NCBI RefSeq assembly: GCF_000812185.1
Contig: NZ_CP007026.1
Coordinates: forward strand, 234,426 to 266,425
Direction of reading: 5' to 3'
Length of the DNA: 32,000 nt
Source: Candidatus Nitrosopelagicus brevis
GTDB lineage: Archaea; Thermoproteota; Nitrososphaeria; Nitrososphaerales; Nitrosopumilaceae
The position numbers and the translations under genes are program-made. Below, piece by piece: positions 1 to 32,000 of this stretch. Numbering within the stretch: position 1 is the stretch's first letter; the number at the start of each line of letters is the position of its first letter. Under the pieces are notes generated by a model that worked only from the letters and a program-made list of their open reading frames with translations, was not told where the DNA came from and did not search any database.

Positions 1-182
1 TCAACTCCTTCTAATCTAATATCTACAAGTCCAAAAACTTCAATTGGTTCTCCGGCTGCATAGGATTCTTTTTCAGTTGTAACTGTCAAGACTTGGTTTG
101 ATTGAGCAATTGATTCTCCTCCAAGAAATGGTAATAATATCAAACTAGCAATTACTAGAATAGAAACCTCTTTTGATTTCAC
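1..182 (-). CDS. Secreted protein, N-terminal part only; the gene runs off the left edge
   Basis: The minus-strand frame is open from the window edge. The nearest start is GTG at 182, because the upstream ATG at about 214 hits a stop after 5 codons. Translation begins VKSKEVSILVIASLILLPFLGGESIAQSNQVLTVTTEKESYAAGEPIEVFGL, a signal-peptide-like hydrophobic N-terminus followed by a beta-rich region. Confidence 0.4.
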   Translation of the reverse strand, partial: MKSKEVSILVIASLILLPFLGGESIAQSNQVLTVTTEKESYAAGEPIEVFGLVDIRLEGV

Positions 183-364
183 AATTCTAGACTCTTTGGA
201 TCATATTTAACCAGTTTGTGTAAAAAAAACCAATTAGAATAGAAAATTTTTGAAATTTCTGAAAAATTTCTAATTAAATATATATTGCGCTCATAGAGAA
301 TTTGTTCAGTTTGTATCAATTCTTCTTTTCAGTAACTAGTGTTATGCATGGGGGATTGAATTAG

Positions 365-616
365 ATGGCAACCAAGAAAAACCCAATTTTAGTACCAGAT
401 CACGTTTATGTCCCAAAACATGAAATCATGACAAAAAAAGATGCTCAAAAAGTTTTAGACGAATTTAATTGTAAACCAACAGAATTACCATTAATCTTTG
501 TAACCGATCCTGCAATTCTTGGACTTGGAGTAAAACCAGGTGACATGATAAGAATTACAAGAAAAAGTGGAACTGCAGGTGAAAGTACCTATTATCGATA
601 CGTGGTGGAAACTTAA
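365..616 (+). CDS. rpoH: DNA-directed RNA polymerase subunit H (Rpo5)
   Basis: 83 aa with the typical RpoH pattern: LVPDHVYVPKHEIM, LPLIFVTDPA, GDMIRITRKSGTAGESTYYRYVV. It sits directly upstream of rpoB with a TAATG stop/start overlap. Confidence 0.9.
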   Translation: MATKKNPILVPDHVYVPKHEIMTKKDAQKVLDEFNCKPTELPLIFVTDPAILGLGVKPGDMIRITRKSGTAGESTYYRYVVET

Positions 617-3600
617 TGGCAGAAAATTATAATCAACGTTGGCCTGTCATTCAAGACATACTTCGAAGAGAAGGAATTGCACGACAACATCTTACTTCTT
701 TTGATGAATTTTTAGATAATGGATTACAAAGTATTATTCAAGAAGTAGGACAAATTGAAATTGAAAATGCAGAATATCCTTACAAAATCCAACTTGGAAA
801 AATAAAACTTCAACAACCAAGAATGATGGAATTAGACGGTTCTATTACTCATGTAACTCCTGCTGAGGCAAGACTAAGAAACATTTCATATGTTGCACCA
901 ATCATGATGGAAGCAAGTGTTGTTGAAGATGGTAAAACTCTAGAAACTCGTTTTGTTCACATTGGTGACATGCCAGTAATGGTAAAGTCACATGCATGTA
1001 TTCTAAATACATTCACTGATCAAAAATTAATTGATCATCAAGAAGATCCTCGTGACCCTGGTGGATATTTCATCATTAATGGTTCTGAAAGAGTTGTGGT
1101 TGGATTAGAAGATCTTTCTTACAATAAAATTATTGTTGATGCAGAAAAAGTTGGAGGAAAAATAGTTCACAAAGCTAAAGTTTATTCTTCAATTATTGGT
1201 TACCGTGCAAAATTAGAATTAATTATGAAAGATGATGGAATGATTGTTGCAAAAATTCCTGGTTCTCCTGTAGACATTCCAGTTGTAACTTTAATGCGTG
1301 CACTCGGATTGGAATCTGACAAAGACATTGCAGGTGCAGTATCACTTGTTGATGAAATACAAGATCATTTGGAAGGCTCATTTGAAAAAGCAGGTGATGT
1401 CCCAACTTCAAAAGACGCAATTGTTTACATCAGTAAAAGAATTGCACCAGGAATGTTAGAAGAATTTCAAATTAAAAGAGCTGAAACACTTCTTGATTGG
1501 GGTTTGTTACCTCACTTGGGCAAACATCCAGAAAATAGAAAAGAAAAAGCTCACTTTATGGGTGAAGCAGCATGTAAATTATTAGAACTAAAGCTAGGAT
1601 GGATTGATCCAGATGACAAAGATCATTATGGAAACAAAGTTATCAAGTTCGCAGGTCAAATGCTTGCTGATTTGTTTAGAACTGCATTCCGTAATTTAGT
1701 TAGAGACATGAAGTATCAACTAGAACGCTCTGGTCAAAAACGTGGAATAAATGCAGTTGCTGCAGCCATACGACCTGGAATTGTTTCAGATAAACTAAAC
1801 AATGCAATTGCCACTGGAAACTGGGGACGAGGACGTGTAGGAGTTACACAATTACTTGACAGAACTAATTATCTCTCAACTATCAGTCATTTGAGACGAG
1901 TACAATCTCCTCTAAGTAGAACTCAACCAAACTTTGAAGCAAGAGATCTACATTCCACACACTTTGGTAGAATCTGTCCAAGTGAAACTCCTGAAGGCTC
2001 AAACTGTGGTTTGGTAAAGAACTTGGCATTATCTGCAATTATATCTCAAAATGTTCCATCTGAAGAAATTGTCGAGAAATTATTTGATATTGGTGTATCT
2101 GATTTAGTATCTACATCTAATGATGTTAAGAAAGATGGTACCAGAGTATTCGTTGATGGAAAATTAATTGGATTCCACAAAGACGGACAAAATCTAGTAG
2201 ATCAAATGCGTGAGTTTAGAAGAACTTCAAAAATACATCCACATGTTGGAATATCTATACACAAGCCTGAAGAAGAAGGTGCTACTCAAAGATTATACGT
2301 AAATTGTAATGCTGGTCGTGTACTAAGACCACTTGTAATAATTAAAGACGGTAAAACTCTACTTTCAAATGACATTCTTGAGAAAATATCCAAGAAACTA
2401 ATCTCTTGGAATGATCTTGTTCGAATGGGAGTAATTGAATTACTAGATGCAAATGAAGAAGAAAATTGTTATGTAACATTTGATGATAAAAATACAAAAA
2501 AATTCACTCATATGGAAATTTTCCCATCTGCAATTCTTGGTGCTGGTGCATCAATCATTCCTTATCCTGAACATAATCAATCTCCAAGAAATACTTACGA
2601 ATCAGCCATGGCAAAACAAAGTCTTGGATTTTCAACTCCTATGATGAATACTAGTACTTACGTTAGACAACATTTCATGCTATACCCACAAACACCAATT
2701 GTTTCTACACGTGCAATGAATTTACTTGGAATGGAAGAAAGACCTGCAGGAGTAAATTGTACTGTTGCAGTATTACCGTTTGATGGTTATAACATTGAAG
2801 ATGCAATTGTATTGAATCGTTCATCTGTAGACAGAGGTTTATTCCGAACTTTCTTTTACAGAATTTATGATACTGAAGCCAAACAATATCCTGGTGGAAT
2901 GAGAGACAACTTTGAGGTTCCAAACGCAGACGATAATGTCCGTGGTTACAAAGGAGAAAAAGCATACAGAATGTTAGAAGATGATGGAATTGTAGCAACT
3001 GAATCTGGAGTTGACGGTGGTGATATTTTAATTGGAAAAACTAGTCCTCCGAGATTTATGGAAGAGTATAAAGAATTTGAAACAAGTGGTCCATACAGAC
3101 GTGATACATCTGTTGGTGTAAGACCTTCTGAACATGGTGTTGTTGATACTGTTGTAATGACTCAATCTAATGAAGGTGGAAAAATGTACAAAATCCGTGT
3201 ACGTGATATGAGAATTCCAGAAATCGGTGATAAATTTGCATCAAGACATGGGCAAAAAGGTGTGCTTGGAATTTTAGCAAAACAAGAAGATCTACCATAC
3301 ACTGAACAAGGAATTCAACCTGATGTTTTGATTAATCCACATGCATTCCCATCTAGAATGACTGTTGGAATGATGATGGAATCTGTTTGTGGAAAAGCTG
3401 CCGCACTTAGAGGAAAACAATTTGATGGTTCTGCATTTGTTGGAGAAAAAATGGATATTGTAAAAGAAATTCTTGATAAACAAGGTTTCAAGTATTCTGG
3501 TAAAGAAAAAATGTATGACGGTAGAACCGGTAAAGCATTTGAAGTTGATACTTTCATTGGAGTTGTATATTATCAAAAACTTCATCATATGGTTTCAGAT

Positions 3601-3963
3601 AAAATCCATGCTAGAGCAAGAGGTCAAGTCCAGATGCTTACTAAACAACCAACTGAAGGTCGTGCTCGTGGTGGTGGTTTAAGATTTGGTGAAATGGAAC
3701 GTGACTGTTTAATTGCATATGGTGCATCAATGCTTCTAAAAGATAGATTGTTGGATGAATCTGATAAAACTGACATTTTACTATGTGAAAAATGTGGATT
3801 AACCGGTTATCATGATGCAAGAAAAAGAAAATTTGTCTGTGCACAATGTGGTGAGAATGCACCTATATCATCTGTATCCGTTGCATATGCTTTCAAACTA
3901 CTTTTACAAGAAATTCTAAGTCTTAACATCGCACCGAGATTGAAACTAAAGGAGAGAGTATAA
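616..3963 (+). CDS. rpoB: DNA-directed RNA polymerase subunit B (Rpo2), unsplit
   Basis: 1115 aa. Conserved RNAP beta-like motifs are present: GYFIINGSERV, SHLRRV, ICPSETPEGSNCGLVKNLAL, FASRHGQKG, GGLRFGEMERDCLIAYGAS. There is a C-terminal Cys4 zinc ribbon (CEKCG...CAQCG). Confidence 0.97.
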   Translation: MAENYNQRWPVIQDILRREGIARQHLTSFDEFLDNGLQSIIQEVGQIEIENAEYPYKIQLGKIKLQQPRMMELDGSITHVTPAEARLRNISYVAPIMMEASVVEDGKTLETRFVHIGDMPVMVKSHACILNTFTDQKLIDHQEDPRDPGGYFIINGSERVVVGLEDLSYNKIIVDAEKVGGKIVHKAKVYSSIIGYRAKLELIMKDDGMIVAKIPGSPVDIPVVTLMRALGLESDKDIAGAVSLVDEIQDHLEGSFEKAGDVPTSKDAIVYISKRIAPGMLEEFQIKRAETLLDWGLLPHLGKHPENRKEKAHFMGEAACKLLELKLGWIDPDDKDHYGNKVIKFAGQMLADLFRTAFRNLVRDMKYQLERSGQKRGINAVAAAIRPGIVSDKLNNAIATGNWGRGRVGVTQLLDRTNYLSTISHLRRVQSPLSRTQPNFEARDLHSTHFGRICPSETPEGSNCGLVKNLALSAIISQNVPSEEIVEKLFDIGVSDLVSTSNDVKKDGTRVFVDGKLIGFHKDGQNLVDQMREFRRTSKIHPHVGISIHKPEEEGATQRLYVNCNAGRVLRPLVIIKDGKTLLSNDILEKISKKLISWNDLVRMGVIELLDANEEENCYVTFDDKNTKKFTHMEIFPSAILGAGASIIPYPEHNQSPRNTYESAMAKQSLGFSTPMMNTSTYVRQHFMLYPQTPIVSTRAMNLLGMEERPAGVNCTVAVLPFDGYNIEDAIVLNRSSVDRGLFRTFFYRIYDTEAKQYPGGMRDNFEVPNADDNVRGYKGEKAYRMLEDDGIVATESGVDGGDILIGKTSPPRFMEEYKEFETSGPYRRDTSVGVRPSEHGVVDTVVMTQSNEGGKMYKIRVRDMRIPEIGDKFASRHGQKGVLGILAKQEDLPYTEQGIQPDVLINPHAFPSRMTVGMMMESVCGKAAALRGKQFDGSAFVGEKMDIVKEILDKQGFKYSGKEKMYDGRTGKAFEVDTFIGVVYYQKLHHMVSDKIHARARGQVQMLTKQPTEGRARGGGLRFGEMERDCLIAYGASMLLKDRLLDESDKTDILLCEKCGLTGYHDARKRKFVCAQCGENAPISSVSVAYAFKLLLQEILSLNIAPRLKLKERV

Positions 3964-6900
3964 TGTCTGTTACATCTACAAAATCAATTGAAGGAATAAC
4001 ATTTGCAGTCTGGTCTCCTCAGGAAATTAGAAAATATTCTGTTGTTGAAATTACACAGCCTGAAACATATGACGAAGATGGTATGGCTGTACAAGGAGGT
4101 CTAATGGATGGTAGATTAGGAGTTTTAGAACCTGGACAAAAATGTCTTACTGACGGTAATACTGCTGCTAGAAGCCCTGGACATTTCGGTCACATTGAAT
4201 TAGCAGAGCCTGTTTTACACATTGCATTTGTTGACAATATCTACAAATTACTACAATCAACATGTCGTACTTGTGGAAGAATCAAGATGTCTCCTGAAGA
4301 TATCAAAGAATTTTCTAAAATTAAAGAACGTCAAGCATCATACACTGTTTTGTCTCAAAAAAGAATTCCAGATCAAATTCAAGAAAAGGCTAAAAAACAA
4401 AAGGATTGTCCTCACTGTGGAAAATCTCAATACGAATTAATTTTCACAAAACCAACAACATTTGTAGAAAAAACAGAGATTGGTGAAAACAGATTACTAC
4501 CTATTACAATTAGAGAAAGATTATCAATAATTCCTGATGAAGATCTTGCATTATTGGGATATGATCCTAAGACTGCACGTCCAGAATGGTTTGTTTTACA
4601 AGCATTACCTGTACCTCCTGTAACTGTTAGACCTTCAATTATTCTAGAAACTGGAATTCGCTCTGAAGATGATCTTACTCACAAATTAGTTGACATTATT
4701 CGTGTTAATCAAAGACTAAAGGAAAGTAAAGAAGCTGGAACTCCTCCACTAATTGTACAGGACTTGGTTGATCTTTTACAATATCACGTTACAACCTATT
4801 TTGATAATGAAGTTAGTGGAATTCCACAAGCCCATCATCGTTCTGGACGTCCACTCAAAACATTAACTCAAAGATTAAAAGGAAAAGAAGGACGATTTAG
4901 AGGTTCATTATCTGGAAAACGTGTTGACTTTTCAAGTAGAACTGTTATCTCTCCAGATCCAAACTTAGATTTATCTGAAGTTGGCGTTCCTGAAACTGTA
5001 GCCAAAAAATTAACCATTCCTGAAATTGTAACTGATTGGAATATTGAAAAATTAAAAAAATTGGTAATCAACGGTCCATCTACTTTCCCTGGTGTGAATT
5101 ACATTACACGTCCTGATGGTGTAAAAATTAGACTTGACTTTGTTGAAGACCGTTCATTAATTGCTGATTCCCTAGAAATTGGATTCTTGGTTGAAAGACA
5201 TCTAATGGATGGTGATATTGTATTGTTCAACAGACAACCATCACTTCACCAAATGTCTATCATGGCACATTATGTTAGAGTATTACCTGGAAAAACTTTC
5301 AGACTACATCCATCTGTTTGTCCTCCTTACAATGCTGACTTTGATGGTGATGAAATGAATCTTCATGTTCCACAAAGTGAAGAAGCACGTTCTGAAGCAA
5401 TTTTACTAATGAGAGTTCAAGATCAATTAATTTCTCCAAGATTTGGAGGTCCAATTATTGGTGGTCTTCGTGACTTTATCACTGGTGCATACCTCATGAC
5501 AAAAGACGGAACAACTCTATCTAGTCAAGAGTTTGCAAATCTTGCAATGCTTGGAGGATTTACAGGACAACTACCAGAACCTGAAAACAAGAAAGAAAAT
5601 CTCTATACTGGAAAACAATTATTCTCAATATTCCTTCCTGAAGATTTCAATTATGTAATGACATCAAAGTGGTCTAAAGGTACTAAAGGAAAAGAAAAAG
5701 ATGTTGTAATCAAAAATGGCCAACTAATCAGTGGTGTAATTGATAAATCATCAATTGGTGCTGAAGAACCAGAAAGTGTACTACATAGAATTGCAAAAGA
5801 TTATGGTAATGAAAAAGCAAAAATTTTCTTAAACTCTGAATTAATTGTTATCAAACAATTCATCACTCATTATGGATTTAGTTATGGATATGGTGACTTG
5901 GAAGTTCCTGAAAAAGATCGTGAAGGAATCAGTTCTGACATAAATCAAACATATGATGAAGTTTTAGATTTGATTAGTCAAGAAAAGAAAGGAACACTAA
6001 AGGCAACAAGAGGAATGACTACTCAAGAAACTCTTGAAGCATACATTGTAAATAATTTGGGTAAACTAAGGGACAGAGCTGCCACTGCTGCAAATCTCTC
6101 ACTTGATGATGATAATGCGGGTAAAATTATGGCAACTACTGGCGCTAGAGGTTCATCATTAAACGTAGGACAAATGGCTGGCGCCTTGGGTCAACAAGCA
6201 AGAAGAGGTAACCGTCTTAACAAAGGCTACAATAATCGAGTTTTAACTCATTTCGAAGAGCATGAAAATGATCCTGACGCTCATGGATTTGTAAAATCAA
6301 ATTATCGTGATGGTTTATCGACTCTAGAATTTTTCTTCCACGCTATGGGTGGTAGAGAAGGTCTTGTAGATACTGCTGTAAGAACACAGCAAAGTGGATA
6401 CATGCAAAGAAGACTGATCAATGCTTTAGAACATATTAAACTTGAATATGACGGAACCGTTAGAGATCCACACGGTCACATCATTCAATTCTTGTATGGT
6501 GAAGATGGAATTGATGTAGCAAAAAGTGATCATGGTGAAGCATTTAACGTTGATAGATTAATTGAATCTGAAAGTATTGTTGATTCTGGAAAAGCCGCAA
6601 CAAAGGACGAAATTGCACCAATTATCAAAAAATACACTAGTGAATTTAATCCTCGTTTAACAAACGCTGTAAGTAATTCATTAGAAAATTCAAAATTAAG
6701 TAAACAAGGTGTTGAGAAAGTAGCTAAGAAAGGATTATCTTTATACAATAACGCAAAGGCAGAACCTGGTCAAGCTGTAGGAATTGTAACTGCTCAGTCT
6801 ATTGGTGAACCTGGAACTCAGATGACTTTGAGAACATTCCACTTTGCAGGAATTGCAGAGAGAAACGTTACCTTAGGTCTTCCAAGATTAATTGAATTGG

Positions 6901-7769
6901 TAGATGCAAGAAAGAAACCTGTCACTCCAACAATGGATATTTACTTGTCTGGTGATGCAAAAACCGATCAAGCAAAAACTGTCGAAGTTGCTCGAAATAT
7001 TCTACAAACCACTGTTAATGATCTAATCCTTGATGCTGATACTGATTATAAAACAAAAATCACACTCAACCTAAATGAAAGAAAACTAACTGACCGTGGT
7101 TGTACTTTAGATGATGTCAAAGCAGCACTAGAATCTAATAAAAAATTCAAAATGGAAGATAATGGAATTAATTCAGTTGTTCTTAACTTAGTTGATGAGG
7201 AAGCTGACGCTCCTGCTGTCATTGTAGTAAGAAACAAGGTGCTAAAAACAACCGTAAAGGGTGTTCCTGACATTGCACGTGTTACAATTGTCAAAAAGAA
7301 TGATGAATATGTTATTCAAACAACCGGTTCTAATCTTTCTAAAGTATTGGAAGTTGAAGGAATTGATAAAAATAATGTTAGAACAAACAACGTTTCTGAA
7401 ATTGCTGAAACACTTGGAATAGAGGCTGCAAGAAATGCTTTGATTAATGAATTAAGTAATACACTAGAGGATCAAGGTCTGGAAGTTGACCAAAGATATC
7501 TAATGTTGGTATCTGATTTAATGTGTCATCGTGGATATATGCAACAAATTGGACGTCATGGAATTGCAGGTACTAAAGACAGTGTATTGGCACGTGCTGC
7601 ATTTGAAATCACCGTGCCAACAATTGCAGGAGCTGCAAGAACCGGTGAAACTGAACAACTAAGAGGAATAACAGAAAATGTTATTGTTGGAAGCCAAATT
7701 CCAATTGGTAGTGGAACTGTTGATTTGTACATGCAAGTTGCAAAGAAACGTGGTTCTGACAAATCCTAA
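3963..7769 (+). CDS. rpoA: DNA-directed RNA polymerase subunit A (Rpo1), A' and A'' fused in one ORF
   Basis: 1268 aa. It has the N-terminal zinc clamp (CLTDGN...GHFGHIEL), the catalytic NADFDGDEMN motif, the bridge helix (GREGLVDTAVRTQQSGYMQRRL) and the A''-type trigger-loop region (GEPGTQMTLRTFHFAGI) in one continuous frame. TAATG overlap with rpoB. Confidence 0.97.
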   Translation: MSVTSTKSIEGITFAVWSPQEIRKYSVVEITQPETYDEDGMAVQGGLMDGRLGVLEPGQKCLTDGNTAARSPGHFGHIELAEPVLHIAFVDNIYKLLQSTCRTCGRIKMSPEDIKEFSKIKERQASYTVLSQKRIPDQIQEKAKKQKDCPHCGKSQYELIFTKPTTFVEKTEIGENRLLPITIRERLSIIPDEDLALLGYDPKTARPEWFVLQALPVPPVTVRPSIILETGIRSEDDLTHKLVDIIRVNQRLKESKEAGTPPLIVQDLVDLLQYHVTTYFDNEVSGIPQAHHRSGRPLKTLTQRLKGKEGRFRGSLSGKRVDFSSRTVISPDPNLDLSEVGVPETVAKKLTIPEIVTDWNIEKLKKLVINGPSTFPGVNYITRPDGVKIRLDFVEDRSLIADSLEIGFLVERHLMDGDIVLFNRQPSLHQMSIMAHYVRVLPGKTFRLHPSVCPPYNADFDGDEMNLHVPQSEEARSEAILLMRVQDQLISPRFGGPIIGGLRDFITGAYLMTKDGTTLSSQEFANLAMLGGFTGQLPEPENKKENLYTGKQLFSIFLPEDFNYVMTSKWSKGTKGKEKDVVIKNGQLISGVIDKSSIGAEEPESVLHRIAKDYGNEKAKIFLNSELIVIKQFITHYGFSYGYGDLEVPEKDREGISSDINQTYDEVLDLISQEKKGTLKATRGMTTQETLEAYIVNNLGKLRDRAATAANLSLDDDNAGKIMATTGARGSSLNVGQMAGALGQQARRGNRLNKGYNNRVLTHFEEHENDPDAHGFVKSNYRDGLSTLEFFFHAMGGREGLVDTAVRTQQSGYMQRRLINALEHIKLEYDGTVRDPHGHIIQFLYGEDGIDVAKSDHGEAFNVDRLIESESIVDSGKAATKDEIAPIIKKYTSEFNPRLTNAVSNSLENSKLSKQGVEKVAKKGLSLYNNAKAEPGQAVGIVTAQSIGEPGTQMTLRTFHFAGIAERNVTLGLPRLIELVDARKKPVTPTMDIYLSGDAKTDQAKTVEVARNILQTTVNDLILDADTDYKTKITLNLNERKLTDRGCTLDDVKAALESNKKFKMEDNGINSVVLNLVDEEADAPAVIVVRNKVLKTTVKGVPDIARVTIVKKNDEYVIQTTGSNLSKVLEVEGIDKNNVRTNNVSEIAETLGIEAARNALINELSNTLEDQGLEVDQRYLMLVSDLMCHRGYMQQIGRHGIAGTKDSVLARAAFEITVPTIAGAARTGETEQLRGITENVIVGSQIPIGSGTVDLYMQVAKKRGSDKS

Positions 7770-7800
7770 AAAATATTAAGCTATAATTTTCAATAAAATC

Positions 7801-8145
7801 ATGTTAGAAACATGGGTTGAAAAAATTAAAACTAACGATCCAAAACAAGTAGCATCATTATATCATGCTGATGGATTACTATTAGGAACATTTTCTGATA
7901 TAGAAAGAAAAGGATATGATCTAATTTTGGAATACTTTGAAAATTTACTGAAAGCAAAAGTTGATGTTGAAATTGTTACACAACACAAGCATGAAACTGA
8001 ATCTCTAATAGCAAATTCTGGTCTATACAATTTCATTGTAGATGGAAAAACTGTAAATGCAAGATTTTCATTCGTTTTCATAAAAACTGATGGCGACTGG
8101 AAAATTCTATCACATCATTCCTCAGTTCTACCTGAAAGTCACTAA
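7801..8145 (+). CDS. NTF2-fold / SnoaL-like small protein (DUF4440-like)
   Basis: 114 aa. N-terminal W..ki...D...va.lY..DgvLlGT pattern and C-terminal ARFSFVF.K.DG.WKI..HHSS are typical of SgcJ/EcaC and CaMKII-association-domain-like NTF2 proteins. The family call is from memory only. Confidence 0.5.
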   Translation: MLETWVEKIKTNDPKQVASLYHADGLLLGTFSDIERKGYDLILEYFENLLKAKVDVEIVTQHKHETESLIANSGLYNFIVDGKTVNARFSFVFIKTDGDWKILSHHSSVLPESH

Positions 8146-8177
8146 GACTTTTAATCATAGTAAACTTTTGAAAAATA

Positions 8178-8687
8178 TTGGTTAAGAAAGATCCTAATTA
8201 CAAAAAACCACAAGACCCAAAAAGTTTTGGAGCGTTTCTAAAGAAGAGAGCACCAATATATCTTGGATTACTTGGTCTATTCTTCATATTTGCATACCCT
8301 GCACTAACTGAAAACAATCTTAATTCAATACTTGATGATTCATTTCAAGGAAATGAAAGAATTGCTGTAGATATGGTAAAGTTTTATTCTGGACCAAATA
8401 ATACTGGCATAACAACTTTTGAAGTAATTGAAGAAAAAATTAATGAAAAATATGAAGGTATCAAAATATTTGATGATGAAAATACAACTGCAACATTTTT
8501 CGTTGAATACATCCCACCATTTCTAGAGGCAAAGAATGAGTTTACTCACCAGGTAATTTTCACGTTCAATACAGAGGGTAATCAACCAATAATTTACAAC
8601 TGGTTTGTTAATATTGAAAATGGAGAAATCTCTCCAATCGATGATGATACAAAAAATATACAACAAACCGTTGATTATTATGACTAA
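8178..8687 (+). CDS. Hypothetical membrane-anchored protein
   Basis: 169-aa ORF with a TTG start and no in-frame ATG near the 5' end. It has a basic N-terminus and one TM helix (APIYLGLLGLFFIFAYPAL), then a soluble domain. A TATA-like cttttaatcata lies about 25 nt upstream. Confidence 0.5.
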   Translation: MVKKDPNYKKPQDPKSFGAFLKKRAPIYLGLLGLFFIFAYPALTENNLNSILDDSFQGNERIAVDMVKFYSGPNNTGITTFEVIEEKINEKYEGIKIFDDENTTATFFVEYIPPFLEAKNEFTHQVIFTFNTEGNQPIIYNWFVNIENGEISPIDDDTKNIQQTVDYYD

Positions 8688-8726
8688 TTTCTTTAGGTAT
8701 TAATTATCACTAATTTATGATATTTT

Positions 8727-9083
8727 ATGAAAACACGATTAGGCTGTTCATTTGAGATTGATTTTGCTCATACACTAAGAGGTCATCCAAAATGTGGAAA
8801 ACCTCATGGCCATACATCTAGAATAATTGTTGAAGTTCAAGGTGATGTAAAGAAAGGTGGGTCATATGAGGAAAACATGGTTATAGAATTTGATAAAATG
8901 AAAAAATTATGTTGGGAAACAATTGAACAATTAGATCATAGAAATCTAAATGAACTCTTTGATTTTCCAACATCCGAAAATATTACCGAATGGATTTTTG
9001 ACAATCTAAAAGACAAAGTTCCATTACATTCTGTAAAATTCTTTGAAGGAACAAACAAGTATTGTGAAATTACATCTGACTAG
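8727..9083 (+). CDS. queD: 6-carboxytetrahydropterin / 6-pyruvoyl-tetrahydropterin synthase family (QueD-like)
   Basis: 118 aa. It has FEIDFAHTL, the catalytic CGKPHGHTSRIIVEVQG (Cys-x3-HGH) and LDHRNLNE motifs characteristic of the PTPS/QueD family. Confidence 0.8.
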   Translation: MKTRLGCSFEIDFAHTLRGHPKCGKPHGHTSRIIVEVQGDVKKGGSYEENMVIEFDKMKKLCWETIEQLDHRNLNELFDFPTSENITEWIFDNLKDKVPLHSVKFFEGTNKYCEITSD

Positions 9084-9085
9084 AA

Positions 9086-10267
9086 TTATTTAATTAAAAT
9101 TTCTGTAGAAACTGTCTCTGTTAATGGAATTGCTCCTTTAATTGAATTCCATACAAATCTATCAACTGTATATTTTCCAGTTTCTTGAACTGTCCATGAA
9201 ACAGACATACCAAGTTCTTGAGATGGAATAACTTGACCAGTTACCCATGATAAAGATATGACATTATTGTTTTCATTTTTTATTTGCACAATATATGTAA
9301 ATTCTTGGGTATAATCTAGAGTATTCCTAATTTTAGAAAAAATCATCCCTGTTTTTCCTATATCTAATTCTTCAATTAATTTTCCATCTTGTGATAAAAT
9401 CTCTGATTCAGACAAGGATAATCTTTCTGTTGAAGGGAGATTTGAAATGATTTTTTCTTGAGCTAAAACATCTAATTCATCATTTGTATTGTAAGGTTTT
9501 GGTAATGTCCTATCTACATACTTTGCAGTAATTTGTGAATCTGGAAGTGCATATAGACGACTTCCACTAGATTGATCATCTTTTGTAAATGAGATAATTC
9601 CTTCAAAAATTCCTGAATCTTCTGTTGTTTCAGAAATTTCTAAATTAATCCCTGCACTATCATCTTCAGAAAATACTTCAATGTTTACTGTATCGATACT
9701 TTCGGGATTCAAGTTCATATCCCTTTCAAATAATTTAATTTTTGCAAATTTTTCAGTTACATCTGTTATCCGTAAATCTCCTTCATTCCATTCTATTTTT
9801 GCAGATTCAGATAGAATTACTCCATCTGCAAACTCAAATGAAACTGTTATTCCTGAATCTTCATCATTTTGAAGATATCCCCCGTTTGGTCCTCCTCCTA
9901 ATGTTCTTGGATTTGTATCATTCACGCCATCTCCATCGACATCATGAAGAAATCCTGTTAGAATAATTTCTCCTGTAAAAATTCCGCTCGTTGGATCTGT
10001 TTCGTATAGTTTGTACTCTTCTAATCTATGATCCTTTGTGTAAACATCAACTGAATAATTTGGATCACCTCCAATACTATCAATTAGATTCATTCCTGTG
10101 TTCCAGCTCGGAGCAATAATTGTGATTTCCACTTTTTCAGTCCAACTGTAAACTGGTTTATTAAAAAAGATAGGCGCATATGGTTTGTCATAGTCTGGAA
10201 TTTCTTCAGCAAACGCGAATTGTGCTATTGGCACTAAAAATAATATTAAAAAAATTTGTTTTAGCAT
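9086..10267 (-). CDS. Secreted protein with internal repeat modules
   Basis: 393 aa. Signal peptide MLKQIFLILFLVPIAQFAFA. Two copies of an ET-x3-SGIF-x-G-x-I module (ETDPTSGIFTGEIIL and ETTEDSGIFEGIISF). The rest is acidic and beta-rich, and no TM anchor is seen. Confidence 0.7.
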   Translation of the reverse strand: MLKQIFLILFLVPIAQFAFAEEIPDYDKPYAPIFFNKPVYSWTEKVEITIIAPSWNTGMNLIDSIGGDPNYSVDVYTKDHRLEEYKLYETDPTSGIFTGEIILTGFLHDVDGDGVNDTNPRTLGGGPNGGYLQNDEDSGITVSFEFADGVILSESAKIEWNEGDLRITDVTEKFAKIKLFERDMNLNPESIDTVNIEVFSEDDSAGINLEISETTEDSGIFEGIISFTKDDQSSGSRLYALPDSQITAKYVDRTLPKPYNTNDELDVLAQEKIISNLPSTERLSLSESEILSQDGKLIEELDIGKTGMIFSKIRNTLDYTQEFTYIVQIKNENNNVISLSWVTGQVIPSQELGMSVSWTVQETGKYTVDRFVWNSIKGAIPLTETVSTEILIK

Positions 10268-10459
10268 ACATCTGCTATGTTTTAATATTATTTATACGAC
10301 AACAGATTTCATATTGAAAAAATCTGAATTAAGAAAATTAATCTCTGATTATTCATTACTAAAAATCAAATCAAAAAAACATAATGTGACTAATAAATTA
10401 AAGCAAATAGAGCATAGGTACTTTCATGAAACTGGAAGAAATATCATTGATGATATGTC

Positions 10460-10603
10460 TTAAGTCAAGTCTCCATCTTTGAGTTTTTTAAGCTCTAAAA
10501 TTCTTAAACACTCCTCAAGCTCTTCTGGAAGATGATCATTAATTGGCCGTTCACAATTCTTGCAAATTGTTCCTTCCATATCTGAATCTGGTTTTGCCAT
10601 CAT
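10460..10603 (-). CDS. Small Cys/His protein, 47 aa, below the ORF-track cutoff
   Basis: Hand translation gives MMAKPDSDMEGTICKNCERPINDHLPEELEECLRILELKKLKDGDLT. It contains CxxC plus a downstream His and Cys. It starts 3 nt after the stop of the upstream 60-aa gene on the same strand. Confidence 0.35.
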   Translation of the reverse strand: MMAKPDSDMEGTICKNCERPINDHLPEELEECLRILELKKLKDGDLT

Positions 10604-10606
10604 GGT

Positions 10607-10789
10607 TTATCGCCAGTCCTTCTTAACAGATTCACATTTAGGACATTTAAGTCCGTTAGTCTCTTCACCGCATTTTTTACATTTTGATGAGTATCCTATT
10701 ACATCATTTTTGCCAGTTTTTGTATATTTGAAAATTAAAATGAAAGTGACTAAAATGCCAATTGCTGCGGCAGCAACCCATAGTAACAT
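10607..10789 (-). CDS. Small membrane protein with a C-terminal zinc ribbon
   Basis: 60 aa. N-terminal TM helix (LLWVAAAAIGILVTFILIF) followed by CKKCG-x8-CPKC (a Cys4 ribbon). Confidence 0.55.
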   Translation of the reverse strand: MLLWVAAAAIGILVTFILIFKYTKTGKNDVIGYSSKCKKCGEETNGLKCPKCESVKKDWR

Positions 10790-10853
10790 ACTATACGTAA
10801 GATCTAATTCAATTAAAAACTAACTGAAAAATTCGTGAATATGTTTTATTTTT

Positions 10854-10976
10854 TTAGAATTTCCTTGAGTCGCCTTCTAATAATCCGGGACCTATGTGTA
10901 GTTTGTCTATATGACTAGAAAGTTCATCTTTGTCCTTGAATTTTGATTCACAGTAGGGACACGCATATTCTTCCAT
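10854..10976 (-). CDS. Single C2H2 zinc-finger mini-protein, 40 aa, below the ORF-track cutoff
   Basis: Hand translation gives MEEYACPYCESKFKDKDELSSHIDKLHIGPGLLEGDSRKF. This is a textbook C-x2-C-x12-H-x4-H finger. ATG at 10976, stop at 10854-10856, on the same strand as the PAC2-like gene and 44 nt downstream of it. Confidence 0.55.
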   Translation of the reverse strand: MEEYACPYCESKFKDKDELSSHIDKLHIGPGLLEGDSRKF

Positions 10977-11020
10977 ACCTTACGTTACTCTTCATAGGAT
11001 AAAAGGGACACCATTATTTT

Positions 11021-11722
11021 TCATCCTTTTGGAATATCGTCTTCAGAGCTAAATCTTGATTCAACAGCCTCCGCTTTCACGGATAATTCTTTGGTATCGC
11101 CAAGTTTTTGGTATGTCAATTTTTCCAATGTTTCTATTATTGTTCTTGCTGCTCTATATTGTGGAATTCTAGGTTCTAGTAATTCTCCATAAAGTCCAAT
11201 TCCATTTATTCCATTTAATTTTGCATATCCTAGTATTAATCCATTAAATCCTGTGATCACTGATTCAGTTGGTGTAGTTTCTATTCCCAATTTTCTAACT
11301 AATTTCAATATATCTTGTGATGTAGTTGTAACATATGTTGTAGGACTTTTTCCAAAGGATCTTGATGTATGATATCCTCCTACAGTGTAAATGAATTTTG
11401 CGTCATATCTTTTTGCAACATTTATCACATCTTGACATAACTCATTCAATTCCTCATTTTCTTGAGGCTGACCTCTACCTCCACCAAATACAATGATGTC
11501 TTTACCAAATCTATATTCCCATTTTTCTTCAGGAATTTCGATGTATCCGCCTTTATCATATACGTATGGTGGTCTAGATGACGTTGCATGTCTAAATGAT
11601 GCAGTACCCAAACTTTTGTTGATGTGATTTACAACAATACTTCCAACATTTCCCATATCCTGCATTGCTGCTATGATTAATGGTTTGTTTACATCAGGTT
11701 TTCGAATATCTTCAAAATGCAT
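11021..11722 (-). CDS. PAC2-family protein (proteasome assembly chaperone-like)
   Basis: 233 aa. N-terminal KPLIIAAMQDMGNVGSIVVNHI and central DIIVFGGGRGQP....ELCQDVINVAKRYDAKFIYTVGG match the PAC2/DUF75 layout as I remember it. Confidence 0.5.
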   Translation of the reverse strand: MHFEDIRKPDVNKPLIIAAMQDMGNVGSIVVNHINKSLGTASFRHATSSRPPYVYDKGGYIEIPEEKWEYRFGKDIIVFGGGRGQPQENEELNELCQDVINVAKRYDAKFIYTVGGYHTSRSFGKSPTTYVTTTSQDILKLVRKLGIETTPTESVITGFNGLILGYAKLNGINGIGLYGELLEPRIPQYRAARTIIETLEKLTYQKLGDTKELSVKAEAVESRFSSEDDIPKG

Positions 11723-11866
11723 ACCACTTTGTGAAATTTGTTGTTTAAAACATGTTTGGTACTAGAAATCAAATTGTTAGCACTATTTTGAAATTATAGC
11801 ACTAGTTAAATATCATTAACACGAACTAAGTGTATAGTTACAATCGTCCGAAGGTTCATCACCTGC

Positions 11867-11954
11867 GAACTGTCACCGGAGTACTAACGTTTCCGGCCTT
11901 AAGTTCGCTAAATAGAACTGTCACCGGAGTACTAACGTTTCCGGTCTTAAGTTC
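11867..11954. repeat. Tandem pair of 40-nt imperfect-palindrome units separated by 8 nt
   Basis: Unit 1 is 11867-11906 and unit 2 is 11915-11954. The sequence is gaactgtcaccggagtactaacgtttccgg(c/t)cttaagttc, with one mismatch between units. Each unit can fold as GAACT/AGTTC plus CCGGA/TCCGG stems. Confidence 0.8.
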
Positions 11955-11957
11955 ATT

Positions 11958-12125
11958 TCATACACCTAAAATTCTTTTTCTATATCTGACTAATAGACAA
12001 CTTCTACAAAGACAGTCCTTATCATCTATCTCGTTTTTTGACAATTTTGGAAAATCTCCACACCAACATGATATATCATTTTCACATGAAAAATTGTCTC
12101 CACACTCGGCACATTTTTTGTTCAT
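11958..12125 (-). CDS. Cysteine-rich CWC-type mini-protein, 55 aa, missing from the ORF track
   Basis: Hand translation gives MNKKCAECGDNFSCENDISCWCGDFPKLSKNEIDDKDCLCRSCLLVRYRKRILGV. The C-x2-C...C...CWC...CLC-x2-C pattern matches the Cys_rich_CWC family. Its ATG overlaps the vWA gene stop (TAATG). Confidence 0.65.
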   Translation of the reverse strand: MNKKCAECGDNFSCENDISCWCGDFPKLSKNEIDDKDCLCRSCLLVRYRKRILGV

Positions 12126-13693
12126 TAGTTTTCTGATAGTATGCTTAACACTCTATTAGGTATGTCTGGCAATCTACTTACTGCCAAAACTTTGTCATAA
12201 CCGAGATATTTCAAATTATTTGCAATTGCTGTGGCACTAAATGTATCTCTTCCAACTCCAATCGCTGTCATCTTAATTCCTAGTGATCTATATGATTTTA
12301 GAATTAATTTGACTGCATTTGCATCTGCTGGCTCTCCATCAGACAATGTCAGGAAAATATCAGGTTTTTTTGATGTCAAAACTGGAAGCATTCTGTCATA
12401 TACTTCTGCTAATGGTGTTCCTCCATTTGCTGAAATTTGTGCTAATCTCTTAGCAGCTGAATTATTCCATTTCATTTCTGCTGGTTTTACTAACCAGCAA
12501 ACTACCTGTCTATCTACTGTATTGAATGCATACACTGAAAAATCAATTTTCAAGAATGCAAGTACTTCACAAAGTCCAATTGTTGCTTTTTTGTATTCTA
12601 TTTGCTGATCTGATACACTGGATGAATGATCAAGTAAGATAACAATACGTGATTTTATTGATTTTTTAATATCTGTAACAAATGGCTTATGAAATCCCTC
12701 GAGATATGATTCTTCATCAAAATCTTCACCTGAAATAACATGTTCCTCTTTCCATCCTGTCTTCCATTCACGAAATCTATTTTTTAAACTACTAATCAAA
12801 TCTTGATCATAAATCTTTGTTTCATCTACATTTGTTGGGTTTGGAATTTGAATTCCAATGGTTTCTGGTATTAATCCCTTATTTTCATTCTTTTTAGTTT
12901 CATCTTTAATCAAGTCAAATTCTTTAGCAATTTCTAATCCTGCCATAGCCTTGTTAGGATCTATTTTTCCTAATTCTGATTCAAGATTCTTAGTAATTTT
13001 CTGTACTGCTTTTTCAAAATCTTGTGGTGTAACAACCATTCCTGGACCTTTTAGAGGAACTGATAATGGAATTGTCATCATTGCATCAATATCTAAAATT
13101 TTTACAATGTTTGGAATGTGTTCATCCAGCCATTCTGTACCATGATTATTTTTTAGTGCCTCATCTAATTTCTCTTTAGCAAAATTGGTTGCTTTTACAA
13201 CACGTTCAAAATGACTTGGTTGCATCTCTCCTTTTACATCGCCAAATAAAAAATACTGATAAAATGCTTCTACAATTTTTGATTTTCCTAAAAGATCACC
13301 TAGATTTGGTCTGTAAATCCATTGCCATGAATAATTAAAAATTAACTCTTCATCCATTCCTTGCCAAATTTTTCTTCCAACTAATTCAACCCTTCGTCTT
13401 TCAATTGAATTTAACAAAAATCCTGATGCATGATCATTTGATTTTACATATTCACAATTTTTTATTTTCATACTTTCATACCATGCGGCAGTTCTGAATT
13501 GTCTATATCTTGAAAATTCATCTCCAATGTAATCCATAACTGGAGTGAGAATTACTTTATTTTCATTCATTCTTGTTTCATTAACTTTTTTTGGTGACAT
13601 TGTCACAATTATCTTGTCATTCTCAGACCATCGTCTGATTAAAAATGTAGAAATTTCAATTAGTGTATCATTTCTTAAAGCAACTGATGACAT
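12125..13693 (-). CDS. von Willebrand factor A domain protein (NorD/CbbO/CoxE-like partner of the AAA+ ATPase)
   Basis: 522 aa. The C-terminal vWA domain has MIDAS residues: ILLDHSSSVSD (DxSxS), ANGGTPLAE and TLSDGEPAD. The start overlaps the AAA+ gene stop (TAATG). Confidence 0.85.
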   Translation of the reverse strand: MSSVALRNDTLIEISTFLIRRWSENDKIIVTMSPKKVNETRMNENKVILTPVMDYIGDEFSRYRQFRTAAWYESMKIKNCEYVKSNDHASGFLLNSIERRRVELVGRKIWQGMDEELIFNYSWQWIYRPNLGDLLGKSKIVEAFYQYFLFGDVKGEMQPSHFERVVKATNFAKEKLDEALKNNHGTEWLDEHIPNIVKILDIDAMMTIPLSVPLKGPGMVVTPQDFEKAVQKITKNLESELGKIDPNKAMAGLEIAKEFDLIKDETKKNENKGLIPETIGIQIPNPTNVDETKIYDQDLISSLKNRFREWKTGWKEEHVISGEDFDEESYLEGFHKPFVTDIKKSIKSRIVILLDHSSSVSDQQIEYKKATIGLCEVLAFLKIDFSVYAFNTVDRQVVCWLVKPAEMKWNNSAAKRLAQISANGGTPLAEVYDRMLPVLTSKKPDIFLTLSDGEPADANAVKLILKSYRSLGIKMTAIGVGRDTFSATAIANNLKYLGYDKVLAVSRLPDIPNRVLSILSEN

Positions 13694-14496
13694 TATCCTT
13701 CATACATGGATGCAATAATGTCATTAACTTTTTGTAATTCTATATTTCCCCATTGTGCATATACATTTCCAAAAACTATTTCAGCTGCTTTTTTTGGAGA
13801 CATATCTTTATCAATTAATTTTGCATATGCTATAGTTTCTCTTAATGATGGCGAATAGTATAATTCTTCAACTGATGCAGCTTGTCTCAATGTATTTGCA
13901 AGTTTAATTCCTCTTTGTAATGTCTCATTACTTGCTTCTGGAACGTGTTCCTTGACAATCTCTAGTTCTTTTTCCTCAGGTGGATAGTCCATTCTTAGTC
14001 TAATAGGAAATCTACTCAAAAGTTGTGGAGGTAGTTCTTTTGTTCCGACATGATTTAATGGATTAATTGTTGCTATTACAAACCATGATTTGTTAGCTGT
14101 CACAATTTCTCCCCCAGATTCTTTCAAAACTACTTGCCGTCTATCATCTAAAGCTTCATCTAATCTTAACAAAACATCGGCTTCTGCGGCATTAATTTCA
14201 TCTAGGTACAACATGTTACCCTCTTTCATTGATTTTATCAAAATTCCTTCATCAAATTGGATATTTCCTTCGGAAAGGCTCTTTGAACCTACAAGATGAC
14301 TCTCTCTAGTTCTCAAACTAAAGTTAATTGATTCCAGTTTCATTGATTGTTTTTTTGCAAATTCTCTAACCAGTGTAGTTTTTCCTGTACCTTTTGGACC
14401 TATCACTAAAACAAAAATTCCTTGTTCGTGCGCTTTCTCCAATATCTCAAACGCATTACTCCAGTCTAGATATTCTGGAATACTATCTTCCATCAA
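13693..14496 (-). CDS. AAA+ ATPase, MoxR / CbbQ-NirQ-NorQ (AAA_5) type
   Basis: 267 aa. Walker A GPKGTGKTT, Walker B MLYLDEINAA, sensor-1 VIATINP and LLSRF. The size and layout are typical of CbbQ/NorQ-like single-ring ATPases. Confidence 0.85.
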   Translation of the reverse strand: MMEDSIPEYLDWSNAFEILEKAHEQGIFVLVIGPKGTGKTTLVREFAKKQSMKLESINFSLRTRESHLVGSKSLSEGNIQFDEGILIKSMKEGNMLYLDEINAAEADVLLRLDEALDDRRQVVLKESGGEIVTANKSWFVIATINPLNHVGTKELPPQLLSRFPIRLRMDYPPEEKELEIVKEHVPEASNETLQRGIKLANTLRQAASVEELYYSPSLRETIAYAKLIDKDMSPKKAAEIVFGNVYAQWGNIELQKVNDIIASMYEG

Positions 14497-14536
14497 AGTA
14501 TAATTGTTTGATTTTCTACTTTATTTAAGACTAGAT

Positions 14537-16000
14537 CTATGGTGCGTATGATGCTATCTTAACAAAGGATTCATCTAATGTTTTGTGTAATTTTTTGTTC
14601 CAATCGTCAAATCCAGATGGATCTTTTGGATAATTATTGTAATGTTCAACAAGCCATTGATTTTGACCTGATGTATATTTGAGACCGCTTGCAACTGTTT
14701 TGTTCATTGCACCTCTAATTATCATTCCTAGTTTACCAAGACCTGAAAAGTCAGGATGCTCTCCTTTACTTATTGCTTCAACGTCTAAGTTACCCAGAAA
14801 ATGTTTCATACCATAACTAATTTGTTCATTTGTCATTGTTTGAACTAATCTTCTGAATAATTCTAAGCCGGCTGTTTTGTAACCATATTCTTTAATGAAA
14901 TCTATGTTATACTGCCATAAACTTGCTTCTGAAACATCATTAGCTTCAATTGATTGTGCTACATTGTTTCCAATTATTGTACCTGCAATAAGAGCTGGTC
15001 CAATTCCACCTGCATCAATTGGTTTAGGCATCCATGCCGAATCTCCGACTAACATGTAACCTCCTGAAACCATACAATCATTTTGTCTTCGTACTGAAAC
15101 TGAAGAAATTCCTGAATTGTTATGTTGATCCATTTCATCTTCTGAAAGTTTTGGATTTCTAAGAACTGGGTTTCTTTCTAGGTACTCTTTCATCAATGAA
15201 CCGACATTATCTTTTTTTCCTAATCTCTCGTTTCGTTTATCTAAGTGTGTTTTTTCAACACCTAATCCGATGTTAACTTTATTGTCAGCTTTTGGAAAAA
15301 CCCATCCATATCCTCCCGGTGCAATGTCTTGATCTAAATGAATTATACAATAATCTGGGTCAAATTCTGATAAATCTTCTTTTCCTGGTTCGAAATACAT
15401 TATGTGTCTTCCAGTTGTTTCTACATCTGTTCTGTCTATCTCTTTCTCGACCTTTGTAGAATTTTGTAATCCATTTCTTAGCTTTGATGTAATTCCCATT
15501 GCGTCAACTACTAGTTTTGCAGTTTTTTTGTATGGCTGTTTTGTTTTATTATCGGTTCCCTGTACACCAACGACTTGTTGTCCATCATAAATTAATCCTG
15601 AAAGAGCAACTTCAAAGTTAAATTCAACTCCCATCTTCTTTGTTCTTTCATTTTGAATTTCTGGAAGTTTTTGTCTATTTAGCATATATCCTGCTCCATC
15701 AAATGGGATGGCTGTTTCTTTATCTGGTGAAAATGCCATAACTCCTTTTACATCATGTTCAATCTCTGGTCGTGTCCAAGGAATCTTGATTCTCTCAGTC
15801 ATGAAATCTACTGCTTCTTTTGAACATGCATCTCCACATGTCCAACCTGCTCCACCTTTTCTACCTGGTAAGGTTTCTGGATTTCTGTCTACTGAAAGAA
15901 TTCTCAAATTTTGTTTTGAATAATATGAAATTGCTTGTGCTGCAATTGTACCTGTTAATCCTCCACCTGCAACAATTACGTCATAATCTGTTTCCAACAA
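14537..16000 (-). CDS. FAD-dependent oxidoreductase, geranylgeranyl reductase family (long form)
   Basis: 487 aa. N-terminal dinucleotide fold YDVIVAGGGLTGTIAA, plus GYGWVFPK and LVGDSAWMPKPIDAGGIGPAL motifs as in GGR-type flavoproteins. The apparent start is TTG at 16000; no in-frame ATG or GTG lies upstream before the stop at 16067-16069. Confidence 0.75.
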   Translation of the reverse strand: MLETDYDVIVAGGGLTGTIAAQAISYYSKQNLRILSVDRNPETLPGRKGGAGWTCGDACSKEAVDFMTERIKIPWTRPEIEHDVKGVMAFSPDKETAIPFDGAGYMLNRQKLPEIQNERTKKMGVEFNFEVALSGLIYDGQQVVGVQGTDNKTKQPYKKTAKLVVDAMGITSKLRNGLQNSTKVEKEIDRTDVETTGRHIMYFEPGKEDLSEFDPDYCIIHLDQDIAPGGYGWVFPKADNKVNIGLGVEKTHLDKRNERLGKKDNVGSLMKEYLERNPVLRNPKLSEDEMDQHNNSGISSVSVRRQNDCMVSGGYMLVGDSAWMPKPIDAGGIGPALIAGTIIGNNVAQSIEANDVSEASLWQYNIDFIKEYGYKTAGLELFRRLVQTMTNEQISYGMKHFLGNLDVEAISKGEHPDFSGLGKLGMIIRGAMNKTVASGLKYTSGQNQWLVEHYNNYPKDPSGFDDWNKKLHKTLDESFVKIASYAP

Positions 16001-16046
16001 AACATTGTCTATATCATGAATATTTAAAACATCATAATAGCAAAAT

Positions 16047-16100
16047 TGGGTCGGTTCGTCGCGGCGTCATCAGCGCTTGGCGCTCAGACTGGAGCGGCTT
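16047..16100 (-). ncRNA. Candidate small structured RNA element (GC-rich island with a K-turn-like hairpin). Function and strand are uncertain.
   Basis: About 55 nt of GC-rich sequence sit in an AT-rich spacer. The minus strand reads ...AGU CUGA GCGC CAA GCGC UGAUGA CGCCGCGACGAA CCGA CCC.... That is a D'-like CUGA and a C'-like UGAUGA flanking a GCGC/GCGC stem. The plus strand ends in a TTTTATTT tract. Confidence 0.25.
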
Positions 16101-16156
16101 TTATTTCCTCATTCCCTCCTTGAATTACTCATAAATATTATTAAATGATCTATGGA

Positions 16157-16573
16157 TCATTTTCTCATCAATTCCTGATAAATTTTCTTTGTCTCATTTT
16201 TGACATAAACTGGCGTACTAATGTTAATCTTGATTGTATCTTCTCTTGATAATGCTAAAATTCCTGACATTAGCTTTTGTTTACTGATTCGTAAGTTTAG
16301 ACCTGAAGATGTTACATAATCTTCAACATAATTAAAAACATCATCAAACTCCTCTTTTTTCATTTTTGAAAAAAATAAACTTATAAAATTTTGAGCTGTT
16401 TTTCTTTTCAATTTTGATGAAATTAATAGTATGGGGTTGTTAAAATGACCTGAAACTTCTTCAACTTGAAACTCACTCTGTTCAATCTGAAAATTGTTCT
16501 CTAATTCTTCAAAAACTTTCTTTTCATTCTCTGTAGCATGCAGAATTAAATTAATTTTAACTTCTAATTGCAT
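16157..16573 (-). CDS. DUF54 / PF01877-like putative RNA-binding protein
   Basis: 138 aa. The N-terminus VKINLILHATENEKKVFEELENNF resembles the (v.v.a.vHpTEDeeKV) signature of the archaeal DUF54 family. It lies downstream of rps3ae. Confidence 0.5.
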   Translation of the reverse strand: MQLEVKINLILHATENEKKVFEELENNFQIEQSEFQVEEVSGHFNNPILLISSKLKRKTAQNFISLFFSKMKKEEFDDVFNYVEDYVTSSGLNLRISKQKLMSGILALSREDTIKINISTPVYVKNETKKIYQELMRK

Positions 16574-16588
16574 TTTGAGAACATTAGT

Positions 16589-17224
16589 TTAGTCTGTTTT
16601 TGGTTTTTTAGTTTTTGCTTCAAGCAAGACTGTTTGTGCTGATGCTGTCTTGATTAATTTCACCTTTTCTAAACCAACATGTCTTAATTTTATGACTTTT
16701 TTTGCAGCGGCCATGATATCTGAGTTAATTTTACCATAGCATGTTGCTTGTACAAATCCATCAATATCCATAGTTGGCACTGTTTTTTCAATTACATCTT
16801 TTGCTATTAGGCGTAATTGACGTTGTCTGGATGTGTTTAATTGTCTGTGTGTTAGAGCAATCATCTTGATTCTAAAAATGTAGTTATCTTTTGTTTGTAT
16901 ATCGATATTGAAATTAACTTTAGAAGAACCTCTTCTAATCAAACTTCTTAGAAATTCTTTTGAATATTCATATCTCTTGAAAACTGTTTTTGCTTTTGTA
17001 TCATTAACTTCGTCAATCTGGAAAATTATTTTGTATTGATGTTGTGATGGATCGCCTTTGAGTATGTCCCATAATGTAACCTCTAATATTCTACCTTTGG
17101 CATTTTCATCATCTGTAATTGGTACATATCCAATATTGACATTATTGAAAGAGTCTGGAGCTACAACATTAACCCATTTCTTTTCTTTCCACTTGTCCTT
17201 AATCTTACGTGCTTTTCTTGCCAA
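16589..17224 (-). CDS. rps3ae: 30S ribosomal protein S3Ae (eS1)
   Basis: 211 aa. KIKDKWKEKKWVNVVAP, GRILEVTLWDL-type segment and YKIIFQI are typical of the S3Ae family. Confidence 0.9.
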   Translation of the reverse strand: MARKARKIKDKWKEKKWVNVVAPDSFNNVNIGYVPITDDENAKGRILEVTLWDILKGDPSQHQYKIIFQIDEVNDTKAKTVFKRYEYSKEFLRSLIRRGSSKVNFNIDIQTKDNYIFRIKMIALTHRQLNTSRQRQLRLIAKDVIEKTVPTMDIDGFVQATCYGKINSDIMAAAKKVIKLRHVGLEKVKLIKTASAQTVLLEAKTKKPKTD

Positions 17225-17265
17225 TTATCTTCGACGACTATTTTCTGAATATAAACTGTTCTAGA

Positions 17266-18528
17266 TTATATCATATTGTCCCCAAAATATTTTTGTAAAA
17301 CTTTTGGAATTTCTACATGTCCATCTTTAGTTTGATTATTCTCTAAAATTGCAACCATAGTTCTTTCTATTGCTACTAGTGTACTGTTCAAAGTGTGTAT
17401 GTACTTTGTATCTTCATTACTCTTTTCTCTAAATCTGATCTTCAACCTTCTTGATTGATAATCAATGCAATTGGAACATGATACGATCTCTCTATACGCA
17501 TTTTGACCTGCCATCCATGCTTCAATATCATATGTTTTAGCTGATACTTTGCCCATATCGCCACTTGATAACAACATCAATCTATATGGGATTTCTAATT
17601 GCTGATAAAATTCTTCTGTGTTTTTAATCATTTTTTCATGTTCTTCCCATGATTCTTCTGGTCTACAAAAAATAAATTGTTCAATTTTTTCAAATTGATG
17701 AACTCTAAAAATTCCTTTTTGATCTTTTCCATGTGCTCCTGCCTCTCTTCTAAAACATGGACTAATTGATGCATATCTTAACGGAATCTTTGAACCTTCT
17801 AAAATTTCATCATAATACATTGATGCAATTGCATGTTCTGATGTCCCAATTAAAAACAAATCTTCATCTTGTACTTTGTAGATCACATCCTCAAAATCGT
17901 CTGCAATCACAGCACCCTCCATAGATTGCCTGTTTATCATGTATGGGGGTTGAATCAAGTTGTAATTTTTACTCGAAACGAAATCTAGTGCAAATGCAGT
18001 TAAAGATTGTCCCAGTTTTACGAGTCCATCTTTTAGATAATAAAATCGTGCTCCAGCAGTTTTTGATGCTCTTTCAATATCTACAATATCTAACTCCAGT
18101 CCCAAATCGATATGATCTTTTACTTCAAAATCAAACTTCGGAATTTCTCCCCATGTTCTAACTTGTTTGTTAAATGATTCATCTGCTCCCTTTGGAACTG
18201 AATCATGTACTAAATTTGGTATTGAAAAAGACAAATTATGATAATTTTCATCAACTGTCTTTCGTAAATTCTCTAATTCATCTAACTTCTTTGATATATC
18301 TCCCATCTCTCTTAATAATTCTGAAGCATCATTTCCTGCTTTTTTCTCACTTCCAATCTTCACTGACATTTGATTTCTTTTTTGTTTTAATTCATCAGAT
18401 TGCATCATCATCTCTTTTCGTGTGTTATTCAATTCTAACATTTTTTCAAAATCAAATTCTACTGCCCTATCTTTTAACATCTGTTTTATCAATTCAGGTT
18501 TATCTCTGATTATTTTTGGATCTAACAT
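17266..18528 (-). CDS. serS: Seryl-tRNA synthetase
   Basis: 420 aa. MLDPKIIRD start with an N-terminal coiled-coil arm. Class II motifs FRREAG, GIFRVHQFEKIEQF and NSTLVAIERTMVAILEN are present. Confidence 0.95.
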   Translation of the reverse strand: MLDPKIIRDKPELIKQMLKDRAVEFDFEKMLELNNTRKEMMMQSDELKQKRNQMSVKIGSEKKAGNDASELLREMGDISKKLDELENLRKTVDENYHNLSFSIPNLVHDSVPKGADESFNKQVRTWGEIPKFDFEVKDHIDLGLELDIVDIERASKTAGARFYYLKDGLVKLGQSLTAFALDFVSSKNYNLIQPPYMINRQSMEGAVIADDFEDVIYKVQDEDLFLIGTSEHAIASMYYDEILEGSKIPLRYASISPCFRREAGAHGKDQKGIFRVHQFEKIEQFIFCRPEESWEEHEKMIKNTEEFYQQLEIPYRLMLLSSGDMGKVSAKTYDIEAWMAGQNAYREIVSCSNCIDYQSRRLKIRFREKSNEDTKYIHTLNSTLVAIERTMVAILENNQTKDGHVEIPKVLQKYFGDNMI

Positions 18529-18779
18529 TATTTTATTACCTCCATGGAAAGATTTACGTGTTCCAATACCTCATCAACGGTTGAAATTAATTTCCGTAAG
18601 TCTCCTTCATTTGAAAAACAAAACACAAGCTGGTTTTTCTTTTCATTAATTGTCAAACTCAATCCTTTAGGAAAATTAACATTATCTGGCTCTAAGGCCT
18701 TTTCTATAACTTTGGCCTTTTCTCTAGAAATATTATTGATTGCTATCTCTATCTGGCATTTTGGTGACATTGCTTTCAA
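18528..18779 (-). CDS. KEOPS subunit Pcc1-like protein
   Basis: 83 aa. The EKAKVIEKALEPDN...L...........L.F.F.....LR..ISTVDE pattern fits the Pcc1/CTAG family. The stop overlaps the serS ATG (TAATG). The N-terminal 38-47 nt overlap the upstream DHH gene. Confidence 0.6.
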   Translation of the reverse strand: MKAMSPKCQIEIAINNISREKAKVIEKALEPDNVNFPKGLSLTINEKKNQLVFCFSNEGDLRKLISTVDEVLEHVNLSMEVIK

Positions 18780-20154
18780 GATAGTCTAGAAATCCATCTA
18801 ATTTGTCTTTAGTTATTTTTGCTCCTGCAGCCGCTTCATGGCCTCCTCCAATTCCATCAAATTGCTCTGCACCTCCTCTCATAAGCTGACTTAGATTAAT
18901 AGAATTTTTACAGCTTGCAGATTTACGAGATGAAAATTTAATCGTGCCCTCTGAACCATCTGTTCTCAAAATTACTATTTTTCCTGAATTTTTTGGAGAT
19001 CCTGCAATTAATGATGATATTGTCCCTGTCATTGTTTCTGGTACTAATCCTTGTGCATTCACCATCACACAGTTTTCCATATTGTTAGTTCTCCATCTCT
19101 CATTTGATAGAACGTTCATGTATTCTCTAATCATACTTCTATATTCTGATAAAATTTTCTCACCTTCCTGTAACATCACATTTCTATCTCCCATGCAAAT
19201 TGCGATGCCTACTCCTGATTTGTTAATGCGACCACAAGAATTCAACATGGTAGAGAATTCTCTTCCATCTCTCAAAAAACTCCTTTTTTCTTCATTTGGA
19301 AATGTGTACGTATATCCAATCAATTCTTCCATTACTTGGGTGGCATTTTCTCCTTGAACAAATTTACTTATTGATTCGATAATGCTTTGTTTTTCTTCTT
19401 GTGATAAATCGGCTGGAACTCTCCATCTTGCTCCATCTTTAAGTTGAATTTTCGCATTGGTTAACATCGCAATGCAGGCATCTCGATTCCATGTCAATCC
19501 CTCAATAAATGGTTGAGATGTAAATGCAATTGCATCTGGGAGTGGTCTTGTCTCTCTGCCTACTAAAAGTAAGTCTAAATCTACGTTTACCAATCCTAGT
19601 TTCTTTGCAGTTTCTACAATCTCTAAATTTTTCCCAGTGAATGCTTTTCTCTCACCTTGATCTTGTCTGTCTCCTAATGCCGACACTACTGCAACTCTTG
19701 ATAAATCCTCATTTTCATTGTTCAGCGCATTTGATGCTAGATATGCCATTCCTCCGGCACAAATCTCCACCCCTCCATCCATTCCAAATTTCCAGGCATT
19801 GATTACTCGCTCATTGTCTTTCTCTTCATCTGAAATCTCGTGGTGATCTAGCATGAGCCAATTATCTGATAATTTCTCGTCAAGCAGTTTTCCAAAGCCT
19901 CCTCCTAAGTCGGTAATTACATGCAAATCTCTTGTCTCTTTTTGCATTTTGTCTACCAATTTTTCACTAAATTCATTAGTTGTTCTGACTGTGCATTTCG
20001 CACCTTGTCGGATTAATGCTTTTGAAATTATTGCACCTGATGTGATTCCATCACAATCGATATGCGTGGTAACTAAGATATTTTTTCTTGATTTTATTGC
20101 ATCAGAAATACGATCTGAAAAATTAGATAATGATTCTTCTAAAACTTTCCCCAT
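18733..20154 (-). CDS. DHH-family phosphoesterase, archaeal RecJ/GAN (Cdc45-like)
   Basis: 473 aa. DHH motifs THIDCDGITSG, ITDLGGG and LDHHE, with a C-terminal DHHA1-like GGGHEAAAGA. It lies directly downstream of rps15 with a TAATG overlap. Confidence 0.8.
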   Translation of the reverse strand: MGKVLEESLSNFSDRISDAIKSRKNILVTTHIDCDGITSGAIISKALIRQGAKCTVRTTNEFSEKLVDKMQKETRDLHVITDLGGGFGKLLDEKLSDNWLMLDHHEISDEEKDNERVINAWKFGMDGGVEICAGGMAYLASNALNNENEDLSRVAVVSALGDRQDQGERKAFTGKNLEIVETAKKLGLVNVDLDLLLVGRETRPLPDAIAFTSQPFIEGLTWNRDACIAMLTNAKIQLKDGARWRVPADLSQEEKQSIIESISKFVQGENATQVMEELIGYTYTFPNEEKRSFLRDGREFSTMLNSCGRINKSGVGIAICMGDRNVMLQEGEKILSEYRSMIREYMNVLSNERWRTNNMENCVMVNAQGLVPETMTGTISSLIAGSPKNSGKIVILRTDGSEGTIKFSSRKSASCKNSINLSQLMRGGAEQFDGIGGGHEAAAGAKITKDKLDGFLDYLESNVTKMPDRDSNQ

Positions 20155-20603
20155 TACTCTAACTGGGCCACTACAGACTTATATTTCCATTTTTGATCTA
20201 TGTCGCCAGTTTTTTTGTAGTGAGTTGATAGTCTGTGAACTTTGGCTTCAACTAATTCCAGAGCTCTTACATTTCTGCTATCTGATTTGTTGTCTTTGAT
20301 ATGTTTTTGAAGATTAACTGCTTTCATTACAATATTATTCAAATCTTCAGGAATATCTGGCATCAGTTTGTTTGCTTTTAGCACATCTGTGATGCTTTTG
20401 TTAATGATTGGTTTAACCAAAGGGATTGCATGTTGATCTCTCAATTTTAAACCGATTTGACTAGATGTCATACCTTCTTTTGCATATTTGGTAATCAATC
20501 CTTCAATTTCTTCATTAGTTTGTTTGACCCATTCTGGTTTTTTTGGATCGATAGGTCTGATTGAATGTGACTTCCCATGGTTATGTGTATGCAGTCTTCC
20601 CAT
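20154..20603 (-). CDS. rps15: 30S ribosomal protein S15 (uS15/S13e)
   Basis: 149 aa. MGRLHTHNHGKSHSIRP start, SQIGLKLRDQHAIP, and a C-terminal RLSTHYKK region. Confidence 0.93.
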   Translation of the reverse strand: MGRLHTHNHGKSHSIRPIDPKKPEWVKQTNEEIEGLITKYAKEGMTSSQIGLKLRDQHAIPLVKPIINKSITDVLKANKLMPDIPEDLNNIVMKAVNLQKHIKDNKSDSRNVRALELVEAKVHRLSTHYKKTGDIDQKWKYKSVVAQLE

Positions 20604-20684
20604 TTTTCTGCCTAAATTACGTACGGAATTAAATGTATCTAGCGAGATTGTTCAAAAAAGTTAAATAATAACGATAGTCAGAAA

Positions 20685-21035
20685 ATGCAGATACAAATGA
20701 ACAGATCAATAGTATTAGGCACACTTCTCGTAGGTGTTTTCTCATTGCCACTAATGTTGGCTGGTCCAGCATTTGCTCAATACATGGGCAGTGGTGGCGA
20801 AGGTGCTCAAGACGGTGGACATCCATCAATGTCTTTGGAAGCTCAATTAGAACTCGCAAAGAGAAAAGTTGACTATGCAGCAGATAATCCAGGTGCAGGT
20901 TCCGGTACTCCATACATGGATGCTGGAGGTGTATTAGGTGCATCAGCTATCGCAGCCGCAATCTTTGGTGGTATCGCAGGTGCTTTCTTCTTAAGAGGAA
21001 GAACCGGAAAATACGCCAAACCAGGAACAGGATAA
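20685..21035 (+). CDS. Small exported, C-terminally anchored membrane protein; candidate accessory AMO subunit (AmoY/AmoZ-like)
   Basis: 116 aa. Signal peptide with AFA-QY cleavage-like site, a Gly/Ala-rich ~55-aa ectodomain, a C-terminal TM helix (VLGASAIAAAIFGGIAGAFFL) and a basic tail. GC content is raised, as in the amo genes. Two minus-strand ORFs overlap it and look spurious. Confidence 0.6.
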   Translation: MQIQMNRSIVLGTLLVGVFSLPLMLAGPAFAQYMGSGGEGAQDGGHPSMSLEAQLELAKRKVDYAADNPGAGSGTPYMDAGGVLGASAIAAAIFGGIAGAFFLRGRTGKYAKPGTG

Positions 21036-21141
21036 TCTCCTTCCTTACTTCTTATTTTATTCCTAAACCTTAGCATTGGCTGATCTCGGCGTCTAATAAT
21101 TAAAAAAAATCTTTATATCGACCTCTGAATTCAAAATATTG

Positions 21142-21411
21142 ATGATTCCTGTATTCGGAACAATCTTGAGTATATTGTCTAGTCTGACCGGACAACTCGG
21201 TCCAAACTATGACCCACTATTCTACGATGTTATGGTATACATCTTTGGAACTATCATGTTCACAATATTCCTACTCGCACTGATTGCGTACTGGGTACGT
21301 ATTCATGGATGGGGATACAAAGATAATCGTGAAAGATGGGTCGATGAACTTGACAAACACTTTGAGAATGAGGGCATCGGTTTAATTCCTGATAACGGAA
21401 AATACTGGTAA
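21142..21411 (+). CDS. Small membrane protein; candidate accessory AMO subunit (AmoY/AmoZ-like)
   Basis: 89 aa from the ATG at 21142; the ORF track uses the TTG at 21139. One weak hydrophobic segment (IPVFGTILSILSSL), one strong TM helix (VMVYIFGTIMFTIFLLALIAYWV), and a charged C-terminal tail. A TATA-like tctttatatcg lies about 25 nt upstream. Confidence 0.6.
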   Translation: MIPVFGTILSILSSLTGQLGPNYDPLFYDVMVYIFGTIMFTIFLLALIAYWVRIHGWGYKDNRERWVDELDKHFENEGIGLIPDNGKYW

Positions 21412-21519
21412 ATTCAATCTCTTTCTTTTCTATTTTATACGCGTCCCTAGTGAAAACTTTGTTCAAAAATCTTTAACCTGATATTCATAATTGACTTGGT
21501 GTTATCTTGCTAGATTCTT

Positions 21520-22041
21520 CTAAAGGTCTGGAGGTAAGAAATCTGCATCCTTTGATGTGTCGTAGTCTTTTGAGGTAAATTCTGCTCTGTACGTATATCC
21601 ATCTTCTATTAACTCGTTGATGAAATGTGGTGATTCTTTACCGTTGACGATAATCTTGGATTTGCTTAGTTCCATATCTCTGATAGGGAAATCCCATGAC
21701 CATAAGAAATGGCCTATCTCAAATGGATATTCCTCAGTCCACTCTGCATAGATGGTTCCATCGTCTGTTAGGGTGTAAAGCGATCTCTGGCATCCGTCTT
21801 CAAATCCTATGTTTGCTGGAATATCTGCTCTGTTCTTGTCTATGTATAATTCCAATTGGGCTGAAATGACAAATTGAGTATCTCGCTCATTTATGCAGAC
21901 TTTGAGAGGATCGTCTTTACTAATCTGACCTTGAATTAGGCTACTTCCAACTCCTACTGTAATTGCAATTATTGCGGTAATTGCTAAAAATCTTAGAGTC
22001 TTTTTTCTCTTTGCTGGATCTCCTAACCCTGGATATTTCAT
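21520..22041 (-). CDS. Uncharacterised N-terminally anchored extracytoplasmic protein linked to amoB
   Basis: 173 aa. Basic N-terminus and one TM helix (LRFLAITAIIAITVGVGSSLI), then a soluble domain with exactly two Cys (C49, C84). I did not recognise a catalytic motif. Confidence 0.65.
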   Translation of the reverse strand: MKYPGLGDPAKRKKTLRFLAITAIIAITVGVGSSLIQGQISKDDPLKVCINERDTQFVISAQLELYIDKNRADIPANIGFEDGCQRSLYTLTDDGTIYAEWTEEYPFEIGHFLWSWDFPIRDMELSKSKIIVNGKESPHFINELIEDGYTYRAEFTSKDYDTSKDADFLPPDL

Positions 22042-22075
22042 AGCAAAACTGGATTAGTTTGGAATAAAGTCTTTT

Positions 22076-22402
22076 CTAAGCCTCTGCTAAATCATCGATA
22101 ATCTCTAAAGTATCAAATTGGTCTTGGTGGTCTGCTATGAAAAATGTAATTGGTGTCGAATCCACTTCGACCCATTCTGACTCTCCTTCGAAAGGCAGAA
22201 AGTCTTCAACTGCCAGATTGTTAGGACCTGAAAATCTAACTAGTACTTTTTGCTTTTTTTTTAATTTGAATGGTAGTTTTAGGACTTTGCCTCTTCTTTC
22301 ATCTTGTATGTTTATTGTATAATCGTCGCCTCGGAATTCTACTTTGCCTTTGAAGTAGCTTTCGTGAATATTCAGATGATCAATTTTGAATACGTGAACC
22401 AT
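22076..22402 (-). CDS. Uncharacterised small cytoplasmic protein next to amoB
   Basis: 108 aa with no TM helix or signal peptide, a Lys-rich centre (KLPFKLKKKQK) and an acidic C-terminus. It lies 34 nt upstream of the 173-aa gene on the same strand, so the two are probably co-transcribed. Confidence 0.6.
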   Translation of the reverse strand: MVHVFKIDHLNIHESYFKGKVEFRGDDYTINIQDERRGKVLKLPFKLKKKQKVLVRFSGPNNLAVEDFLPFEGESEWVEVDSTPITFFIADHQDQFDTLEIIDDLAEA

Positions 22403-22558
22403 GATTGGTTTAACCTATCCGAAGATAAAAGTAAATTGTCATTTTTAATCGTGAGTAAATATTAATCTATACTTAATTATTTGTTAAAAAAATTAAGTAG
22501 ATGAAACTTTGTGTATGCACTTAGATTTGTAATTCAATAAAAGGAAAAAAGAGTGAGT

Positions 22559-23125
22559 TTAGATTACTTGCCAAGGTCGTGTTGCAAATGTGATTACATA
22601 ACCAACTGCAATGATAATTGATTGATATGCGATGTTGGTATATGGAATAGGTTTGAGAATTGGTTCTCCTTCTACAACTACGGTTTGTCCTGGTCCAAGT
22701 CCAGGTCCTACGTGCTCAATGTTCAATTGAGTGTGGACGTGATAAACTCCTGGTTCAAGAGCACGTGCTGAGATTTCATAATCGACAACATCGTTACCTG
22801 GAATGTCAAAGACATTACCTGGTGGATCTCTTGCTAGAATCTCCCATCTGTTACCTGCGTTAGTTGACTCTGAGAAAATTGATGACCATGCACGCATGTC
22901 TGAATCAATCAAACTTACGAATGCACCGCTCAAAGTTAGAACTTCACCGGTTTGGAGGGATTGTCTGTTGAATGTTTCATCCTCAATTCGAATGAAACGA
23001 CTTTGCAATTGTGCTTGTACACCGTGGCCTTCAGCAGTTTGAATCATTGTTGCTACATTAGGTCCAAAGACTCCAACTACCATTACGGTTGCAAGTGCAA
23101 ATGCCATTACTTTTCTATCTACCAT
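22559..23125 (-). CDS. amoB: Ammonia monooxygenase subunit B (archaeal short form)
   Basis: 188 aa. N-terminal signal/TM, then EGHGVQAQLQSRFIRIED, a cupredoxin-like body and a C-terminal TM helix. It closely resembles Nitrosopumilus AmoB as I remember it, and is divergent from amoC. Confidence 0.93.
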   Translation of the reverse strand: MVDRKVMAFALATVMVVGVFGPNVATMIQTAEGHGVQAQLQSRFIRIEDETFNRQSLQTGEVLTLSGAFVSLIDSDMRAWSSIFSESTNAGNRWEILARDPPGNVFDIPGNDVVDYEISARALEPGVYHVHTQLNIEHVGPGLGPGQTVVVEGEPILKPIPYTNIAYQSIIIAVGYVITFATRPWQVI

Positions 23126-23214
23126 TGTTATCCCTTAATTGTAAACGACAGAAATGAGGAATTTAAGTTTTAACTATCGTGTCGATCCACGTTATTTTCC
23201 TCATAAAACATTCC

Positions 23215-23240
23215 AATGTTAATCATTAATGTTAATCATT
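23215..23240. promoter_or_regulatory. Tandem 13-bp palindromic motif in the amoB/amoC divergent intergenic region
   Basis: aatgttaatcatt occurs twice back to back (23215-23227 and 23228-23240). Each copy is AATG-N5-CATT. Confidence 0.4.
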
Positions 23241-23393
23241 AAAATGATGAAAAAAATTAATAAAAAAATTGTATTTTTTAAATTTATAATTGAAAAATTT
23301 ATGAAATTTTCCCATCAAAAAATGAATTTTTTGAATAAAAATCTCTAAATTCCAACCTCGTGGCTTATATTCCAAAAAGCACGTATAGATACT

Positions 23394-23957
23394 ATGGCAC
23401 AAATGCCGGCATTACTCCCAAAAGAAGTCGAAATCCAGAGATTGAAAAAAATCTGGTTAGTAGTCATCGCTATGGGATCAACAGCCGCATCCGTAGAAGT
23501 CGACAACTTTGTCGATGGTTCACTCCATCAGACTTCTATTAGAGATTCAGCATTCACTCCAGCACACTGGTGGTTATACTCTCACTTTGTAGCACTACCA
23601 CTTGGATGGGGATTCGCAGCAATCTATGATAGAAAAGTCCCAGTATTGAGAGGACCAAACAACTCTATGAACACAGGTCTAAAGATGACAATCTTAGGTT
23701 ATCTTGCAACCATGTTTACTATTGGTGTTAACGAGATGTGGCACTTTTGGTTCGTCGAAGAAATCTTCGCAGTTCCAAACCACTGGATGTTCAACATGGG
23801 TGTCGTCGTAGCCTTCATGGGTGCTCTAGCTTACGTAGTTAGAGTCTATGCAAGACTCGTCGAATTAGGTGCAGAAACACCTGGTGAAAACCCATATGTT
23901 GCAGAAATGTACAAAATGGCCCTTGAGGGTAAATTGTACAGCAGATCCATACCATAA
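23394..23957 (+). CDS. amoC: Ammonia monooxygenase subunit C
   Basis: 187 aa. MAQMPALLPKEVEIQRLKKIW..., multiple TM helices, HWWLYSHF and EMWHFW motifs. Matches archaeal AmoC. A TATA-like cttatatt lies about 27 nt upstream of the ATG. Confidence 0.95.
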   Translation: MAQMPALLPKEVEIQRLKKIWLVVIAMGSTAASVEVDNFVDGSLHQTSIRDSAFTPAHWWLYSHFVALPLGWGFAAIYDRKVPVLRGPNNSMNTGLKMTILGYLATMFTIGVNEMWHFWFVEEIFAVPNHWMFNMGVVVAFMGALAYVVRVYARLVELGAETPGENPYVAEMYKMALEGKLYSRSIP

Positions 23958-23959
23958 TC

Positions 23960-23988
23960 AAGTACAAATTCGTACTTTGTTTTTTTTA
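23960..23988 (+). terminator. Hairpin plus T-tract after amoC
   Basis: aagtac-aaattc-gtactt is a perfect 6-bp stem. It is followed by tgtttttttt, immediately after the amoC stop. Confidence 0.45.
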
Positions 23989-24068
23989 TGCTCCTACCTA
24001 ATGGTAGATCGGTTGGTGCCCAGAATCTAGGAAAGACTTTAATAGATTCTGTCGACTGATAATTCTAT

Positions 24069-24431
24069 ATGACACTTCCAAAAGGATTTGGTTCAGGTGG
24101 CGGAGGCGGAGCAGGTTCTGCTGACGTCGAGAAAATGATTGGCCGTCGTGTTGAAAACATGACTGGAATGATCACTGCATCATTTATCGCAGCATGGCTA
24201 GCAACATTTGGTGGTACTGCAGCAGGATATTTTGTATATCCTTGGGCATATCCTACACCAAGCGGACATTATGCATTTATCGTCCTGACCATTATAGAAG
24301 CAATTGGTTACCTCTTCTGTGTCAAAGTTATGGAAGAAGGAACAACTAAGAAAAGTAACGGTATAGTTGGCGGAGTATTAGGTGGAGTCACCATTGGTAC
24401 AATCGCAATCGTTATGTTCGTAGGAAAATAA
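24069..24431 (+). CDS. amoX: AmoX (ORF38-like small membrane protein of the archaeal amo cluster)
   Basis: 120 aa. Gly-rich N-terminus and three hydrophobic helices. It sits between amoC and amoA, as in other AOA. Confidence 0.85.
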   Translation: MTLPKGFGSGGGGGAGSADVEKMIGRRVENMTGMITASFIAAWLATFGGTAAGYFVYPWAYPTPSGHYAFIVLTIIEAIGYLFCVKVMEEGTTKKSNGIVGGVLGGVTIGTIAIVMFVGK

Positions 24432-24439
24432 TCAAACTC

Positions 24440-24462
24440 AGTCCTAAAGGACTTTCCTTTTT
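24440..24462 (+). terminator. Hairpin plus T-tract after amoX
   Basis: agtcc-taaa-ggact stem-loop followed by ttccttttt, 9 nt after the amoX stop. Confidence 0.45.
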
Positions 24463-24482
24463 ATCTATTCTAGTCACGGTTA

Positions 24483-24499
24483 CGTGCGCACGATCTCGG
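24483..24499 (+). promoter_or_regulatory. GC-rich box upstream of the amoA TATA element
   Basis: A perfect 10-bp palindrome cgtgcgcacg (24483-24492) runs into gatctcgg (24492-24499). The TATA-like tttttatata at 24512-24521 lies about 25 nt before the amoA ATG. Confidence 0.4.
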
Positions 24500-24542
24500 T
24501 ATTTTCCCAAATTTTTATATACTAACCGACAGGAATATTTTC

Positions 24543-25193
24543 ATGGTCTGGCTTAGACGATGTACTCACTACTTATTCATAGTAGTAGTCGCAGTCAACT
24601 CAACTTTGCTAACAATCAACGCAGGGGACTACATCTTCTATACTGATTGGGCCTGGACATCGTTTGTAGTATTCTCAATATCTCAAACACTTATGCTCAC
24701 TGTAGGTGCGTGTTACTATCTCACCTTCACTGGAGTTCCAGGAACCGCAACGTACTATGCATTAATCATGACAGTCTACACATGGATTGCAAAAGGTGCA
24801 TGGTTCGCATTAGGTTACCCATATGACTTCATCGTTACACCAGTTTGGCTACCATCAGCAATGCTGTTGGACTTAGCGTACTGGGCAACAAAGAAGAATA
24901 AGCACTCTCTGATACTGTTCGGCGGAGTCTTAGTTGGAATGTCATTGCCACTATTCAACATGGTCAATTTGATCACTGTGGCTGACCCACTAGAGACTGC
25001 ATTCAAGTATCCAAGACCAACGTTACCACCATATATGACCCCGATAGAACCGCAGGTAGGTAAATTCTACAACAGCCCTGTTGCACTTGGTGCCGGTGCT
25101 GGAGCAGTATTAGCCTGTACATTTGCGGCTTTAGGTTGTAAACTTACAACATGGACATACAGATGGATGGCCGCTTGGTCAAAGTGGGATTAG
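24543..25193 (+). CDS. amoA: Ammonia monooxygenase subunit A
   Basis: 216 aa. MVWLRRCTHYLFIVVVAVNSTLLTINAGDYIFYTDWAWTS...WSKWD is near-identical to Nitrosopumilus AmoA as I recall it. Confidence 0.98.
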   Translation: MVWLRRCTHYLFIVVVAVNSTLLTINAGDYIFYTDWAWTSFVVFSISQTLMLTVGACYYLTFTGVPGTATYYALIMTVYTWIAKGAWFALGYPYDFIVTPVWLPSAMLLDLAYWATKKNKHSLILFGGVLVGMSLPLFNMVNLITVADPLETAFKYPRPTLPPYMTPIEPQVGKFYNSPVALGAGAGAVLACTFAALGCKLTTWTYRWMAAWSKWD

Positions 25194-25372
25194 AAAAACC
25201 CATTTCCTCTTTTCATTTTATTGAATACTAGTTAGGCAGCGCCTTAATCGATGAAATTATCCAAAAACGAAATTTGTATTTAACCTATTGCCCGTAAATC
25301 AATTAATTCTTCACACTTGGTGATCTTAGATTCACTTGGCTAGACAAAACCTGATTATGAAAGAAAGTAGCC

Positions 25373-26236
25373 TTGGCACAAGAATATAGACAAATTGCAA
25401 TATCGGAGCCAAAACCATTTGTAAAATGGGTTGGAGGAAAAAGGCAACTCATGCAAGAATTGGAAAATAATTTTCCAAAACAATTTGGAACATATCATGA
25501 GCCATTCTTAGGTGGAGGTGCTGTAATGTTCAATTTGTTATCAAAAGAACCAAAATTGTCATGCAATGTATCTGATTTTAACTCTGATTTGATATTGGCA
25601 TATATTACAATTCGTGATAAACTTGGAAAACTCATAGAATCTTTAGAAAACCACTCAAAGAATTACCACGATGATTCTACAGAATACTATTATGAAGTAA
25701 GAAAACAAGAGCCAAAACTACAGATTGAAAAAGTATCTAGATTAATTTTCCTCAACAGGACCTGTTTTAATGGATTATACCGTGTAAACAAAAAAGGTCA
25801 ATTCAACGTACCTCTTGGCAGATACACAAATCCAAATATTGTAAATAAAGAAAATCTAACTTCTGTTAGTAAAATTCTACAATCTGAAAAAATCAAAATT
25901 TCATGCAGAGGTTTTGAGGCAGTTTTAGACGATACCAAAAAGGGTGATTTGATATATTTTGATCCTCCATATCAGCCAATTAGCAGTACTGCAAATTTTA
26001 CTAGCTACACTCATAGAGATTTCACTGAAGATGACCTTGAGAGATTAGCCACTTTGGCAAATCAACTCAATTCCAAAGGCTGTCATGTATTACTCTCAAA
26101 TTCAAATTCCAAAGTTGTTAAGGATATTTTTTCGGAAAAGCATTGGAAAATTTCTTCAATAAATGCAAATCGAGCAATCAACTCTAATGCTCAAAAGAGA
26201 ACTGGACACAAAGAAATCATAATAAAAAATTATTAA
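25373..26236 (+). CDS. Dam-type (D12 class) N6-adenine DNA methyltransferase
   Basis: 287 aa. KPFVKWVGGKRQL, the AdoMet motif EPFLGGGAV, NRTCFNGLYRVN and catalytic IYFDPPY. It needs the TTG start at 25373, because the conserved N-terminal motif precedes the first in-frame ATG. Confidence 0.85.
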   Translation: MAQEYRQIAISEPKPFVKWVGGKRQLMQELENNFPKQFGTYHEPFLGGGAVMFNLLSKEPKLSCNVSDFNSDLILAYITIRDKLGKLIESLENHSKNYHDDSTEYYYEVRKQEPKLQIEKVSRLIFLNRTCFNGLYRVNKKGQFNVPLGRYTNPNIVNKENLTSVSKILQSEKIKISCRGFEAVLDDTKKGDLIYFDPPYQPISSTANFTSYTHRDFTEDDLERLATLANQLNSKGCHVLLSNSNSKVVKDIFSEKHWKISSINANRAINSNAQKRTGHKEIIIKNY

Positions 26237-26310
26237 AGCTTCGAGCGGGATCTGAACCCACGACCTTTACATTACCAATGTAACGCTCTACCAGGCTGAG
26301 CTATCGAAGC
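26237..26310 (-). tRNA. tRNA-Thr (anticodon GGU)
   Basis: The reverse complement folds as a cloverleaf: GCTTCGA/TCGAAGC acceptor, GCTC/GAGC D stem, TTACA-TTGGTAA-TGTAA anticodon arm, GTGGG-TTCAGAT-CCCGC T arm. Confidence 0.9.
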
Positions 26311-26404
26311 ATAAATTTTTCAATATCTAGAATCCTTATAATTCTTCATTACTTTTTTCTCAACATCAACTGTTAAATTTCTCGCAAATTGTTGTTTTTC
26401 TAGT

Positions 26405-26525
26405 GGAGGGGTAGTCAAGCCTGGCCAAAGAAAGCATCATGCTTTTGGACACGCGGGACTTAAGATCATAATAATGGGTGATCCCGTCTCTCAGGAGTTC
26501 GAGGGTTCGAATCCCTCCCCCTCCA
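26405..26525 (+). tRNA. tRNA-Leu (anticodon UAA) with intervening sequence(s)
   Basis: GGAGGGG/CCCCTCC acceptor, AAGCCTGGCCAAAG class-II D loop, CGGGA-CTTAAGA anticodon stem/loop with TAA at 26461-26463, long variable arm TCTCTCAGGAGTTC, GAGGG-TTCGAAT-CCCTC T arm. At 121 nt it is roughly 35 nt longer than a mature tRNA-Leu. Confidence 0.8.
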
Positions 26526-26527
26526 CT

Positions 26528-26947
26528 TTATCTATGATTTCGGAGACCTTTGGAATTTAATTTCTCATAAATTTCTGGTATTGACCAGACATAACCAATA
26601 CAGTGACAATCTTTTGCCTCACATAATTGACAATATAGCTCTCCTCTCTGGAAAACAACTTCTGCAATTCTGTTTTGAATATTATTCTTCAAGATGACTC
26701 TGTCATCCTCAATTGACATTAATTCTAATTTTGGAGCATATTTTGCAAATGTCTTATCTTTTAACATTGAATCTTCTAACATGTATGTGATATAGCCGGC
26801 GAAACTATTCACGCCTTTCATTGTTAGTTTTTCTTTATTTTTTTCGTAAACATCATAGAACTTTTCATAAACTTGTTCTGAAATTGTAATTGATTTGAAT
26901 CCTGGTTTTGGCATTTTACCTTCTCTTACCGTACTTTCAAGTACCAT
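26528..26947 (-). CDS. Putative ribbon-helix-helix DNA-binding protein with a C-terminal Cys cluster
   Basis: 139 aa. PGFKSITISEQVYEKFYDVYEKNKE resembles a CopG/Arc-type RHH N-terminus. The true start may be the internal MPKPGF at about 26914. The C-terminus carries CQLCEAKDCHC. Confidence 0.5.
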   Translation of the reverse strand: MVLESTVREGKMPKPGFKSITISEQVYEKFYDVYEKNKEKLTMKGVNSFAGYITYMLEDSMLKDKTFAKYAPKLELMSIEDDRVILKNNIQNRIAEVVFQRGELYCQLCEAKDCHCIGYVWSIPEIYEKLNSKGLRNHR

Positions 26948-27042
26948 GTATATAATGTTTTTTCAGTGAAATTTGTTACCTTATGAGTAAATCATTTTCA
27001 ATTATAATTAGACTTTATACCATAGATGTCTAATATTTTCAT

Positions 27043-27933
27043 ATGGCTCGTGGTTATGATGAAACTGAAGTAAAATTTCGTTTGATCAAATTACTTCATT
27101 CATCAAAATCTGGAATATCAGGAGTTGAGATTTCTGAAAAACTAGGAATCAATCGTGTAACCATGTCGAAATATCTGAATAAATTTGCAGCAGAGGGTAC
27201 CATAACACAGAAAAATATTGGAAATCTGAACTTGTGGTTTGTCGATGAGGATATTGAACAATTAAACTTCCCCGATGATTATTTTCTTGTTCAAGAAAAA
27301 TTTCTTTCGCATGTGATTGATTGCAACGAACGACACGTTAACAATTTGATAAAAAACTGCATTAACTCTAAAGCAAAAATGGACAAAATCATTACTGAGA
27401 TAATCATCCCAACAATACCTCATATCCAAAAATTATTTGATGATGGAAAAATTGGAAAATCTGAAGAACAGTTGATGACTGGAATAATATCCAATTCCCT
27501 TCAAATGATTACCTACCACTCTGGTCACTCTGATTCTGGAAAAAATATCATAATATTGTCTGCTGATTCTGAGTCTATATTATCGTCTGAATCTGCAGCC
27601 GCTGCATTTCGTTCTCAAAATTGGAATGTATTTTCAATTGGTGATATTTCCTCATCAATTGATGTTTTGTTTGATCTTGAACTTAGAAAATTACTCTCAA
27701 AAACCTGGAAATCAAAAGAAGGTGTTATGATAGTTCTTGTATTTTCCCAAACTGAAGAAGGATTGAAGTTTATCTCTGATTCATTTTATTCTGTAAAAGA
27801 AAAGTCTGAGAATAATCTCTTCATTGTATTGTCTGGAAAAACTGGAAAAAAAGTCAAAATTAAAGGCGATTTATCAGTCTCTAAACTTGAAGACATTCTT
27901 CAATGGTCTAATACAAAATACGAAAATTCATAG
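27043..27933 (+). CDS. Winged-helix transcription regulator with a C-terminal B12-binding-like (cap plus Rossmann) module
   Basis: 296 aa. N-terminal wHTH (SGISGVEISEKLGINRVTMSKYLNKFAAEGTI). The middle region IIIPTIPHIQKLFDDGKIGKSEEQLMTGIISNSL resembles the B12-binding_2 cap. GKNIIILSADSESILSSESAAAAFRSQNWNVFSIGD resembles the B12-binding Rossmann start but lacks the His ligand. Confidence 0.55.
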   Translation: MARGYDETEVKFRLIKLLHSSKSGISGVEISEKLGINRVTMSKYLNKFAAEGTITQKNIGNLNLWFVDEDIEQLNFPDDYFLVQEKFLSHVIDCNERHVNNLIKNCINSKAKMDKIITEIIIPTIPHIQKLFDDGKIGKSEEQLMTGIISNSLQMITYHSGHSDSGKNIIILSADSESILSSESAAAAFRSQNWNVFSIGDISSSIDVLFDLELRKLLSKTWKSKEGVMIVLVFSQTEEGLKFISDSFYSVKEKSENNLFIVLSGKTGKKVKIKGDLSVSKLEDILQWSNTKYENS

Positions 27934-27941
27934 AAAATTAA

Positions 27942-28016
27942 TGGGCCCGATGAGATTCGAACTCATGGCCTTTCGATTATCAGTCGAACGCTCTAGCCAA
28001 GCTGAGCTACGAGCCC
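27942..28016 (-). tRNA. tRNA-Ile (anticodon GAU)
   Basis: The reverse complement is GGGCTCG TA GCTC AGCTTGGCTA GAGC G TTCGA CTGATAA TCGAA AGGCC ATGAG TTCGAAT CTCAT CGGGCCC A, a clean cloverleaf. Confidence 0.9.
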
Positions 28017-28042
28017 TCGAAAATTTTCGAGGATTTGGTCAT

Positions 28043-28657
28043 TTAAGTTTGCTGTTCTTTCCACTTAATTGAGCATCCAATTGAAGGGTCAAAATCTTTT
28101 TCAATTTTCTGCCCTTCTAAGAATTTTTGAATATTGTTTATCATCACTTTCTCACTTACTTCTGCTTCTGGATTCATTGCATCATCTATTCTTCCATGAA
28201 AAATTAATTTTTTTTCTGAATCAAATAGGAATGGATCTGGTGTACAAACAGCCCCATATTTTTTTGCAATTTCTTGAGTTTCATCAACCAAATAATCGAT
28301 TTCTAGACCTTTCTCTTTGGCAACAGCCTTCATGCTATCAAAATCATCATCTGGATATTTTACAGAGTCATTGCTGTTGATACCTACTATTGAAATGTCA
28401 TCTTTGAATTTATCATGAAGTTCTTTAATTGCCTCTATCTTTGCCTTTACAAATGGACAGTGATTGCACATGAAAATTACCAATAAGCCTTTTTTTGAAT
28501 AATCATTTAGAGAGTGCATCTGATCATCAATGCCTTTTAGATTAAATTCTGGTGCATTATCTCCAGTTTTTAATGAGATAACTGATTCCATTTTTGCCAT
28601 AAAAAAATCAATTTCTATAACAAATAAAAGGATTACAGATATTCCAAAAGACAACAA
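28043..28657 (-). CDS. Thioredoxin-fold redoxin (AhpC/TSA-like thiol-disulfide oxidoreductase)
   Basis: 204 aa. GDNAPEFNL, LLVIFMCNHCPFVKA (CxxC) and a thioredoxin-like layout. The real start may be the MAKM at 28600 rather than 28657. Confidence 0.8.
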   Translation of the reverse strand: MLSFGISVILLFVIEIDFFMAKMESVISLKTGDNAPEFNLKGIDDQMHSLNDYSKKGLLVIFMCNHCPFVKAKIEAIKELHDKFKDDISIVGINSNDSVKYPDDDFDSMKAVAKEKGLEIDYLVDETQEIAKKYGAVCTPDPFLFDSEKKLIFHGRIDDAMNPEAEVSEKVMINNIQKFLEGQKIEKDFDPSIGCSIKWKEQQT

Positions 28658-28688
28658 TTAAACTCTCATAATTATTCAAGCAGTTATT

Positions 28689-28765
28689 GGGCTTGTAGTT
28701 TAGACTGGTAGAATACTCGCCTTGCACGCGAGGGGTCAGGGGTTCAAATCCCCTCGAGTCCACCA
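28689..28765 (+). tRNA. tRNA-Ala (anticodon UGC), CCA encoded
   Basis: GGGCTTG acceptor with the G3:U70 Ala identity pair, CTCGC-CTTGCAC-GCGAG anticodon arm, AGGGG-TTCAAAT-CCCCT T arm, terminal ACCA. Confidence 0.92.
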
Positions 28766-28840
28766 TTTTTTATTAACCGATCATGTTCGATATTCGAAAA
28801 TGAAGGTGGATTTAAATATCATTGATATGGGAAAATTACT

Positions 28841-28948
28841 ATGGCAGGTTATGAAGCCTCAATAGCAGTTTGGATTCCACTAATTGTTGGTTTAGCACCG
28901 GGACTAGTTTACTGGTTCGCAATTACTGGAATGCGAAAAAGAAGATAA
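28841..28948 (+). CDS. Possible 35-aa single-TM mini-protein
   Basis: Hand translation gives MAGYEASIAVWIPLIVGLAPGLVYWFAITGMRKRR, a hydrophobic helix with a basic tail. It sits in an otherwise empty spacer between tRNA-Ala and the PPAT gene. Confidence 0.3.
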   Translation: MAGYEASIAVWIPLIVGLAPGLVYWFAITGMRKRR

Positions 28949-29064
28949 TCTTCTATCAAACTCTTTTACTTATTTTATTTTTCTCTAATTCAATATTATT
29001 AGATATTTCATGTTCATCTGTAAAATCCGAGAGTTTATGTTAAACAATACCATCCCTATACGTG

Positions 29065-29529
29065 ATGTTTAGATTAACTGCACTAGGTGGTACGTTTGAT
29101 ATAATCCATGTCGGTCATGTCGGATTAATTGAAAAAGCGGTATCTATTTCTGAAAAAATAATAATTGGTTTAACATCTGATGAGTTTATCTCAAAACATG
29201 GAAAAAAAATAAACAATAATTTCGAACAGCGATTTGAGAATTTGGAAAAAATGATTCATGAAAATTTTCCTAATTGCTCATTTGAAATAGCAAAATTAGA
29301 TGATGATTTTGGGCCTGCAGTAATTGAGGGGAATGTTGATGCATTGGTGGTTAGCGAAGAAACACGCAAAAAAGGTGATATTTTGAATGCCTCCCGTAAA
29401 GAACGTAATTTGACTCCTGTTGAAATCATCACCATTCCTATGAAATTAGCATCTGATGGTAAACGAATTTCATCTACACGAATACGAAATTCCGAAATTG
29501 ATAGTTCAGGAAATATCTTAGTTGACTAA
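29065..29529 (+). CDS. Archaeal phosphopantetheine adenylyltransferase (cytidylyltransferase family)
   Basis: GGTFDIIHVGHVGLI nucleotidyltransferase motif, about 154 aa, C-terminal ISSTRIR. ATG at 29065; the ORF track starts at the GTG at 29062. Confidence 0.8.
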   Translation: MFRLTALGGTFDIIHVGHVGLIEKAVSISEKIIIGLTSDEFISKHGKKINNNFEQRFENLEKMIHENFPNCSFEIAKLDDDFGPAVIEGNVDALVVSEETRKKGDILNASRKERNLTPVEIITIPMKLASDGKRISSTRIRNSEIDSSGNILVD

Positions 29530-29584
29530 TCACTGTTCATAAATTGAGTAATCCCGATAAAACAAAAAATTCCAATATTTGGCA

Positions 29585-29914
29585 ATGTCAATAATTCATC
29601 CATTATTACAAAAATTACAAAATGACGTTCAAGAACTACAAAAAGGACTACAACCAGACCATTTATCTTTCTGGTACCAAAAAATCATTTCTGACACAAA
29701 AGAGATGGCTCCTCCTTGGCTTCAAGATAAAATCAATGTAAAACAAGATCCAATTTTACCAATGAAGTTTAATCTTGATATTTCAAAAAGAGCAGTTCGA
29801 TACTTTATCATTGCAGTTGAAAATAATTTGTCACAAATGCCTTATTCTACTCAACTATATTTTTTGAAGGTTCAAGAAATACTGGGTTTTGAAATGGATA
29901 AATCATTAGTTTAG
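29585..29914 (+). CDS. Hypothetical protein
   Basis: 109 aa from the ATG at 29585; the track uses the TTG at 29579. I recognised no motifs. It is convergent with the next gene and overlaps it by 9 nt. Confidence 0.45.
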   Translation: MSIIHPLLQKLQNDVQELQKGLQPDHLSFWYQKIISDTKEMAPPWLQDKINVKQDPILPMKFNLDISKRAVRYFIIAVENNLSQMPYSTQLYFLKVQEILGFEMDKSLV

Positions 29915-30199
29915 TTCTTCTTTAAAAATTTCAACCAGTCCTTCATTTGTTGAAGTACCAATTATTTTTGCTTTCTTTTCAATAATTGATTGCATGAAAT
30001 CTGTAAATTTAGTCACCTGTTCTTTATCTTTTAACACTATGCTATGTACAGATTTGTCTTTTATAGAAATTACAATTTCAGTTTCAAAAACATCAATTAT
30101 TTCAGTAATGAAGGTTTCATTTCCTTCTTTTACAAAAATTAAACTAGCTAACTTTTGTGCTTCATACTTGTCATCAGTGACAATCTCAACTTTATTCAT
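29906..30199 (-). CDS. Hypothetical small protein co-oriented with trpS
   Basis: 97 aa. Its start overlaps the trpS stop by 8 nt, which suggests co-transcription and coupling. No recognised motifs. Confidence 0.5.
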   Translation of the reverse strand: MNKVEIVTDDKYEAQKLASLIFVKEGNETFITEIIDVFETEIVISIKDKSVHSIVLKDKEQVTKFTDFMQSIIEKKAKIIGTSTNEGLVEIFKEELN

Positions 30200-31304
30200 C
30201 TGATAGTAAGAATTTTGATAAATTCTTTTTTGCCTCTTCCCGCTTTTGTTGATGTATTTTCAAAAATGAATTAATCTTTTCAATTAAGATTGCTTTTAAT
30301 TCTCCAGTTAACATTTTGCCTGATTTGTAATCTTCATAAATTTTCTTTAATTTATCATCATCTTGTTCAAAAAATATTCTCAAGTATTGAAAAGAGACAT
30401 CAATGTCTGGGTTTCCTCCAAGTTCTCTGTGTTTTTCAATATCAACCTGTCCACCTGAAAATCCATATTTGTTAATCTTCTTTTTTACCACTTGTGGAGA
30501 ATCTGTCGTGTAAATGGTTGATTTTTCATCAGAAGCAGACATTTTTCCACCAGGTCCTGTCAATGCTGGAATCATGATGTTGTGTATCAATGCTGGTTTT
30601 GGTTTGTTTATTTTTGGCGCAACATCACGTGTAATTCTGAAATGAGGATCTTGGTCTACTCCGAGTGGAATTAACACTGGTAAGTCTTCAATGAAACATG
30701 GTGCTGATTGTAAAGATGTATAGAAAATCATTCCAACATTCGTATCGTTTGTAAAACCAAACACAGCTTTTGTATTTGAGAAATTAATTTTTTTTGCAAC
30801 TTGAGCTGCAATAGGGTACAGTCTCCTTATATTTCGAGTATTGATTATAATTTTTGTTTTTTCCGGATTGAATCCAAGTGCAATAAAGTCAAGCGCATTT
30901 TCTAACGCAAATTTACTTGTGTCTTCAAGCGTCAGGTCAGATTTTGTATAAAATTTTTCATCATCTGTTAACTGAAAATAGATATTCACATCAAATTTTT
31001 CTTGTAACCATTTTGCAAAAACCCATGGAACTAAGTGACCTATGTGTGTATTACCTGAAGGACCTCGTCCTGTATACAAGAAGAATTTCTTACCTTTTTC
31101 AAAATTATCTAAAATTACATTTAGATCTCTATGAGAAAAGAAAATTCCTCTTCTTAACATGAAATGATCTTCTCCTGTGATTTTCTTTATTTTTGATAGA
31201 ATTTCAGGTGAAATCTTCTGAGTGCCAAATTGTTTGGTTAATTTGTCATAATCTATGTCGCCTTCAACATTCCATGGCGTTACGACAAATTCATCTGATG
31301 ACAT
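30192..31304 (-). CDS. trpS: Tryptophanyl-tRNA synthetase (archaeal/eukaryotic type)
   Basis: 370 aa. VTPWNVEGDIDYDKLTKQFG start, class I HIGH-like THIGH, and KMSAS. Confidence 0.93.
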   Translation of the reverse strand: MSSDEFVVTPWNVEGDIDYDKLTKQFGTQKISPEILSKIKKITGEDHFMLRRGIFFSHRDLNVILDNFEKGKKFFLYTGRGPSGNTHIGHLVPWVFAKWLQEKFDVNIYFQLTDDEKFYTKSDLTLEDTSKFALENALDFIALGFNPEKTKIIINTRNIRRLYPIAAQVAKKINFSNTKAVFGFTNDTNVGMIFYTSLQSAPCFIEDLPVLIPLGVDQDPHFRITRDVAPKINKPKPALIHNIMIPALTGPGGKMSASDEKSTIYTTDSPQVVKKKINKYGFSGGQVDIEKHRELGGNPDIDVSFQYLRIFFEQDDDKLKKIYEDYKSGKMLTGELKAILIEKINSFLKIHQQKREEAKKNLSKFLLSDE

Positions 31305-31355
31305 TCAAGTTTGACTTAGGTTAAGCTTTAAAAAGTCTTTTTGGGACGTTGTACT

Positions 31356-32000
31356 GTGTCACAAGTTTTTCATGATATAGAAAAAAAAATTTTAGAGACA
31401 TTACAAAAAACTCCTAATCAAAGTCCTGAACAATTATCAAAAAATACTGAACTTTCAATTGATCAAATCCGTAGAGGAATTGAATGGTTGCGCCTAAAGG
31501 ATCTAGCCTTAGTAAATGAATCAGAAAAAATAACTTTTTCATTAGGTCCTAACGGTCTTGATTCTTTCAAAAATGGATTACCTGAAAGAAAACTCATCAA
31601 TATGCTAAAAGAAGAACCAAAAACCTTTGAACAAATACGTTCTGTATTATCTGGCGCCGGATTCAACGTTGCAATAGCAAATGCTAAAAAAAATGGCTGG
31701 ATAAAAATCGAAAAAAATAATTCTGATTCATTAGTATCAATAAAAGAAAAACCAATAGAAACACCTGAAGAAAAACTTCTTTCATTCATAGGTGAAAAAA
31801 CTATCTCACAAGAGGAAATTACAAATCCTCTGGCAATGAAAATCCTACTCTCTAGACCAAATTACATTGTACAAAATTCAGAGAAATCAAAAATCATATC
31901 CTTAACTGATGCTGCACTTTCTCTTGACACAAGTATTTCCTCCAGTGGTGCAATTGATGTTGAAGCAGACGTGCCTTCCATATTTGCAGCTAGAACTCAT
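31356..32000 (+). CDS. pheS: Phenylalanyl-tRNA synthetase alpha subunit, N-terminal part; continues past the window end
   Basis: The frame is open from 31332 to the window end. A GTG at 31356 gives (M)SQVFHDIEKKILETLQ....IDQIRRGIEWLRLKDLA.... These are the winged-helix N-terminal repeats typical of archaeal PheRS alpha, ending DVEADVPSIFAARTH. The antisense track ORF 31463..31789 is spurious. Confidence 0.8.
   Translation, partial: MSQVFHDIEKKILETLQKTPNQSPEQLSKNTELSIDQIRRGIEWLRLKDLALVNESEKITFSLGPNGLDSFKNGLPERKLINMLKEEPKTFEQIRSVLSGAGFNVAIANAKKNGWIKIEKNNSDSLVSIKEKPIETPEEKLLSFIGEKTISQEEITNPLAMKILLSRPNYIVQNSEKSKIISLTDAALSLDTSISSSGAIDVEADVPSIFAARTH

Follow-up and report, generated by a model that had tools for sequence, protein, structure and literature searches.

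NorQ and NorD insert the FeB iron into the nitric oxide reductase cNOR, and the mechanism of NorQD has been described (PMC13036017, PMC9976466). An insert in helix 2 of NorQ, with the motif GRxLL/IxxxxT, contacts the finger of NorD (PMC13036017). The Rubisco activase CbbQ/CbbO (PDB 5c3c, 6l1q) likewise consists of an AAA_5 ATPase and a vWA partner, and CobS and CobT belong to the aerobic cobaltochelatase CobNST (PDB 9ujv). Gene pairs of this kind are also encoded by viruses: a viral cobST cluster has been reported (PMC8651126), and a role in virion assembly has been proposed for a phage MoxR-metallopeptidase-vWA pair, with reference to p618 (MoxR) and p892 (vWA) of Acidianus two-tailed virus (ATV), which are tail-assembly chaperones acting on virion tails (PMC7824862). 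In ammonia-oxidizing archaea (AOA), an ATPase-vWA gene pair has been discussed as norQ/norD since 2006 (PMC1403158, PMC4084955, PMC6790972). Thus, the pair described below, which an earlier note on this DNA had pointed out, is already known. In genome and metatranscriptomic studies, the "archaeal norQ/norD" has been taken as a hint of NO reduction or N2O formation by AOA (e.g. PMC10011576). Here, we analyzed the pair and a small cysteine-rich neighbor in Candidatus Nitrosopelagicus brevis. The window, that is, the whole stretch of DNA that was analyzed, comprises 32,000 nucleotides.

The ATPase-vWA pair and its neighborhood

Three ORFs are located on the minus strand of the N. brevis window at positions 13693..14496, 12125..13693 and 11958..12125. 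At both junctions the sequence is TAATG, in which the A of the ATG is the final base of the preceding stop codon (1-nt overlap). Reading of the sequence confirmed these three ORFs, the two overlaps and the motifs cited in the earlier note; all three genes are already present in public records. The first gene encodes a MoxR-class AAA_5 ATPase of 266 aa (13693..14493, minus strand), which matches AJA92736.1 / WP_048104598.1 exactly. The motifs proposed for a 267-aa ATPase were correct, whereas its length and start were not: the public protein has 266 aa and begins at ATG 14493, not at TTG 14496. Walker A (GPKGTGKT), Walker B (LYLDE), sensor 1 (ATINP), the arginine motif (SRFPIR) and sensor 2 (SLRE) are invariant among the orthologues. 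Pfam AAA_5 matches the ATPase at 1e-24. CbbQ_C (PF08406) scores 20.4 bits, under the cut-off of 20.6, and reaches E 1e-3 in just two of ten orthologues. Among solved structures, NorQ ranks highest (9qhd, 6.7e-21), CbbQ is next (5c3c, 1.6e-15), and CobS and MoxR follow. The highest profile score among the libraries tested was given by phrog_249, the phage "CobS" family (E 4.5e-38, 132.5 bits, residues 18-257). When aligned by the Walker B offset, the helix-2 insert of the AOA ATPases has the consensus G69-S/T-K71-x-L73…I/V (GSKSL…I in the window), in which only G and L of the NorQ motif are kept. PADLOC gave only generic AAA matches and no defence-system match.

The second gene (12125..13693 including the stop codon, minus strand) encodes a vWA/MIDAS partner of 522 aa (AJA93157.1 / WP_048104596.1). 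In the AF2 model, this protein is built from an N-terminal domain, a linker and a VWA domain. The N-terminal domain (aa 1-210; 13064..13693, minus strand) consists of three short strands followed by helices, with pLDDT values of 80-96. The linker (aa 211-345; 12659..13063, minus strand) has pLDDT values below 50 at 260-295 and 309-345; nonetheless, many of its columns are invariant. Part of the linker, the pre-VWA segment (aa 285-345), is highly conserved and is a candidate for the "finger". The C-terminal domain (aa 346-522; 12128..12658, minus strand) has a beta-alpha-beta fold in the AF2 model and matches the NorD VWA and the MDN1 MIDAS domain in Foldseek. Chains of the NorD VWA were the top PDB fold matches (E 3e-7), and the alignments to them cover 240-274 columns, compared with a VWA core of 175 aa. 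The MIDAS DxSxS motif, read from the sequence as D355-H-S357-S-S359 (12617..12631, minus strand), is invariant together with T426 and D452 in 36 orthologues and 18 distant relatives. Thus, the MoxR AAA_5 and vWA/MIDAS pair of the earlier note, with an N-terminal domain, linker and VWA arranged as in NorD and CbbO, is supported, and its best solved matches are NorQ and the NorD VWA. Pfam VWA scores the window protein at 23.0 bits, below the cut-off of 23.8. In sequence searches of the PDB, the vWA profiles (A1 and A3) did not find NorD even at E 10; neither these profiles nor the N-terminal-domain profile (A8) gave a meaningful match to any solved chain. NCBIfam has no dedicated family for any of the three proteins of the locus (ATPase, vWA and CWC) or for ten distant vWA relatives.

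The ATPase/vWA overlap (TAATG or TGATG) is retained in 68 of 77 Nitrosopumilaceae loci, far more than expected by chance. In the window, 1-nt overlaps occur at 4 of about 21 co-directional junctions, including rpoB/rpoA' and S15/DHH. Therefore, an overlap alone is no proof of a common function. A block of genes, SerRS-S3Ae-RNAbind-GGR-ATPase-vWA, was found in 47-68 loci, and it reaches amoC-amoB in Nitrosotenuis, as in the window. About 8 kb with housekeeping genes separate the pair from the amo cluster, and this spacing is conserved in Nitrosotenuis. Ribosomal, tRNA-synthetase and PAC2 genes neighbor the pair, and no mobile-element genes are present in this stable chromosomal block at the Nitrosopumilaceae loci examined. 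Across Nitrosopumilaceae, the ATPase-vWA pair is a core unit with vertical inheritance and translational coupling. Neither the 32-kb window nor the surrounding 6-10 kb at related loci contain norCB genes. There is no nirK within 9 kb in the context of P0307, which is among the closest clusters outside Nitrosopumilaceae (P0305-P0311), and no cobalamin genes are adjacent to the pair at any locus examined. Carbon fixation in AOA proceeds through the 3-hydroxypropionate/4-hydroxybutyrate cycle, and no Rubisco gene was found in the window or at the loci examined.

The CWC mini-protein

The third gene (11958..12125, minus strand) encodes a Cys-rich CWC protein of 55 aa. It had been regarded as previously uncalled, but the identical sequence is deposited as AJA92097.1 (UniProt A0A0A7UZB5, "Cysteine-rich CWC") and belongs to a cluster of 177 members. 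The protein has eight Cys residues, none of which varies among 17 relatives encoded at related loci; in 27 wider database relatives, seven of the eight are invariant and the eighth is present in at least 90%. Because the mean pN (0.154) is far below the mean pS (0.624) in 66 pairs (pN/pS of about 0.25), CWC is a real coding gene under purifying selection. PF14375 (Cys_rich_CWC), a family without assigned function that is barely mentioned in the literature searched, gives the window protein a score of 20.6 bits, where the cut-off is 24. The 27 relatives all match this profile, with E values no higher than 0.1 and 8e-6 at best, and a precomputed match exists for several CWC relatives. A Foldseek search of the CWC model against the PDB gave no match below E 1, with merely a faint LIM/PHD-like resemblance. 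We consider that CWC is a conserved, probably metal-binding protein.

In the N. brevis locus, CWC is co-transcribed and translationally coupled with the pair. Besides the window, 10 intact loci of the N. brevis clade and two further loci (L086 and L087) retain the 1-nt vWA/CWC overlap. However, the trio is not a conserved three-part machine, and the overlap with the vWA stop codon, which the earlier note suggested checking in other AOA, is not constant. CWC adjoins vWA in pelagic marine clades only (19 of 80 loci), with changing gene order, and it is missing from about 50 loci with at least 1 kb of downstream sequence, among them Nitrosotenuis, Nitrosotalea and Nitrosopumilus. One Nitrosopumilaceae homologue is located after aIF5B, and further homologues were found in sugar-modification contexts. 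Because its linkage to the pair is confined to pelagic marine lineages, we interpret CWC as an accessory or passenger restricted to these lineages and not as a core subunit. Within the pelagic clades, CWC stays within one gene of vWA across at least four local arrangements. This persistence could reflect selection for linkage and, with it, a real functional tie.

Two tandem 48-nt hairpin-forming repeats (11867..11962, minus strand; folding z-score -3.25) lie directly 3' of CWC, with its stop codon overlapped by the upstream copy. Loci L002 and L003 retain one copy; in L006, repeat copies take the place of the 3' end of the CWC ORF. A C/D-box sRNA in the conserved sequence that follows CWC was considered but dismissed: this sequence contains a GUGAUGA box without in-register D, D' or C' boxes. 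The Rfam gathering scan of the whole window detected three tRNAs and no match in the locus.

Archaeal and viral relatives and the alternative explanations

Relatives of the pair are present in other archaea and on virus-like contigs. Related ATPases encoded on virus-like or IMG/VR contigs (L089, L090 and L137) share 59-60% identity with the N. brevis ATPase, a Bathyarchaeia copy shares 56% and a DPANN-type copy 52%. In IMG/VR, a generic Walker A pattern yielded only phage ATPases of 20-30% identity, and the specific pattern LDEALDDRR yielded one true relative (L137). Full-length vWA relatives with 26-31% identity by BLASTP were found in Bathyarchaeia, a DPANN archaeon and virus-like contigs. 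In BFVD, the full-length fold matches of the vWA protein were CobT-like vWA proteins of phages and archaeal viruses (600-700 aligned columns, E 2e-12 to 1e-10), and ORF892 of ATV was at rank 40. In a genome-reduced DPANN lineage, relatives of the pair stand beside a STIV B116-like gene. The N-terminal domain of the window protein aligns with an HExxH-bearing N-terminal domain in the archaeal and viral relatives. Of 79 full-length representatives, about 60 carry HExxH; the seven clusters nearest to the window protein lack it. Column by column, WHEAMH of the non-AOA relatives corresponds to WYESMK in the window protein, and the decayed site is Y72-E73-S74-M75-K76 (13466..13480, minus strand). 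As judged from these aligned sequences, both HExxH histidines are lost in the AOA vWA proteins. On balance, we think it likely that the pair falls within a compact MoxR-vWA clade of archaea and viruses (the "viral CobS/CobT", or MoxR-metallopeptidase-vWA, kind) and that the locus comprises a two-protein MoxR/vWA remodelling chaperone and a small neighbor gene unrelated by descent.

Two readings take the pair to be a described metal-insertion system. That it is a bona fide NorQ/NorD, an activator of nitric oxide reductase inserting non-haem iron, would agree with NorQ as the best single-domain PDB match, with the NorD VWA as the best fold match, with the name NorQ given to some orthologues by JGI and with the common use of this label (PMC1403158, PMC10011576). 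However, the vWA profiles failed to find NorD, the helix-2 insert motif differs, CbbQ_C passes in few orthologues, and the phage CobS-like family scores much higher. Furthermore, AOA are not known to possess NorB or NorC (PMC4084955, PMC6790972). The AOA pair is not a NorQ/NorD orthologue, and we regard the activator reading as very improbable. We give equally little credence to a cobaltochelatase CobS/CobT that inserts cobalt on the way to cobalamin, the role suggested for the viral cobST clusters. Its basis is that the annotations of phrog_249 and phrog_5298 refer to porphyrin or cobalamin biosynthesis, that the BFVD matches are named CobT-like and that AOA make cobalamin (PMC4303638). Against this, Thaumarchaeota lack CobNST, including CobN, and use the anaerobic CbiX route instead (PMC4303638); solved CobS ranks below NorQ and CbbQ, and the loci examined have no adjacent cobalamin genes.

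The other readings differ in what the pair acts on. According to the earlier note, all three proteins might form one metal-centre maturation machine, with CWC as the metal-binding or metal-donating subunit and AMO, NirK or a multicopper oxidase (MCO) as the client. The retained vWA/CWC overlaps, the proximity of CWC to vWA in all pelagic arrangements, the invariant eight Cys residues and the conserved distance to amo are consistent with such a machine, as is the location of nirK near norD/norQ in Nitrososphaera evergladensis (PMC4084955). We nevertheless consider it rather unlikely, given the many loci that lack CWC, the homologues in other contexts, the housekeeping genes between amo and the pair and the 1-nt overlaps that join seemingly unrelated genes of the window. 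Moreover, the pair is not AOA-specific: Bathyarchaeia, DPANN and virus-like contigs carry its relatives; AMO and NirK are not expected there, and the proposed client enzymes are presumably absent. Therefore, AMO, NirK or MCO as the ancestral client is weakened. A housekeeping or virus-related assembly chaperone without metal insertion, which derives by domestication from the viral MoxR-vWA chaperone or gave rise to it, also seems unlikely to us. Such a chaperone would remodel a complex common to many archaea, or act in virus-host conflict. The identity of the ATPase to the virus-like and IMG/VR copies, the STIV B116-like gene beside the DPANN relatives, the virion-assembly role proposed for the phage pair with its ATV precedent (PMC7824862) and the ribosomal, tRNA-synthetase and PAC2 neighbors in AOA speak for it. 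In contrast, the stable chromosomal block across Nitrosopumilaceae without mobile-element genes and the PADLOC result speak against it, and the loss of HExxH argues for an altered role in AOA. It is also conceivable, though quite improbable, that the pair is a peptidase-dead domesticated descendant (or the host source) of a viral-type MoxR-zincin-vWA module, which was re-tooled in the ancestor of ammonia oxidizers into a chaperone that matures, without proteolysis, a metalloenzyme of AOA, for example AMO, whose genes are in the same conserved block; the eight-Cys CWC would then have been added in the pelagic lineages as a metal-handling partner.

Proposed action and comparison with known systems

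In the two-protein remodelling chaperone that we favor, the 266-aa AAA_5 ATPase would be expected to form a hexameric ring, onto which one copy of the 522-aa partner may dock via its conserved pre-VWA segment and conserved C-terminus. The MIDAS of the partner would hold a client protein by an acidic residue, and ATP hydrolysis would pull the flexible linker between the N-terminal domain and VWA, so that the client is remodelled. We infer these mechanical steps because NorQ/NorD, CbbQ/CbbO and CobS/CobT are thought to work in this way. A metal-centre enzyme is a plausible client by analogy only. Because both HExxH histidines are gone, the AOA partner is probably now a non-catalytic adaptor.

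Since the pair is not a NorQ/NorD orthologue, conclusions on NO reduction or N2O formation that were drawn from its presence should be dropped or at least softened. The pair shares a compact family with widespread, uncharacterised viral "CobS/CobT" genes, and this family has cellular members in other archaea too. The evolutionary contrast between HExxH-bearing copies and the dead AOA copies could be used to find the function of the family. CWC adds one more conserved small cysteine-rich protein, and its association with the pair does not extend far enough to define a new three-part system. In its CWC signature and Cys spacing it resembles PF14375, with a score below the cut-off.

Compared with the described systems, the AOA ATPase has the same size (about 270 aa, single module) and motif set as NorQ (PDB 9qh4-9qhg), and its partner has the same order of N-terminal domain, disordered linker and C-terminal VWA/MIDAS as NorD. 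However, NorD is longer (about 640 aa, compared with 522 aa), and CbbO is longer still (about 760 aa); CbbQ is the second-best group of solved structures. CobS is related in sequence to the AOA ATPase at E 5e-11, and both systems combine an AAA+ ATPase, predicted to form a ring in AOA, with a vWA partner. The viral MoxR-(metallopeptidase)-vWA pair of tailed phages and archaeal tailed viruses (phrog_249 and phrog_5298; PMC8651126, PMC7824862) resembles the AOA pair in its two adjacent coupled genes and in a partner with an N-terminal domain, linker and VWA with MIDAS. In contrast to the virus-encoded pair, the AOA pair is chromosomal and in conserved cellular synteny, its ATPase lacks the N-terminal zinc-finger extension of 90-110 aa found in viral-type ATPases, and its partner lacks both HExxH histidines. 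ATV p618/p892 also combines a MoxR with a vWA protein in an archaeal context and has no active peptidase; it is viral, however, and matches the AOA pair much more weakly and only in part.

Three overlapping genes in the window

Three minus-strand ORFs are joined by TAATG junctions in which the A of the ATG is the last base of the preceding stop codon; coordinates and both 1-nt overlaps are as the earlier note described. The first ORF (13693..14496) encodes 267 aa when read from a TTG, whereas the public protein (AJA92736.1/WP_048104598.1, "MoxR family ATPase") starts at the ATG at 14493 and is one codon shorter (266 aa). Its assignment to the MoxR/AAA_5 class stands (Pfam AAA_5, 1e-24; CbbQ_C is marginally below the cut-off). 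The second ORF (12125..13693) encodes the 522-aa vWA protein AJA93157.1/WP_048104596.1, with a weak VWA match (23.0 bits vs a cut-off of 23.8), and the third (11958..12125) a 55-aa protein with a weak Cys_rich_CWC match (20.6 bits vs 24). Exact look-up found all three products in public records and identified the window as Candidatus Nitrosopelagicus brevis. The 55-aa ORF had been taken as previously uncalled, which was wrong: it is AJA92097.1 (UniProt A0A0A7UZB5, "Cysteine-rich CWC"), whose cluster has 177 near-identical members. The ATPase-vWA pair itself was also already known. None of the three proteins has a specific NCBIfam model. Elsewhere in the window, 1-nt stop/start overlaps occur at rpoB/rpoA' (3963) and S15/DHH-family (GAN/RecJ-like) (20154).

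The CWC gene and its linkage to the pair

The CWC ORF is a real gene. Its length is constant at 55 codons in the window and 11 related Nitrosopelagicus loci, among which mean pN is 0.154 and mean pS 0.624 (66 pairs). All eight cysteines are invariant in the related loci (17 sequences). Among 27 relatives drawn more broadly from databases, all matching PF14375, seven are invariant and the eighth is present in at least 90%. This cysteine pattern suggests that the protein binds metal. Its AlphaFold model (pLDDT 71) contains a short beta-hairpin region and a C-terminal helix, and gave no significant fold match.

The vWA stop is overlapped by CWC, with PAC2 next, in the window and in 10 intact loci of the N. 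brevis clade; one locus of this clade, L012, has a 2-nt spacer instead. In another pelagic lineage CWC overlaps vWA, and LarE and LarC come next on the opposite strand. The order is vWA-PAC2-CWC in seven deeper marine loci, where CWC carries an additional C-terminal tail and measures about 76 aa, and at locus L046 a 76-aa form lies 13 nt after vWA. In Nitrosotenuis, Nitrosotalea-like, Nitrosopumilus and other loci, vWA is followed by a rhodanese-lactamase protein, an ASCH protein or another gene, and a CWC motif scan of 80 Nitrosopumilaceae loci found none anywhere in 61. The downstream gene order thus varies by clade, and CWC is linked with the pair in pelagic marine lineages alone. The strongest case left for a functional tie is that CWC stays at most one gene from vWA through several pelagic rearrangements. 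A 40%-identical homologue follows an L7Ae-S28e-L24e-NDK-aIF5B run in freshwater contigs, and sugar-modification genes surround other distant homologues. This narrow, order-variable linkage of a real gene is a new point.

Directly after the CWC stop lie two tandem 48-nt copies (11867-11962), each of which folds as a two-tier hairpin (GAACU…CCGGAG…CUCCGG…AGUUC; z-score -3.25), with an adjoining stretch at 11780-11866. Related loci L002, L003 and L006 carry a single copy and a conserved stretch of about 110 nt (GGTGATGAACCTTCGGAC…AATGATATTTAACTAGTGC) between CWC and PAC2. Rfam gave no match for the hairpin repeats or the adjoining stretch. In L006, a Red Sea MAG locus (6001-7709), two 48-nt copies stand in place of the 3' third of the CWC ORF, the ATPase match is truncated and the vWA match begins at residue 18; this is either real locus decay or poor assembly. 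Downstream of PAC2, at 10460-10976 (minus strand), are three small Cys-containing ORFs conserved in Nitrosopelagicus loci, of 40 aa (C2H2-like), 60 aa (TM helix and CxxC…CxxC) and 47 aa. This part of the window is thus rich in small zinc-finger-type genes.

Conservation of the pair and its archaeal and viral relatives

The 80 loci were collected by scanning a single genome for each species. Of the 77 that hold both genes, 68 have TAATG or TGATG at the ATPase/vWA junction and four others have TAGATG. Upstream, nearly all loci preserve the co-directional run SerRS-S3Ae-RNA-binding protein-geranylgeranyl reductase-ATPase-vWA, which in two Nitrosotenuis contigs (L139, L140) reaches back through Pcc1, a DHH protein and S15 to amoB and amoC. 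The window has the same layout from amo to vWA: amoB (22559-23125, minus), amoC (23394-23957, plus), a 120-aa ORF in the amoX position (24069-24431, plus) and amoA (24543-25193, plus), the cluster lying about 8 kb from the ATPase gene. Directly after amoB is a conserved 173-aa ORF without a Pfam match (21520-22041, minus), found at the same position in Nitrosotenuis (178 aa, L139 1238-1774; 172 aa, L140 1691-2209); it may encode a further AMO-associated protein. A D12-class N6-adenine DNA methyltransferase gene (25373-26236, plus) is immediately 3' of amoA.

An exhaustive vWA profile search of 1.84 billion representatives matched only 448 clusters at E 1e-3. Bathyarchaeia, a hot-spring "Thaumarchaeota archaeon" and the DPANN archaeon Jingweiarchaeum are among the named relatives; over the full length, identity with the window protein is 26-28%. 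An AAA_5 ATPase is immediately upstream of vWA in every relative context examined. Genes for a primase large subunit, a TGT-like protein and a family-B DNA polymerase come after the pair in virus-like contig L089; in virus-like L090 its neighbours are ParB, a Sak4-like AAA_24 protein, a radical-SAM enzyme and PTPS. L091 is a cellular setting, and one IMG/VR contig (L137) also carries the pair. The DPANN-type L088 (304-3901), which may be a viral or mobile element, has it between an upstream STIV B116-like gene and genes for a 161-aa zinc-ribbon protein and a 69-aa protein of Sm-like-looking sequence. These relatives' ATPases share 52-60% identity with that of N. brevis, against 70-77% among genera of ammonia-oxidising archaea (AOA). 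Unlike the N. brevis protein, they have an extra N-terminal region, with C2H2-like zinc fingers in L089 (1442-4543) and L090 (3943-6905). In these two contigs vWA is followed by a conserved gene whose product, about 105 aa long, is not Cys-rich; thus, the third gene there differs. The best score of the ATPase in any library was to phrog_249, the phage "CobS" family (4.5e-38). Among predicted viral structures, the vWA model matches "CobT-like" vWA proteins of Gordonia phages, haloarchaeal tailed viruses and Thermus phage P74-26 full-length (600-700 columns, E ~2e-12), with ATV ORF892 lower.

In the alignment, the N-terminal domain of distant vWA relatives contains the invariant motif W-H-E-A/S-M-H…E-D-Y-R-I-E, which precedes the MIDAS by about 300 residues, and HExxH occurs at that site in about 60 of 79 full-length representatives. 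The window protein and its seven closest clusters have W-Y-E-S/A-M-K/R, and therefore both HExxH histidines are lost. Our new point is that the pair belongs in a viral-type MoxR-metallopeptidase-vWA family and that its active site has decayed.

Function and comparison with NorQ/NorD

The pair is very probably a MoxR/vWA remodelling chaperone. By analogy with NorQD, the ATPase would form a hexameric ring, on which one vWA partner would dock through its conserved pre-VWA segment and C-terminal helix; the MIDAS would capture a carboxylate of the client, and ATP would drive pulling on the linker. A metal-centre enzyme is a tentative candidate for the client, and AMO in particular an unlikely one. 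The occurrence of relatives in Bathyarchaeia, in DPANN and on virus-like contigs speaks against an ancestral link with AMO or NirK. There is room for a derived AOA-specific client because the amo-to-vWA block is conserved and the HExxH decay is AOA-specific.

The AOA pair has been called norQ/norD since the Cenarchaeum fosmids (PMC1403158), and the lack of catalytic NorB in AOA has been noted repeatedly (PMC4084955, PMC6790972). The solved structure closest to the ATPase is indeed NorQ (9qhd, 6.7e-21; profile 8e-24), followed by CbbQ and then CobS and generic MoxR; a high score of midasin was discounted, being caused solely by its several AAA_5 modules. The AF2 model of the vWA protein (pLDDT 71.7) is confident for an N-terminal domain (aa 6-210), of low confidence for the linker (211-345), which yet holds many invariant residues, and ends in a C-terminal VWA domain. 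NorD and CbbO have this same build (PMC9976466, PMC13036017). The earlier interpretation is upheld in part, for the architecture, though not for CWC as a general partner. The top Foldseek matches of the model were NorD VWA chains of the 2026 NorQD cryo-EM structures (E 3e-7, 14-16% identity), and then the midasin MIDAS domain. However, three NorQ/NorD features fail. By sequence, AOA vWA profiles matched neither NorD nor any other PDB chain; the helix-2-insert motif GRxLL/IxxxxT of NorQ reads GSKSL…I in the window ATPase; and only 2 of 10 orthologues reach E 1e-3 for CbbQ_C. The practical value of this comparison is a correction of the label "archaeal NorQ/NorD".

Follow-up and report, generated by a model that had tools for sequence, protein, structure and literature searches.

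Two small membrane protein genes beside the ammonia monooxygenase cluster of Candidatus Nitrosopelagicus brevis are very probably amoZ and amoY

Much of the nitrification in the oceans is driven by the ammonia monooxygenase (AMO) of marine archaea, an enzyme whose subunit make-up was unclear until 2023-2026. The question raised by the locus analyzed here, part of a 32,000-nucleotide stretch of the Candidatus Nitrosopelagicus brevis genome (the window), is whether two short genes beside the amo genes encode the additional subunits AmoY and AmoZ and, if so, which is which. A preliminary description of the DNA had proposed this pair without ordering the names. It was concluded with high confidence that they do: amoY is the gene of 89 aa and amoZ that of 112/116 aa, and each encodes a small subunit of the archaeal AMO that spans the membrane once. 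Both ORFs were found on the plus strand at the positions first described (Table 1). Measured from amoB, the 89-aa ORF ends 1.15 kb away and the 116-aa ORF starts 1.87 kb away, which also agrees with that description.

The order of the names was settled by a protein comparison with the published pair of Ca. Nitrosarchaeum limnium SFB1, in which amoY is Nlim_1896, amoZ is Nlim_1898, and amoA/X/C/B are Nlim_1890-1893 (Table S16 of Hodgskiss et al. 2023, PMC10030591). The 116-aa protein was 55% identical over its full length to the NCBI entry "hypothetical protein Nlim_1898" (E = 3.8e-25 database-wide and 2e-39 pairwise), and the 89-aa protein was 83% identical over 89/89 residues (E = 1e-59) to an 89-aa ORF at the Nlim_1896 position of the SFB1 chromosome. 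The latter tag was reached by gene counting along this chromosome, with the named Nlim_1898 as the anchor, and the called genes run exactly from 1890 to 1898. Because the two matches correspond to the genes listed in Table S16, the 89-aa protein was assigned to AmoY and the 116-aa protein to AmoZ, and the proposal of the preliminary description was thereby supported.

This assignment agrees with the topology, the mass per residue, the positions of two histidines, the S15-Z-Y synteny, and the TATA boxes. The N. viennensis subunits are 82 aa and 9.56 kDa for AmoY (116.5 Da/aa) and 123 aa and 12.84 kDa for AmoZ (104.4 Da/aa); the corresponding values for the 89-aa and 116-aa proteins were 116.9 and 100.2 Da/aa, respectively. 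The 89-aa protein has its histidines at exactly the two positions, 55 and 73, that a 2026 preprint gives for N. maritimus AmoF (His55 and His73) in its molecular-dynamics set-up.

The topologies first described were reproduced for both proteins. In the 116-aa protein, hydropathy placed a hydrophobic segment at residues 7-32 ending AFA↓QY and a C-terminal transmembrane (TM) segment at residues 80-104, with a Gly/Ala-rich region (34% Gly+Ala) between them and a basic tail after the TM segment. The AF2 model of AmoZ, which is of low confidence (pLDDT 53.5), had a signal helix followed by a disordered stretch, then a helix at residues 47-63 and, after a loop, a TM helix at residues 79-103 (112-aa numbering), and the published description of AmoZ consists of a signal peptide, a disordered region, helices, an extended loop, and a C-terminal TM helix (PMC10030591 supplement). 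The 89-aa protein was found to have one strong TM segment (residues 25-56 by hydropathy) and a charged tail. AF2 modelled it as helices at residues 2-17, 25-55, and 60-77, the TM helix exceeding a pLDDT of 90, which matches the published description of AmoY as a single TM helix with shorter helices on either side (PMC10030591 supplement).

Table 1. Features of the amoZ-amoY locus and its neighbors in the window (positions counted from the first nucleotide of the window)
Feature	Position	Strand	Remarks
Putative amoZ promoter	20654..20667	+	A-run (BRE-like), then TATA box TTAAATA at 20661-20667
amoZ ORF, longer form	20685-21035	+	116 aa, opens at ATG 20685
amoZ (AmoZ; AmoG in the 2026 preprint)	20697..21035	+	112 aa from ATG 20697
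AmoZ layout, signal peptide (116-aa numbering)			To AFA↓QY, predicted cleavage before residue 32 (DNA 20778)
AmoZ layout, periplasmic region (116-aa numbering)			Gly/Ala-rich, predicted helix at residues 51-67, GSGT motif
AmoZ layout, C-terminal part (116-aa numbering)			TM helix at about residues 80-107, basic cytoplasmic tail RGRTGKYAKPGTG
T-rich tract after amoZ stop	21049..21061	+	Possible archaeal oligo-T terminator
Putative amoY promoter	21102..21118	+	A-run (BRE-like), then TATA box TTTATAT at 21112-21118
amoY (AmoY; AmoF in the 2026 preprint)	21142..21411	+	89 aa; 90 aa from TTG 21139
AmoY layout			Periplasmic helix at residues 2-17, GQLGPNYDPLFYDV motif, TM at residues 25-55, cytoplasmic helix at residues 60-77, C-terminal IGLIPDNGKYW
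T-rich tract after amoY stop	21420..21438	+	Possible terminator
173-aa single-TM protein	21520-22041	-	Positional homologue of Nmar_1505/Nlim_1895
108-aa soluble acidic protein	22076-22402	-	Positional homologue of Nmar_1504/Nlim_1894, by position and architecture only
amoB	22559-23125	-	Pfam Monooxygenase_B, 2.7e-07
amoC	23394-23957	+	Pfam AmoC, 5.2e-14
amoX	24069-24431	+	By position and His67, as in NmAmoD
amoA	24543-25193	+	Pfam Archaeal_AmoA, 8.4e-117

The ORF of 116 aa is present as described, but AmoZ itself is probably 112 aa long with its start at ATG 20697. This was deduced from family alignments, in which the N terminus of most AmoZ homologues is the residue equivalent to M5 and an "MN" start is nearly invariant, and from the TATA box, which lies at -24..-18 from ATG 20685 and at -36..-30 from ATG 20697, the latter being the spacing that fits. 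ORF callers often extend AmoZ upstream past its own promoter. For amoY, TTG 21139 was discounted as the start since the codon ahead of ATG 21142 varies among related loci. The dN/dS values against related loci (74-80 genomes) were ~0.04 for amoY and ~0.33 for amoZ. Given these low values and the database homologues of the two ORFs (402 and 123), the sequence data indicate that both are under purifying selection and are not chance ORFs.

Each gene had also been described as having its own TATA-like box, and both boxes were located (Table 1). Upstream of amoZ the AAAAGTTAAATA motif was found at 33/34 Nitrosopumilaceae loci with a placeable start. The TATA box of amoY lies at -30..-24 from ATG 21142, and an element at the same spacing was observed in 80/80 of the closest related loci, including those of GC-rich Cenarchaeum genomes. 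Since this element is only 24-30 nt before the ATG, the amoY mRNA is probably leaderless or nearly leaderless. As each gene is preceded by a putative BRE/TATA promoter of its own and a T-rich tract comes after it, amoZ and amoY are probably separate transcription units.

The high GC content that the preliminary description likened to that of amoA/B/C was borne out in part. Both ORFs are above the window value of 0.341, at 0.459 for the 116-aa ORF and 0.400 for the 89-aa ORF, and amoA, B, C, and X are at 0.42-0.45. The excess in amoZ, however, was traced to Gly/Ala codons, as its GC is 0.58 and 0.52 at codon positions 1 and 2 and only 0.27 at position 3 (GC3). For amoY the likeness held, with a GC3 of 0.41 compared to 0.41 for amoC, 0.44 for amoA, and 0.20 for the background.

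The gene order in the window is S15(-), 116-aa(+), 89-aa(+), 173-aa(-), 108-aa(-), amoB(-), amoC(+), amoX(+), amoA(+). The primary amo cluster, 22559..25193, would provide the subunits that partner the pair. The 173-aa protein is, by position and architecture, probably AmoE, and the product of Nmar_1504, the positional homologue of the 108-aa gene, is cupredoxin-like according to the September 2026 preprint. AmoY relatives are encoded in 560 genome stretches, of which the 80 closest loci, all from Nitrosopumilaceae and not including SCM1 or EN76, were taken for comparison. The complete order S15-Z-Y-173aa-108aa-amoB-amoC-amoX-amoA was found in 41/80 of these species-level loci; the remainder were mostly truncated at contig ends or had one gene without a match, and about a dozen were rearranged. 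The described linkage to the amo genes was thus upheld: the order is shared with relatives, and the two genes between amoY and amoB fit the published placement of amoYZ 1-2 genes from amoABCX in Nitrosopumilaceae (Hodgskiss et al. 2023, PMC10030591).

In Nitrososphaeraceae the Z and Y homologues are adjacent to each other and beside S15, and the N. viennensis locus tags NVIE_004540 (amoY), NVIE_004550 (amoZ), and NVIE_004560 (rps15) are consecutive. AmoZ was 36% identical (E = 2e-11) to the Nitrososphaeraceae ORF lying between S15 and the amoY homologue. The AmoZ family profile retrieved proteins of 123-126 aa containing E-C-x9-C-x8-[KR]-R, the same spacing as that reported for Glu48, Cys49, Cys59, Arg68, and Arg69 of NVIE_004550 (PMC10030591). 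A search for homologues that started from the AmoZ-like ORF of Nitrososphaeraceae gave no named EN76 protein among the best 120 matches, and two cluster look-ups gave only "hypothetical protein" names from MAGs. AmoY is identical (100%) in Ca. Nitrosopelagicus AH-580-D06. The lineage-named database matches of AmoY were from Nitrosopumilaceae, Nitrosotalea, or Nitrososphaeraceae, and the family is reported to be exclusive to ammonia oxidisers (PMC10030591).

The two proteins had been called biochemically almost uncharacterised, a statement that is now outdated because both orthologues are present in the N. maritimus cryo-EM structure of an un-refereed preprint of September 2026. In that structure the AMO is a trimer, and AmoF and AmoG pair up as a clamp-like heterodimer that is inserted between neighboring protomers. 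Orthologues had already been observed to comigrate with AmoABC in BN-PAGE in two species, to cross-link to AMO subunits, and to be coexpressed (Hodgskiss et al. 2023). For N. maritimus, lower expression of amoZ than of the other amo genes has been reported, and in BN-PAGE of N. viennensis part of the AmoZ came away from the complex, its association being reported as weaker than that of the other subunits.

From hydropathy and charge distribution, both proteins are predicted to have the N terminus outside the membrane and the C terminus inside. AmoZ would be exported by its cleavable signal peptide, exposing in the periplasm a short segment that is rich in Gly/Ala and contains one helix, and would be anchored by the C-terminal TM helix, with the basic tail in the cytoplasm. 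AmoY would contribute a short helix on the periplasmic side, a single TM helix, and a cytoplasmic helix with acidic and basic residues. Work on the orthologues suggests that the helices of AmoX, AmoY, and AmoZ make up the number of TM helices missing from the truncated archaeal AmoB and AmoC. By analogy with the orthologue cryo-EM structure, the N termini of the pair would bridge periplasmic domains, the charged C termini would bridge the cytoplasmic sides and contact AmoH, and the AmoZ helix would stand where bacterial AmoB has its second TM helix. Read in this way, AmoY and AmoZ would serve as structural scaffold rather than as catalytic subunits.

It could be argued that both are conserved thaumarchaeal small membrane proteins unrelated to AMO, which lie near amo by way of a housekeeping block (SerRS, DHH, S15). 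The Nitrososphaeraceae pair does stay with S15/DHH/SerRS and away from amoABC, Nmar_1506 was given in a 2019 listing merely as an uncharacterised Thaumarchaeota-specific membrane protein (arCOG08672), and the Pfam/NCBIfam scans gave no sequence sign of catalysis or metal binding in either protein. This was nevertheless judged very improbable, as published data on the complex already contradict it, namely the comigration, cross-links, and coexpression of the orthologues and their being modelled in the N. maritimus cryo-EM density. The elevated GC3 common to amoY, amoA, and amoC and the reported restriction of the family to ammonia oxidisers argue in the same direction.

The automatic labels carried by a few database members were found to be less credible still. 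They would make the 89-aa family a cbb3-type cytochrome oxidase subunit 3 or a MotA/TolQ/ExbB domain and the 116-aa family an F0F1 ATP synthase subunit c, a PDGLE domain, or a dolichyl-phosphate-mannose protein mannosyltransferase, and there is hardly any chance that the labels of either family are right. They contradict one another and are of the kind that spurious matches between single hydrophobic or Gly/Ala-rich helices typically produce, a mannosyltransferase has hundreds of residues, and the Pfam and NCBIfam scans of both proteins gave nothing below E = 0.01, the weak matches being unrelated. The labels cbb3 oxidase subunit 3, ATP synthase c, PDGLE, MotA/TolQ, and mannosyltransferase were rejected as spurious. 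Antisense ORFs of 67-104 aa are also present, so that one or both plus-strand ORFs might not be genes and the minus-strand ORF at 20629-20943, 20873-21076, or 21260-21466 might be real instead. The probability of this is close to nil: across 74-80 genomes the plus-strand dN/dS is well below 1, the plus-strand ORFs have hundreds of length-matched homologues and conserved TATA boxes before them, and peptides of the orthologues were found by mass spectrometry. The conservation pattern already refutes this reading.

Both genes, with their Nitrosopelagicus orthologues, are in the 2023 paper, where AmoY and AmoZ of Ca. Nitrosopelagicus brevis appear in Fig. S10 (Hodgskiss et al. 2023, PMC10030591). 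The subunits are thus already published; the interpretation is right, the finding is not new, and there is no new biology in it. Public records name both proteins as hypothetical or label them misleadingly. No Pfam or NCBIfam family was found for AmoY, AmoZ, AmoX, the 173-aa protein, or the 108-aa protein. PDB sequence searches with AmoY and AmoZ gave no relevant match, a result that is uninformative because the copy searched holds no archaeal AmoA, nor NmAMO 9XJ2. With no Pfam/NCBIfam model and with "hypothetical" as the database name, the remaining value is practical and lies in annotation: a label, a likely start codon, and conserved promoter elements, useful for metagenomes and for metatranscriptome read-outs of AMO expression.

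When compared to known systems, AmoY differs in nothing of substance from known AmoY (NVIE_004540, Nmar_1506, NCAV_0488, and Nlim_1896; arCOG08672). With the AmoY proteins of Nitrosopumilaceae it shares the 89-aa length, the GQ[IL]GPxYDPLFYDVM motif, the three-helix layout with one TM helix, His55 and His73, and its place beside amoZ and two genes from amoB. The AmoY of Nitrososphaeraceae is 51-57% identical and has 92 aa (the N. viennensis annotation gives 82 aa), and its C-terminal end is EKHHW instead of NGKYW.

AmoZ has in common with known AmoZ (NVIE_004550, Nmar_1507, NCAV_0486, and Nlim_1898) a signal peptide ending A-x-A↓QY, the LAK[RE][KR]V helix, the GSGT motif, a TM helix of the form (A)IFGG[IV]A(G/A)AFF at the C terminus with a basic tail after it, and the place between S15 and amoY. 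Unlike the AmoZ of Nitrososphaera and Nitrosocaldaceae, that of Nitrosopelagicus, as in Nitrosopumilaceae, is without the ~11-residue Cys-x9-Cys hairpin: no cysteine was found in the 116-aa protein, the hairpin is deleted in the family alignment, and one periplasmic helix is predicted. Since the two periplasmic helices linked by the Cys49-Cys59 disulfide are restricted to those two groups (PMC10030591), the disulfide does not define the AmoZ family as a whole. The LAK-R-K-V motif aligns with LAK-R-R-V, so that the equivalent of Arg68 is Arg and the equivalent of Arg69, a residue called "universally conserved" (PMC10030591), is Lys. A Glu (E48 in the 112-aa form) is invariant in 22 Cys-less AmoZ proteins, its match to NVIE Glu48 being ambiguous once the hairpin forms are aligned. 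AmoZ is the fastest-evolving gene of the cluster, with 45-93% identity within the family and a dN/dS (~0.33) above that of all the others.

According to predictions, the Nitrososphaera hairpin docks on the cupredoxin domain of AmoB. Tentatively, the AmoZ of marine Nitrosopumilaceae may be a reduced, fast-evolving form in which the hairpin was lost and the periplasmic contact rewired, although this is rather doubtful. It is just as speculative to place the rewired contact in a lineage that also gained two marine-specific cluster genes, one for the 173-aa protein (probably AmoE) and one for the free 108-aa protein. If true, the periplasmic face of the marine AMO would be built differently from that of soil ammonia-oxidizing archaea (AOA).

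AmoX (AmoD in the preprint) is likewise a small helical, Gly/Ala-rich, AOA-specific membrane subunit of the same cluster without a Pfam family. It belongs to a different family, with no sequence similarity to AmoY or AmoZ detected, has two to three TM helices, and is encoded between amoC and amoA. The second TM helix (TM2) of bacterial AmoB/PmoB is a different kind of counterpart to AmoZ, which is a separate gene product and for which homology is only suggested by the preprint. According to the same source, TM2 is absent from archaeal AmoB, and the AmoG (AmoZ) helix takes its place and works alike.

Both short plus-strand ORFs of the preliminary description, which took them as likely AmoY and AmoZ without deciding which was which, are present in the window. 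The amoY gene has been defined as NVIE_004540 (82 aa, 9.56 kDa), Nmar_1506, and NCAV_0488, and amoZ as NVIE_004550 (123 aa, 12.84 kDa), Nmar_1507, and NCAV_0486 (Hodgskiss et al. 2023, PMC10030591). For Ca. Nitrosarchaeum limnium SFB1, Table S16 gives amoA as Nlim_1890, amoX as Nlim_1891, amoC as Nlim_1892, amoB as Nlim_1893, amoY as Nlim_1896, and amoZ as Nlim_1898 (PMC10030591). The 116-aa protein was found to match P0090, a database protein with the NCBI name 'hypothetical protein Nlim_1898' (database-wide E 3.8e-25; pairwise, 55% identity over the full length, E 2e-39). In the SFB1 chromosome region around P0090 (L085), numbering the called genes from amoA as 1890 leads exactly to 1898 at the 110-aa protein, and the 89-aa ORF in place 1896, its tag set by gene counting from the named Nlim_1898, was 83% identical to the window 89-aa protein (E 1e-59). 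From these matches and Table S16 it was deduced that, by homology, the 89-aa protein is AmoY and the 116-aa protein is AmoZ, which bears out the proposed pair and settles the order left open.

Gene layout of the amo region (window coordinates)
Feature	Position	Strand	Remark
Ribosomal protein S15	20154-20603	-	
116-aa ORF (amoZ)	20685-21035	+	
89-aa ORF (amoY)	21142-21411	+	Length counted from ATG; 90 aa if read from the TTG one codon earlier
173-aa single-TM protein	21520-22041	-	
108-aa soluble acidic protein	22076-22402	-	
amoB	22559-23125	-	Pfam Monooxygenase_B 2.7e-07
amoC	23394-23957	+	Pfam AmoC 5.2e-14
amoX	24069-24431	+	
amoA	24543-25193	+	Pfam Archaeal_AmoA 8.4e-117
Dam-like DNA methyltransferase gene	25373-26236	+	Directly 3' of amoA

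Independent checks agreed with this assignment. The mass per residue was 116.9 Da for the 89-aa protein (published AmoY, 116.5) and 100.2 Da for the 116-aa protein (published AmoZ, 104.4). The 89-aa protein contains just two histidines, His55 and His73, and these are the positions given for N. maritimus AmoF in a September 2026 bioRxiv preprint, which renames AmoX, AmoY, and AmoZ as AmoD, AmoF, and AmoG (10.64898/2026.08.31.748207). The SCM1 accessions in Fig. S10 (AmoX, WP_012215884.1; AmoY, WP_012215889.1; AmoZ, WP_012215890.1; PMC10030591) have offsets matching locus tags 1501, 1506, and 1507. The interpretation of the pair as AmoY/AmoZ is supported; it is also already known for this genus, and Fig. 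S10 already includes Ca. Nitrosopelagicus brevis orthologues (PMC10030591).

On comparative grounds, both ORFs are real genes. Database homologues numbered 402 for AmoZ and 123 for AmoY, and all those with a lineage name were from ammonia-oxidising archaea. Scanning a single genome for each species yielded 560 stretches encoding a relative of AmoY, the closest being 100% identical (Ca. Nitrosopelagicus sp. AH-580-D06), a match that places the window in this genus. Against the best 80 of these, all species-level Nitrosopumilaceae loci, dN/dS was ~0.04 for amoY and ~0.33 for amoZ, compared to 0.02 for amoA and amoC and 0.15 for amoB. Given these homologues and low dN/dS values of the plus-strand frames, the overlapping antisense ORFs were deemed spurious.

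The linkage of amoYZ to the other amo genes, reported as 1-2 genes from amoABCX in Nitrosopumilaceae (PMC10030591), held in the synteny analysis. The full order S15-Z-Y-173aa-108aa-amoB-amoC-amoX-amoA was observed in 41 of the best 80 of 560 stretches; the remainder were mostly contig-end truncations or had one gene without a match, and about a dozen were rearranged. In a Nitrososphaeraceae MAG, an AmoY homologue (protein P0204, 57% identical) lies directly downstream of a 105-129-aa ORF with 36% identity to window AmoZ (E 2e-11), and the pair is preceded by SerRS, an 84-aa gene, DHH, and S15, as in the window's left flank. This arrangement is mirrored in N. viennensis by NVIE_004540, NVIE_004550, and NVIE_004560 (rps15).

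Occupying the Nmar_1505/Nlim_1895 position between amoY and amoB, the 173-aa protein has one N-terminal TM helix (residues 14-38) and an acidic C-terminal domain, and it matched nothing in Pfam or NCBIfam. From its position and architecture it is probably AmoE, for which the preprint text prints no locus tag. The 108-aa protein adjoining amoB had no Pfam match and is the positional homologue of Nmar_1504/Nlim_1894; the Nmar_1504 product is a free cupredoxin-like beta-barrel, like the C-terminal domain of bacterial AmoB, that is absent from the built complex and has its conservation limited to marine AOA (10.64898/2026.08.31.748207). AmoX has a Gly-rich N terminus (GFGSGGGGGAGS), and its His67 corresponds to the His position given for N. 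maritimus AmoD (10.64898/2026.08.31.748207). The SFB1 homologue of the Dam-like gene carries PF02086 (MethyltransfD12) in the same position, so the linkage to amoA is conserved across genera.

Each gene was said to have its own TATA-like box ~20-25 nt before the start codon; both boxes are present. For amoZ, the ATGs at 20685 and 20697 share one frame, and the conserved TATA box TTAAATA (20661-20667) lies 18-24 nt before the former and 30-36 nt before the latter. Close homologues are mostly 112 aa, starting at the M5 equivalent, and almost every family member has an 'MN' N terminus. Homologue N termini and typical archaeal TATA-to-start-site spacing thus favour ATG 20697 as the start. Gene callers gave AmoZ lengths of 105 to 147 aa on related contigs owing to upstream extensions. 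At some loci the in-frame ATG next upstream abuts the TATA box, which rules it out as the start. For amoY, the TATA box TTTATAT (21112-21118) is at -30 to -24, with an A-run just before, and the spacing was unchanged in 80/80 loci, GC-rich Cenarchaeum genomes included. This fixed distance suggests a leaderless or near-leaderless mRNA. The BRE/TATA element (21102-21118 in the window, ~5960-5978 in loci L001-L080; consensus AAAGAAATGTATATAT) makes a clean candidate for an AOA promoter that is both strong and leaderless. A T-rich tract follows each gene, so amoY and amoZ are probably separate transcription units.

Both ORFs had been described as GC-rich like amoA/B/C, which was true of overall GC (amoZ, 0.459; amoY, 0.400; window, 0.341; amoA/B/C/X, 0.42-0.45). 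At third positions only amoY (0.41) resembled amoA (0.44) and amoC (0.41), at ~2x the background of 0.20, while amoZ (0.27) was only slightly raised, as were amoB (0.27) and amoX (0.28). The high GC of amoZ (GC1 0.58, GC2 0.52, GC3 0.27) arises from Gly/Ala codons. The split among subunits of one enzyme may reflect differing expression levels or codon selection; GC3, a proxy only, fits the published N. maritimus expression, very high for amoY and less so for amoZ (PMC10030591).

Hydropathy analysis confirmed both proposed topologies. AmoY has one strong TM segment (residues 25-56) and a highly charged tail, and AlphaFold2 on its alignment gave helices at 2-17, 25-55 (pLDDT above 90), and 60-77, in line with the published layout of one TM helix flanked by shorter ones (PMC10030591). 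P0240, a 98-aa metagenomic protein, matches AmoY in its N-terminal motif and TM helix (GQLGPNYDPLFYDV) but has an unlike C terminus containing a zinc-ribbon-like CPNCG...CYSC; it may be a diverged AmoY-like protein whose cytoplasmic domain differs. In AmoZ (Gly+Ala, 34%), a hydrophobic stretch at the N terminus ends in AFA|QY, as expected of the signal peptide described, and the C-terminal part comprises a TM segment (residues 80-104) and a basic tail. Its AlphaFold2 model was poor (pLDDT 53.5), with the order signal helix, disordered stretch, helix 47-63, loop, and TM helix 79-103 (112-aa numbering). Scans of both window proteins found no Pfam or NCBIfam family, and public records label the homologues 'hypothetical' or give spurious names. 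The value left is thus in annotation: family models are absent, names mislead, and the AmoZ start is often over-extended.

A profile search of the AmoZ family gave 171 clusters at 50% identity, with a common core of A-x-A|QY at the signal-peptide end, LAK[RE][KR]V, GSGT, the TM helix (A)IFGG[IV]A(G/A)AFF, and a basic tail. The 123-126-aa members contain E-C-x9-C-x8-[KR]-R, the spacing of Glu48, Cys49, Cys59, Arg68, and Arg69 in N. viennensis AmoZ (PMC10030591). In contrast, Nitrosopumilaceae AmoZ, the window protein included, lacks this ~11-residue Cys hairpin, consistent with a disulfide confined to Nitrososphaera and Nitrosocaldaceae (PMC10030591), and window AmoZ has Lys in place of the reportedly 'universally conserved' Arg69. 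As a minor lead, marine AmoZ may be a version of the subunit that is reduced and evolves fast.

In N. viennensis and N. cavascurensis, AmoX, AmoY, and AmoZ migrate together with AmoABC on BN-PAGE, can be cross-linked to it, and are co-regulated with it (PMC10030591). Cryo-EM of membrane-bound N. maritimus AMO resolved eight subunits per protomer, with AmoF and AmoG paired as a clamp-like heterodimer that sits between neighbouring protomers; their N termini bridge the periplasmic domains, their charged C termini bridge the cytoplasmic side and touch AmoH, and the AmoG helix replaces TM helix 2 of bacterial AmoB (10.64898/2026.08.31.748207). By analogy with these orthologues, window AmoY and AmoZ would form an inter-protomer clamp in AMO, and their N-out/C-in topology and charged tails, by hydropathy, match N. 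maritimus AmoF and AmoG.

Follow-up and report, generated by a model that had tools for sequence, protein, structure and literature searches.

The window, a 32,000-nucleotide stretch of the Candidatus Nitrosopelagicus brevis genome, carries an AMO gene cluster in which amoA, amoB and amoC were confirmed by Pfam and NCBIfam. Two small genes follow amoB (22559..23125, minus strand; Pfam PF04744 and NCBIfam AmoB) on the same strand. The first, p108 (22076..22402, minus strand), lies 156 nt beyond amoB and encodes a soluble, acidic protein of 108 amino acids that is predicted to be all-beta; it is the positional orthologue of Nmar_1504 of N. maritimus. The second, p173 (21520..22041, minus strand), encodes a single-pass membrane protein of 173 amino acids and is the positional orthologue of Nmar_1505, the putative NmAmoE. 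In the list of open reading frames, the two genes are separated by exactly 34 nt (22042-22075). Convergent with p173 is amoY (21139..21411, plus strand), a 90-residue reading frame named AmoF in the preprint discussed below, and amoZ (20685..21035, plus strand), a 116-residue frame named AmoG there; both were assigned by position and synteny. The initial annotation had described a soluble 108-residue and a single-TM 173-residue product encoded 34 nt apart downstream of amoB, and all of these coordinates and features were correct. It had also recognised no catalytic or cofactor motif in either protein, which still stands. Neither Pfam nor NCBIfam gives a match for p108 or p173, p108 returning only sub-threshold noise (RimP SH3, GLMA_C), and sequence and profile searches of the PDB yielded no match for either protein.

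A TATA-like box is found about 20-40 nt before the start codon of every gene in the cluster; each gene thus seems to have a promoter of its own and to be transcribed almost without a leader. The box assigned to p108, CTTTTAT (22425..22431, minus strand), lies 22 nt upstream of its ATG and is conserved in the alignment of amoB-p108 intergenic regions. In the same intergenic region, a T-rich tract resembling an archaeal terminator (22536..22553, minus strand) occurs just past the amoB stop codon and is conserved in all nine of the aligned loci. The candidate promoter of p173 is a BRE/TATA-like element, AGAAAAGACTTTA (22065..22077, minus strand), located 23 nt upstream of the ATG and invariant in the spacer alignment (BRE is the TFB-recognition element of archaeal promoters). 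The spacer motif, AGAAA(A/C)GACTTTA, is unchanged even where the proteins of two loci share just about 70% identity. The pattern A[AG][AG]AA[ACG]GACTTTA occurs 53 times in 754 kb of locus sequence. Forty-two of these occurrences are at -23 to -25 from the p173 ATG, spread over 42 loci out of the 47 with a p173 gene, and another seven, all in Nitrosopelagicus, precede amoX by 27 nt; of the four that remain, two are on contigs ending just before p173. The amoX copy in the window, AGGAAAGACTTTA (24029..24041, plus strand), differs from the p173 motif at one position and lies 27 nt upstream of amoX, a placement held in the seven Nitrosopelagicus loci. Judged from these elements, each of the two genes appears to have its own putative TATA-like promoter, which suggests near-leaderless transcripts.

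Both p108 and p173 are real, conserved genes. At E<=1e-3, 1633 homologues were retrieved for p173 and 535 for p108, and those bearing a name belong to Nitrosopelagicus or Nitrosopumilaceae. In comparisons with four Nitrosopelagicus genomes, dN/dS was 0.01-0.04 for p108 and 0.04-0.08 for p173, indicating strong purifying selection on each. Nineteen residues are invariant among 51 distinct orthologues of p108, and 29 among 48 distinct orthologues of p173. An N-terminal PG..KR and a C-terminal DFLPP motif of p173 are likewise invariant. For synteny, GTDB species genomes were scanned with the p108 alignment, giving 59 loci (N. maritimus SCM1 is not among these) at which gene order was read by tblastn with the proteins of the window. 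The order amoB>p108>p173<amoY<amoZ was seen in about 45 of them, drawn from Nitrosopelagicus, marine group I single-cell genomes, groundwater/aquifer Nitrosopumilaceae, CSP1-1 and one Nitrosopumilus genome. It is kept even in loci with a rearranged amoA, amoX and amoC or without amoC. Retention of the pair beside amoB in relatives had been set beforehand as a test of its proposed link to AMO, and such retention was observed in these approximately 45 Nitrosopumilaceae loci.

Every amo-linked p108 whose contig runs on is followed by p173, usually after a gap of 34-60 nt. In one locus (L042), a transposase-like gene of an IS element lies between p108 and p173, both of which are intact. Ten loci carry stand-alone p108 paralogues without amo genes, and no conserved, informative partner gene was found in the neighbourhoods of these ten. 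Likewise, the p173 homologues P0262 and P0277, more distant and partly His-bearing intermediates, are not near amo genes. Two further matches, P0267 and P0305, were dropped as spurious and due to repeat proteins. The initial description of p108 and p173 as a two-gene unit makes too much of their linkage, given the separate TATA-like elements, the IS split in L042 and the stand-alone p108 paralogues. What is conserved is a neighbourhood, not an established operon.

In p173, a TM helix at residues about 14-38 (21928..22002, minus strand) gives a Kyte-Doolittle peak of 2.26 over a 19-residue window and corresponds to a helix at residues 9-42 of the AF2 model. Six K/R residues fall within residues 1-18, ahead of the TM segment, and the N-terminus is for this reason placed inside. 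The ectodomain, residues about 45-160 (21562..21909, minus strand), is acidic (pI 4.3) and is predicted to adopt a beta-grasp fold from the AF2 model, Foldseek and alignments. The protein has exactly two Cys, C49 and C84, only two His and two Met in total, and contains the pattern LELYIDKNRADIPANIGFEDGCQRSLYTLTDDGTIYAEW. Its AF2 model, for which the input alignment included distant homologues, has a pLDDT of 86 overall and above 90 over residues 45-160. The best Foldseek matches of this model in the PDB are all beta-grasp proteins, namely Mth1743 (1ryj; probability 1.0, E 7e-3), HVO_2177, Urm1, ThiS, SAMP1, MoaD, RnfH and the transcobalamin beta domain, although none of the top matches reaches E<=1e-3. 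A weak NCBIfam ThiS match of the relative P0288 agrees with this fold. The ectodomain is therefore best described as a probable disulfide-bearing beta-grasp domain, the predicted disulfide joining C49 to C84. An anchored, outward-facing protein with a likely C49/C84 disulfide had been proposed at the outset, and this reading is upheld.

Beta-grasp proteins such as ThiS, MoaD, Urm1, SAMP and Mth1743 share the fold class of the p173 ectodomain core. In contrast to them, p173 is predicted to be extracytoplasmic and membrane-anchored, has a long Cys-containing insert and lacks the C-terminal Gly-Gly that marks the sulfur-carrier members of this fold, ending instead in ...DFLPPDL. A role as sulfur carrier or protein modifier was rejected on these grounds: there is no C-terminal Gly-Gly, the domain lies outside the membrane and the fold alone is held in common.

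In the numbering of N. maritimus, we take Nmar_1500-1503 to be amoA, amoX, amoC and amoB, respectively. Nmar_1506 and Nmar_1507 are amoY and amoZ, and most Nitrosopumilaceae have their amoYZ cluster '1-2 genes apart' from amoABCX (Hodgskiss et al., 2023; PMC10030591). The genes in this interval are the p108/p173 pair; since their conservation does not extend to all AOA, they were excluded from the AMO candidates (Hodgskiss et al., 2023; PMC10030591). A review of April 2026 still listed no archaeal AMO structure. The native AMO of N. maritimus has since been described by cryo-EM at 2.88 A, with eight subunits per protomer (bioRxiv preprint 10.64898/2026.08.31.748207, 1 September 2026, not peer-reviewed; PDB 9XJ2). 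Its subunits include AmoA, AmoB and AmoC, a membrane-anchored extra subunit, AmoE, which is resolved in the native complex, and AmoH, a subunit without identity that was modelled as poly-Ala on the cytoplasmic side, where it closes the base of the complex (10.64898/2026.08.31.748207). The product of Nmar_1504 is described there as a soluble beta-barrel and does not form part of the complex. Figure 1a of the preprint places AmoA-G inside the amo cluster and draws Nmar_1504 as a dashed box, and no locus tag is given for AmoE. Because Nmar_1500-1503, Nmar_1506 and Nmar_1507 are taken and Nmar_1504 is the dashed box, no other gene is left, and we infer that Nmar_1505 is AmoE. Beyond this preprint, no mention of Nmar_1504 or Nmar_1505 was found in the literature searched.

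On that assignment, NmAmoE is encoded between Nmar_1504 and amoY, the position that p173 occupies in the window. The architecture of p173 also agrees with the one reported for AmoE: its TM segment spans residues 14-38, its folded domain covers residues 45-160, and it has no Pfam or NCBIfam match. The gene at the same position in the Nitrosopumilus genome (L056), the nearest orthologue compared from that genus, encodes a protein 55% identical to p173. The proposed orthology of p173 with NmAmoE therefore rests on position, architecture and this identity. AmoE-type p173 proteins also extend to groundwater/aquifer Nitrosopumilaceae (L024, L027 and L052). For its part, p108 fits the description of the Nmar_1504 family, having an all-beta model, no TM segment and a gene directly after amoB. 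The explanation that best accounts for the two genes jointly, to which a probability of roughly 0.7 is assigned, is that p108 is the Nmar_1504 orthologue and acts as a cytoplasmic accessory factor, whereas p173 is AmoE, a structural subunit of archaeal AMO. The suspected link of the pair to AMO was sound, and the label 'uncharacterised' has been overtaken, as the preprint describes both AmoE and Nmar_1504 (10.64898/2026.08.31.748207). Because the connection of both genes with AMO has already been described, albeit so recently and just as a preprint, it is no new finding. What is added here is modest and testable, namely the origin of AmoE in a His-rich family, the argument from topology and homology on p108, the promoter motif and a contrast at synonymous sites.

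At synonymous sites, the pair departs from the six recognised amo genes. Against nine Nitrosopelagicus genomes, pS was 0.05-0.32 for amoA, amoB, amoC, amoX, amoY and amoZ, versus 0.40-0.73 for p108 and p173, which is the same range as that of the flanking serS, DHH, S15 and methyltransferase genes (0.37-0.71). Codon bias was ruled out as the cause of the low amo values: the fraction of C at third positions is 0.21 in p108 and 0.22 in p173, compared with 0.18-0.26 in amo genes and 0.06-0.15 in other genes, and p108 and p173 thus share the elevated C3 of the amo genes without their low pS. The high pS of p108 and p173 could reflect lower expression or looser coupling to AMO. It would also suit a reading in which one or both genes are passengers between the amoABCX and amoYZ clusters, with no function in AMO. 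The p108 paralogues in unrelated contexts, the location of P0262 and P0277 and the earlier exclusion of these genes as AMO candidates (Hodgskiss et al., 2023; PMC10030591) fit the same reading. However, the presence of AmoE in the cryo-EM complex (10.64898/2026.08.31.748207), the persistence of the adjacency where amoA, amoX and amoC are rearranged, the 13-nt upstream motif common to p173 and amoX in Nitrosopelagicus and the amo-like C3 codon usage of both genes make mere passengers improbable.

The ancestry of the p173 ectodomain bears on what AmoE might do. An exhaustive phmmer search with p173 against 1.8 billion cluster representatives returned 131 matches. Many of these are proteins of 150-200 amino acids with a TM anchor and a domain like that of p173, to which they are 23-34% identical. 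The His-rich relatives, with E-values of 1e-9 to 1e-4, carry the motif C.NH..MHIHP.L.I..G....IPANIGI...CM.P.HTHD..G.IHVE, and C49, P75, C84 and T90 are invariant in an alignment of 19 sequences. From these matches and this alignment, it follows that the His-rich family mentioned in the initial annotation exists and is homologous to p173; the loose likeness to an LHTHD..G.IH pattern was a real homology. The family has no Pfam or NCBIfam model and no PDB relative detectable by sequence. It includes WP_014805608.1 (M. chubuense pMYCCH.01), WP_257750618.1 (Pimelobacter plasmid) and many CPR and other bacterial proteins, together an unnamed family of His-rich single-TM proteins. With p173 its members share the TM anchor at the N-terminus, the domain itself, the two invariant Cys and the motif frame IPANIGI...C...T..D.G.

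The two groups differ at the residues that characterise the His-rich family, H58, H60, H89, H91, D92, H98 and E100 in the numbering of the window protein, and in setting, the His-rich members often occurring in metal-resistance islands and the AOA proteins in the amo cluster. All five His and E100 are present in 11 of 11 His-rich sequences, and D92 in 10 of 11. Among the 48 amo-linked AOA orthologues, the commonest residues are K/V at position 58, S at 60, Y at 89 (His kept in one), L/I at 91, T/S at 92 and Y at 98 (His kept in two), while E100 is retained. In nearly all of these orthologues, other residues have consequently taken the place of the family cluster's five His and its Asp, the putative ancestral ligands. 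The window protein, with V58, S60, Y89, L91, T92 and Y98, has lost every one of them, as had been remarked for its His residues at the start. In the opposite direction, H111 is invariant in the AOA orthologues and represents a gain over the His-rich family.

The gene neighbourhoods of the His-rich members suggest that these proteins handle metals outside the cytoplasm. In one context, a member directly follows a gene for an HMA-DsbD_2-Cupredoxin_1 protein and an HMA P-type ATPase; in another, the member directly precedes a Cupredoxin_1 gene, and a third member follows a thioredoxin gene. Members on actinobacterial plasmids lie beside P-type ATPases, MerR-, ArsR- and CopY-type regulators, DUF305, TlpA and a cadmium transporter. 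A further four contexts gave no such indication.

These neighbourhoods raise an alternative to a structural AmoE, in which p173 is a periplasm-facing chaperone for copper delivery or AMO assembly, or a factor handling hydroxylamine/NO, as was first proposed. An outward-facing, membrane-anchored protein encoded beside a copper enzyme would suit such a task; its His-rich relatives adjoin Cu-type P-type ATPases, HMA-DsbD-cupredoxin proteins, cupredoxins, thioredoxins and metal-responsive regulators; and the AOA proteins have gained an invariant H111 and kept E100. However, the replacement of the ancestral site argues against copper delivery via that site, p173 is poor in His and Met over its whole length, and AmoE is resolved in the native complex (10.64898/2026.08.31.748207). 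A copper-delivery, assembly or hydroxylamine/NO role is accordingly not supported, and a non-structural factor of this kind is considered unlikely.

Under the preferred explanation, p173 would be AmoE, a supernumerary subunit of archaeal AMO in Nitrosopumilaceae whose membership of the complex is known from the N. maritimus preprint. Its TM helix would pack into the membrane part of AMO, leaving the short basic N-terminus in the cytoplasm, and the acidic, disulfide-stapled beta-grasp ectodomain would lie on the outer, pseudo-periplasmic face. The ectodomain would descend from the widespread, membrane-anchored five-His/Asp/Glu family tied to heavy-metal/copper homeostasis loci, with loss of the cluster in the AOA lineage. 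In view of this loss, AmoE is read as a recruited structural or surface-shaping subunit and not as a metal carrier.

The other member of the pair, p108, has, as noted initially, a Lys-rich core and an acidic tail, here the stretches KLPFKLKKKQKVLV and DHQDQFDTLEIIDDLAEA; it contains no Cys and has a pI of 5.0. Its best 19-residue Kyte-Doolittle window scores 0.59, so that no hydrophobic segment is present, and across 51 p108 orthologues no signal peptide, TM segment or hydrophobic N-terminus is conserved. The AF2 model (pLDDT 79, pTM 0.73) consists of seven strands and one helix. Against the PDB, Foldseek found nothing significant for this model; the best matches (E 0.14-0.9) were the double-psi-barrel phage RNA polymerase, the p97 N-domain and HIV-protease-type barrels. 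The RRGK and DS motifs had invited a comparison with PilZ, but PilZ did not match and the idea was abandoned.

Like p108, the Nmar_1504 protein is soluble, acidic and all-beta and is encoded directly after amoB. The preprint reads it as a cupredoxin-like periplasmic module on the evidence that it resembles the NhAmoB C-terminal domain/cupredoxin, has a similar electronegative surface and pulls down AmoB cupredoxin domains in vitro (10.64898/2026.08.31.748207). Carried over to p108, this reading would place the protein in the pseudo-periplasm, where it would modulate the electronegative surface and ammonium capture; the acidity of p108 and its position directly after amoB accord with it. In contrast, the p108 family shows neither an export signal nor detectable similarity to the C-terminal domain of AmoB/PmoB. 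Reference C-terminal domains of three PmoB proteins and N. europaea AmoB were taken from PDB alignments and then aligned. Against these, hhalign gave the p108 family a probability of 0.08%, and BLASTP produced no alignment. In 38 members of the family, PF04744 had no match even at E<=10, and no PmoB, AmoB or other cupredoxin appeared in the Foldseek top 50, PmoB/AmoB structures being in the library. The stand-alone paralogues away from amo genes also weigh against a periplasmic cupredoxin module, which is accordingly regarded as doubtful.

Since neither a signal peptide nor a TM segment is present in p108, and no similarity to the C-terminal cupredoxin of AmoB/PmoB is detectable, the protein is expected to be cytoplasmic, and this is its most likely location as predicted from sequence. 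A cytoplasmic p108 agrees poorly with a role at the periplasmic face and conflicts with the reported cupredoxin resemblance and the pull-down of AmoB cupredoxin domains; as an in vitro experiment, the pull-down leaves the in vivo site unsettled (10.64898/2026.08.31.748207). Within the preferred explanation, p108 would be an AMO-associated accessory factor for assembly, stability or regulation and not a stoichiometric subunit. A more specific proposal, that p108 sits at the cytoplasmic face of AMO, either as the AmoH density itself or as a factor docking there, with AmoE a former copper-homeostasis protein recruited after loss of its His residues, is held to be a long shot.

Much of marine nitrification is driven by archaeal AMO, an enzyme whose subunit composition was not resolved before 2026. 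One of its subunits, AmoE, appears to derive from a His-rich family, large and unannotated, with ties to metal-resistance loci, and to have lost the site of that family, which may deserve its own Pfam entry. The absence from p108 of an export signal and of detectable kinship with the AmoB C-terminal domain challenges the ammonium-capture reading of the preprint.

Bacterial PmoD/AmoD and the orf4 product called 'AmoE' offer a parallel to p173, as they are encoded downstream of amoB and have membrane-anchored periplasmic domains tied to copper monooxygenases. Unlike p173, these CuA-type proteins adopt the cupredoxin fold, carry their TM helix at the C-terminus and bear Cu ligands, and no homology of p173 to PmoD/AmoD or the orf4 'AmoE' was found. 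The name AmoE itself collides between systems: it is in use for the bacterial orf4 product and, in the N. halophila structure, for a different, small helical protein.

Between Nitrosopelagicus genomes, synonymous divergence in the amo genes is 3- to 8-fold lower than in flanking housekeeping genes or in the two genes wedged among them, p108 (window 22076-22402, minus strand), which encodes a 108-aa soluble protein directly after amoB, and p173 (window 21520-22041, minus strand), which encodes a single-TM protein read as AmoE. The proportion of synonymous differences (pS) is 0.05-0.32 in the six recognised amo genes (window 20685-25193 and homologous loci L001-L017), whereas p108, p173 and the flanking housekeeping genes all fall at 0.37-0.73. 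Codon usage, expressed as GC3 or third-position C content (C3), was considered as the cause of this gap and fails to account for it.

Two short non-coding elements are conserved around these genes. A T-rich tract, CTCTTTTTTCCTTTTATT, lies immediately 3' of the amoB stop codon (window 22536-22553, minus strand); it is kept in 9 of 9 aligned loci and is probably the amoB terminator. A 13-nt motif, AG[A/G]AAAGACTTTA, occurs 23 nt upstream of p173 (window 22065-22077, minus strand) and again 27 nt upstream of amoX (window 24029-24041, plus strand). The copy preceding p173 is retained family-wide, in 42 of 47 loci; conservation of the amoX copy is restricted to Nitrosopelagicus. The motif may represent a BRE/TATA promoter element common to p173 and amoX, or a regulator-binding site.

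Paralogues of p108 also occur without a nearby amo gene (L032, L039, L044, L045, L047, L049, L054, L055, L057 and L059). These stand-alone copies are 50-68% identical and have differing neighbours, such as a SAM methyltransferase or an EF-like GTPase. In Nitrosopumilus itself, the copy linked to amo (L056), which is 43% identical and carries an insertion, diverges more than the stand-alone copies. In a large-genome Nitrosopumilaceae MAG (L042, 10399-11700), a 244-aa transposase-like ORF separates p108 from p173, leaving both intact.

AmoE-type domains 44-61% identical to p173 are also found in two fusion proteins. The one in P0259 (L073, 2874-3575) follows a possible cupredoxin/amicyanin-like domain (NCBIfam, at E = 0.028 only), and the one in P0245 follows a signal peptide plus an unknown domain of 250 aa. 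AmoE's His-rich relatives, membrane-anchored beta-grasp proteins, form a large family for which neither Pfam nor NCBIfam has a model. Heavy-metal/copper resistance islands are a recurrent setting for them (L062-L065, L071, L075-L078), with P-type ATPases, cupredoxins, DUF305, TlpA and regulators of the MerR/ArsR/CopY types as neighbours, and they constitute a candidate new extracytoplasmic metal-binding domain.

A gene for a D12-class (Dam-like) N6-adenine DNA methyltransferase (window 25373-26236, plus strand; PF02086, E = 5e-66) adjoins amoA, an arrangement kept in most Nitrosopumilaceae loci.
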